A DNA stretch of 64,000 bases from Marsupella aquatica (taxonomy: Eukaryota > Plantae > Marchantiophyta): positions 12,771,375 to 12,835,374 of the forward strand of contig OZ316897.1 of the NCBI GenBank assembly GCA_973895155.1, in the 5' to 3' direction. Of this stretch, positions 1 through 64,000 are shown piece by piece (the stretch's first letter is position 1; every line of letters starts with the position of its first letter). Both the position numbers and the translations under genes were made by a program. The notes beneath the pieces are model-generated. The model did no database searches. It was not told where the DNA came from and saw only the letters and a list, made by a program, of their open reading frames with translations.

Positions 1-157
1 CTAGACATACAACTAAAGTTCAAGTCAGATAAAGAGAGGGAATGCCCCAGAGACAGAAGGCTTTTTTCTATCGGTCCCCTTTCATCTCTTACAAAGAATT
101 GTTGAAAGTGAATGGCCGTTACAGTTTCTATAACATTCACCCCTGCAAAAATTCAAT

Positions 158-3100
158 TTACAAAGTGGGGAAAGCCTCAATGACTGGACGAGTATCTTGG
201 GGTGTCAGGATCATCTCGCCGTCCTCTCCCTTTGTCGCAATGGTGATGGTACTATCCTCCCCATAATTAGCATTTTGTGAAATTGTGAGTTGAGGAGGTG
301 GTATCCATTGGTCAGGGACCATCAAAAAGTACGTGGACATAGCCTTGCGAAATCGCTTCTTATACTGCTTTGGTGAAATAACAGTCGGTGGTGCATTCTT
401 TGGGCCTCCCAGAAAACCTGATGCTTTGACCCAAGTCTCCAGGTGCTTGTCCCATGTGTATTGCCTAATAAAATCGATAATTCCGACAACAAGCTCTTTC
501 CGCTCTACGTCCACCCCAACCAGTAGAGAGTAATCCATGACGAAAACCAGCTGTTTTAAACATGCAAAACGAAAATTTAGGTAGTGCACGGCGGACATTG
601 CAAATTCTCACAGGTAACAAGCAATAATAAACTCTAGATAGATAAGTTCTGATAAAAACCGCCTGAAAGACAAACTCCAATCCGAATTAAGAAAGTACAA
701 AACAATGCTAGGTGCGTGTTCTCACCGAAAGAAAATGGGTATCGTTCCATATAGCTCGCTCCAAAAGCCTCTTTGCATTCTTTCCGACGTATATGGGATT
801 GGTAGGCAATTCTTCCACAAGATTTTGATCTAATTTTACTTGACTTTTTCCAGTTTCGGAATCCGCGTCCGCGTTATAACGAGACCGCACAGACCCCTTA
901 AGATCATATACCCGGGTAATGTGTCTGTCGTACAAGAGATTCTCCATAACTAGAACATCCATTTTGGTTTCCTTTCCACCCTTAATCGTTTTCACCTACA
1001 ATCCAAGATCGAAATTAGCCATACTTCGTTAATTTATGACAACCTTTCCATACGACATTGCTTCTAAGGAATTTGCAATCTCAACGGTCAGTACAACTTG
1101 TACGCGGTCACAGTATATTATCAACGGAAGAATTAGATTTGGTGCTGCACAGCTTTCTAGGTACTCACCTCATATACCCCAAAAATTTTCGCAAGACACG
1201 TTGGGTTCCCGTTTATCAAAGCTTCAAATAGATATTTGAAGTACGAGGAAGCAAAGTCCAGAAAAGACGTCAACTCCGTCTTTGTGACTTGTTTGACAAC
1301 AAATCGGTCATCTGCTGTTTTCGCAAAAAATACATTACTCTTTCCACCTTGGGCTCCCCACTTTTTACATCGGCTGAGAGAGCGGATATACTCGGTACTT
1401 CCCATGCAGCATTTCTTCCTCAATGCATCAAACTGCTTCGCAAAGTAGCAAGTCACTTGGAACTTCACCTTTCCTGATGGGGTGTCCTCACAGAAGCTTA
1501 TGGTTTTCTTTACCAACTGGGAAGCTTTCGTCGATATGAGTGGATTTTCAATTTCAGACCCTATTCTCGAATTCAACGCTGTATTGGAGCCAAAGTTCTC
1601 CCTCACTGCACCATCAACTTCTCCACTGGCATCAGGGATCTGTAGTGGATGAGATAAAGCTTGTTCTGAACTCAAGTCCCCTGAATCCCGATCTTGGTCC
1701 TTTTCTTTGGCCTTCTCCTTCTCAGCAAGAAGGTCTGTTACATGAACGTAATGTTCTTCTGTCGAGAGTGCATAGGCGATCATACTAGTTGGCTCTTCAT
1801 CGTACACAGCAACCACAACATCATCGTGCCCTTGAGGAAGAAGTACTCGTCGGGCATTTCCATCTGCATCTAGTTGCGCCGAAGCAGGAATCTTCGATGG
1901 AAGTCCAGGAGGTGGAACCTTTCCGTCAGAGCTGTTAGAAAGAATTGAAGAAGTACGGCTGTAACTCTTGAAAAAGCTCGCAAATGGATCTCCCATCCAT
2001 CCTTCCGTCAGGCCTGTTAATTCTTCTGAGCTGTCCAGCTTTACTGGTGAACTGGGAATGCTTACCTGCCCATCACTGGTGTCACCAGCATCATGAGAAA
2101 CTACATCTTGTGCACCAGCCTCCGCGGGAGGTTGGTCCACAGAGGTTCCTTCTTGGACTGATCCTTGTGACTCTGGATCAAGACATTCCTCATTCGCCTG
2201 CACAGTGTCAACCACCTTCTCTCGAGACTCGTCAACTCCAGGCACATCTACAGAGCCTGCATCTCCTGTCCAAGCCGCATCTAGGGTATCAGAGAGGTCA
2301 GCAAGAAGCGGATAATTGCCTTCTGACAAAGCTCTGCGCGCAGTAATTTCTCCTTCTAAAAATCTGGGAGGACTCGCTCTCGCAGTTGCACTGTCAAGAT
2401 CTTCAACGGAAGCATTGTGTTCGCCTTCAAATGCTCCGGTACTGCCAGCTTCCCCGTTTGTCTCCAACAACGATGTTGAAATTTTCAGGACTGACGTTGC
2501 GTCTACTATCACGGACTTTGAGCCTGAGATACGCCCCTTATGCGGTGTGACGTCCATGCTATCCAATAATTCTTCTACAAGACGTGACTCTTCATCCATC
2601 GGCAGCCTAAAGTCCAGACCGTTTCCATCAGTTAACTCTATTGATGTTGGAACTAAAGGATCAAGACAGTTATTCTCTCTCACACTAGTACGGTCTTGTT
2701 CAATGCCAGTCAATTGCTTCTCAGAGGGCTTTTCTTCTGCAATTGTCTGATCTGATGGGCTTGATCCTAAAAAGCTCCTGGAAGTAGACTCAGGATCACA
2801 GGACATAACGTCTGGACTGGAAGATTCTCTCTCCGCTTCTGAAGCTTCATTCATCTTTACGCTGCCAGGTCCGATATCTAACTCCTTCGCTGATAGCATA
2901 GATGGATCGCCAACAGAACCTGTATTGCGCCTCCGCGTAGGAAGACACTTTGATACCAGATATTCGAGTCGCCAATCCCATTGGAGCGAACTGATGAGAA
3001 GGTCTCTACGCAACCTGTTTAGCTTCAAAATGTCTTGACCTGATCGTGACAGCGCCTCCTGATTTGATAAAATAAGTGTGAGAAAAGGCTCTTGTAACAA

Positions 3101-6100
3101 TGAATCAGGGGATGTTGGCAAGAAAATTTACTATTACTTCTGATCTACATCCACAACATCAGAATGGAGCTACAACTCTCTCATTTCTAAGAACCTCTTT
3201 AAAAATTAATATCGCCTGCAAGGCCTTGATCATCTGCAGGGAGCACAATTCTACCTTACCTCCAACACAGATTTTTCGTTTTGCAACAATGTCTCCAATG
3301 CTACGATCCTCCGTTGTGCATCGAGAGTTGCGCTATTGCCACAGAGGGCCCTTGCACTCTTGATTTTCCCTCCTAATACTAAAAGCTTACTAAAGACCTT
3401 ATCAAAAACGTCGTGTGCCTGTTTGTCGACCTGCACGAAACACATTCCAGTCTTACCAAGGTCACCTCAAATCCTCACCAATCCGCAAACAAATAATGAG
3501 GATAACGGCTAATCATAAACCAATGCACTATATCCCATTACACTGACATATTTATTGCAATAAAACTGATTGTAACTAAACATCTTGCACGGGTGGAAAA
3601 ATACATGCAGAGAAGTGCTCCTAATATTTCATGATACAAAGCAGCACTAGTTACGTCAATTCTTCAGACCGGTGAAAAAGCACACCCAGATAGGTTTTTC
3701 AGTGCGAGTGGAAGTCCTGGAATTAAGATAAATACCTCTTCTTTTTCTTTTTGAAGCCAGCCCTGTTGCTTTGAAAGATTGAATTCCAGCTTAAGAGGAG
3801 GAAGATAAAATGAATGGATAGTGATCTCACTATATCGAAAGCAAGCCACCATAGAGCCAAATCTGCGTAGACGGACAAGCATCATAAATTTCCCCATCGT
3901 AAGAAAATCAGTAACGAAGTCTTATTGGCACCAATACCATCCATGGCACCTATCTGAGTCCCGGGCTGACTAAGTTAAACGGTCTACATAATGAGAGACA
4001 GATATAGAAGCGTTAAGCGTGACGTATTTATACAGAAGCAGACCAACAACCTGCAGATTTATTGCAAACGGATACCCCTTGCTGGAACACCAGAAGGCAG
4101 GATAAATACAAAGGTGCCTACACTAATAGCATATCTTTTTAGTTGCACCCACTGTCGCAGCAAACCTGAAGAGAATGAAAAACTTCCTTCGTTGTTAATT
4201 AATTACTTATGTCATTGTTACAAGAAGGCCTGTATATTCTTACCCGTAAAACCGAAGGCAGTCTCTGTGCAGAGAATGTCCACACGCAGCCAGCCTGGTT
4301 GCTGCTGGGTGTGTTGAGAAACTCAGTTCCAAAAACTTTCCAAACGAAAGTCCCCACGCTGCATCAGACATGATGACCCTTGAGGTGGCAGGAGGAACGC
4401 CATTCTCAAGGGCACACCTAAGGCAACGATGCCACATCCAGATTCTTCCAGATTTTTCTCCCGACAAAGGATTATTGGAGTCCTTGTGGACTGTGATTGT
4501 CAGGCTACCCTGCCGATGAGTGTAGGAAAGCACGTGTTTGTCCCCAGATTCATCACACTGTTCACACGGACGGTTCTGCACATCCACGACGAAATCATGA
4601 GACCAGACTGGAGAGAGCGAGCGACACGGATATTACCTCCTTATGTGTCCAGATGCCGCACTAGCAAGAATCCAGCAGGGCATATCTACATGCTCACCGT
4701 TCTATGAGAAAATTTCCAAAATGCGACAGGACTTCAAACAGGAGAGAAGACTAAGTTCAAGTCAACATCTAACAATGTTATTCACCGCCAAGCACACAGA
4801 AAAATGCTGCCCTTGTCTCCAAACACAATATCAGAAAGGTGAGTCCAAAGTACAAGACAGCCTTAGCAGATTCTGTTAACAATCTGAGTCCATCACGGTG
4901 ATAAACAAAGGCGACGAAGATTACCGTATCAAATATTGTATCTCGCAGGAACATTCCCAGGGGTTTATCACCATTCCCGTAGTATTTTATGCGCAAAAAA
5001 TTTGGCTGTTTGACCGCAGCTCCTTTGGCAAGACAGCGCTTAGAAAACTGAACCAAAATACTTTGACGATCTGATGGCGAAGGGGGGAAATCTTCTTTAC
5101 TTCGCTCCACTTCAGACTGCCGATAATTAGGCTCATTTTGAATCAATACACGTAAATGGGCTTGAACCTGTTCCGGCTCAATGTGATAGTCATGACCAGA
5201 TTCCCGGATAGTCCCTTTGCTTACCATACTAGCAGTTGTAGTCACTATCTGATCGGAATTTGAGGACCCGGATGAACCCCTAACCGTGTTCACTTCTAGA
5301 GCTTTTATCTCAAATGCTAAGCTTCCGTCCCCACGACTTGATGGGGAATCTGAAAGATTGGCCTCCCCATCAAGGTTACCATCCTGTACACCTCTCTTCA
5401 AAGAGACTGACAAACCTGAAACGCCTTGCCAAGATTGCCCACCGGGATAAACTCCATTGCTGGCATGGTGGTAGGTAGTTGTCGACGTTCCTCCTATGGA
5501 TGAGCTTCTTGACATTTCAGAAGGGTATCCAAACGAAGACTGGGCTGGACTTGTTCCTGGCGAATTGGTGGCTGATGACCCACAAGATGATGATGCAGAA
5601 CGCACTCCAGCATTTGTGGTCGTAGAAGCAGTATCCAGATTGCTGAGTGCGGCAGATGCTCCAATACTATTAGCTCTTGATAGAAAAGGGGAAATTGATA
5701 CAGTGGAAGACTGTCCACTCCTGACTTGCTGGCCGTGGTGAGAGTCTGCGATTGCCACACCTGGAACAGCAGATATTGACCTTTCATAAATTGTATGCCT
5801 GTTATGAACTGAAACGTTCGTCGAGTGTCCAGGTAATGTGGCACCCTCATCTTCCAAGAACGAGGTTTCCAATTGTAAGTGATAAGCTGAAAAAACTGCT
5901 AGTTGGACCACTTCTTTCACTTTCTTCAAGAAATCACCATTTGCACCCTTGAGAAGGATCTGAAATGCAAGATACGAGAACACAAGTGTCAATCCTTCAG
6001 AACAAACGTAGAAAAAGAGGACGACATGCAGAAGAGCCAAAAGGGACAAAACCGACATTCATGTCCATTATATGTATACCAAATTAAACTGTAAAACAAC

Positions 6101-9100
6101 CAGCACTTGCACCGACTCAGAAACTTTCCACTACAGAAGAACCAAGAGCATTCTCCTGCGCTCTAAATGGACAATCCAAAAAGCCCAAAACGTAGCATCT
6201 GCATTAAAGATCAACGCACCGTGCATCCTAAAGGTTTGGGACATCCCTCGAAAAACATCAGGAACTTCGTTAATTGCTTGCCTCCGCCAGCACTACCATG
6301 CTCTTCAACAAATCTTTCTACATGAAAAAGGTCGCAGTGCACTGCCTTGGGCGTCACAAGGTTGTCAGGGGATGACACCACTTGGCCACCGACACATCTA
6401 GCAATGCGGTCCAGTAAAGGCCTCTTCACGTTTAAGACGAGCGAAATCTCCTTGTTCAGTAGGATGTCCTGAGCGTAACGGGACACAGATTTCTCCACCA
6501 AAAGAACGTTTGGGTGGTGAGCCTCGATCCTTGCCACTGTCATTTTAAGATGCTCATTTTCCTGTACACAGTCAGTAATACAATGAGAGAGAACTTCTAC
6601 AGTAACAAATTTATTTCCGAAAATAACAATAACGTGTTCAACATGATACTGATGCAAAACGAATCTCCAGATTATGACCTGGGGTTGCCAACGCGGCCCA
6701 TAAAAGTTACACAGATCACACAAGGGAAACCACGCATTTAAAGTAACGTGCGATGAAGATTAGAAACAATCCACGATTGCGATGACTTCTCTTATCGAGG
6801 GCCAATACATAGACCTCGATCTAAGACTGACACCAAAAAACCATTCATATCATCTCCAGCATCAGCAAACAGACTTGCCTGATTTAAAAGTGTGTCTAAT
6901 GAAGATAATTGGTTTGACACTCGCTGGTATTCAAGAGCACCGGCTAACAGCAGCAATCTTGGATTCTTGTAACGAGAAGTCATTCGCTTATGTGCTACAT
7001 TCTTCCGGAAAACGATTCCCTTCACAAGCGCACTGCCCACACAGAGCACATTAGTCCCCCAGGCTTGCTTTGGGGTGCAAAAGTAGCAAAAGTTGACTCA
7101 AATTAACACACTCCATATGCATCCGCGTCCAACATTAATCGGGACTTTACCTTTCACTGGGTCGCCCGGAGGCCACGCATTTGACTTTCACGTATGTACC
7201 CGGATCCATACCGCCTCCGTTACTCGTGTCCGGTTTAACAAGGCTAGCAGCAAGCCAAGAAAGAGAAGTTACAATCTCCAACCAGCTGTCAGGGTTACCT
7301 GGCTCCCCAACCTCAACACCTTTCTGCTGAAGGAGCTGGGCAACAAGGTTCTCAAAGTGCATATGAACTTGTGCCCGCATGGCTTTTTTATGTTCATCGG
7401 ACACTGTTTTTTCCTTCTTGGTGTCCACGCTACCCACGCTACCTGGAGACCTTGGAACAGCCCACCCAGCTCCTCCCTCCTCATCATCATCATCGTATTC
7501 GACAGGAGTTGTTCCCGCATCATCGTCGTCATCGTCATCTTGATCATCTGCAGGAGGAGGAGGGATCCAGATCAAAGGGTTTTTCTCAAAATTCAAAGGG
7601 GGGTTATCCTTCCTTGGAATCTCATCGCCATATGGAAACGCGTTCTCATTCTCCTCCGTGCTTTCAGAACACCCCTTTCCATCGCCGCTCTCCCCTCTTC
7701 TAACACTATCGCTTCCATCATCAGACGGGGGGTTGTGACCAATAGAGCTTTGGGTACTGTATATGCTTGATTCGATCTTCCCTTCGCTGTCCCTAGGGTC
7801 CTGCGCAAGCTCCGAGCTACTCTCATCTTCATAATCCTCCGCTTGATCTTGTAACTCATGCGCTATCGGCAAGCCCTCCTCTTCATCCTCATCCTCCAGT
7901 TGCCTTCCAAATTCATCTTCGTCATCCTCGCTCCTGCACGACGGCCCGACAAATGGTCAAGAACTGCTTCACGCGAACCTTCCAGCCTTCCTAAAAAGCA
8001 TTCTCTCAACTCGTTCAAATCGAGGAGCCCCATGAAAACCCATCCCACCCAGCACCTTGATTCCCACAGATCTAGTCAGCATTCTAATGAAAACAACCAC
8101 AGTAATCTGAGAGGCCGGCAAGCTTCATTTCTTATAACTTTTTCACAAAGATTGGGTGAGGCCTTGTAGATCAACATTTGACTTTCATGTTTTACATCCT
8201 GAGCCTCCAGGGTTACTGCCAATAGTCATAACAAAGGCCAAATCATTTTCCAAAAAATCTCAATTCAAAAGATGGGACGCCAGGTAGAGAAGGCACACCA
8301 GACAAGACATCCCTGCAACCCTCAAATCTGAGACTACTTATCTATAACTAACATTTGCAAACCAGAGCCACCAGGCGATCGGTTGATCAAGCTTGGATTC
8401 AATCCATGGTATTCTACAGGAACAAATGGACGGGAAAATAATGGGAACAAAAGGACCAACAGATTGATTATTGCAATACTGCACAGCTGAATGAATACAG
8501 GTACTACCCGTTCAATTTAGTAGGGTACGGAAATTTGGGATTTCCGGCAACGAATACTTCCAGCAGAGTAAAACACACAGTGCTCCAACGTTGACTAACC
8601 TGTAACGGTCAGGGCTCGGAGGCTGATCCCTTGCCCTACGTGACATACTGCCAAGGACCCTCGAACCACCCTGATCAGTTCTCATTGCGTGCATTTGTTC
8701 TGAAGATTCGTCGAGTTCTTCATCCCACATACAAGGAAGTCGGTCACCGGGTGGTCCACCAGAAACGGCTTGCTGGGGTGAAAGCGGCACGACTGACGCA
8801 CTCGCTCCCAAGGCACTACTATTCACGCTTTGCGCTGATAAAGATGGAGTCAATGTAGTGGGATTCTCTTCGGTCGGTGGGGTACTATCTTGCTCAGTGA
8901 GATGAAGCTTGTAACAGTAGTTACAAACACGGACGCGTTCTCCCTCCTCGTCGGGAGCACCTTCCTCTACTGAGGCAGGAATCGTATTAAGTGAGCACTT
9001 TCCGCAAAACACTTTGCCACAGAGGCGGCAATGATGACGGCGATTGAACAAACCGAACTCAGACTCACAATCGAAGCAAAAACGACAGCTACGGTCGGGC

Positions 9101-9219
9101 ATCCAAAAGTCTCTGGACATATTAGGACTGGAAGCCTGAGCTTCAATTCGTCCTCCTCGTGGGATCCATGAATAGATCCACTCCAAGACGTCACTTGCAG
9201 AATTGGACGATGGTTCCAT
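158..9219 (-). CDS. FAB1: 1-phosphatidylinositol-3-phosphate 5-kinase FAB1/PIKfyve (FYVE-containing, FAB1A/B type). Inferred coding exons: 9219-8600, 7933-7151, 7032-6879, 6561-6220, 5959-4925, 4575-4244, 3862-3736, 3430-3260, 3058-1169, 995-726, 550-158
   Basis: FYVE domain (WMPD..Cxx[13 protein letters not shown]). CCT/Cpn60-like domain ([45 protein letters not shown]). FAB1 Cys-rich region ([34 protein letters not shown]). PIP-kinase domain ([59 protein letters not shown]). The exons join in frame at splice signals. Confidence 0.97.
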
Positions 9220-11060
9220 TAGCCATCAGCCTATCTCGACCTACGCAAGTTCTGATCATCAATTGCCCATCATTTCCGCAACTTAAACTACACCACTGTC
9301 TTTAAGACTTTCCTCGCCTGATTTCCCTCTTCAAGGCAGACGCGAAAAAGCCTACTTAATCTCTCTTTTTACGCATTCAATTCACGGGACATTTGATCTA
9401 AGACCCGGATGTTAAATACAGTTGCCGCTTCAAACCTAGCTCTGGAACTCCAAAGTTCATACAGAAATAAAGGATCACAAATCGAAACGATGTGCTCCTA
9501 CGATGCATAGAGCAGGACTGATACTAAACTCCCGCGGGTATCAAGATGTTGATTCTCCAGTCATCTACCCAATCAGTCGTTCCTAGGAGAATCATGTGAC
9601 TCTGCAGATTCCAATTGTGTAAAGTAGACTGGCTGGCTGCTCTTGGTCTCCGTCCGAACACAAAGATTCTATGGTCTCTTCCCGCGCTTTTGAATCGTGA
9701 AACACTAGCACGGCTTGGATCTGGTCAAGGCAACCTGAAGGAAGCGACAATCCCAGCGACAGGGCAGCAGTTTAAACATGCATGGCGAGATTCTCTACTC
9801 TCTCACCACCGAAACACAATTTCTAGAGATACACAGGACTTCGTGGATTGATATCGATTGCTCAAGTGAGAAAGTTGTAGTAACGGGCCGCTGAGCTATC
9901 ATACCTCTTGGGCATCATCTCTCCACTACCGCGTCCAGGCTCGTCTTCCCTGCTCTTTCATCCGCACTGTCTTCCCTTCACGGCCTGCTCTCACGCTCCC
10001 CCTCTATCCCGATACCCTATCTCTTCAAATACACCGTCTAAGTATCCTGGATGCTGATCCACAACTGAATGAGATGACCTATCATGATCCGTTTCCTCGT
10101 ATTTCTGTCCTCTAAGATTCCCAAGAGCAAGCGTTCTCGCAAGTACCACAACCTGCCCCTAACAACGAGCGACACCCCTCTCGGAAGCTTTCTTACTCGA
10201 CGACCATCCCACGAGGAACCCTAAACTACTATAGTCATTTCCCACATTGAAGCTTCTTCCTCTCCTCTTCCATTTCTTCCACGTCTCCATATCCATTGCT
10301 ACACCATCCGTCATCACCTCAATCATCATCCTCCACCTCCTTCACCCTGTCCCTAAGGCATCCATTCGATCTCCGCAAACACGTCCAACATCACAAATCC
10401 GTCTCCACTTCTTCCTCGTCTCTACCAGCCCCGGCTCAATACCCTGCTGTTCAGCGATGTTATGTATTTACCCACGTCACACGTCATCAATTCCTCGCCC
10501 ACGCCCGCCCCCACGCCCAAATGTCCATAACGGATCCCTTCCCACGCACAATCATCCGAGCCTGAATCCCAAACGATCATCCTGCTCACTAATCAACCAA
10601 CCAATCAACCAACCCAACCGGCCGGCCGGCTTCCCAGCAAGCCAGCCAGCAAACCAACAGCGGAAGCAATCCCACTCACCGATGGGGTCCAGTCGAGCGG
10701 CGTCTGCGGAAGCGACCGATCGATTCCAACGGCAGGGCAGGGCAGGGCAGCGCAAGGAAAGTGAACCACCGCTCCCCCAACGCTCCAGCCAGCATCCAAC
10801 ACGAGCGAACTAAACAACCCACGCAAAGCGATCCACAACTTTCTACGATCAGAGCATACCGCGCATTCGTCCCGTCTTCTCTCCAGTCCTTCGCTCCCGT
10901 CGCACACCGCAAGAAACGCCCGTATCGTTCACAAATTTTCGTCACTGGGGTGCAGAGCTTTCGTTGCTCAGTGTACGCGAACTCACTGTGTGAAGAACAC
11001 GAGAGTGCACGACAAGACGAACGACGCAAGAAGGCCAAAACGCAGCGGCAGAGATGACGA
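9220..11060 (-). other. Probable long 5' leader (UTR exon(s) plus intron) of FAB1
   Basis: CpG-rich, low-complexity gene-proximal sequence directly upstream of the FAB1 ATG, turning into AT-rich intergenic DNA beyond about 11.5 kb. Boundaries approximate. Confidence 0.45.
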
Positions 11061-12019
11061 GCGAAACAACGAGCAATATGAGCATTTCGGTAATCATAAT
11101 TACGATAATCGGCACCTGCACTTAGCACCCATTCCAAGTACTACGCACGTAACTAGCAGTGTCAGCCGTAGTGCCATACAAAGTACCCGATCCGGTTTAC
11201 ACGGTCTGTAGTCTGTACACTGTGAATACCAGCGTTTTTACAGCCCATCACAGAATATTACAGCCGTTCATATTTAAGGCCGTCGATTCTCACGATCGAT
11301 GACGCAATTTTATCCGACCCAAAGTACTGAGTACGGTAATCCAGTACGGTCGTGTTATTTGGGTACGGTAATCCCAGAGTAGACCGGCGGAAAGAACGTC
11401 CTAATCTATCGAATCCGGACCGTTCAGGCTCTAGATGGACGGCCCAGACGAGCAGGCTTTTCTATAGAGAGAACTGCAGTGTTGGATCTTCATAAGTGCA
11501 ATACCTGGCTAATTGCAAGGACTCCGGCTGTTCCCTTTTTCTCCCAGTATAACTTCTAAAAGTGCATAGAGTGTTGTAAATGCACGTGCACTCATGAGTA
11601 AGAGCACAAAATCCTACGTCTCTCATAGATAAATGCATAGCATTTTTATATAGGCAGGAACATAAGGTAGGGATCTACAGGTAACTTCTGGTAACCAGTA
11701 GCTTTTGAAGTGCAGTTGTGGTTGACGACACAACAAAAAGGGATCATTGACGATCCAGGCACTTTAGCACCAATAAAAATCTTCACAGTGTTACTCATTT
11801 GCCAGGCCTGTGACCAAGTTATGTGATCACAATAGGCTCCACTAATATCTAAAATCCACCTAGTTCTAGCAATAGGTTTTGTGATCATTTTTGGGCCCAT
11901 CATTCTAAACTCTAAAAATGTGAGCTTCTCACGTAGGGAAACCCGCGTGCAAAAAACTGCAAGACCCTGACTTCTTCGTGGGGGTGTGCACTTAGTAAGG
12001 TGTAGCCGATACGTATTAT

Positions 12020-12147
12020 TTCCGAGATTTCTGAAACGGTGCCGAAGTGCGGTATCTTGACCGGTACAAGCCATTCCCGAGTTTTTCTGAAACGGTACCG
12101 AAGTGCGCTATCTTGTACATTCTATTCCCGAGTTTTCTGAAACGGTG
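12020..12147. repeat. Three short direct repeats of CCGAGWTTTCTGAAACGGT, ~55 bp spacing
   Basis: ccgagatttctgaaacggtgccgaagtgcg / cccgagtttttctgaaacggtaccgaagtgcg / cccgagttttctgaaacggtgcagaagcg. Confidence 0.75.
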
Positions 12148-14049
12148 CAGAAGCGTGATAGCTTGAACAGAGCAGGGCTACGGGAGTCTCGAGGGGTGAA
12201 GAGGCAGGTCATGGGAACGTCTGTCTGTGGGGCCGAAAGTGTCTGGAGGCCGGAGTGGTGGTCCCGGCCGGACTTTGCTCACGCGGGAAAGAATGCGGTC
12301 CCGTTCGCCTCTTCTCGGCCGCACACCCCACCCCTCTGTCAGAATTCAGTTTGCCGGGAGCCGCATGCTCAATGCAGAGTGGCATGTTGGCGCCACCGAG
12401 AAATCTTCAATTTGGCCCCGTGTTTTATTCTCCTGTTTCTCTTTGTTTCTTAGAACAAAGAAAGGAAGGACCGATACTTTAAAAGGCCAAATAAAACACT
12501 GTACATTGTCCATCATAAACAGCGTTATTCACACTATTTCGAGACCACATTTAGGGCTTTTCTCGTGAATTAGTGTTGGTGGAATAGCGTTATTCACACT
12601 AATTCGACAGCGGATGTTTTTGGGGCTTCACCCGGGAGTTAGTGGTAGTCACACACACACTCTCTTTACCTCTCATTCTGTGCACATGGATTAATGTTAC
12701 TTTGGTCTCAAGCATGGAAAAATAGTGGGAAAAAACCTATCTAGAAAATACACAAGAATTAGTGCTAGTTTGAACTCAAGATCACCCGTTCTTTGTACTT
12801 CACACAAAGATGGGAAAACTATTTTGGAAACCAGCATGACTTAGTGTTATTGTGGACTCAGGAACACTTTAACCACATTAGTGTTAATAACACTAGTAAT
12901 TTGGTAGTAACACTTATTTCATTTTGATTTGTGGGTAGGAGCACTAATGCCTTCTTTTTCTGCCTTACGCTTGACCTAGAGGGTCCAAAATCAGATAGAC
13001 CGGCAGAAAAAAACAATCCAATTAGGATATATGGATAGCAAATGATAGAGAAAAAAAAGGGAATGGAGCACAACATTTCACCTTATGTTTCACCATTAAC
13101 TGAACCACCACTACCCATCCGGGTGATTTGTATACATTGTTTTGAACTCCAATGTATCTTTCCTACATAAATTAACAGTCACACTTTTGGATCTCAGAGT
13201 TGCCTGGTTACCCATTGTGATCCATCCGAGCATTATAATCTTTTAGACTATACTAAACGACACTAACAGAAAATCAGTATGAGTAAACATTAGTTGTGGA
13301 GCTATAAGCTCGTTCTTCCTAAACCTTTTGCTCAAATAATTATGCAGTTTAAGCTCCAAGGGATCTACTGAAACATACGCTTTCAATAAGACAAAATGGA
13401 TTCTAACTTAAGAGATATATAGAAACACTCAAGTTTCATGCAAAGATCACTTGGGGATCCTATTTGGCTTCAAATCTTTGGATCGAGATACCCTCCCAGG
13501 TTATGGCTTATGCATCCTATGTTGTTCCGGTTGCCGTCCCTCCCACAATTCAAATGAAATTAGTTTGAGGACCCCTTGGTTATGTAAGTTTGATATTATT
13601 TAACAACTAAGTTAGAACACATGAAGAGTTGCATATTGGAATAGGTTTAAATATGGAGATGAGAGGAAAAACAAGTAGATTATTCATGGAAGAAGTGCAT
13701 GCACAACCTTCCCTTGGTACTCCCATGTCCATAGGGTCCATGCAGAATGCTATAGAAGCCAAACGGTTTCTTAATTACATTATTCTTTTATCCATGTCAG
13801 GTCCCTCGGTGTTCCTTTTTCCATAGTAATCGAATGGTTTTTAACATTATATTGGTAAATGTTACAGTAGTTGTAAGAGTTTTTCTTCTACCCATGGTTA
13901 TTCCCAAAATGATTGATTAAATATATAACTCATACAATCTATTCGAAAACACTGATATATGAATCCCAACCTATCCCTCGACCCATCCAAACCCCTTTCA
14001 CCCTTTCTTTGTTTATTTGAAACGTTATTTTTCAGTTTTCAATAGTTTT

Positions 14050-14190
14050 TACAATTACAAGGTCTAACGGTTTTTTCTTTGACTTGTTTCAAACACACAG
14101 TCTTGTTTGGTGTTTTTAGCATAATGAACTTTTCTTGTTTGTGATCAATAGTGCTGATGTGGTTGCAAGGGCTTACCATGGGGGTCCATA
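14050..14190 (+). repeat. Dispersed repeat, homologous to ~18079-18245 (degenerate TE fragment)
   Basis: Both loci share ttacaaggtctaac...ttcttgtttgtga...ccatgggggtccataa. Confidence 0.65.
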
Positions 14191-15803
14191 AGTAATTTCT
14201 CTAGACTGACATAGCAAAAATGATGCTCCCATAGACCACAACCATGGTCTTTTGAAAACCCCATTAACCACATTTCCCAAAATTTGAGTTGAATTGTAAT
14301 AACTTGATGTTCATTAATTCAAATATTTTTAGTTTTGTTGCTATGCTAGCAAAGCACACTTCCATCAAATTGTCCCCTCCTTCGCTAATTGCCTTTTTGG
14401 TGAAAAAAGAAAAATTATTGTAACATATCTAATCATCAAGTTCTAAGCCCCAAACTCGCATGGACCACCAAAATGCGGACCACAGGAGCATTGTGTCCAA
14501 CCTGGTTATCCATCCGGGCTTCACTTTCCCAACATAACTTTAACCTTTTCAAATAATTATGCTGCCATATAATGTTGCCTCAAAATGAACACCTTACTCT
14601 CAACAGATTAATAGTAATGATGACAAAAATCATCATGCTTGATTCATTTTGACATTCCATGGTTCTTTCCATCTGCAATTTGGGTGGGACCCTAGAGTCA
14701 CCATCTAGAGAACCCTTTGGAAGGTTAGGCCCTAACTTTTAGTTTCTCTTCTCAATTTACTAGTAAAATATACTGCTGGCCCATAGAGTCACATGGCTAC
14801 AGAATGTGATACATCCGAGCAGAAATTTTCAGCACATCAATGCCGTCAAAATGCTTTCAAATTTCACACTAAACAGGGCTTCGTTAATTCACGAAGTCTA
14901 CGGCATTTCCAATCATTCTTTCGCTGACCACCTCCTTTTCGACGTTTTCACCACCTAGAATTGTGTCAGCCGCAATACAACGTGCCAACGTTAACTCACC
15001 TTCTCAAGCAACCGAACGAGTCAGAGAGAGCCCCAAGATCGACGTTCGAAAGCCATTCCGCCATCACCGGAACTCAGATCGACGCCCAGAAATCATTCCG
15101 CAACCGGCGGAAGCGAAGAGCAAACTCAGCAATGCAGAAACGAGTCGGCTAGTACGCAGGCAACACTTGGCTTGGCCGCGATCCGCTCCTCGAACGCCGG
15201 GGGCCTTGACACGAACGAGGGCCCCCTTGGCCCCCTTGGAGTCGATTGGAGAGCACCACAGAGAGGAGCGAAACTGACGGAACTGGTCAAACAAACCAAC
15301 GGACAATTATTAAAAATAAGTTAAGTAAATAAACCAGTAGCCGGACAGCAGCAGACAGAGAACGGACCAGATAATGGGCGACACCGCGACAATGGACGTA
15401 ACTTGTTTGCCCTGTGGGCTGTTCGTTTTTTGCCTTGAAATCCAAGCAATAGAGAGTCGAATAGGGGCATCGGGAATAAGGGTAATGTTGAAGTTTTTCT
15501 TTTTCTTTTTCCCGCAGAAACGGCACCTTGTGTAAAATGGAACATGCTAAGAATTTTCGATACTTAATTTTCTTAGATTCTTTTCTGACCCGTTAGGTCT
15601 CCCTGTAAATGTCAATGCATCTCTGGGTGGTTCGTTTCTTCCCTGACAACAAAACTTTACTTTGATTAAGCAGTCAAGTTTTTTCTAATTAACGGAAAGA
15701 GTAACTATTGACTAAATTGGGCAAAACCAATGTACAATTGTGTAAAAGCAAAAGAGTCCCAAAGAGTCAAACATAATGGCGCATCAAATTGGAGAAGGGG
15801 CTT

Positions 15804-15917
15804 TGCCGTGCCCTTGACTAAATGGTGGGTGACACCACGACAGTTGACACATCTGTTCATCTTTAGGTGTGCCGTGCCCATGACTAAATGATGGGTGACA
15901 CCACGACAGTTGACACA
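15804..15917. repeat. 48-bp direct repeat x2
   Basis: tgccgtgccc(t/a)tgactaaatg(g/a)tgggtgacaccacgacagttgacaca at 15804-15851 and 15870-15917. Confidence 0.85.
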
Positions 15918-17151
15918 CAGCTCAACTTTGTGCGGTTATTTTCTTGACTTGAAATCAAAACTTTACTCAGCGATAAAGAGTCAGATATGGCCTAGGAATC
16001 ATTTTAATTTTAAAGTTTTTTTTTTCATGATGGATAGTGTGACCTTGTGTGAACGAGAAAATGCTAAGAATATTCCTTATCTAATTTTGTAGATTCATTT
16101 ATGACCATTGCATCTCCTTGCATTTAGGGATAACTGTGAGATTCTGGATAATGGGGGCTGGAGCTAAAACATGGCAGTTTTGGGGCCAAATTGGTGCAAA
16201 TTGTAAGTGAGGTAGAATTTGATGATCTTTTGCCACTAACAACAAACTTGCTCCAAATACTCCAAAGCTGATGAGTCCAAATTGAATGGTGAATGGAACC
16301 AGCCAAGGGATTGAGCTGTGCCAGACGGAGAATGATGGACAACACTGCACTAATCAGAGATAATTTGTTTGCCTTGAAAGAACTATTACCTGAAATCCCT
16401 TGGCTGCAGTTTGGGATTTTCGTCCTCTTTATGTGCGTCTACTATCATAGACAAGCCCATGTTGTGGTGAGAAAGGCATGCATGATCCGGATGTTGCCAT
16501 GGGCAGGCATGGGAGGGAAGCAAGCTATGGTGGTCAGGGGTCCTCCTTTGCCAAAGCTTTGCCAGTGCCCCAAGGGAACAACATTGTTCTAGCAATTACT
16601 CTTACTCACACAAAATATTAAATTCTGAAACACTTGTGTACTATACGTTAGGAGTACAGTAATTTTGTACGCATGCTTATACGAGTGTTATTCAATGCTA
16701 TTTGGGTTGGTTTTATGCTGTACTTTTTGGAGGTGTCTTCAATTGCATGAGTTCACTGTAGAGTTGATTGCTACCCTTTCACATCCCTAATTGAGTTGCT
16801 GCAGAGTCCTCCATGAGCTTGAAGTTAATGCCTAGACTGCAAGTAATGCGCTCAAACAGAGACTGATTCTCCCATCGTCTGAACCTGGAAACCGTGCGAC
16901 CCCCATTGACCATGACATTCTTTACACCATCACTCACGAACACCGTCCAGTTTAGTTTCCAAAAGAAACTATTAGCAAAGTTTGCTCTTCAATAGAGTTT
17001 CTCAGTAAACTCTAGCAGCAAATAGTACCCACAAACCCACTTTTATAGCAAAGAGATCAGTATTGTGAAGTCTCCCTAAACAATGACAATTTTTGGAAAA
17101 CTTGCGGTGAGATCCTGGGCAAAGGTGTAAGGCACCCAATCTGACTAATTT

Positions 17152-17461
17152 TTTAAATTTTCTTTATTTGTCAACCTCCTAATAAAGAGCTGACTTATCC
17201 AACAGAGGATAGGCGATCAACTCCGGAGCATGCACCTCTGTAGGGTAGCCCACAAGGGGGGTCATATGGGGTACCAGAAGTGAGAGAGGGTTGGACCAGA
17301 GCCCCAGAGTGGACTAGCCAGGGGCTGAAGAAAAACCAGGACTCCCCCCACTATACCCCACCCACACACACAATCACCTCCGCAACCCTTGCATGTGGAG
17401 GGAGGATTAAACCTTTGGTTCTAGGCTCATCCCCTGGCCAACTGACCAGTGCCAATTGGTT
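17152..17461 (-). mobile_element. tRNA-derived SINE, copy 1
   Basis: Perfect 14-bp TSD AATCTGACTAATTT (17138-17151 and 17462-17475). The minus-strand 5' end has an A-box-like TGGTCAGTTGG and a B-box-like GGTTTAATCC; the 3' end is A-rich. Homologous to 58927-59225. Confidence 0.85.
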
Positions 17462-18602
17462 AATCTGACTAATTTGTGCACAACAGTTTACTCAGGAGGG
17501 CACTGAGCAGAACTGAAGGTGAGACACTTTGGGACCTCCCCAACAATAAAAATTCTCTGGTCTCACCTTGTGTACATTTTGCAAGACACTCCCTGATACA
17601 CTTCACAGGGACTGAACTGGTTCACCTTTAGGTTTAGATGGAACTGTGGGCCACTCACCGGTGCTGCTAAGCTTTACAGAAACTTTAATCTAAGATATAC
17701 TACATTGTCACTATTTGTAGTTTAATTAGTACTGTCACATTTTTCATCAGTAACTCTGGTTAGTTTGGAATGTTCAAAACTCAGTATCTTGAATGTGTTC
17801 ATCATTAAACTGATGCCACCTTTCTCAAGTTAACCTCAAAACCTGCTTTCGCCTTCCACCAAAAGGGAGGGAGGGGGGGGGGGGGGTGAGACAAACAGGC
17901 AGGAGTGGGCAGAGTGGGAGACCAAACCCAATCACTAGGGCTGGGGGTATTGTGGTTAGAGTGGAGAACACGAGCAACCATCCAACAGGCAAACTTGACC
18001 GCATGGTGACAATCTAATTCTTTCAAGCTAACAATACATAATTCTCCTAATGAAGCATTACATTTCTTCCATTATATTACAGTTACAAGGTCTAACTGGC
18101 TTTCTTTGCCTTGCCTAAAACACAAATAGTCAAATTTGGTTCTTTTTGCATAACTAATAGTTCTTGTTTGTGACAAATCATGCCGACGTGACTGCATGTG
18201 CATCCAGCAATTTTGAAAGGAACTTCCCATGGGGGTCCATAACCAGAGATGAAACTCAACAATGTACTAATTAAACAAAGAAAAACTCTACAATGATCTA
18301 GTAAATATATGTATGTTGAGAATAAAAAAGAATATATTGTAACCGAAACTCTAACTTGACATCCAAATGAAAGGCAATCAATGTCAAGTAAGGCTGTAAT
18401 GTTTGGTAACATGTCATGCAGTCTATGGGGATGGGCAGAACAAACGCCTCAGTCCATCCGAGCTTAGCTTTCTAAAAAAGGTTTTCATTGGTGTAATATT
18501 CAGTTGCATGTTAAGCAGTCCATGGGGGTGGGCATAACAATTTACTCAATCCATCTGGGCTTAACTTTCTAAAAAAGAGCCATTTAGCTGGATATATCCC
18601 CT

Positions 18603-19255
18603 CTGGGATTTACTAGAATGTCACTCTTTTGTGGCCTAATTACTACCTTGTCACATTTTTTCTTCTATTTATCAGAATGCCACTCTTTTTCATCATGGAT
18701 TAAGAAAAGTTCCACGACTTAACCCCTGAAATCAAATTTCTTACCCCACAAACAGTCGCAGCTCAGTCAGGGTGGCAGGCCACGAGTCAACTGGTGCGGT
18801 TGGGCCACAATCTGGTGGAGGCAGGTAGATCTCCGTGGAGCCGGGCCAGGATTAGGAATACAGTCAGGGAGCCCACACAGTTGGGCCTCTAGCTTGAAGC
18901 AGCGACTCAGTCGTCGTGTCAAGCATTGTAGGTGGGGGTGCGGGAGTGAGTAAAAGGGCAGTTGGGGAGGGAAACCAAAATGCAAAGAGTGGGAGCAGCC
19001 GACCCACCCCTGTGTGGAGCGAACTGAGGGTTGAAAGAAGCAACCCTGAGGGAGCATTGGACGTGGGTAGTGAAGGAAATCTGAGGGGTAGGATTCTCAG
19101 GGGTTAACTCGACTAACTTTTCTTGACCCTTGACCACAAAGAGTGACATTCTGAAAAAAGGTGGCAAGGTAGTTTAGTAATTAGACCACAAAAGAATGGT
19201 GGCAAGGTAGTTTAGTAATTAGACCACAAAAGAATGGCATTCTAGTAAATCCCAG
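18603..19255. mobile_element. Non-autonomous TIR element (Mutator-like/MITE), ~650 bp
   Basis: Left end ctgggatttactagaatgtcactcttttgtggcctaattacta is the reverse complement of right end tagtaattagaccacaaaagaatggcattctagtaaatcccag; the TIR extends ~90 bp. TATATCCC-containing sequence on both flanks is a possible TSD. A ~38-bp internal duplication lies in the right TIR. Confidence 0.8.
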
Positions 19256-21837
19256 TATATCCCAGTATATCCCTTATATCCAACGGGATGGCCTACAGTA
19301 ATGGGGAGGTGAACAGGAGCAATTAATTTGGGGGGATTGGACCAGCTGGGCGGGACAAGTGTCGAGGGCGCACGCCGTCACGCCCAGTCGGCCAGCTGAG
19401 TCGCATCATCCGCAGAGCACGGAGCCACGGAGCTCGTCCATGCAACGTCGATCCGTCCATTTAGTGAGCGAGCGAGCGAGCATGCCGGCCAGCGACATTA
19501 GCCCAGCATAGCTCCAGAGTCCAGACCCAACTCCGATCCAGTCCAGCTGATGAGCCACCCCGAAGCCAGCGAAGACTCCGATGACGAGCAGCCATTATCC
19601 ATCGCCGTTGTTGTCTATTGATCAATTTATCCATTCAACTGCTCCTCCTGTACCACCATCGCCGGTGGGACCACTGAGCTCTACTCGGGACCACCCCGCT
19701 GCCACCCCTCTACGACATCCTGGCTCGATAGACCCATAGATTGGTAGACAGAGAGCCAGACTCGACGATTCGTAGCTCGGTATGGCCAGTTTACGTTACC
19801 GTGATGTTGTGCTGAATCATGTACCACCATCTCTCACTGCGGTCTCCTGGCGCTTGGTTGGTTTGCCTCCGTTTTGGTTGGGTGGTTGGGAGAGGCTCGA
19901 CTGTGGGAGTGTGCGTGATCATCATCTCGTGCTCGCTCGGCAGTAGAGCAGATAGATGGTTTTCGAAGCACGGGACGAGACTGCGTGTGCGGGTCTTCTC
20001 CCCTAGCTACTCTATCTTGCCTAGCTACTTCCGTCGACCGTCGCGACGGTGGTTTGGTTTCCTGAACTGCAACAGTTACAAGTCCTCGCCCACGCTAAAC
20101 GTTTCATCCGCAGTTCGAAAATCAAATTTTCCATTACTTTGCATCAATGTGACAGTTATTTGAATTATCCGACCAAGTTCCCTTCCTTCGATACGGTTTG
20201 GCAGTTAACAAATGGGGCTGATCCCATCACCCCAAGATTTGACGGTTGAAAACTTATAATGGTGTTTTAATTTCCGGCGAGTTCATGTCGTCACCACGAT
20301 TGTAGAGTGGTAAATCAGTAAATGGAATCCGCACTCCGGACCTGGCGGACAACCTTTTGGGGGCCTCGGAATTCCAACAAAACTACAAAAGTCCATTGAG
20401 TGGGGAGTCTGGAATCCGGACCACCACCTTTTAGGGTCCATCCTGCCGTCACGCTATCTCGTGACTGCAGCAACTGTCGTAGACAACTAGGCTAGTCCGT
20501 TCCCTTGTCTATGCTGTGCTGAAAAGGAAGCAGCTAGACTCCTCCGGATTGGAACTAATTCAGGCGCAAGACCACCATGCTCTTTCGTTAATCCCTTCGC
20601 AACTTTCCGGCTTTTCTCCAGTAAAGTAGTGTTAGAAGGTTCTCCTCGTTGTTCAACTACTAATCCGTTCTGTCAAAACAATTCTCCGCCGCGATGTGTC
20701 ATTTGCGGTATGCTATTTCAAGTTAGTTCTTTGTTTGGTTCAGTCAGTTTCGTCACAATTCAAAGTACCCCGCGCGAATTAACAAAACTCTCCAAAAGAT
20801 TAATCCCTTCTCTCAGAAACTTAGCTCAGTTGTCTACTGCGCTCACGGTCCAGCGTGAACAAGAATGTCAGACTGTAGTTGTCCCAGCAAAAGTTTTCAT
20901 GTTCTATCGTGATCACTCCAAATAATCAGGACAGCAACTAAGTTAAATGCTTTCCACTGAGAATCGTCCCTTAGTACGATCATTCGGCAAATCCCGTCAC
21001 TCCCTAGGAACGTCTCTGACTTTCTATTCAGTTGAGCGGGTCCCTGCTAAGAGCTCATCGTCATAGCTTGCGGTGGGTGGGACGAGGGGGAGGGGGAGGG
21101 GGGTGGAGGGGGGGCGTTGGGGCAGGAAATGGGCATCTCCCGTACAGTACAGTATTCCATTGAGGCGAAGAATTTCCCGAGAAGATGGAAGCGAATCGCA
21201 TGCTTTGGCAGCAACAACAGCAGCAGTAGGAAAGGGCAGCGTAGACTGAGGAGCAAATGTGTCCCACACGTCTCACGACGACCGCGTGCAAAGATTCAAG
21301 AGCAGAGCGAGAGAGACCTCACTTTCTACATCGGCGACCTTTGTCCGTCAATGGAGCTCAATAATCCTACTCGGTTCCGAAGGACATGCATCAGATGTGT
21401 GACCACATTCCCGACCGCCACACTCAGTTGCTTGCCCGGCCAATGGAGAACCGTACCTTGCAAGCTTACTTTCGAGCCCGATCATGGAGCTGAAACGGCG
21501 TGAGCTCACGAAATTCAATAACGGTGGAGATTAACGAACCGCACACGAAGGAAGGTCGATATCGATTCCTCACGCGGTAGTGCGTCGATCACGGCATCGA
21601 ACAGGATGCGTGAAATAGGGTGGTGATTCCGTTTTCTCCGCATTACGTTTTCATGAGGGTTTCGTTATCTTGTCTCATTGGGGATTTGATTATTTTGTTT
21701 CCTACCATGAAACGAGGCCGCATTAAACTAACGTGCACAGTGAATTGGGGTTTCTTTTGTTTTTCACCCATTACTGGATCTTCCACTATTGAGCTTTTTG
21801 TACACTCTAAAGTCCCCTATACAGGGCATTAGAGTGC

Positions 21838-24610
21838 ATTATTTACAACTACAATAATGATCCCCTTTTTTCTTGTACTTCATCCCAATAAAAAAAACTC
21901 ATGGGCATTCCAATACAAAAAAAACTCATGGGCGGGAAAGATCCACATCAGTTAGACTCGATTTGCTGATTTTCTTGACCATGGTTGGAGTAAATGTGTA
22001 CCCTTGGCACATATGTGCTGCCCCATAAATGCTCCGGCCCAACTCCCTATGAGCTAGCCCTCCTTGCATCATGCAACATATGGGCATAGGGCTCCGGTGA
22101 TATAATGCCCCCCAAAAACAAGAGCATCAGCTTGAGTCTTTTGAGTTACAAAAAGCATTAAGTATGATTGGATTATGCATGTCCCTACTTTAAACCCCAG
22201 CTACCACTGTAAAAGGGGCCCTTGTCGTGAACCTTTGATTGTTAAAAGTTGCTTAGCTTGCTTCCATACTTTTGCAGGTGGTCATTTAAATTTCTTCCCA
22301 GCCAAAAAGTTTTCTCATTCTACCTTTTCTCATATTTGCTAACATCTAACCAAAACGTGTGTCATTCACCTCTTTTAACAGAAAACATGTTTTCAAAGGC
22401 ATTTAGCGTCATCTAAAGCTTTTCAAGCTATCCTGTCATTCCTCTCCATTTCTCAAAACAGTCCACTTAGTTTTCCAGCTTATTAGTATTGGAAAGTCAG
22501 ATTTTTGTGCTGAGTACAAAGATATTCTTAATTATGTGATTTTGTCCAAACCTATTGTGCTTACAGCGACTTACCCTTCCAAAAGTAGACCTCTATCCCA
22601 AACATTTCCCATCCTAGAACCCTCCTACTTTATACTTTCATCACCACAGCCATGGGATGTCGACCAGACGCTACAAAGAATGCTGAAGCCTACACAAAGC
22701 ACATACCTCAACTTCCAGTCTCACGTAAAATGAGTGCTGATAATTCATTGTTTTTTTTCGGTCAGTTTTGTCTAGAGAAGAATCTATGTACACTGCTATT
22801 ATAAGGGAGCGGGAAGTTGCAAGATTGCTTTAAGTTTCCCACTAGGGTTTAGCTCTTTAAGGGATCAAGTGGGATAACGAGTAGAGCTTTTATGTTTCGT
22901 GAGAGGTTTTTGAGTGTATCCCTTGATCACAAATTTAAGTGGATAATGCAATTCTCTCTATATCACAGTTTCATCAGGATATGAAACAGGGCTAATCATT
23001 GATAGGATAACATAATTAATACCTCCTTTTAGAGTCTCTGCCCTTCTACATTGTCTCCTCTTAGGTTACTGATCTTCTAGAGTAGTAGGATATATTTTAG
23101 TAATCATGGAAGGTATTAGTTCTTTATAAAAAAATCTATCAAAACTCTTCAACTACAAGGTTTAGGGTTTAGGGTAAACCTGAAAAGATGCAGACAATTA
23201 TGGATAAGAGTGTGGGATAAGGCTTCTGCTGTATGGATAGTTGTTTTGTGGGTTAGATTCTTTGTAAACACAGGAAAATAACAAACAGATCCCCTTAAGT
23301 GCAACAAAATATAGTAGAGACAAAACACAAACATATTGATTAGACCTCAGGATAGTCTTACGCATTGATGGATATGTATACGTATATTATTATAGACGGT
23401 TTGCACTTATTAATTTGTCATCTACTGAGACCTCTATGCACTTAATAAAAGTGCAAGATGGTTGGGATAGGATATGGAACAAAGGCTCACCTTGAAACAA
23501 ACCAGGGGTGTGCTGTTCAGTACAGTCGTGTTTTTAACCTATCTTGCTGGTCCTTTCATCCTTTTGGGTCCTCCTCAGGGTAATTTTTAAAGTTTTCTTT
23601 TTTGCCAAGGTGGCTTATGTATATCGTGCTAACGATATACTTCCTTATCCAAGCTTTCTACATTAATTTCTTACCTTCCAACCTCCCTAGATTTGAGGAT
23701 AACAGCAAGACTCTACTTAGTGGGGTCTGTTGCTAGGTATGAAAGTGCCTAACCCAAGACAAAATGTTCACCAAACCTGGCAACCACTTCTCGATGAGGC
23801 GGAATTTGGGAAAAATTTCCCACTACCAAAACAATGCTGGTGTGTTCATGCATGCTAAGGCCAAGCATTTTCACTCCTTACTTAGGGCAACCACTACCAT
23901 TTCCATAGTGCAAAGAAGCAATTGTTTAAAATGCAATTTTATCAGCTGTTGAGGGGTGGGGGCAGGCCAATAAATGGCCTATGGTTGTATTGTCAGAAAC
24001 CAGTCTGTACAAAATGGCCTCAAAATGTATTGAGAGATGTATTGAACCCTATTGTCAGGGGGATCATCCTAACTGTCCATAAAAAAGCAACAGCCCAATA
24101 TGAACAACAACAATTTATTTCTTACATAAAACAACAATTGTTGTGGTCTGGGTAGCCTATTGTGTGGGCGCTTGCCATGTAGCTTAGTACGGCATGTGTT
24201 GTTGCTTCTAGATGGACAACTACCACCAGGCTTGTCAAAACCATAGTAGGTTTTGTCACAGGCCTGGCTACTTTAAGCAACACCATTTCATGAATGTAGG
24301 CAAAATTGCATCCAAGCTAATGTGTCAACATCAATTGCTAATTGCACTGAACAGTGAAGTCTTTATGGAACTCACGAGCCCTATGCCAGTGCGTTGCACC
24401 GTGCAAGCAGGGCCAGCCTATAGGGAGTCGAGCCGGGGCATTTATGGGCAGCGGGAAGCACATATGTGCCAGGGGTGCACATTTCTTCCATCAATGGTCA
24501 AGGAAAACAGCTAATCAAATCCAACTGCTGTGTATCTTTCCCACCCATGAGCTTTTTTGTATGGGACAAAGGTAGAAACAAGGCGGGATCCCGTATTATA
24601 GTTGTAGATT
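21838..24610. mobile_element. Non-autonomous element with long (~260 bp) degenerate terminal inverted repeats (MULE-like)
   Basis: ~21838-22100 is the reverse complement of ~24372-24610 (e.g. gtgtacccttggcacatatgtgctgccccataaatgctccggc vs gccggggcatttatgggcagcgggaagcacatatgtgccaggggtgcac). No transposase ORF inside. Confidence 0.75.
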
Positions 24611-25267
24611 AGATAGTCTCAAAGCCTCATAGGTAGGGAGGATGGCTTTTGGCCAAAGCTTGTTCACAAGGTTATGTCAACATTTGTTCTTTTTCTTTCA
24701 AGCAAGCCACACTAGCCTCTGCAGCAACTTATGGTCATGGCATGCGAACCATCTTTATCACAAAAAGTTATGGTTCATGAATTTGGTAGTCCATAACCTT
24801 TTCTGTCCATAACATATAACCACAAAATTAAGGTCCAAGAATCCAGGTTTGATAGCCCCTCTTGGGTTCTTCTCCCCACACGCATAGACCACTCTTCTCC
24901 CACAGGCATAGGGCCATGTTAGCTCAAAGCAAAGCAACCTTAGAAAAGCCACAAGTATAGCATTGTAGATTGGTGGATTCCAGCAAAGTCAGCACACAAA
25001 GAAACTTCATTGTCAAGACAAGACTACTGCAAATTTTTTATATAGAAATCTTTGAGCTCTCAACGTAAATCTAGGTATCTGGCAGGAGTTTGTTTTTAGG
25101 GTCTCACAAGCAATATTGCTCACCGTGAAGACTGGTAAGTTCCTGGAGCAAATTGTTTTTCCTTTCCCAAAATCAATCTTTCTTTGACCATAAAAGTGCA
25201 AAAAATAAAGACCTATACTTAGTCTGAAGAAGTTTCCTCAATTTCAGAAGCAATCCTTATATGATAA

Positions 25268-25300
25268 CTAGCTCAATTCCTGTGCGTTGCACAAAAGAAG
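25268..25300 (-). mobile_element. Helitron 3' terminus (element extends rightwards)
   Basis: The minus strand reads TTGTGC-AAC-GCACAGGAATTGAG-CTAG|T: a GC-rich hairpin ~10 nt before CTAG followed by T, the canonical plant Helitron end. A related end lies at 60637-60663. Confidence 0.7.
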
Positions 25301-25795
25301 TCCTGTCGGCCAAGATGTCGTTGAGAAAAAATGATGTCATGTCAGCCAAGAGGTCGTGGAGAGAAAAGATGTTGTGTCGCCCAAGAGGTCTTGGAGAGAA
25401 AAAATGTTGTGTCGCCCAAGAGGTCGTTGAGAGAAAAGATGTCGTGTCGCCCAAGAGGTTGTTGAGAGAAAAGAAGTCATGTTGGCCAAGATGTTGTTGA
25501 GAAAAAAAGATGTGTCGGCCAAGAGGTCATGGAGTGAAATTATGTCCAGTCGCCCTAACGGTCATTCATTGAGAGAAAATAAGTAATTCAGAAAAAAAGA
25601 TATCGTGTCAGCCAAGAGGTCGTTGAGAAAAAAGATGTTGTATTGGCCAAGATGTAGTTAAAAAACAATTGTCATGTTGGCCAAGATGTTGTTGAGAAAA
25701 AAGATGTCGTGTCGGCAAAGACATTCTTGAAGGAAAAGATGTTTTGTCGGCCAAGACATCGTTCAGGAAAATACCTGTGCCTTGCACAAAAGATT
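25300..25795. repeat. Minisatellite, ~31-bp degenerate unit (GTCGGCCAAGAGGTCGTTGAGAGAAAAGATGTCGT-like), more than 10 copies
   Basis: Recurrent ccaaga(g/t)gtcgttgagaaaaaagatgt. The array is bracketed by cctgtgc(g/c)ttgcacaaaaga at both ends. Confidence 0.9.
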
Positions 25796-27652
25796 TTGTG
25801 TTAAGAAAAAAGATTCTTCCTTTCAAACCTTAACCTCCCTCTTTTCCCCTTTTCCTATTTTTGGTCTTCTCTTTTTCACATCCACCATCACTCCACTTGT
25901 TCACCGCCCCCCTTCCCCACCCATGTGAGATCGAGGGGCTACCCTACATTGCGAGTGTGCCCCTCACCTGAGACCTTGCCATCAACACCCATGCCATGCG
26001 CTTCACTATGTCTTTGGGCCATATTACTTATGTTTTTTTGGCATTGAAAATGACACTGCAAATGACTGTAAAAATCAACACAAATATTGGGAGAATAATT
26101 TTTTTTTTGATCTAGTGACTAAAATGTTATTAGCAATTAAATTACTTTTATGGACTCTTACTAGTATTATACAAAATTATGATGCACATAATATTGAAAT
26201 ATGTACTTTGAATATGTACAATATAAATTTACATGTGACTATGTACAATATTTACTTGCATGGATATATACTCCTTCATCCTTGTGCATTGATCCTTGTG
26301 CATTGTGTTCAAGTCTTTTTTTGTGTGACTCGTGTGATTATTCTTGCTTGTCTTGGGCACTGGTGTAAGTTTTTGTGACTCACACTAAACTCAATTCATA
26401 CTTTGGTTTTATTGCTTACCTTTGACCAGATTTTTTAATTTTTGTGCCCTGCAAATTTGAATGACGACCACTCTAAAAAGTGGCACAACTGTGTCATATA
26501 GATCTTGATAAAAATGAAAAACATAAAGACATGCCAACCCGCAAATGGGAATATGGGGGGACTACACCAGAGGATAAGCTAGACCGCCTGAACCATTATG
26601 TCTGGCAGAGCCATCTTTATTAAAACGTCTACAATAAGAGTTTTCGACATGTTGATTGAAGATTGGCCCTCTTGTGGTGGGTGACGTAAAATATAGAATA
26701 TACAGAACCAACGAGTTTGTGCTCTTAAGCCTTGAAAGATTTATAATTTTAACCAAAGAAGAAAACAGACTGTATGGCTAAAAGCATGCTTACATAGGAC
26801 AACACAACCAAGATGGCAGAAACAAATGTTGTGTTCATCAAATCATTCTGGGAGGTCAAGTTACTTTGGTTCGCTCATCAACTGCCACTAGCAGTATAAA
26901 AGGGGGAAGTGTGTAAGATTTTTCCCTTTTTCACTTTCCCCTCATCCTTCTAATCTCCCCTTCCATATTGCTCCACAAATTCAAAAAATATTAGTATTTA
27001 TGGTGAAATCTGGTGTAACCAGGTGTTTGCCATGGCTAGAGGTGTTTTAACACAAACCTAACGTATCTGATGAAAGTAACTGGTTCAAGATGGCTCATCA
27101 TGGTTGCAGTGGGCCATCTAGGTCTTTCTTGGAATGTGGACAAAATATGTGAGAACACTATCAAAGAAAATGGCCAATCTACAACCATTAACAAATGCGA
27201 AAAATAGATCAAGCTCAACACCAAATAAAGCAATCTTCCATACTAGACACCATATAGCAGGTCGATGTGCCCTGTATTTGTAGTCTCGAAATTACAGAAG
27301 TACTTTTGAAAATGTACTGAAGTCGCTAGCTACTGAGAAAGTCAAAGCTCCCATGGACCACAACATTCTGTAAGATGCTCAACAGGTTTGTCATATCCCA
27401 ATGGATTACTTCCAAACTTTCCTTGTCTATCTAGATATCGCATAGCCTATATGTTCCAGATTTTTTGGTGTCACAAGGCGTCGATCCGCTCCAAGCTTAG
27501 GGTCAAACATTGTGGTCCTTCAGCTCATCGAATTTTGGCTAGCTTCCAACGTCGGGACTTTGCAAAACAATTACAGTAAGAGAGTACAAGCCAAACATTA
27601 AAACAGAGAAGATTCTCTAAGAGAACCACCTCCTGTAGAGCCCGAACTAGAG

Positions 27653-27759
27653 AAATTTACAATCATTCGAATTAAGAGAAGACAGAAGATTTACAATATT
27701 TGATCTTCGGTACAGTATGATCTGCTGCAAATTTACAATCATTCGAATTAAGAGAAGAC
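27653..27759. repeat. 31-bp direct repeat x2 downstream of Ran
   Basis: aaatttacaatcattcgaattaagagaagac occurs twice, ~75 bp apart. Confidence 0.8.
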
Positions 27760-29035
27760 CTCTGATTTTCTACACCAAACTCTATACCAGTTCATTAAAA
27801 GATCTATGCAGGATATGGCCAGTCGATCCCATTCAGGAAACCGCTCGCTGTAAACTATGACCCCCTCTATTGTGCGTTCAGGATGAAACAAGACAGCATA
27901 CACCGAATAACTCTGTTTTACCGAAGTCCTATCAGCTTCTGTAGATAGGGAGTCACCCGCAGGTTTTCCGAAATTCTGACTTCTCAGCCTGTTTTCAATT
28001 TATCCAGCAAATTGCGTTGCTTGGTTACGGCTGAACCAGCAGACAAAAACAATAGATACCCACACCTCTGCAGTTCCTGTCTCAAATTAGAGGATCTAAC
28101 GAGTAGACTCAGCGAAGTCTCAACCCCTCGAAACGACCATGGCACATTTCAATATCCGTTTCGGTAGACTCCATTGTAAGAGTGAAAATCTCTATTGCAA
28201 CAAGTCTGTCACAGGAATGCTTAGTTACAGAGAAAGAAGCGCTTCATTTCAAACCACTGTCACAACATGGTTGAGAAAATTCTCCCAAAGGTCCTCCATG
28301 CTTGTCATTGGACTGAACTTAGCGACGTCATTCTTAATATAACACGGAATAAGGAATTCAAGATCTCAATAACGTACGGTTATGGTACACGAGTTAACTC
28401 GAGGATTCCCGGCAAAGCCTTTTCTGGACCCAGGCAGAGAAACAAATCTCTAAACTTTAGCTCTCACATGTGAGGCCTGTCGTTAATGTGGAACACAGGA
28501 CAAAAGTAAAGCAGAGCACCGGGTTGAGGAAGCTTAGACCTCTACTTTTAACAAATCCATTGATATCACGAGAGAATCTAACCAGAAATGAATCGGGTGA
28601 ATCGCTAGTCTTGATAGCCACAACTCAACTTCAAAATAGTAAACACATTCAGTCCTGGTACAAGAACTCAATGGCTAAACACCCGGCGAAATAAAAACGA
28701 GTAACACACGACAGCAGTTCGTTAATACAACTTGGGCTGCTGCCAAATCACAGCATAGGACAAATCCTTATTTCAAGGAGGCCAGAATCATAACAGGCAG
28801 GAGCAATCTGCATGTAGAGAAATGCATATCAGCCGCAGTATTGAAGGCACGTTCTTCAGACGAGATTGTCTAATAGGTGTCACCTGGACCACTGACTTTA
28901 AGGACGGTGTTCAAAACACTACAGTCGAACCTAACTAGCATCACAACCACCAGCCTACAATGCGATGGGCTTCCTGGTTCAGCTTGGAAAGGCATATAAG
29001 AAGCATAGATTTGAAGTACTAACTAACTGATGAGT

Positions 29036-30888
29036 CTAATTTTCGAAGGGCTCCTCATCATCATCTGGCAAAGGCTGTGCAGCAGCAGCTGTGAGCTCGG
29101 CCTCGTACCTGTAACAATGACCAGATAAGGTTGGTCAGGAGGGCAACTCAAAGATCAAAGAAAGACTACTCAAACTAATTATATTCAACGCTTAAAGACG
29201 ATCATATAACACGTACTGCTCTTGTGCGGCCAGATCAATGTGGACTTCGGGGGGAGCCAGAGCTGGAGATTCGACGAAGTGAAGGTTCACATCACTGCAA
29301 GAAGATGGGAGCGAAGGTAAATCATTAGTACTAGGTTCATTTAATTCGCAAATTGACTTGGAGAGGAAAAATCAGGTACGACGGCAATAGGGAACGACAC
29401 CGACGGGTTAGAAGTTAACCCAAAGGAACAAAAACACGAAAGCAGTGTTACCCGGCAAGCTTCCTCGCAAGATAGAGGAACGGCTTCTCGAAGTTGTAGT
29501 TGCTCTTAGCAGAGAGCTCGTAGTACTGAAGATTCTTCTTCCTGTGGAAGGTCACCTGCTTTGCCTTGACCTGCCTATTCTTGACATCGACCTTGTTCCC
29601 ACAAAGAACGATAGGAATGTTCTCGCACACCCTGACAAGATAGACACCAAACCGGATCAATTTTCAATCCGCACAGAGCCACAGAAAAACTCGAGTTAAA
29701 GCTCAAGAGACCAAGATCAAGGAAAGACTGATTACCTGCACAGGTCCCGATGCCACGTAGGAACGTTCTTGTAGGTCAAACGAGCAGTGACGTCGAACAT
29801 AATAATTGCACACTGACCGTGGATACTGCGACACGACAACAAAGGTCAGAGGTAAGAGACCCATTTCTAACGCAAATTTCACCGAGAGAATGCAAATTCC
29901 AAGTACCAACGAGAATTCACGGAGAGAATGCAAATTTCCAATCCCGAAATCACGGAACGTCAAGTTCTAAGGAGAGGGTGAACGTACTAATATCCATCAC
30001 GAAGCCCTCCAAACTTCTCCTGGCCAGCAGTATCCCAACAGTAAAACCTAATCCTTCCACAGTTGGTGAAGAAATCTAGCGGATGCACTTCCACTCCAAT
30101 AGTAGCTACAAGCCATCCAGGAGACACATAAAGGCGTGTCAGATGAAGATAACGGCAATTTGGCATAAGCTAATCGGGATCGTAGTTAGGAAATCAAAAC
30201 AAGACATCTGAGGGAAGGACAGAACAGAAGGGATCTCACGTTCGTATTTCTTCTCAAACTCTCCCGTCAAGTGACGCTTCACGAAAGTCGTCTTTCCTGC
30301 ACGAAGTAAAATATCAGTGATGGCCTCAATCAACCTTCTAGCGAGCCAGATCGAGATATAATATGATGATCCCAAAACTTCAATTCAGAGAAAGAACCAA
30401 TCAATTACCAGTTCCGCCGTCACCCACAATAACAAGCTTGAAAGATGGGCAGTTGTCGGGAGTTTGCTGCCCTGGCAAAGCCTGTATCAACCGAAAATCA
30501 CATGAGGTGGTAAGATAATTGAATGCCAGCCGGAAACACATCCCCGCCTCAGGATGTTAACCCTAATCCTCACGGGTCGAGAGGAAAAATTTGAAAGCAG
30601 CATTCGGCTGTTTGATCGCAATCCTGACTTTAAGACTGTTTAGCTTAGAAGGAGAATCCGTCTGCCACTCGTGAACAAGCCAAACTTTCGGTCACCCAAC
30701 CAGATTGAATTCGAATTCTCTGATCGACCGCAGAAGAAACAAACCCAGGTGGCACACAAGGGAATCCCTGCCGTAGTGAGCACTAATTTGAAACCAGAGG
30801 TAGAAAGACATCGGTCGCAGTACACATGAATCCACGACAACGAGGAACAACAAAGCGGGGGACATGATCCAGTGAGGAACCTTACCAT
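29036..30888 (-). CDS. RAN: GTP-binding nuclear protein Ran. Inferred coding exons: 30888-30886 (ATG only), 30481-30409, 30296-30240, 30105-29988, 29825-29736, 29631-29452, 29294-29217, 29108-29036
   Basis: Spliced product [56 protein letters not shown]...[17 protein letters not shown]...CGNKVD...[22 protein letters not shown]...[15 protein letters not shown]1-G5 motifs and the acidic tail are present; all introns are GT-AG. Confidence 0.98.
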
Positions 30889-32080
30889 CGTACTCGACTG
30901 ATATACGACCGAAAGCGCGGGGCGACTTCCTCGTAACCTGTGAATGAAAACAAAGGTCAGCTATTGGTGAGTGCTTGATGGAAAGACCGGGAGACATCAG
31001 TCGGGCGGGAACCAGGGACTTGCGAAAGACTATCAACCCAAAACATCTGCAGATCTTTGCAACGTATTCGTGTTTCTAGTTGGGAAAACTACGGAGTACT
31101 CCACACAGGAAAAGCAAACAAAGCGCCCACATACAGCATCCCTCGGAAAATGAAAGCTTGGACCAAGCTGAGAAGGTCCAACTCTCCCAAGCACAAGAAT
31201 GCATCCCCAACATCCACGGACAGAGAAAAAACACCAGGCCAACTCCAACCTAGACAAAACTCCTCGAACTGCTCGATGTCCAGAGGTCACCTCTTACGAC
31301 GGTCATCAATGGAACAGGACAGAGGAAAACTCCGAACCACAACCGTATTCACAAATACCGTTTCGTCCCAGGACTACACAAGTTCTTCACGTATCGTTCA
31401 CAATAAAGGGACACATCCACTGGAAGACCAAAATAAGCGACCGAAACACCAGATTCGCATCATCAGACACCCCGCAATAACAAAACTATCACTCGAGACG
31501 GGACCACACCTCATCTAGACAATCCACCCAACACCTCAAAAGAAAATCCAACCCACGCGACGCATGCAACGACCAAGAAGGTCAGAGAACCAACCTTTCG
31601 AAAGAAAGAAACACATCCACGCCCTCAACGCAACCAAACGACTCAGACGAATCCAAAAACCTTCATCCCCATGCAAGGCCAGAAACGATCAGTGAACATA
31701 CCCTCTGTTTCAGTCACCACCCTTCCACACCAAACACGTCGACGACAACGATCTGCTCCCGTCTCCCGATCACTAGTTTCCTTCACGTCGGCTTCGCTCG
31801 CACTGAAGCAACGGTGAACTCCTTTCGTTCCAGAAGACAAATAGAAAAAGTCGTTCCTAGGGCGTTCGTTCCTCAAATCACTCGAAAGTCCTCTCGCTCG
31901 ATCCTCTTTGTTCGTTCGCTTGTTCCTTCGCTGGGTCCTCCAAAAGGCTACTCCGAGACAGAAACACAGAACGAGAGAGAGGGAGAGAGAGGGAGGGACG
32001 AGCGAGAAGAGCGAGCACGAAAGGATATGCCGATTTCTTCCGAAGAAAGAGAGGAGAGCATTCAGCACCGAAGCTCGGGC
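30889..32080 (-). other. Ran 5' UTR with probable intron (~31701-30938)
   Basis: Acceptor TTCACAG|G at ~30938 and candidate donor AGAGG|GTATGT at ~31701. CT-rich leader on the minus strand at 31960-32060. Confidence 0.55.
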
Positions 32081-32086
32081 CTCGCC

Positions 32087-32137
32087 AAACCCTAAAAGCA
32101 AAGCGTCGTACAGTAACGGATCCGGTAGGCGGGCCCG
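32087..32137. promoter_or_regulatory. Telo-box (AAACCCTAA) with adjacent site-II-like GGGCC motifs at the Ran promoter/TSS
   Basis: AAACCCTAA at 32087-32095; GGGCC at ~32077 and GGGCCC at ~32131. This pairing is typical of plant housekeeping and translation-related promoters. Confidence 0.55.
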
Positions 32138-35100
32138 AAGTGCCCGAACCGGGCGACAACGCAAAAACCCTCTAGAAGCTCTCCAATAATGAACGGAGTG
32201 TAAATTAAATTATAAATAGATATAAAAATAAAACTCCGAAATACCAACAAATGTCACCAGACCCCTCCTATACGCCGTCCTATCCGACTCTTCCAAGGCC
32301 GCAATCATAAAAACACACCTTGCTAAAGCTTTTTTTTGTTTTTCTTGAAAGGACCACTTTTTTGGTCCGTGTTTTAATGGGTTTTACTTTCATTCTTGCT
32401 AAAGTTTTCCGTTTTCTAAGATGGGGTCATGTTCGATATAGTGGCTGAGTGCCCCGACTTTGGGAATACATTAAGAAGATTTAAGCCAGCTACACCATAT
32501 TCACCCCTAAGTTCAATTAGGGCCCTGTAGACTGTAAGCCCTGAAATGTAACTTTTGTTGATGAATATATAATTCCAGTCCCAATGCTATATACATATAG
32601 AAATTGAACCAGTGTGACAAAATATCTTGAAGTGTTTGTGAATTCTCAAGAAACACAATTGTATTGTAAAATTTAAGAATATTTTGGTTATTTTAGTGTG
32701 AACATTGACTTTTTAGTGCATCCATTATTTTCAAAATTACAAAGTATACCAACAAAACTCATAGTTCGCAAAAGTCTTGTGTTAGTCAGGATAATGCTAA
32801 AGTACTAACACAGTTGCAGGAGCACTTAGTCCAAGACTCGTTTGAGGCCACAAATACTTGAATAACCATAGTAAAGTTGAGTAAACTCTCCCACTTAGAC
32901 CCCACTTCTCTCGCTTGTTTAGCTTTGCCAGAATTTATCTAAAATTATTTGATTGAGAGATAAGATAACTAAGGATCAAATATAAAACTGAATGTTCCCC
33001 AGTGGAGACTCTACAAAAAAATTACAATACTAAGAAGAAGTAAGTAAACCAATAACTAGAAACTACTGCATATAGTCCAGAAAGGTTAAATAGTCAAGGC
33101 CCAATCCGCCAATCGGGAAACATGAGACCAGCAATAAAAATTTGTCCCCGTAAGCAAAAATCGCAGCTGTCAATACCCTACTCTATTATTATACAAAAGG
33201 ACACTTTTCAAATTTCTCTTTTTAATATGATGGAAAATTAAATAATTTCTTGAGACCCATAGTCCAAGAAAATGAACTGCACCTGTCAGTCCGTGGTCCC
33301 AATTTGAAAGCTGCTCCCTTCGCGCGGGACAGTTGAAAATACAATTTCAAATACCTTGACGATAAATCTACTCCGTGGATCCCAAGAATCGACGACAGCG
33401 AGAAGCTAGGGGAAGGCATATTCTTTCCAGCAATAATGACCGGAAACGACGGGGAACTTCAAAATTCTGACACAAACTTCACACGGACTGGGTGTTTCAT
33501 TATTATCCACTGGATAACTGAACGTAAGAAATTTTGAAAGCCTTTCCCTCCGTCAATAATTTGGAAATCCAAGGCTCGTATATAATTAAATTACAAGAAA
33601 ATAACAACTTTGCTCATAATTTGGTTCCCAATCCCGACTTTTGCTCGAAGCTGTACACCTGGCGGCACAGGCATCATTCTTTCCAATACAAGTGGTTCAT
33701 AAAGCACCTTCGAAAGGATAGTCAGTATCTCTCAATCTAAGACGTCCATAGAATGTTAGATGGTACCATTCAATTGGGCCATTTTCTACTGTTCCTGTAT
33801 TATATTCGCAATTATTATATTATAGTAAAGTATTAGTAACATAAAGTCCATAATTAATATTACCATAGTTGTAAAGTTGTTCCACTGTTTTCAGTTTCAA
33901 AAAGGTTACTCAAATTTGCTCCAGACTACCTAAAAAGTTCTCTTATTTTGTTTGTTCCAGATGTATTTAGCTGTCTCCTCAGCAGATAACACTTGCGGGG
34001 CACCATTTGTCTCATGCAAAGTTTGTCAAGCTCTTATGTCTAAAACTTAAGATACTCGCCACTCAATTTCCAACCCATTGTTTTAAGGAGGTCCACTTTT
34101 TCCTAGCAAAAGTTTCCAAACTGTCATGTGTGGAATTTAATGGATTTAATATTAATACTTTCTCCAGGCTCACTGTGTTAGGGAGGTCCAAATTTGAAGT
34201 TGGAGATAATTAATTTTTTTCTTTATTTTCACCTACTACAGTTGATTACCGTTACCGTCCAAAACTGCACTTCTACCGTGTACGAGACGGAAAACAAAGT
34301 CGGGAATGTTTTCTGTTTTCAGTACTTACTTTTGATGTTTTTCCCCGAAGCAGTTACATCGGGGTTCTTTTGGACTGTAGCTTGGGAATTGGTACAGTAG
34401 TGGGCGGCAAGGCAAAGCGGGGGATAAGCTTAGGGGGCCTCACAACCGAGTCAGGCCCAGGTCACATGCGTGTCCTTTGGCAGGTCTAGAGTTCAATGCT
34501 CGGCAGGTTCTGTAACAGGTACCTTGGGGAGAAGCGCGTACCGCCGTGGTGACTTGTGACAAACGCGAGGAAGGGCGACAGGAGGGCTCATGTTGCCGTC
34601 CCTTGGTACACACATGACATCCAGTTTGCCCACATTCACTTCTTTTAGACCACTACTAAAATAAGACGAAGTGTCTAAACCGGGCATCTACGATTTGCAC
34701 TCTCCTTGACAAACGCAGGAAAATGCTGCTGTAGCATGACCTGGTTTGGAGCAGCACGCATTTATTAATTTTCCATTTCACGGTAACTCAAGGCCCACCT
34801 GATTATTGTCCTGTTTCAAATTTTTCAACAAATATATACATGGAAAAGTTCACACTCTGATGCTTTAGAATATTCTAAAAATTTAGGTGACAAAGTTCTT
34901 TTAGGTGCAACGAAGTCAAAATATTCGTTCAGTTGGGCCCAAACTTGTAAGAATTATTTATATGTTGCGTGAATGGGCATGGCACTATGGTAATTATAGT
35001 GACCAGCAGTAGTGGTGGTTTAAGGGAAATCGCCCATAGAAAGCAGTTGCTGGCAGGACATTCTTATTTTTATTTGCTAACCATTGACTCTATATTTTTG

Positions 35101-38100
35101 AAATTGAATCTTGAATGGACCAAGCTTGTGAAGCGTACAATCCCCAGGGACCACATCCTTGATTCTATCATTGGCACTTCACTTTTCAGAAGTGGCTTGA
35201 CAGGATCTTTCCAACTACTCTTATATCTTTCATAATCATCAAGAATCAAGAGAGTTGTGAATCTGGATATAGGGCTGAATAGGCTCCTCTTGTGGTTAGA
35301 ACTCGCTTGGAAAGGTCTTTACAAAATGTCTCTACAGTCAACTTTTATTAACTTTGAGAGAGCTATGAATTTCCAAAGATGGCCATTAAATCATCTGCAA
35401 TGTTTCACTCTCTTGACAAAATATGTTATCTGACCAGAAAATAATCTAAAGTGGTTGGCACATTCTGAGCCATTTTGATTTGCAAAGACAAATCTATGTT
35501 AGCCTATCCCCATAGTTGAAGCCATGAAAACTGGAAAATCTGTTTTTGTTTGAGTTGCAAAAGGTTGTGGGATGAAAGCCGAATACAGACTTACAAGGTA
35601 CAGAATATATTAAATTGATAATTGCTCAACTTGCATATGTTCATGATGCTTGACCCTCACGAGAGCCACTCCACCCTTTGGCCATGTTGTATGTTTTGAG
35701 TGTTTGGGATTATGAATAGTTATGTATTTAAAGGGGGCATATGAGGAGGTTGCACAATGGAGGATTTGTGTGTTTATCTATATTAATAACTAACCACAAT
35801 GAAAAGCTAGAGTTGGGGTCTAGGCTTCTAGAGTGAAACTAGCCTCTAGACCGTGAGTCTAGGGCCCCACCCAAAGGTATTTGGATGGAAAGAAGGATGG
35901 AAGATGATGTATGCCAAAATGATGATGATGGGTAATGATTTTTGTCATCATTTTTATTATTTAACATTCAAAAAATGGGCATCAGGCTAGTGTAGTAAAC
36001 ACATATCTTCTTTTACAACCACTGCGGCTTATCCAAGTAGTAAATGTATGTAACTTTAATCTCTTAACCATAGGGGTAATCCTCACTCAAGTACTTTTGG
36101 GTCTCATGTTGCTACCAATATCATTGTGTTGCACTCCCCTGCACAACTGTTGGTTCTTATATGTAGTGGTCTCTTTGATCTTGTAGGAGGACTCAATGGG
36201 TCCATCAAAGTCAGCCTACTTGCTCACATACATTGCCACATTAGACCCAGGGTTATTCTACACAAACTCTACAAAACGAGTTTTGAAGACCAGCAAAGCA
36301 ATGTCACAATTTGAAGCACTTTCCTAGAGAGAAGTTGCTTGATATTGTTGTGGAGTTTTCCCTGACTCTAATTGTGGTCTATTCAAAGAGAATTACAATT
36401 TGGTCAAATAGACATGAAGGATTTGTGGAATTTTTGAGGGAAGGTGGCTTGTGGCGGATTCCATGGATTCTTGGTGTGGATTTGTAGCACCAACGCACTT
36501 TCGTGGAAGTTGTGAGAAATCAATGTCTGAGATTTGATGTGGAATTGTTAGTTATGACAACTGCAAACTTGAGAAGTTATAACCGGTCGTACAAATGTAT
36601 GGAGATTGGTTTTGGGCCAAATTCAGATAAGTGGAGAGATAGACTTCAATTCAATTGTTTGTATACAGTCCGCCATCCCAATTCCAAAGGTGTAAATTGG
36701 AGCAAAAATGGAACAATCATAAATGCGTTATGGACGGTCAAGTCAATTGACCAATGATGGGGCAGATGATGGGTGTATAGACAATGAGAGCATGTACAAA
36801 TCTGTCATCAAGTATGCTATGGGAGCATGTTGTAAATGTTTCCAACCCCTATTAGCTCACATGTGAGGCCATAGAATCAAACCTTTCCCAATTGATTTTG
36901 GGCCTGGTTTTGACTATGTATGGTATTTTGTCTTGGTTTGTGATTCTTAGAATTGGCTAAAACTCGCTTGTTTGTGTGTGCATGACCATGACAACAATGC
37001 ATGTTGATTGGTGACGTGAATATGTAGTACCATGCTTTATAGATCATTTTTTGGACCAAAGAAAACCTGGAGTTGTGGGAGGGTTCGGAATGGTTCCTTT
37101 GCAGTCAATGGGGTTCGCACTTGTCCAGGGGAGCATACTTCAAACTTGATAGTCTATCCGACTTTGTTTTCTACCATTCTTTTTACTTTCAGAGTGATTT
37201 CGACTCATAAGCTTTTCAACCAGCCCTCCATTTTAAATTGAAACTCCCATGTATCACAATGTTTGACTAGAGCTTGATTGAGTGGGGCAACCAACATGGA
37301 CTTTTCTCACATGTTATTTTCACATAGATAGTTGCTTTCCTTTGTATAAATGCTCACTTCTTTGAGTACTCAGCATAACATTTTCAAATGCATATGGAGT
37401 AACATTCTCACACTATTGAGACTCATATTGAGGGGTCTAGTCACCTAAAACATTCCTCTGTCTTTCATATTAGAGGGGAAGGTTTGGAGACCGGGTGGAG
37501 TAGTGGATGAAACCTGGAACAAGCAGAAGGGTGTGTGTACTAACACATCAAACTATGCACAAAGCAAAGACAGTCCCTTTGGACCATGGAGAGCTTAATG
37601 CTTGCACACATGACCAGCTCAACCCCAATGGACTATGCTACCAATAGGGCAAGACAATGAATTTGTCATGGTCAACCTTTATGCGGTATATATCCTATGG
37701 AGTGGATTTCACCCAAAGAGAGACTCGTATCACCTGGCCTTATTGTCCATGTGAGCTTGTGCTTCAAGTCATAAGTTCAAGAGGGATTTCCATCCAAAAC
37801 ATAGGGGGAAAGCAATGCTTTCTGACTTTTTTCCATGACCATTGGATTTGCCAAAAGTCCAACCCCTAGCCAGCCTGTCTACTCTCAGTGATATGCAAGC
37901 GCCTTGCTCCCTACCACGCCTGTCCTGTTGAAAACTCCCTCCTTGCAACTCTCTCCTTGCAACCATGTCCCTACCCATAGGGCCGCAATACTGTGCCTAG
38001 ACACTGTGGTCAGTGCATTTGTGCGGCCCTTGGCTGTTTTCTCCTAAGACCCCGGGCCTGGACCTTGCAACTATCGTCCTCCCTCCCTTCATGCAACCAT

Positions 38101-39138
38101 TTGGCTCCCTTCACCCTCGAATCCCTTTGCACTCGCCTCCTTTTGTCCTCTCCTCCCTTTGCCCTCACATCCTCCCTTGTCCTCGCCTCCCTTTCCAATG
38201 CCCCAGTGAGCAACACCACAGTGTGCCATGGTGCAACCTGATATGCTATGCTGCTGACTAGGTTTTCCCTGACTACACTTTTTGCATCAACCTGGAGATC
38301 TTCAACACCCTTGATGACACTTTCTTGCCTCTGCAGCAGGTATTTACTTGATGGACTTTCTTGTGTTAAAGATACTTCCGTGCCTCAATGATTTCCTGCC
38401 TCACACAAACTTATGTCTCACCTCAACATTTTTGTGCAACCCTAAGGCGTTGGGCTAGTTTGGGCTTGTGAATTCATGATGATACATGTCAAAAATCTCC
38501 AAGTTCAATCAATGCCCTTTGTGATTTTTCCCTTTGTATTTTTCAGGACATCATATACACACTTAAAGAAAATTGGTGTTTTATTACAAGGTATTTGATT
38601 ATGTCGAGCATACATGGTTAACCTGCGTATATGGGGAGACCATTTATGTGAGGCAAAATGCCTCATACCAAAAATGAACAGGGGCCTTGAGTTTCATCAT
38701 AAGTGTATGTGGGTGACTTATCCACTAACTAATGCCCAACATGCCTGGGTGTAGGATTTGAACATAACTTTGTGCTTTATGTTGACCATATGAAGTACAG
38801 GTTGATATTGATGAGATATAGTGAAGACAAAAAAAGTGCTTGCGTGGTAGCAACCTGAAGCCCCCAAAAGCAAAAAATCACCAAGACCGCCTTAAGGGTA
38901 GCATAATGCCCTGGTCAAGATCTGGATCATTTGATTTGGAATATTTTCCCCTACTTTTACTAAAGTTTAACAATAAAATCTCTCATGCATTTAAACCACA
39001 CCTGCCCTTTCAAAGCTACTGGTTACTTGCAGCTACCTTTCAAAGTAGCCTTTTCCTGAAATTGTGGAGCAAATTCACCTTTCAGGAATGTGAAAAAAGT
39101 GGGAGATCTTGGGCACTTCCCCCTTACATAAGGCCAGT

Positions 39139-39406
39139 AGTGGTTTAATGTGCACTGACCTCAAGCTCTCATTTTTAGTGGCAATAACATATCCCATATT
39201 GGCCTCCACATACTACCTCATTGTATACTTAATGCACTTTGTGATTTTTTCCTTTGTATTTTTCAGGGCATTCAGTGGTTTAATGTGCACTGACCTCAAG
39301 TTCTCATTTTTAGTGGCAATAACATATCCCATATTGGCCTCCAAATACTAGCTCATTGTATACTTAATGCACTTTGTGATTTTTTCCTTTGTATTTTTCA
39401 GGGCAT
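39139..39406. repeat. ~135-bp near-perfect tandem duplication
   Basis: agtggtttaatgtgcactgacctcaag...tttgtatttttcagggcattc occurs twice (starts 39139 and 39274). A third partial copy of the tail lies at ~38518-38547. Confidence 0.9.
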
Positions 39407-41033
39407 TCTCAGAGTATAATGCCTTGGGCAAAATATTGTGAAGATTTTTCTCTAATTTAACTAAGGTTAAAGAAAATAAAATCTCCGATGCCTTGAAGTC
39501 TGATAAAGTATTATTTGGTCAGAACCCGAACTGAAGCTCTCTTTTTTGGGGCATTGTATCCCATATTGCACTCTAAACAGGACTTCAGTGCATTCCAAAA
39601 ACCAGTTTCACCCCCAGTTTCACCCCCAGTTACACCTTCTTCAGCTGGCCACGATGTTCAAACGCACCGTCGGCAAGTCGGCCTCACCAGAATGATGCGG
39701 TCGCGTGGCCCCCAGCCGTGCGCCGGAATCAACCACTACAGTAACCGTATCACCGCTAATGATTTCAATTTAGACTCACGATCTGCGCCTAATCACCGAG
39801 TCTGTCGTGGATTCACAAGCCCAGCGCCAAAATCTACGCTCCTGACCGTCACCGCTAATGCGGATTAGGAGGGACTGATCAGAGATCCAGGAGCGGTGAA
39901 CGAGACGCCGTTTTAAAATTAGTAAGGCCGCGCATTGTAGTGTTCTTGCAGCGTGAGTGGGCCTTCTACGACCGGTAAGGAGCGTTCGGATGGGATCGGC
40001 GTGTTCTTGTAGCGAGCGGGAGATGCCGTCTTGGCTTGAAGCTCGATTGAGCGGCAATCTGTCGATGGTCGTCGTGTGAGAGAAGACGTGTGCTGCCTCT
40101 TGAGAAGAGAGCTCGGCAAAACATGCAATCAAAGTAGCAAAATCATCGAAGGGAAAGGGAACACGATCGTCGGGTGTTGCGTTGTTCCTCGCGGGGATCG
40201 TTTCTGTCGTGGACCTGTACTTTTTTTCTCCAGTTTTCGTACAGTGGTTGGTTTATTGAGAGCGGAAAACTCGAGACTGGAGCGGTCGATACGCTCGCCG
40301 TGGGAGGAGAGGGGAGAGGAAGGAAGGAGCTCGATGAACATAAGGATAGAGATCGAACGAGGACAGGAGGACGATGCGTATTGTGGATGTGTTGTCGAAG
40401 GAGAGGCGGTGGTGGTCTTTCGGGGAGGTGTTCGTGAGCCGAAAGTCTCGGGAGTGATGATGCTCTGGCCCCGATGATCTTACGGGGTTGTTGGTCTTCT
40501 TCCTCATTGGTGTTTTTACGTTGCGAGGAGGCGAGAGAGGACAATGGAGAACGGGCTGCTCGTGGAGGTGGTGGAAAATTTGTTTCGGAGGAGCAGCAAC
40601 TGCAAGAATTTAGGGTTTCAGGCTCATCGGCTGCGTTGCTCCGAGCTTTTTCTTGGTGCAGGTGGACCTTAGTCGTGCTCTTCTTGCGCTCTACTGTGGG
40701 CAGCGTAATCTGTAGCTCTGGTTTTGAGGGGACCACTGGGTTTGAGCGGGGTTTTTGTCTTCCGCAGCCACGGTTTGGTCTTATTTGGCGTGTCTTGGTG
40801 AGTATATTTCGTCTTTCCTGTGAGTGAGAGGCTATTGATGTGGGTTTCTGCTGATGCATTATGTTGGCAGTAGTAGAGTTGACCGGCGAGCAAACCGGGC
40901 AGACTTGCAAGACGATGCTCAAATTTTGGAGCGCGGTTTGAATGGAAAACTCGTCGGGAATGTGCACAATGTGTAGGTTTATTCCTCCGGCGCGCGGTGG
41001 CCGCAGTTCTTTCTTGTTACTGGCAATGTTACC

Positions 41034-44000
41034 ATGGATGATACAAAAACTGTGCACGCCTTGGAGCCTCCAGCAGAGACGACGGGTCCTGAAAATAGCG
41101 TAGGTAGTGGTGCAGTGCCCAGCTCGGTGGTGGGAAAAGAAGCAGATAAAGAATGTGTTCCTCCGCTGGATTCGTCGAGGCTTTCGCCCCCGACGGTTGG
41201 CGTCACAGCTTCGCTCTCGCCGTCAATTGCAGAGAAGCCTTTAACTCGTGAGGCGAGTCCCAAGGGGGATGAAAATGATCAAGTGGTTGATGGTTCCGCG
41301 CTTGCTGCTTCCGACGAGCAGGATACTGTAGCCGGGGGAAAAAAAATAGTTTCAGAGTCCACAGCTGGGGACGGGCGTCCTGTTGAGCTGCCTTCCGTCG
41401 GTATTGCAGGTAATTTTTTCACCTTTTCGTAGGGCTTTGTTGCTCTATTGATTTTTCCAGCTCCCAATACCACTTTTGACGTGGTTGCCGTTGTAAGTTT
41501 TGGCCCGATTTGGCACCCCCGAAACTGTCCCTGCATTATCTGGCGAGGGATGGGGGTCAGAAAATTTGCGTTCATTGGTGTGAAGTTGGTTCGCTGTTGG
41601 CTTTGAGCTCTTCCAGCGGAGGAAGTAGATGCTACAATGAACCTTTTCTTGAGTGTAATTCAGCTTTTGGCTTAGCCTCAATGTGTTATATCAGTAGGGT
41701 CAGATTCGGGCGGTGAGAGCTAGAACCCCCTTGTCGAGGGGTTTAGAAGTGCAGCATAATTTTTAATAAAACTCCCTTCTTCTCTCTGCCAGTCTTTCCG
41801 TATGGAAGATCTTGAAGTGTGAGTCAACTGTCGCGGTAGGGTTAATGTGTACATGTTGTATTGTCGTCAATAGTTAACTTTTGGTGAAGGAGATGTTTCT
41901 CAGTTTCCAAATCGCAGCTCTCAGTTTTGGAAGCACAGTAGGTATCCGTTTCTTTGCCGTTCTGATAGGAGTGAAGTTGATCGTTACGGATCTTTTGACC
42001 CACCTTTACTGTGGACCCGTGGAATATAGGTGACACATGTTTGAATTAGCCTTCCGAGCAGGTGCTTCCCCGTCCTGCTTTCAGATGTCCACTCAGAATG
42101 ATACGGAAATTATTCTCTAAGGCGTGTTTCTTCTCGCAGGAGAATCTGCAGCAATCAGCAGTTCACATCAGCCGCAAGAGGAAAAAGCTGAACCAGTGGA
42201 TTCGCAGAAAAGAACTGACGAAGTAAAAGAACGGATTGAGCCTGGCAACTCTCAAAGTACTGATAGTCTGAAGACTGGGGAGTTGAATGGGGCAGAGGGC
42301 ATAGCCCGCTGGCCAGGCAAGGGTGAGAGAAGGGCACTGACAACACTTTCAGAGTCAACCTTGATGGTCGTCATGGAGAAACTTGTCAGGTATTATGATC
42401 TTCTTCCATAGAAAGGGTTTAGTTCACTGAGCGAAATGCAGGTCCAGGCTCCTGCCAAGTTTAGGCCTAGCGGGTACTGGGATTCCCTCTGGAAGCTCAA
42501 ATCATCAGCCTTGAATTGGGGTTCTGTTCTGTTCTGTTTTATTTATTTTCAAACCCTGTGCTTTAGAGTTACTTCTAGGTCGCAATGAAGAAGGTGAGAA
42601 GAGAATTACTTCCTGTTACTTGTCTCGTGCATCCTCTCTAGGTCTCGATAAGACTGATTAGTCTGAAGGTATAGAATTTTGGTTGGTACAATCCGCTTTG
42701 TGAAGAAGTGCTTTAAGGTGAGACGTGAAGCTTACATCATAGAAGTTCGGTAATAGAAGGTTATGTAGACTCCGCGGTGATCATCAGAATTCCCACCTAA
42801 ATGAGTATGTTGTGCTTGATGGGAGCAGCCTAGATCCAACTGAGGTTTTCAAGGACCCGGTGGATGATTCCTTCGCTCCAAACTACTCGAAAATCATAAA
42901 AACTCCAATGTGTTTCTCAATGATGCAAGAGAAAATTGGTCTGCAACAATATCCCTCTTGGAGCTTGTTTGTGGTAAGAACAGACATGAACTGTAGAGGA
43001 ATCCTTTTATCCTATGTGCTGTGCCAGTTTAGAGATCTTGCAGTGTAGGGTTGATTTGTTTGTTTCAGAAAGTCAATATAGTTGAAAGCTTGTGAATGAG
43101 GCAACTTGAAGGCGACAATGGTATTTGTTGCATTTTTTCTTGCAGGAGGACTTCGAAAGGATTTGCTACAATGCAATGAAATATAATCAAAAGCGCTCAC
43201 GGATATGGAATGCTGCGAGCACGCTTCTCCGGCAGGGTAAGAAAGTCATTGAACCTTACGCTGAGCAAGGAGACTCAATGTTGGCCATCGGTAGTGCGGT
43301 AGAGCCTGAGGCCGAAGCTCAGGACGCAGCCAAGAATGGTGCAGAGGACGCAAACAAGAATGCTGCCCAGGACTCAATCAAGAATGACGTTCAGGATACA
43401 GTGAAGGGTGTCGCTCAAGATCCTGCACCGGCTGTGATATTTGCTGCAGAGGAGAATGTTACCCAGGTGGCAACTGGCACTGCTGATGAATTGGTTGAAG
43501 ATAAGGTTGTTGATTCTGACCAAGGAGGTGTTCCTGAAAGGGAATTTGTGCCAAAGCCAGACTCGGAAATGGTAGAAGTAACAGAAGTTGCAGTTACTCA
43601 TACTGACCTGGTTTTGAAGAGTTCACAAGATGGTGGAAAAGATGAGGTTGCTATACCTGTTGATATCAGCACGGGGACGGTGGAACAGTCGGTCACAGTT
43701 GCCCCTGCTATAGTAGATTCTCTTATGATACAAAGCGACGAGCTTCCTCGCAAAGGAATGTCCATGTCGACGAGGGCCAATCATGTGAATGAAGAAGTTA
43801 AGGTTGAGATTCTGGATAGCACAGGCTCTGAAGACGTGCGGCCTGATTCTCGAGATGAAGCGACAGAGTGCTCCAGCTCTTTTGGTTATACCCAAAGTAA
43901 ATTGGAGAGTGATCCAGAAGCAGATGGATTTCAGCAGAATGCAGAGGTTGAATCTGAGTTACGAGATGGGAATGGGGCACTGAGTTCTGCTTATGCTGAA

Positions 44001-47000
44001 GATGACGAGCTTGCAGGTGGAAACGAAAGGTATGAATCGCATCCATATGGATATACTGGATTATACAACTTGCGATTTCTACACAAGCGTGCTTGTATTC
44101 TGGGGTTTTGGAGCACACGTGTTGGCCTACAATTGACCGAAAAGGTGCGTCCTTCGTTGGCATTTTATCCCTCTGCAGGGGAAAGAAGGCATTGAATGCA
44201 GAGTGGAAGAAGTACAGACGGGGAATTGAATGGAGATGTCGTTGGCTTGAAATCCGATTGAATGAGTTGCGTGCAAGATCTGAAAGATATGATCGCCTGT
44301 TGGCGGAGAGGAGGGCAAAAAAAGCATGGTTAGCAAATGTGCAGCCTGGTGAGGAGTCCTCTGCCCGATCTGCTCAAATGGTAGATAGCCCTGAAAGAGG
44401 ACGTGTATTGCGGCGCATGCGAAGGAAACAAGTGGAAAACACTGTGGACTTGGATTTGTACATGGCAAGACATCCTCTTTTCTCAAGATACGGTACTTAT
44501 GGAGAATCTAAATGTCCGTACCTGGTGCAACCATGCTCTTTGATTGCTCTAGAAGTGTATTCAATCATCAGTTGGTAGTTGCAGGCTTCTACAGGAGAGG
44601 GGCTACAGCACCGGTGATGACCTCTGCTAGTATATTCATAGCTGCATCATAGGTTTAAAATAATTGAAATTCGCACTAGTCTCTCTCTTTTAGGAATGCT
44701 AATCGCGGGTTGTATGTACAAGACTCTAAGAAAGTGATAGGACACTTTCCATTGCCCATCCTTTAGGTTATATTTAGAAGGAAAGGAAAGGATTAGAGGG
44801 GTGAGAATCCGCTGGTGCATTCATCACGTAGCAGCCTGCTTTATGTTGCTTCGGCATTTTGCATTTCGCCTTAGATTATCTGCACTTCAGTGTTGATTTC
44901 CAGTTATTCTTTAAGTAGTTCAGTGAAAGAACTCATCTGTACTTCTTAGAGCTTCTTGATAATCTGTTAGGGTAGGTTTGATCATTTTTTTCCAGGTCTC
45001 CTTTCTTGTACTGCATCTGCGTTTTTCTTTACCTTTTGGTTCGTTCGGGATTTATTATGTAAAGTGGGCAAGTGCTAGGTCTGTGTTATGTTTCATTGGA
45101 CTCTAAAGAGTTGGCCCTTCGATTAACTTTGCAGACAAAAAGAAAAAGCGAGAAAATGAGGATACATTTATGGAGGCAAAGATTGACTCATTCCAACAGA
45201 CGCAAAACCCGCAGAACCGTATGGCTACTCCCCTGTGTCTCCTGTTGTGACGGTTATTACTTTTGTGCTACATGGAGTCAACCATTATTGTTATTGGTGG
45301 AATCCTGATCTTTGGCGTTAGTAGTCGACTAAAGCTCCAGAACTTGGGAACAGCTTTTCTTGTTCTGGTATACCTGCTTCCTAGGAAGTAAGGCTGTGCA
45401 GATCTATAGTAGGCGTGTTTAATGAATTAAGACATTGTTCCTGAGTACGACATTGTCATTGGAGGAATATCCTAGTCCTCCTTCCGTATGATGTTGTTTG
45501 TACATTCTCCTTCTTTCGTAATCATACTTGCATCACAGAGTCTGCTTTAATGCATCTGTTATTTGGCTGTACCCCATTGTCTTCCTCTCGTCGCACAGTT
45601 GTTGAGCCAGAGAAGCGAGTTCCGGACGAGTCAGACACTGAGGAGCAGCTGGTGGTAGGACGGTCATCTCTTGGAGGACAAGATTCAATGGAAAAATTTT
45701 TGTGGAAGGTGGAAGCATTGCAGGCTAGAGTAGAGAAGGCCCAGGCACAATTGCTGAAAGGAGCTCCTCCGAAGACTGTTCCACAACCTTTGACTATTCC
45801 AAAGCCTCCAAGCTACTTGTCTCGTTCTTTAAGTCAAGCATCTCCATCTCCACGGATATTACCTGCAGGTTCTATTCCGCGTCCTCCGGGGACAAAGGGC
45901 CGCCCTCCTTCCGGCCAATCACCTGGTTTGTCCGGGACTCCGACTGCAAATGGAGTGTCCCAAAGACAGGGTTCTGGGCTACTTCGAAGAAAATCTTCAG
46001 ATTATGATATCAACAATATGGTCATGCCAGTCAGCGTAGGTGCCAAGTATGTGGAGCACATTAAGCATGCCGATATCTCGACACCAAATTGGCGCCTCAT
46101 AGACAATACTTCGGCAGCTGATCAGTCAAACGGTGGCAGCTCTAGTGACGAGGTTGGCCCTGTTATCTGCTTTCCCAATTCGTAGTATATTGTTGCGTTT
46201 CTAAGTTTCTGAAAGATTAGGCCTTAGAAATCGAGTAAAGAACTACAGTATTTGATCCGAAGCCAGACTTTTGTGTGTCCATTATATTTTTCTAGCCCAG
46301 AATGTCGGTGCTGTTCATCCTACCTTGCAACCCGTGACCCATGTTGAAAGAACAGTTACTTAAATGGGAAACTTGTACCAGTTCTCCCCTAGCGCACCCC
46401 GCTTCCCTGACTTTCTCCTTCTCCTTTCTCGTGTATTCACCTTATCAGCCAGCCCGGTCCTCGCTAGCAGCGACATTTATCATCATTCACAGCATTGCGT
46501 GAAATGTCCCTGTGAGAGTTTCCTTGGCTCAGAATTTTAAAATACTTGACATTTTCCAATCTGGACTGTGCCTCGACTAGTAGGAATTGTTTTCCTCAAC
46601 TGGGTAGCCCTGTCCTAATGTGTGAACTACAGACTCGTGGCGCTCTGCATGGGTATGGCGTTCAAACATAGTGATCTGTGGTGTTGTGATTCTGTGCTCT
46701 CATGAAGATACGCACAATGGTTATTTTTACATGCATGGATTGCGCACGATGAATCACCAAAGTTGTGTATTGTCCCTGTCTGGAAAGTCCTGATTTTTGT
46801 CTGAAATTCGATTGATACAGGACACAGATGATGAACAGTTTGAGATCCGACATTCAGAAATGGAAGTAAATGAGAGGAAACATCGGTATATGCTCCCCAC
46901 GAAAAGAAGTCCAGATGGAGATGTCGCTGGGTCCGGAAAGGGGAGGTCCAAGTCTGGAATGGGGAAGGGTGCGGGGAAAATGTCTGGTCGGGGTAGTGTT

Positions 47001-47381
47001 CCAACCAAGGTAGTTGCAGTTCCTGCTGTTGAGTCTCCTCCAGACTCTGGTTCCTCTCCTGCATTTGCAGGTTCCATACCTAAAGGTAAGCGACGAAAAA
47101 GACTTTTCAACGCAACAGCATTTACAACAAATCGTGCTCACCGGTTAACATCGCATTTAGGGGAGCCTTCAGGTTCTTTGCAAAGTCCTGAAGGTCCCAG
47201 GGAACGTATTCTCATTGATGATACAGTAGACGTAAGGACTAGTGAAGAGACAAGTGCAGAACTCGTGATAACCACTGAATTAGAAAAATCGAGTGTACAG
47301 CCCCTCCAGTCTGTTGATCAAGCTGATGCAAAAAAAAAGAGACCTGCAGCCTCTGGGTTGCAAGTCCTTGCTAATCCCTAG
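41034..47381 (+). CDS. Bromodomain + KANSL1/NSL1-like (coiled coil, Win motif, PEHE domain) chromatin protein. Inferred exons: 41034-41409, 42140-42389, 42829-42973, 43146-44029, 44179-44492, 45135-45218, 45599-46152, 46821-47381
   Basis: Bromodomain: LDPTEVFKDPVDDSFAPNYSKIIKTPMCFSMMQEKI..YPSWSLFVEDFERICYNAMKYN. Coiled coil: EWKKYRRGIEWRCRWLEIRLNELRAR. Win-like SSARS. PEHE-like RRKSSDYDINNMVMPVSV..VEHIKHADISTPNWR...EDTDDEQFEIRHSEMEVNER. All exons join in frame at GT-AG. Confidence 0.9.
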
Positions 47382-48476
47382 CCTTTCCTATGTAGGCTAT
47401 TTTGAATGTTGCAACATTTGCATGAAGTTCACGAAGGATTAGGATGAACTGTCGAGTTAGGCCAGGGAAGGGAAATTGATTACCAGTAGGCTATCCTTAT
47501 CAAGGATCCTCCTTTTTGCCTTGTAAAGATGTATGTACGGCTTTGTGCAAGCATGAGTTCATTACCTTGTACACATTCCCGCGGGTTTGGTGCTCGTTGA
47601 CGCCATCCTGTAGGAAACAGTGAAGTTCATTCCATTTAATCAAAAAACACAGTGGAGACCGTCCGTCTGCAATGCGTCGAACAATTGTAGTTGTAGCTTG
47701 AGTGTTATGTTGAGAAATCAGGTATTGTGTCTAGTTGGCGTGCTCCTTCCATTCTTGTGGGAGCAGATGATTTTGCGTACGCCTCGGGCCCTTCGTCATA
47801 CGGATCATGAATACAAGGTACCGGCTCATTTATCCATTTTCGCAATGAAAGTCGACAGTAGCTGCTTGAGAAATCTCTAGACTCGTACTTCTTCTGCGTC
47901 AGATGATTTTGAGTTGTTCAATTGGCAAGTTATTATCTACCAATAATGATATTCTTTAACTGACGATGATGAACATAGAATGACGCTCCCATTAATCCCC
48001 TTGAAGTAACGGAAGTGGGTCGCAAAGGCCCTTCTTCTGGCATGAGTGATTCCTATTCAACAGATGAATGATCCCTGAATGTAGCCAACCAGCACTGCCT
48101 TGCCCTACTGGGACGAAGGCAAATAAGTCATGTAAGAATCATCGATGTCTCGATGTGTTAAATCAGAGGGTCCCTCTTGTGGTGTGGGTCGAGTTATACT
48201 GCCTCTTTTCTACGTGAGCCGAACAAAAGATTTGTACATCCAGGGAAGGTACAAAAATGTGCTGCCAGGCAAATTATAGCCTTAAAGTCTCACGTTATGG
48301 TATCTGTCCGTAGTTATCGCTGCACATGAGTTTCAATGTCAAAGCGGGATTTGGCTATTGCATTTGATCCGACCTTATCTTGTATTAGCCAAATGAAATT
48401 TACATTAATATAATCTAATATGTTTTCTTTTGCCTCGCTTGCAGAGCATTACTACCTTCCCTTAACAGCCGTTGCT

Positions 48477-48885
48477 TATGGCCAAAGTGATGGAACATGA
48501 ATTCGTGAGTCCAGAAAACTTGTGGTCGTTAGCCTTAGCTCATGAGTTAGTCAGTGTAAATGCAAAGTTATGGAACAAGAAAGTGTGAGTCCAGAAATCT
48601 TCTCGTCATATGTCTTGGCCCATGGGTTAACCAGTGTGAACTATAGCCAGAAGTTTCCCAACATGAAATTTTGAGTCCAGAATTCTCGTGGTCGAGTCTC
48701 AGGTGATCAATTTCTGAGTGTGAACTATGGCCAAAGCTCATGGAACGTGAAATTGTGAGTCCAAAAAACTTCTGGTCCTAAGTTTGAGCTCACGAGTTCC
48801 TGAGTGTGAACTCAAGGGATACATGAAATTGTGAGTCCACAAAACTTGTGGTCATAAGCCTCAGCTCATGAGTTTAGTGAACTGA
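48477..48885. repeat. Degenerate tandem repeat, ~80-85 bp unit, ~5 copies
   Basis: The core gaaattgtgagtcca(g)aaaactt..ggtc...gctcatgagtt...agtgtgaact recurs at ~48507, 48587, 48673, 48757 and 48832. Confidence 0.85.
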
Positions 48886-50182
48886 AGGACTTTGAGACAC
48901 CCCAATGTGATCATTATCAGTGGCTGGAGGGTGTGAGAGGACATTTTATCATCCATACTGTAGACTGAGAAGGCTATTATAGTAAAGGGATGTGACTCCT
49001 TGGGACACCAGGGTTTGGGGGGTGTAAGGTCTTGGGCACAGCCTGTTCCTTGCATCAAATTCGAAAGAACAGTCTCCATTTGCCCCCATTGAAGAAGTGA
49101 TTGTTTGGAAACTTGCTCGTTCTCCTCCATCAACCCCTCCTCGTTCTCCTCCCTAATATTTGCTGAATGTCAATGAGCTTACATTACTGTGAATTCACTA
49201 CTTGCCATTTATTATTTGGGGATTTCAACCAGGTAAATCGTTTATGGGCTGGTTGGTGGTGCCTCATAATTGAGGATTCGCTTGAATTCCCCAAATTAAT
49301 GTTTTCTCCCCCAACAGCCACTTGTCAAGCACTTAGATGTTCACTGACATTAACATTGAACGATCATCAGGCCATCAACAACTACTGTAGTTGATGCCCA
49401 TCTGGAGACAGCATTCAGTGATAGCTTACCGGACCTGGTCTTTTTGCCTAATAATTCATGTTTAGCCATGCCTTGTGTGTTGGTTACAAGGTGACAGAAC
49501 TGAACAGGACCACATCAATGCGATAATGAACTAAAATGAGGAGGAGCCAGCCCGGGAAGGCTTATTGGTCTAGTCCAAGTGACCCAATGGACTGGTACAT
49601 ATGACCAAAATGCCTCTTCATTTGTAACTCTTCATTCTTCACAAAACATAGAGATATTCAACTCAACAGAAAGATATTGCAAACCTTTTATAACTAGTCT
49701 AAACTAGTCTAAATTGATATGATGAGATAACAAGATAGATATCTGCCACTCTTTCTTGGTATAATATGTACCTTGCGATTTAATTTTTGTGGTTTATCAC
49801 AGTGCCCCTATTTTCATTTGTGAGTCAAGAAAAATTAACCTGGGTTCGCTCCTTCACATTCATAGGCTACACTTGCACCCAGTCCTGCGAAGAAATAGCT
49901 CCAGTCTCCCTTAAGGTGACTTTGACCCCCCTCAATTGGAAAGAGGTAGAGGCTCTGTGTAGGGATAGGCTGGCCTTGGATAGAGGTCGTTTGTAGGATA
50001 GGAGGACAACACCACTCCACCCACCCCTTTGTCAACTAACCCAAGGGTGGTCAACTTCACATTAAAGCCCCATAGTCCCCAATGCAAAACCTGGTGAATT
50101 CAAGTTACCAAAAGAAGTACAAAATGTTCTAAGAAAATAAAATTCCACTCTTTTGTCTTCCCCAAACCTGATGGCAGTGGCT

Positions 50183-50251
50183 GTTAATTAAAGGTGTTAA
50201 TTAAAGGTGTTAATTAAAGGGAGACCCAGGCCACAAGGGTGTTAATTAAAG
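50183..50251. repeat. GTTAATTAAAG x4 microrepeat upstream of the MDP-1 gene
   Basis: gttaattaaaggtgttaattaaaggtgttaattaaagg...gtgttaattaaagt. Confidence 0.75.
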
Positions 50252-51075
50252 TGAGACCCGGACAATCCAACTACAAGCAAAGGGGTGTGATGAGAGCCAT
50301 TGGATGTGAAAAAGCTAGCCTAATAACAACATGGACAATGAACTTATTATGACGAAAAAGAGTGAATTTGGAAATTCAAAATACAAAATTAGAAAATCAA
50401 GGGTGGAGTAACGAACGAACGAAACGACCGAAGAAAACAACAAACGACTCATCAACGACGGAATTCCCGATCCACTGAATCTGAAAACCCTCTGGAGATG
50501 CTTGCCTCCGTGCTCTGTGAAGAGCTGTGCATTCTTCGCACAGCAGGGGATGCGGCAGTCAGGCAATTGGATTGCAGATGGAGTTCTCCCGATGAACAGA
50601 CGCCAGAAATTGCGCTCCTCTGCTCTAGAAGCGCTCCATTTTTGTAGGGTTTCCAAGCTTTCGTTCTCCCCCCCTCTCATTGCGTCCTTGTTTCCCTGCT
50701 ATGGCGTCCTTTCTACCCTTTGCAGCGTCACGCATTGGCACGACATACGGGCACACACAAGGATCAGACAGACGTCCCGCTTCGTGGCCCTAGAATTGTT
50801 CTTACTGCGAAATTTTCGATGCGTTTGTTCGAGGTTATGAGAAGGGATCCCTGCGGCTCGGAGCGGACTTTGGAGCGGGGGCGAGTGTCTGAGCATTAGT
50901 GGATTGTAGGCTCGAGCAGGAAGCAAGAGTGCCAATTTGAAGCAGCAGGGTGGCACAATGGCTTGCGTAGGGAATTCATGAGGGATGAGGAAGAGAAAGT
51001 CTCCAATGCCGGTTAAGTCAGGTTGAAAAACTGACACGGAACGACGCGCACTGCAATTGAGAGAGGTATTTGGAG

Positions 51076-53440
51076 ATGGCTGTGGCATTCGCCAGGTATG
51101 GCGTTGCGAGCCTGTCGTCGTCCTGTTCGCCGTTGACATCTCTCAGTGGCAGGGCGGGGATGCGCTCATCGTCAGCCTCTAAGGCTTCTAGAGCGGGTAT
51201 TGCAAGCAAAAGGATTGTGGCTCCTCTTTTATTTGTCTACTCGCCAATTCAAGGCAGAGCGCAGCTTGTTACGTCTCCGCAAGATAGCCAAGTGAGAGGG
51301 AGAAGCAGCAGCAGCAGCGGCGGCCGGGGCTGCTTTGACGACGCCATGGCACTGCTTGCCTCGGCACCTGTGCTGCCGAAGCTCGTGGTGCTGGACCTCG
51401 ACTTTACGGTCTGGCCCTTTTACTGGTAAAGCCATCCTCTCTACTCGTTTGTCCTGCCTTTCCCTGGGGTTGTCGGAGTAGAATCAGGGACTGGTAATGA
51501 GCTGCGGTCGGTAGTCATTATTAATTGAGATTTCAGTTCGGACTGGATGAATGCTTGACGGAAGGGCAATTGGTTGATTTGATCTAATTTAACTTCTAGT
51601 GGCTTCGTTGGGACTGTGCAAAGAATCCCCCATCAATAGTTTCTGTGACGTGCCCCACATTTGCGTTCATGATATTTGAACCTCATATCATGGTTTTTCA
51701 GCCCTTAAGAGTACTCTGTGAGACGGCGTTTGATCAATTCGCCTGCTGTTTACACTCTTTGATTGGGGCTCCGGACTCTGTTTGATGAGGGCTGTTTGAT
51801 TCATGGGTCAATGCTACCTTTCTTGATATACTCGTACTATCAATTCTTCTGTCTTGGGCGAGCCACAGAGAGTTCCATCATTTTTCTTGTCAATATTCCA
51901 TCGAAGCATTCGGCTGAGCTGCATAAAAATGAGGCAAAGGGCATGGGCGGGTAAAGAAACGAGAACATGGTGACATGAGAGTTGAATTGGGCTCTTCCAA
52001 TGTTGAACAGTTGGCTTTTTCGGAGTTTGGAGCTTTTACCAGGCCTCTCGTTTGCAGCCAATGCAGCTCCGAGTATTGAGGATCTTTTCTCAATTGCCTG
52101 TTTCCTCCCAACCCCGAATGATGCTGTGGATGACTATGAAAACTCAATGCTTTCTGCACAGCATTGGGCAGCTGGGTAATAGCTCACTACCTCCCGAAGT
52201 TGAGGGAAAGTACGGGTGTAGGGAACGTAGTAGATTGCACTTTGTTTTAATTTAATGACTTTCCTGGAAGGTAGCTAAACAATTCCGCTGGACGGGAGTC
52301 GTTGATTGGTGTGCAGTTACAAGAGGTTGTTTCCCCACCTCTTTATACATTTCTTTGCTTCGTTTCAGTGATTATTAATACCTAAGGTCCCAACACCAAC
52401 TCGTGATATGCTGAAATCGCAAGTCTCATAACTGAGCATGTTTCTATTCGCAAGCATTGTGTTAGGAAATTTCTACCATGCATGCCTTTCTTCTAGCCAT
52501 CGTTCATTTGTGTGATTAAATTGAAGAACTATGTAGATTAATGTGATGCCTTCCGTATCGCAAATGCTGCAGACAATTATCGGGTTCTGTAGATCTTCCG
52601 GTCTATCCGGACGTTGTCGACATCGTTAAAGCCTTAGCAGCTTACAAAGTGGAAATGGCTATAGCATCTCGTTCGCCATCTGCCTCAGTTGCAAAAATCT
52701 TCCTGGAGCAGCTCTCTATAAGCAAGTATTTTCCTTTGAAGGTAAGTCAGGAATCACGGATGAGATTACGGTTGAAACTTTGACGTGTGTTTTCTATCTC
52801 AAACATTGACGAAATGTACTGTACACTGGTTGCATTTTTTGCGATGTAGCCTTATACACAATTTTCTTGGACTCACAGAAGAGGGGGATTTATGTTTCAA
52901 AGTATCCCATTAAGTGGCCTTCGCCAGCTTTAGATTGACTTAGCCTGGGTTGGCTTCGTGTTAATAGTATTGTTGTTGAGGTCCTGTTTTGATACTGCTG
53001 ACGTTAGTGGTCATAGCACTACGTAGCTGCTCATGATTATGGCTTTCTTAAATTTTTGCAGGAAATCTATTTCACCGTCTACTCGAAGACCAAGCACTTC
53101 ACTGCACTCAAGGAGAAAACCGGCATCCCTTACAAATCCGTACTGTTTTTTGACGACGAAGTAAAGAATATTATGGCTGTATGTCCTCTTTCATTGTTCC
53201 TGCATTGATTTGCATGATTTTTTAATGTTAAGAAATCTTACTGAAGGTATTTTTGTCTGTAACTTCGCACTGCGGCTGCAAGAAATTTTGTGATTTGTTG
53301 GCTCAAAATCAAGAATTGACTTTTGGGAACGTTTGTCTGTGTAGGCTGCCAAATTGGGTGTGACTGGAATTGTTGTGACAGAAGGTTTAGATTTGAAATC
53401 TCTGGAAAATGGGTTACATGCAATTGCTTCGAAAAATTAG
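51076..53440 (+). CDS. MDP1: Magnesium-dependent phosphatase-1 family HAD phosphatase (Acid_PPase) with an N-terminal transit-peptide-like extension. Exons: 51076-51425, probable microexons 52162-52175 and 52317-52325, 52593(or 52573)-52741, 53062-53178, 53345-53440
   Basis: HAD motif I LPKLVVLDLDFTVWPFY; motif II MAIASRSP; motif III KTKHF; motif IV LFFDDE; C-terminal KLGVTGIVVTEGLDL. Ser/Arg/Ala-rich N-terminus. Confidence 0.9.
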
Positions 53441-54504
53441 TGGTGACAACTCAGTATAGTCTAGAGTCTCGAGTGAAAGTGATTTGTTGGGAGACATGAG
53501 TCTTCCCACGATGGGGAAGGTATTTGCTGTGGGACTGCGGGCACAACGAGCATCTGGGAAAAAGGCCTATTCTTTGTTGGCACGGACGGTGAGACACAAT
53601 GTTGGGTCGGAGTTCTCACAGCACAGCATTGAACGAGAAGCATTTCCACCGGATTAATGCTGGTCGGGGAATTATTGTACAAGTGAACCTGCATGGTTGA
53701 GACAGTGAAATCCATGCGGGTTGTGGCAATGTGCCCAGCTTATGTTCCAATCAGCCCATGGTGCCGAGTTGATCACTGTTAATCTCAGCGACCATGATAT
53801 ATTAGTATCTTTTCCCTACGGCGTACTCTACACATCAGACCAAAATTCATGGATACAGTGAGGAGGAACAGTACAAAAGGATTGGAAAGGAAACATGGGA
53901 CAGGATAATTTTATATCCTGCTTTCAACCTCCTGTTTACATATTTGATAATAAGGTATACTCATCCTGGAAGTGATGTGTGTACAGGTTTCTAATCCAGA
54001 AGACAGCATGTATATGCGTCAGGTGTAAATCATGAGATTTAATTAACGAACTGCACTATGTATCCGTTTACACGACGATTTTTGTTCCTGAGGTTTGCGT
54101 TGGTAATCAGATTTGGATTTCTCTTTGAATGTCTACATGTCAAGTATCTAGTGTGGGCCGAGTGCAAAGCTTGCACTTCATCTTTAGGTTTGGAGAGGGC
54201 AACGACCCTTTCCAAGCTCTCCTTATCATCATTGGAATCATCCTCGTGATGGTCCCCTCGTGACTACGCAAGTCTCTTAAGACTGACCAAGACCATTTGT
54301 TTCGATAGACCTCGCAGCGTAGTGGGCCATCGCCATTACTGTCTCATAACCAACTCCCGAGCTCTCTGTGTGTCCGACTATGAGCATGTGCTACAAAGAC
54401 GACTTCATTTACGGTCGAAGATTGTCCTTCAAAGCTGTTATCAAATCCTGGGAGAAAAACGCGTTGAATTATGTGAAGAAAAACGGATCGATGCTGAATC
54501 CGCT

Positions 54505-55647
54505 TCATGGGGTAAACAAGGTGAGGTCTCCCATCCCCACATTTGCCGCAGCTGCAATTAAAGCACTGTCCCACTGCTCCAATCCGAACTTACCAAGATA
54601 TCTTTGTCCGATGCTTCGTTCGTCGATCCTCAGCACATCAGCCTCAACCATCTTAATAAGCTCGTCGACGGCCTCCTGAGGATACATCCAGCACCCTTTC
54701 AGCTGGAGGTTGTTATGCATAACGAAAGAATACGGTATGGAGATATCATCTTGTATGCCGCCCATGAGACTGATCCTCCCTCCGTGCCTCAGCGCAAGCA
54801 TTCCACTCCTAATGTGGGTCGACTTGGCAGCTTGCGGCGACGAGATGTCGAAATACACATCCGCTGGTCCGAAGCAGCTTCGCAGTGCGTTGGTCTGGGC
54901 CTCTACATCGCCTGTTATCTCCACGGTCTTGACCCGCGTGGGGCTTAGCGCAGCAAGCTTTTTCAAGATATCGACATTTCGTCCCATAGCTATGACCCTC
55001 GCGCCCATTGCAAGGGCAACGAGCACGGCACATCCACCAAAGGGTCCTGTTGCCGGAGCGACGATGACCGTCTCACCAGCCTTGACATTGACATCCCTCA
55101 GCCCGCCGTAGGGAACCAGCATTCGAAAAATGATTGCTAGGGATTCGACACTGTACCCCAGGCCCCCATCGCCAACACTCCCGAGGAGCTGTTTCTCGTT
55201 CAGCACATGACAATTCTCAAGCGGCACCTTCGCGTATTCCGCGTAAGTCGAATCTCTCCACTCCCCTGCCATCAGCTTCTTGCTGCCAGCAGTAAAACCA
55301 TCGACGATGCCGGACAGGATAATCGCACCGCTCGGGTCGTCTCTCCCTCGAATTGTGATGTCGAACAGCACAAGTTGGCCCGGTGTTAGCAGCGTGGCGT
55401 CTGGACCGACTGCTGCAATGCGTCCGATGGCGCTGTTGCCTAACACGAGCGGTGTGGGGAAGGTGTATGGGCGGATCCCTTCGTAGACCTCACGCGAGTA
55501 CGCTACAATGCCGGCTGCCATGATGCGGACCACAGCACTACCAGGGCTCGGCTGCGGGGTGGGAATTTTCTGGACATTAAGAGGCTCACTCCTCGAAGTT
55601 AGAACGAGGGCCCGGTGCGTCTTCGGCAGCTCTTGCTGAGAACCCAT
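54505..55647 (-). CDS. Intronless medium-chain dehydrogenase/reductase (GroES-like ADH_N + Rossmann), fungal-type, copy A
   Basis: 380-aa ORF: PTPQPSPGSAVVRI, PLVLGNSAIGRIAAVGPDA..GQLV, YAEYAKVPLEN, nucleotide-binding loop VAPATGPFGG, GGRISLMGG. No introns. Confidence 0.93.
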   Translation of the reverse strand: MGSQQELPKTHRALVLTSRSEPLNVQKIPTPQPSPGSAVVRIMAAGIVAYSREVYEGIRPYTFPTPLVLGNSAIGRIAAVGPDATLLTPGQLVLFDITIRGRDDPSGAIILSGIVDGFTAGSKKLMAGEWRDSTYAEYAKVPLENCHVLNEKQLLGSVGDGGLGYSVESLAIIFRMLVPYGGLRDVNVKAGETVIVAPATGPFGGCAVLVALAMGARVIAMGRNVDILKKLAALSPTRVKTVEITGDVEAQTNALRSCFGPADVYFDISSPQAAKSTHIRSGMLALRHGGRISLMGGIQDDISIPYSFVMHNNLQLKGCWMYPQEAVDELIKMVEADVLRIDERSIGQRYLGKFGLEQWDSALIAAAANVGMGDLTLFTP

Positions 55648-56271
55648 GGCGATGAGAAGATGGTGTTCCGTTTGTTGTTAGAGTTTCAATCCCGGTTTCA
55701 ATGGAGTACAATGTCTGATGATCGACCAAGAGACCAGATAGGATGACTTGTCACAAAACTAAAAGCAGCAAGGGAATTGAACGACGTATTGAGCAGAGGA
55801 GTAAAATGTGACCTGATCCGGATTGGAAACAAGTCTTCGGAGCGCATTCAGTTTCTCCAAATCCGAATGGAGCTGCCGCTGATTTTAATCACTAAAGCGG
55901 AACCATATCTGAGCTCGAAAGAGTCTGGATGGAGGTCACTGAGTTAGTCCAGGACTCGATTGGATGCGTGCTCGACAGATTTCTACCAAACTTATAGCTC
56001 TTGAGACTGAAGTGTGACTTACTGTCTACGTAAGGCGATTCACGACGAGATTGTTCTCATTGTCCGTGCGCCTTCCCATGTGAATGGAAAAGCGAAGCAA
56101 AAGATATCCACCAGGGATCTGTCTACTTCGCATCATCTGCGATGAAGGTCGAAAAGATACCCACAAGCGAAGCTTCAGTCGAAATGTCGAAATCGAAGGT
56201 GAAGCCAGTTGTAGCACTGCCCTCCCTCCACGTCCTGCGAGCATCATCTGCTCCAGTGGAGTGCGAGATTC

Positions 56272-56990
56272 GGGTCAACCCTCCCTAAGTGCAATCCGAG
56301 TGGACTAATCTCAGAATTCCACTTCTCCATTAGTGCAACTGGAGAGATAAGTGACGTGAGTTATACAATTTATAGGGTCTTAGGGTCATCTCTCCCTAAG
56401 TGCAATCCCAGTGTAGTAATCTTACAATATCACTACTCCATGAGTGCAATTGGAGAGATGAGTGACGTGAGTTATACAATTTATAGGGTCTTAGGGTCAT
56501 CCCTCCCTAAGTGCGAATCTAGTGGAGTAATCTCAGAATTCCACTCCTCCATGAGTGCAATTGGAGAGATGAGTGAAGTGAGTTATACAAATTTTATTGG
56601 GTCTTAGGGTCATCCCTCCCTAAATGGAATCCAGTGGAGTAATCTCAGACTTTCACTTCTTCATGAGTGCAATTGGAGAGATTAGTGAGGTGAGTTATAC
56701 AAATTTTATCGGGTCTTAGGGTCATCCCTCCCTAGGTGCAAATCCAGTGGAGTAATCTCAGAATTCCACTTCTCCATGAGTGCAATTGGAGAGATGAGTG
56801 ACGTGAGCTATACAATTTATCGGGGTTTAGGGGGTCATCCATCGTGAAAATCCACTGGAGTAATCTCAAGATCCCAAGATTACTCCAGAGCTCCTGGCAA
56901 GACACCCCAAGTATCCACTGTATCATAAGTGCATGGGATATCCATTATGCACTAGTCCATGAGTGCAATTGGAGAGATGAGTGACATGAG
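56272..56990. repeat. Tandem repeat, ~111-113 bp unit, ~5.5 copies plus a partial copy
   Basis: Unit gggtcatccctccctaagtgcaatccagtggagtaatctcagaattccacttctccatgagtgcaattggagagatgagtgacgtgagttatacaatttatagggtctta. Starts at ~56272, 56383, 56494, 56607, 56719 and 56832. Confidence 0.95.
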
Positions 56991-57540
56991 ATGTAGTCTA
57001 CCAGGTCTAAGTGCAGGCTACTGGGAAGACACCTCAAACCTGCACTTATCCACTTACTGCATGCACTATATCATAAGTGCGGAAGATATCATTTAGTACT
57101 TCTGTATGTTCAGGCTATACTATTTAATAAGTGCATGCAAAATTGCTCACTTCCTCATTTGTCTTGTCAGGTCATACACTTAGGACTCCTCATACCCTGA
57201 ACCCTCACAGTGCACAATTCAACTGAATCCTGACTACTACAACTGTGTGCTAGCTCAACTCACCCTAGATCCATGCCTAAATAATAGTAGACACTTCTAT
57301 TCTACCGCATTAGGTAAAATTCTGTTATTCATATACATTAATGCAACGGATTGGGCTCACATTTACAAAGAAACCTGGATAATTGCAATGCTTACATGGG
57401 GATTGAAACTCATTTGCAGTCAATACAAAAATCTTTCCTGTGCAATGGTACATGTGTTAGGGAAATATTGCCTTAGAGAGAACTGCTTAGAATATTTTTG
57501 ATATATGCTTTAACTTATATATCCCATTAGCTTTCACAAA

Positions 57541-58462
57541 AGCTTCGAGATATATGCTTGATGGCCCCCTATGAAACTTTTTGTACCTAATAGACCCTTA
57601 TGAAACTTTTTTTTTACCTAAGAGACCCTCTCTTAATGAGCCGTGTTCTTATGAGGTGCCAAACTGTGTAGTTGACCACAACCGGGTTCTAAATAGGAGG
57701 GGGGTGGATTTAGCCATGAAGACATAGTGCATTATGCATTTGTGTGTTGTGAGGGGTTTAGGGTTGTCGCTGCTACCTGACAATTGTTGCTCTTTGATAC
57801 TTTGTGTTGCGGGAGGGAAGCGCTTGGGTTTTGTTGATGCTTGGGTTTTGTCTATACCTTTAGGTTGTTGATTGAAGCCTTAGAGCCTAGTGCTTACTGA
57901 TACAAAACAAGTGCCCAATGGCCAGTGATAGAAAAGTGTTTGTGGAAGTACCAGGATCATAACGACTGCACTTTCCTCCAACTGGTAGTCGCAGATAAAA
58001 AATATCGATAAAAAAGTTTTACCCACAATACAGTAAAAATTCAATTCTGAAGACATAATTCATATTGTTCTCGCTTCGCAGTTTGTGTAGCGTCCGCGTT
58101 TCAAATCCAAAGACATAATTCATATTGTCTTCACTTTGGAATTTGTGTAGCGTCCGCGGTTCAAATTTGAAGGCATAATCCATATAGTCTTCACTTTGCA
58201 GTTTGGATAGCGGCGGCCACAATTCCACGGTTCCCCTAACCATGTCGTTTGACCTTTTTGTTCAACTGTGCAAGGTTGGGTGCCGGGTTGGATGGTGCAG
58301 TTGGTCATTGCATCAAGAAAAAATTGGCTAGAGTGATTGCCACAAGAACAACTGACACAAAAGTGTAACATAGGGCCTATTGCATAAAAAACAGTTTCAT
58401 AGGGGCCCATCAGGTAAGAAAGTTACACCAGAGGGCCCATCAAACATATACCTCCAAAAGCT
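57541..58462. mobile_element. Non-autonomous TIR element (MULE-like)
   Basis: Left agcttcgagatatatgcttgatggccccctatgaaacttttt...aatagaccct is inverted relative to right agggcctatt...aaacagtttcataggggcccatca...gggcccatcaaacatatacctccaaaagct. Confidence 0.65.
58030..58215. repeat. 60-bp tandem repeat x3 inside the TIR element
   Basis: aagacataattcatattgt..tc.ctt.g.a.tttgtgtagcgtccgcg.ttcaaat repeated with a period of exactly 60. Confidence 0.9.
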
Positions 58463-58926
58463 CCCCAACATTATGTTTTTCCCTTATGTTTTTACAGACT
58501 CCCATAAGAAGTTGTTTGTAAACTCTCCACCACGTGCCACCACATCCACACATTTGATCACAACAGGAAACAAGGAGTTTTCAACAAGAAACAAACATGA
58601 CCGTTTGTGTTTAACTTGAGGCAAACAAAACAATTATCTGACCAAGTAATTGTAAACAGATCAAATTACTGGAAAACAAAATTTGAAATACGAAATAGCT
58701 GGATAAACCAAAATAACTGATGGGATGTCTTGTCAGTGATATATCAGTGTTTTACATCTAGATATTTGTATTTGTTTTCTTCTTCAAGGTTCTTAAAAAG
58801 CTAACCAGTAGAAATACAAAGAGTGAGAACCCCTTGGCTTCATACTATAAGTAACCTAAGTAAACAATCAGAACCCCATGGGCTCCATACCAAAACCTCT
58901 CGTGGACCCTAGGGCATTACAGTCCA

Positions 58927-59225
58927 ATTTTTTTTCCCTTGAAAGCCAAAAGCAAACCCATCCAACAGAGGATAGACATTATGTTCCAAACCATATGAAT
59001 TTAGGTAGGGTAGCCACAAGGGGACAATACCCAAGGATCCCACAAGGACCCAGACCAGTAGGGAGAGAGGGTTGAGCCAAGGCCCCAAAGCGGACAGGAT
59101 ACCAGGACTCCCACCATTGCACCCCACCCACACATAAACTCCACACCCCTTGTGTGCGAAGGGGGAATTTAACCTGGGACCCGAGTCTCGGTTCTAGGCG
59201 CATCCCCTGGCCAACTGACCAAACC
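58927..59225 (-). mobile_element. tRNA-derived SINE, copy 2
   Basis: TSD CATTAC(A/T)GTCCA (58915-58926 and 59226-59237). Minus strand TGGTCAGTTGG...GGTTAAATTCC boxes and a poly(A) tail. Homologous to 17152-17461. Confidence 0.85.
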
Positions 59226-59343
59226 CATTACTGTCCATTGTTGTTTGGTTCTGCTCAAGTTGGAATCATTGCGGAGTGGCTTCTTCCTTAGTGAATTTTT
59301 CATCTTGAATCTTAGTCTGACCCACGACTTACTTTATTGAATT

Positions 59344-59470
59344 TGCACTTTACTGGTTGAAGTGTTTGCAGGTCAATGGGGTGGGCCAAGTACCATACAA
59401 AAGATTTGCTAGTGCACTTTACTGGTTGGAGTGTTTGTAGGTCAATGGGGTGGGCCAAGTACCATGCAAA
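59344..59470. repeat. ~58-bp direct repeat x2
   Basis: tgcactttactggttg(a/g)agtgtttg(c/t)aggtcaatggggtgggccaagtaccat(a/g)caaa occurs twice. Confidence 0.9.
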
Positions 59471-60399
59471 TCTAGTGCAGATGAATTTTTTGTGCCATTA
59501 AAAAAAGAAGTGTTCTTAGCCTCTCTGTGTCTACAAGAATCTGTACACCACAGCTCTGGAGTTGGGAAGGCCTGACATAGCATAGACTCAATTTACATAA
59601 TTAAACTCAGCCATAATTCTTTTAATTTTTTTCAAAGACTGCTCATTTAATGAAGGCCACTAAGATCAAGCTCCCAACATTTTTTTTCTCCACAAGACCT
59701 GGCTTGCTTGACATGCCCTAGCATCTCTATCAGTCCTTGTATTAGTCTTGCTTTTGCCCTATTTTTGCCCAGTCGGAGCCCAACTCTTTGCTGCCATTCG
59801 CATCTTTTGTCCCCACTTTTGTTCCATCTCTTGTATCATCAACAAATAAAGATTCTTGCCCGACTCTTGCCCATGTACTCTCACTACCCATTTGAGCCCT
59901 ATTATTTTTGTGTTGACTTGAATGAAATTATTTGATAACATAAATTCATGTACTATTTTGAACAAGATGTGGCTTTGCATTGACAACATTTTGCACATGA
60001 AATGGGCAAGAACAAACAGTTTGATCCGCCTATAAATCCCAGCCTTTAATCAACACAAATTTAACTTACCTCGACGTCTCTATGCAATGTGTTGGCATTG
60101 CGCTTGGCATTGCGCTTGGCCACAACATGGCCATAATAACCACATAGCCGCGACACCCTCATCACTGGAAGGATGCCATCACAATAATGACAATATGGTG
60201 GCAACAACATCTTAGATGTTAAACACCTTTCTTGCCTTGCTTGCATTAATTTGCATTGTCTACATTTTTTTTTTGACTCACTTGCATTTTTTAAATTTTT
60301 TTTTTGCCTTTTTATTAACATCTTTGCCTGACCTCAACAGGTTTGCCTTGCCTGGAAATGACTGCAACAACTATATGGCTGAAATGAGACATAACATGC

Positions 60400-60663
60400 C
60401 TCAACACCTACCTCGCAAAGACTATATTTTCTTGCTTCATCTTGACAGCTTTGCCTTGCTTTGAGATCGATTTGCCTTTGAACATCTTTCTCGCCTCACA
60501 TCTTTTCTTGCCTCAACATCATTTTTTCTGTCAATGTCTTAGCACTCCCTTGACATCTTTTTCTTTCCCCAACATCTTTCTCTCACCTCAATATCTTTTT
60601 CTCTCCTTCATAACTTTTCCTCACCTTGACAGCCTTTGTGCAACGCACGGGCATTGGGCGAGT
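60400..60663 (+). mobile_element. Degenerate Helitron 3' region, same family as 25268
   Basis: ctttgtgc-aac-gcacgggcattggg-CGAG|T (CTAG variant), preceded by degenerate aacatcttt(t)ctc repeats, the reverse complement of the 25.3-25.8 kb minisatellite. Confidence 0.6.
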
Positions 60664-62096
60664 ATATCTCCAAAATGGAACCTGCTCTAGCTTTAGTCTC
60701 TTAGTCCCTTCACCATGTGAATGAAATCAAACATGTAATAAACTCAACTAGAGCATACACACTCCTCCATCCCTTCATGATTCTCAATGAAATCAAACTT
60801 GTAGTAGCTTTGGGCCCCCCTCAGGTCTCGTTACAAACTAATTTTATTAGTTAATAACATTACTAACAAATGATAGTGACATGGATTCACAGAAGCACAT
60901 GGAGGGGCAGGTATATATCACTGTCCCAAAGAACAAAAACGCCAAACTCGGAGAGGATTCCAATGGTGAAATGTTAGAACTGGCTTGTTGTCATGTTTTA
61001 CTCGACTGGATTGCATTGGATAGGAGGTTGCAAGTGTGGGGTCTATTTTGACTAGATGCAGTTGACAAGTTGATTCAGGTTTATCTCCTTTTGAGCTGCT
61101 TTTCATTGTCAAATAACAATTAATGGCTTTCGAGACCAGAACAAGTTATTCTCCTCTGTGTACTTTGTTCCTTTTTTCCTTTATATTGTTTTGGCCTGTT
61201 TCAGTAAATTTGCTCTTTTTCTCGTCCAGAACGTTATTCAACAAGAAGGTGCAGACACTGACCCAAACACTTTATGATTGTAGTCCGATTTTCCAGAGGT
61301 GATTGACGTCAGTCGAATGATAGTTTGTTGCGAGGTATTCTATGTTGCGAGCAAACAGGAGATTTTGATAGCGAGGAGATTTTGATAGCGAGACAATAAT
61401 GGTTCCAAATTTCAGTTACTTTTTGGTGCCTTTTATATTTTTTGTGTTTTTTTAAAGGCTGCAGATGGCTAGCGAGCTCGCTAGCAAAAAGGAGTCCCCA
61501 AAAGGGATGTTATCAACCAAGTAGTTGATAGCTAGGCAGTTGCATGTAGAAAAATAGGGGTCATGCAAAAATAGGGGTCATGCAGGAATTTTTTTGGCTA
61601 GTGCGAGTAAAAATATTACATTTACTGTTTGCTCGCAAGTTACAATTACTGTTTGTTGCTGCTGGCGTCAGATCCCTTTGCGGTGGATTGTTGTACGTAG
61701 TGAGTAAGTCACACCTGAGTCCAAAGGTCCAGAACGTTTCAATTCCCGTTGCAATTGGGTAAAGCTATGGACAGCAAAATCACCCGGCGATGGACTATTC
61801 AGTGCACTCCATACAGAGTCTTAGAGGTCAGACATGTTCGACTTCAGTGATTAGAATCGGCGGCAGCGACATCCGGGCTAGTGGAGAATTGCTCCTGCTC
61901 TGAAGACTTGCGTTCTCCCATCTGGATCAAGTCTTGCTGTGAGAAATCTGTCTCAATTCGTCGTTCAATTCCCCTTTCGCTGTGACACTTTTAGTCCTTT
62001 CTCGTCTCGTCTCGATTCTCGATTGACCATCAGACACTTTACTGGAATGGAACTCAACAACAAACGCTTTGTGCCGAACACCAACTCGCCATCGCC

Positions 62097-63239
62097 ATGG
62101 GTTCTCAGCAAGAGCTGCCGAAGACGCACCGGGCCCTCGTTCTAACTTCGAGGAGTGAGCCTCTCAAAGTCGAGACTGTTCCCACACCGCAGCCGAGACC
62201 TGGTAGTGCGGTGGTCCGCATCATTGCAGCGCCCATTCTATCGTTTGCACGTGACGTATATGAAGGTGTTCGCCCACACTCCTTCCCCACACCTCTCGTG
62301 GTAGGCTACAGCGCCATCGGACGCATTGCAGCTGTCGGTCCCGACGCGACGCTGCTCACGCCCGGCCAACTTGTGTTCTTCGACTCAACAATTGGAGCTC
62401 GCGACGACCCAGGGGGTGCCATATTCCTGTCCGGCGTCATCGATGGGTTTTCTGCTGGCAGCAAGAAGCTGATGGCAGGAGAGTGGAGAGATTCGACTTA
62501 CGCGGAGTACGCGAAGGTGCCACTTGAGAATTGTCATTTGCTGAACGAGAGACAGCTCCTTGGGAGTGTTGGCGATGGCGGCCTCGGGTACAGTGTCGAA
62601 TCCCTAGCAATCATTTCTCGAATGCTGGTTCCCTACGGTGGGCTGAGGGATGTCAATGTCAAGGCTGGGGAGACGGTCATCGTCGCACCGGCAACGGGAC
62701 CCTACGGTGGATGTGCAGTGCTCGTTGCCCTTGCGATGGGCGCAAGGGTTATAGCCATGGGACGTAATGTCGATGTCTTGAAGAAGCTTGCTGTGCTAAA
62801 CCCCACCCGGGTCAAGACCGTGGAGATTACAGGCGATGCGGAGGCCCAGACCAACAGACTGCACAGTTGCTTCGGGCCCGTGGATGTGTTTTTCGACATC
62901 TCTCCGGCGCAGGCTGCCAAGTCGACGCACATTACTAGTGGGATCCTTGCGCTGAGGCATGGAGGGCGGATCAGTCTCATGGGCGGCATACGTGACGACA
63001 TCTCCATTCCACATTTCACTCTGGTGCATCGCAACCTCCAGCTGAAAGGGTGCTGCATGTATCCTCAGCAGGCAGTCGGAGAGCTTATTAAGATGATTGA
63101 GGCTGATGTGCTGAGGATCGACGAAAGAAGCATCGGACAGAGGTATGTTGGTAAGTTCGAATTAGACGACTGGGACAGTGCCTTAACTGCAGCCGCGGAA
63201 AATGTGGGGATGGGCGAGCTTACCTTGTTTAGCCTGTGA
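62097..63239 (+). CDS. Intronless medium-chain dehydrogenase/reductase, fungal-type, copy B
   Basis: 380-aa ORF colinear with 54505-55647 (about 62 differences by manual count, ~84% identity). Same motifs, no introns. Confidence 0.93.
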   Translation: MGSQQELPKTHRALVLTSRSEPLKVETVPTPQPRPGSAVVRIIAAPILSFARDVYEGVRPHSFPTPLVVGYSAIGRIAAVGPDATLLTPGQLVFFDSTIGARDDPGGAIFLSGVIDGFSAGSKKLMAGEWRDSTYAEYAKVPLENCHLLNERQLLGSVGDGGLGYSVESLAIISRMLVPYGGLRDVNVKAGETVIVAPATGPYGGCAVLVALAMGARVIAMGRNVDVLKKLAVLNPTRVKTVEITGDAEAQTNRLHSCFGPVDVFFDISPAQAAKSTHITSGILALRHGGRISLMGGIRDDISIPHFTLVHRNLQLKGCCMYPQQAVGELIKMIEADVLRIDERSIGQRYVGKFELDDWDSALTAAAENVGMGELTLFSL

Positions 63240-64000
63240 AGCTGATTCAGCATCGACCCATTTTTCTTCACACAATTCAATGTCTGTGTCTCCCTGGATT
63301 GAGAAAAACTTATTCTCTTCCTTCGACCGTAAATGGCCAATTTTCTGTAGGAAATGATCCGAGTCGGCACCGATTTGGGAGGGATATTATGAGTTGAGAT
63401 GATAGGTGACAGTTGCTGAGAGCGAATAATCGCGAAGGCCCACTACGCAGCTAGGTCTACTGTGCTTAGTGACGAGGGGACAATCACGCCCGTTATGATA
63501 CCCAGAGCTTGGAAAGGATAGTTACCTTTCAAAACTAAGTATGGAGACGAAGGTTCTGTACACGCCCACGCATTGTAGATAACGCAATGTGAAAAGTTGA
63601 GAGTATGATGGCCCTGTTGGCTTTTATGTTTTCTCTCGCTAACTATGAACGATTCAGGATCTGTGTGATCGATTTCAAGTTCTTCGTAATTCACCTTCGA
63701 GGATAAAAATTACAGGGTAATGTAGTAGAAGTTGAGCAGCTCGAAAGGACCGGCTTCTTCATCGTCGGTACGTTTCCTATCTCTTTGCTATCCACCATAT
63801 TACCCGAAAGAGTTGGACGCCTAAGTCTCGTTAAGAGTAGTTGTTATACGTTCTTTGCAAAGAAGATTATGACCACTGCTGTTCAACAGGGTACATGGGA
63901 AAACAATATCTCTGGAAAACCCACTTTGAACCGGCGTTTCCTCATCTCAGAAAGGCCCTTACATACCGGGTGGAAGAACCAGAAGACAAAATGTCACAAG

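Follow-up and report, generated by a model that had tools for sequence, protein, structure and literature searches.

In animals, the PEHE domain of the KANSL1 and MSL1 scaffolds holds a MYST histone acetyltransferase. The coiled coil of MSL1 binds MSL2, and the C-terminal half of its PEHE domain binds MSL3. MYST enzymes also have scaffolds in the BRPF and BRD1 proteins, and the BRPF proteins hold them through a segment other than PEHE. The WIN peptide of KANSL1, DGTCVAARTRPVLS, has conserved R592, R594 and P595 residues, and its V596 contacts WDR5 (PMC4018492). A 2019 review of the NSL complex listed KANSL2-, KANSL3-, MCRS1-, WDR5- and HAM1-type genes for Arabidopsis by sequence similarity, with a '-' entered for KANSL1, and a plant NSL-type complex has therefore stayed an open question. 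Annotated KANSL2- and KANSL3-like genes are present in plants, with no annotated KANSL1. Literature searches on plant KANSL1, plant PEHE and an Arabidopsis NSL complex returned no plant KANSL1, in agreement with the view of the sequence-only reading that no plant NSL complex is known to have been characterised.

The locus described here occupies positions 41034-47381 of the window, a 64,000-nucleotide stretch of the Marsupella aquatica contig OZ316897.1. All features are on the plus strand and are numbered from the first letter of the window. By alignment, the gene is the orthologue of Marchantia polymorpha MpBromo7 and a member of a streptophyte-wide family. Its product is predicted to be a nuclear scaffold of about 1,060 aa, most of it disordered. 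The favoured reading, with a probability of roughly 0.6, is that the locus encodes a streptophyte counterpart of the KANSL1-type (NSL) scaffold, with putative docking sites for a MYST enzyme and WDR5 and with a bromodomain as a tether.

Gene structure and transcripts

The gene was searched exon by exon, with the annotated Calypogeia fissa orthologue P0193 (about 92% identical) serving as a full-length proxy. Eight exons were assigned from spliced RNA contigs and colinear orthologues, with an uncertain 5′ end. Exon 1 (41034-41409) encodes a low-complexity N-terminus and lies outside the RNA-contig coverage; it was placed by its open reading frame, the donor TTGCAG/GTAATT, phase, and tblastn of P0193 and P0192. 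Exon 2 (42140-42389) begins at the in-phase acceptor TCTCGCAG/GAGAAT, aligns to residues 256-337 of P0193 and ends at a donor seen in RNA contigs. The borders between exons 1 and 2 (41409 and 42140) come from GT/AG, phase and orthologue alignment only. The ATG at 41034 is a plausible start, but the start is uncertain. The Calypogeia annotation reaches upstream to the equivalent of 40474 (40474-40806 plus 40926 onwards). The extension at 40474-40806 was not adopted, although it may belong to the gene; it resembles 5′ leader sequence that has been translated, and tblastn shows nothing equivalent in Marchantia.

The six remaining GT..AG introns (42390-42828, 42974-43145, 44030-44178, 44514-45134, 45219-45598 and 46153-46820) were taken from spliced RNA contigs. 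Four runs, each from a different study and including a polyA metatranscriptome, supplied these contigs, which represent relatives at 90-99% identity, not certainly Marsupella aquatica itself. Reading phases are consistent at every junction. One contig (X4 record 14) joins exon 4, with the last bromodomain helix, to the coil of exon 5, and further contigs chain exons 5 to 6, 6 to 7 and 7 to 8. Exon 6 (45135-45218), a short basic exon (KKKKRENEDTF…) with an open frame, is flanked by spliced contigs on either side (X2 record 11 and X5 record 23), and the junction of exons 7 and 8 is present in X1 record 7 and X4 record 17. In exon 5, an alternative donor at 44492, in frame and seven codons shorter, is found in RNA contigs alongside the main one.

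Annotated orthologues of Calypogeia, Marchantia, Riccia, Diphasiastrum and Physcomitrium are colinear over all these exons by tblastn. Given the RNA junctions and these orthologues, the bromodomain and PEHE exons belong to one gene, and the proposal of the sequence-only reading that they form a single spliced protein is upheld. An artefact, with the bromodomain and the downstream exons as separate genes or the motifs as chance matches, is very improbable. The whole gene is spanned by no single RNA contig and the RNA derives from relatives, but in-phase splice junctions link all exons from 42389 to 47381 and Pfam E-values for the PEHE segment reach 4e-8 in the family. More than ten species show the same bromodomain and PEHE architecture in annotated proteins or transcript ORFs, and in transcript contigs the two domains share one ORF (P0025, from a contig of 2.9 kb).

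Bromodomain

The bromodomain as a whole spans 42342-43253, covering parts of exons 2-4 and two introns. Exon 2 supplies a linker and the first bromodomain helix (…TLSESTLMVVMEKLV), and exon 3 (42829-42973), with spliced contigs on either side and 100% identity to P0193, supplies the ZA region (LDPTEVFKDPVDDSFAPNYSKIIKTPMCF…). Exon 3 alone matches Pfam PF00439 at 42.2 bits (E 7.9e-11; cut-off 21.7). Exon 4 (43146-44029) carries helices B and C with the acetyl-lysine Asn (ICYNAMKYNQKRS), followed by an acidic disordered linker; its ORF scores against the last helix, at profile positions 57-83. The bromodomain of the orthologue P0193 reaches 72.7 bits.

The nearest solved structures are those of BRD7 and BRD9, followed by TAF1, BRD1 and BRPF1. 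Residues 322-422 of P0193 match 6v1e_A at E 3.3e-15, and the best matches, to BRD7/BRD9 and BRD1/BRPF1 (family IV), range from 3e-15 to 1e-10. Both acetyl-lysine pocket residues, Asn and Tyr, are present, with YNAMKYN and PNYSKIIKTPM aligning to NAMIYN and PGYSMIIKHPM of BRD7. On these alignments the domain is classed as BRD7/BRD9-like, with the pocket Asn and Tyr kept. The likeness to these proteins is confined to the bromodomain, as the plant protein contains no PHD/PZP, PWWP or DUF3512 domain.

Family core and WIN-like motif

The sequence-only reading placed three motifs after the bromodomain, a coil, an SSARS motif and a PEHE block, in the order known from animal KANSL1. All three were located in that order on the plus strand. 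Exon 5 (44179-44513) is the hallmark of the family and contains a Trp-rich helix, the WIN-like motif, a basic patch and YMARHPLFSRY (44459-44491). The helix, AEWKKYRRGIEWRCRWLEIRLNELRARSERYDRLL, lies at 44198-44302 (quoted as EWKKYRRGIEWRCRWLE), with the coil AEWKKYRRGIEWRCRWLEIRLNELRAR at about 44198-44278. Searched with phmmer, exon 5 retrieves 275 proteins at E<=1e-3, of which 95 reach E<=1e-10, and W, W, C, W, Y, H and P are invariant in its part of the family alignment (A3). No Pfam model matches the coil. In exon 4, the block ATECSSSFGYT…EVESELRDGNGA (43860-43979) is family-wide, with SSSF invariant in the same alignment. A second conserved helix, DSMEKFLWKVEALQARVEKAQAQL, is located at 45682-45753 in exon 7 (45599-46152), a segment 92% identical to P0193 that continues with a Pro-rich stretch and the start of the PEHE match.

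The WIN-like motif SSARSAQMV is found at 44357-44383, with SSARS itself at about 44357-44371. The family pattern is A-A-R-T-x-P-[VLF], with at least 90% conservation of the Arg in the A3 alignment. The suggested resemblance to the KANSL1 WIN peptide holds for the family, whose motif is conserved, but is incomplete in this species and in part of the flowering plants. The Marsupella aquatica motif, ARSAQ, has no Pro at +3, and liverworts carry Q in place of P at this position. In many angiosperm members Lys replaces the central Arg of an otherwise conserved motif, which suggests that the motif there may have a partner other than the arginine pocket of WDR5.

PEHE segment and comparison with KANSL1 and MSL1

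The PEHE segment is split between the last two exons, which are joined in RNA contigs. Its start, RRKSSDYDINNMVMPVSVGAKYVEHIKHADISTPNWR (45985-46095, containing RRKSSDYDINNMVMPVSV...ISTPNWR), is in exon 7. Exon 8 (46821-47381) opens with the acidic helix DTDDEQFEIRHSEMEVNERKHR (46821-46886, of which DTDDEQFEIRHSEMEVNER is 46821-46877), giving the order DYDINNMVMP...TPNWR...DTDDEQFEIRH in the protein. A Gly/Lys-rich tail, the NLS-like stretch PKGKRRKR (47079-47102; PKGKR conserved in the A3 alignment) and the stop codon (47379-47381) complete the exon.

Exon 8 alone scores 14.5 bits against the Pfam PEHE model (E 0.052, profile positions 24-48). Pfam PF15275 matches every one of the 17 full-length orthologues whose PEHE block is intact, from alga to conifer, with E-values of 4e-8 to about 3e-3 and 17-34.2 bits, nearly all below the curated cut-off of 34 bits. 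The cut-off is reached by one protein, Spirogloea P0222 (34.2 bits, E 4.2e-8), and P0013 scores 33.9 bits. E-values are 5e-8 for Selaginella, 1.3e-6 for Adiantum, 1.9e-6 for Cryptomeria, 3.1e-5 for Riccia, 1e-4 for Marchantia, 7.4e-4 for Calypogeia P0193 (20.5 bits), 8e-4 for Physcomitrium and 2-4e-3 for Diphasiastrum. A degenerate Welwitschia copy has no Pfam PEHE match. The matches start at position 1 and cover the first ~47 of 127 profile positions, ending at 44-50, save for two that extend to 66 and 72; the C-terminal half (positions ~50-127) is otherwise unmatched in the family.

A profile of the plant family (A2) has as its best PDB matches 4dnc_D (E 0.0088) and 2y0m_B (E 0.01), both the MSL1 peptide in complex with MOF. 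The aligned residues are P-x-W-R … D-D-x-x-[FY]-x-x-R-H-x-x-x-E-x-x-E-[KR], and the Marsupella aquatica counterpart of the MOF-binding peptide is TPNWR…DTDDEQFEIRHSEMEVNERK. In the solved structures of MSL1 with MOF, this N-terminal half of PEHE is the part that lies on the MYST acetyltransferase domain. The PEHE homology claimed from the sequence is supported by these Pfam and profile matches for the first ~47 positions. A profile built from 40 short members, most of them from angiosperms (A1), retrieved no PEHE structure from the PDB, and exons 5, 7 and 8 searched singly by phmmer against solved structures gave noise only. Region-restricted searches of 5.8 billion sequences with PEHE blocks from Riccia, a conifer and Spirogloea matched plant and algal proteins only, with no animal protein at E<=10. 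A search of the ESM Atlas with the Selaginella PEHE region yielded low-TM rows only and no usable feature match.

The plant protein resembles KANSL1/NSL1 as a long disordered scaffold with the order helix or coiled coil, WIN-type A-R-[ST] and PEHE near the C-terminus. The plant pattern A-A-R-T-x-P-[VLF] parallels KANSL1 AARTRPV (AARTRPVL), and the N-terminal half of PEHE is kept. It differs in carrying an N-terminal bromodomain, a domain that the literature examined does not describe for KANSL1, in having no Zn-finger-like Cys/His cluster after the WIN-like motif, and in matching the first ~47 PEHE profile positions only. The likeness to MSL1 lies in the alignment to the crystallised MOF-binding peptide (4DNC, 2Y0M) and in the presence of an upstream helix. 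Unlike MSL1, the plant protein has a WIN-like motif and a bromodomain, and it shows no match to the MSL3-binding half of PEHE.

It is unlikely, though not negligibly so, that the protein is a putative MYST-holding PEHE scaffold of another kind, either MSL1-like or descended from an ancestral scaffold that preceded the split of KANSL1 and MSL1. Such a scaffold might serve plant HAM enzymes as part of an assembly peculiar to plants, without the KANSL2/KANSL3/MCRS1/WDR5 module. The solved relatives found are MSL1 peptides only, and the PEHE half alone fits KANSL1 and MSL1 equally. The WIN-like motif, besides being short, is imperfect in liverworts and has Lys in many angiosperms, and the bromodomain is nearest to the BRD7/9 and BRD1/BRPF group, whose BRPF/BRD1 members scaffold MYST enzymes. 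The motif A-A-R-T-x-P-[VLF] and the order coil, WIN, PEHE nevertheless fit KANSL1 (PMC4018492). An MSL1-like identity is further opposed by the unmatched MSL3-binding half and by the A2 profile, which has no MSL1 coiled-coil chain among its PDB matches at E<=10.

Under the favoured KANSL1-type reading, a MYST-family KAT of the HAM or MOF type would dock on the PEHE half, and WDR5 on the WIN-like motif. The bromodomain would tether the assembly to chromatin that is already acetylated, coupling reading to writing.

Distribution of the family

The same exon-colinear architecture is shared by MpBromo7 and by proteins labelled 'Bromo domain-containing' or 'uncharacterized' in Riccia, Calypogeia, Physcomitrium, Diphasiastrum, ferns and conifers. 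These orthologues show no difference in kind from the Marsupella aquatica protein; they are named by number or as hypothetical only, and no literature on MpBromo7 was found. The bromodomain-PEHE fusion spans streptophyte (zygnematophyte) algae, bryophytes, lycophytes, ferns and conifers.

In angiosperm-type members (about 36 representatives) the coil is kept, whereas the bromodomain and a detectable PEHE are absent. A Pfam scan of the relatives bears out the statement of the sequence-only reading that flowering plants have proteins with the WRCKW coil and no bromodomain. Among the 40 members of the A1 set, PEHE was matched in only four, one each from Selaginella and Ceratopteris plus two unnamed transcript ORFs; these are the members whose block is intact, and none is of the angiosperm type. 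Across the representatives compared, the fusion appears lost in flowering plants, which would keep a stripped version of the scaffold, a coil without bromodomain or PEHE.

This pattern bears on a further explanation, in which acetyltransferase binding is gone, leaving the PEHE-like block as a relic or look-alike, and the protein is a bromodomain reader working through the family core. The best-conserved parts of the family are the coil, CSSSF and HPLFSRY, all of which persist in angiosperms without PEHE; the core, with the second helix included, is common to all members. The core job of the family may therefore not need a MYST enzyme. Mostly sub-threshold PEHE scores and the empty exon-by-exon searches of solved structures point the same way. 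The block is nonetheless among the best-conserved stretches from Zygnematophyceae (Spirogloea) to conifers, which implies purifying selection, and its conserved residues are those that align to the MOF-bound MSL1 peptide. A relic is on this balance quite improbable.

Significance for plant histone acetylation

A broader proposal, advanced tentatively and held at somewhat less than even odds, is that an ancestral streptophyte MYST complex of NSL type was coupled to a reader through a bromodomain-KANSL1 fusion, kept from alga to conifer and dismantled in angiosperms. If true, a whole histone acetylation complex has escaped work centred on Arabidopsis, and non-flowering plants possibly retain a MOF-type enzyme or a mode of use of HAM. 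The missing plant KANSL1 scaffold has a concrete candidate in this family. The loss of bromodomain and PEHE in angiosperms would explain why Arabidopsis never revealed this scaffold, and a scaffold with its own bromodomain would lend itself naturally to read-write coupling in histone acetylation.

Gene structure and transcript support

The motif strings quoted in the sequence-only reading are all present in the six-frame ORF list of the window, on the + strand and in the order claimed. Transcript support for the region 42100-47400 comes from contigs of four RNA or RNA-like runs in four studies, one being a polyA biocrust metatranscriptome. These contigs share 90-99% identity with the window and thus derive from close relatives. 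With ambiguous bases resolved, they define six GT..AG introns (42390-42828, 42974-43145, 44030-44178, 44514-45134, 45219-45598 and 46153-46820). The bromodomain exons 3 and 4 are connected by contigs X2 record 8 and X5 record 18, while X4 record 14 passes from the exon of the last bromodomain helix over intron 44030-44178 into the coil exon. Exons 5-6, 6-7 and 7-8 are chained by X2 record 11, X5 record 23, X1 record 7 and X4 record 17. A phase check of all exons found mutually consistent phases and no exon interrupted by a stop. The proposal that bromodomain and PEHE exons belong to one gene is therefore borne out by the chained splice contigs, the consistent phases and colinear orthologues. 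Exons 1 (41034-41409, + strand) and 2 (42140-42389, + strand) have no read coverage, their borders being taken from GT/AG signals, phase and orthologue alignment. The predicted product is ~1,062 aa if the ATG is at 41034.

The coil exon ends at two in-frame donors, 44492 and 44513, 21 nt apart and both used in the RNA contigs. Use of donor 44492 removes GTYGESK, as in the Riccia proteins, which explains the 7-residue difference between these and the Marchantia and Calypogeia proteins. The annotation of the Calypogeia fissa orthologue (P0193) reaches ~130 aa upstream of ATG 41034, corresponding to window 40474-40806 and 40926-41033. The window translation of this stretch is odd, hydrophobic and Cys-rich, with no Marchantia counterpart; the extension is probably a 5′ leader annotated as CDS.

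Elsewhere in the window, ORFs on the - strand at 1157-9219 probably represent exons of a phosphoinositide kinase gene of the FAB1/PIKfyve type: they encode a FYVE zinc finger at 8515-9219 (E 3e-19) and, at 1160-3121, the beginning of a PIP5K domain (E 1e-8). A pair of zinc-type alcohol dehydrogenase ORFs, each intronless and 380 aa long, lies in opposite orientation at 54505-55647 (-) and 62097-63239 (+).

Family membership and the bromodomain

A search with the coil exon (44180-44512) against 1.84 billion representative proteins matched 275 at E<=1e-3 and 95 at E<=1e-10. Members were found in liverworts (Riccia sorocarpa, R. fluitans, Marchantia polymorpha as ‘MpBromo7’, Calypogeia fissa), mosses (Physcomitrium, Sphagnum), lycophytes (Diphasiastrum, Selaginella), ferns (Adiantum, Ceratopteris), gymnosperms (Cryptomeria, Welwitschia), many angiosperms (Amborella, Aristolochia, Cannabis, Ulmus, Gossypium and others) and zygnematophyte algae (Spirogloea, Mesotaenium). 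P0193 (1,190 aa) has 92% identity to exon 7 and is colinear with all exons, as are the Marchantia, Riccia, Diphasiastrum and Physcomitrium proteins with the window gene. This similarity points to a leafy liverwort near Calypogeia as the source of the window. The domain searches used the window's exons one by one, with P0193 standing in for the full-length protein. Named members carry only ‘hypothetical’, ‘uncharacterized’ or ‘Bromo domain-containing’ labels. One Gossypium arboreum member (P0060, KHG13262.1) bears the GenBank and UniRef name ‘1-phosphatidylinositol-4,5-bisphosphate phosphodiesterase eta-1’, probably a mis-annotation, as all other members examined are unnamed.

Exon 3 alone matches the bromodomain model PF00439 with 42.2 bits, and most full-length orthologues with 64-78 bits. 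Among solved structures, the orthologue bromodomain is closest to BRD7 (E 3e-15) and BRD9, then to TAF1, BRD1 and BRPF1, and its pocket Tyr (PNYSKIIKTPM) and Asn (YNAMKYN) line up with those of BRD7.

The PEHE block

In the window, exon 8 alone gives a weak single-exon match to PF15275 (E 0.052, profile positions 24-48) and exon 7 alone gives no PF15275 match in the Pfam search, a weakness expected because the last intron splits the matched segment. In full-length orthologues the match recurs, always at profile positions 1 to ~47 and near the C-terminus: Riccia (3.1e-5 and 8.2e-5), Marchantia (1e-4), Calypogeia (7.4e-4), Physcomitrium (8e-4), Diphasiastrum (3.8e-4 to 3.4e-3), Selaginella (5e-8, 33.9 bits), Adiantum (1.3e-6), Ceratopteris (2.1e-4), Cryptomeria (1.9e-6), a conifer transcript (2.2e-5) and Spirogloea (6.8e-6, 7e-8 and 4.2e-8). 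With 34.2 bits, the top Spirogloea match just passes the curated cut-off of 34.

A family profile was built from seven members whose bromodomain is missing or incomplete and was compared with all solved chains. Both top matches, 4dnc_D (E 0.0088) and 2y0m_B (E 0.01), represent the MSL1 PEHE peptide from crystals with MOF, and the alignment spans PxWR…(acidic)…DDxx[FY]xxRHxxxExxE[KR]. The block RRRxSDYDINNxVMPxSVxxxxVExxRHxxIETPxWR…SSDEDTDDExYxxRHxxMExxER ranks with the best-conserved stretches of the family, from Spirogloea through to conifers. Its DYDINN stretch, which may resemble the animal proteins, lies upstream of the Pfam PEHE model. On the repeated orthologue matches and the MSL1 alignment, the suspected PEHE homology may be regarded with high confidence as established, though only for the enzyme-binding half of this domain.

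The helix and the WIN-like motif

The Trp-rich helix, a putative counterpart of the KANSL1 coiled coil, has no matching Pfam model in the window exons or orthologues. Just upstream, an invariant S-S-S-F lies within ATECSSSFG…EVES…R(D/N)G (window 43860-43979), a block conserved from algae to angiosperms with no known-domain match.

About 25 residues after the helix, in an otherwise variable stretch, the family alignment contains an Arg that is >=90% conserved. The surrounding motif reads SSARSTQ in Calypogeia, SSARTSQ in Marchantia, CSRTVPV in Physcomitrium, ASRTVPF in Diphasiastrum, AARAAPV in Selaginella, AARTSN in Ceratopteris, AARTTPL in Cryptomeria and CARTRG in Spirogloea. The WDR5-binding peptide of KANSL1 is DGTCVAARTRPVLS, in which R592, R594 and P595 are conserved and V596 is placed on a hydrophobic WDR5 patch; in fly NSL1, Ser is tolerated at -1 (Dias et al. 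2014, PMC4018492). The family pattern A-A-R-T-x-P-[VLF] thus fits KANSL1 at six positions. The order helix, WIN-like motif, PEHE in the plant family likewise agrees with KANSL1. The proposed WIN-like motif is present with its Arg conserved, but the window version, SSARSAQMV, has no Pro, and many angiosperm members have A-K-S-L-P-F, conserved but with Lys in place of Arg, a version unsuited to the arginine pocket of WDR5. The shortness of the motif also counts against a KANSL1/WDR5 reading. Region-restricted protein searches with family PEHE blocks returned no animal protein among their matches.

Evolutionary pattern and interpretation

Proteins with both bromodomain and PEHE are present in Spirogloea (P0221), liverworts, Physcomitrium, Diphasiastrum, ferns and conifers, and this co-occurrence places the fusion before land plants. 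Some members probably seem to lack the bromodomain because their gene models are truncated; the one from Selaginella begins inside the last bromodomain helix. Among 40 short, mostly angiosperm representatives, none has a bromodomain, as the sequence-only reading had supposed for angiosperm relatives bearing the coil, and only four have a PEHE match (those of Selaginella and Ceratopteris and two transcript ORFs without a name, all with an intact block). No PEHE block is recognisable in Amborella or Welwitschia, while the helix, CSSSF block, HPLFSRY and second helix are all retained.

A 2019 review of the NSL complex lists Arabidopsis counterparts for MOF (HAM1), KANSL2, KANSL3, MCRS1, WDR5, OGT and HCF1, with ‘-’ for KANSL1, and plant papers mention only KANSL2- and KANSL3-like annotations. 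The literature search found nothing on MpBromo7 or any plant PEHE protein, in keeping with the view that no plant scaffold of KANSL1 type has been characterised. A few family members already carry a precomputed Pfam PEHE label in the protein collection, so the plant match was latent in databases though undiscussed in the literature.

What stands of the NSL-scaffold interpretation is the bromodomain-PEHE protein and its motif order; both the NSL assignment and every binding partner are inferred from sequence. A PEHE-type MYST scaffold of some kind is quite likely, and a KANSL1-like MYST-enzyme scaffold in particular is given a probability of roughly 0.6. The bromodomain-PEHE scaffold of streptophytes is real and ancient, and flowering plants, with neither a bromodomain nor a recognisable PEHE block but with the core retained, have a pared-down form of this gene.
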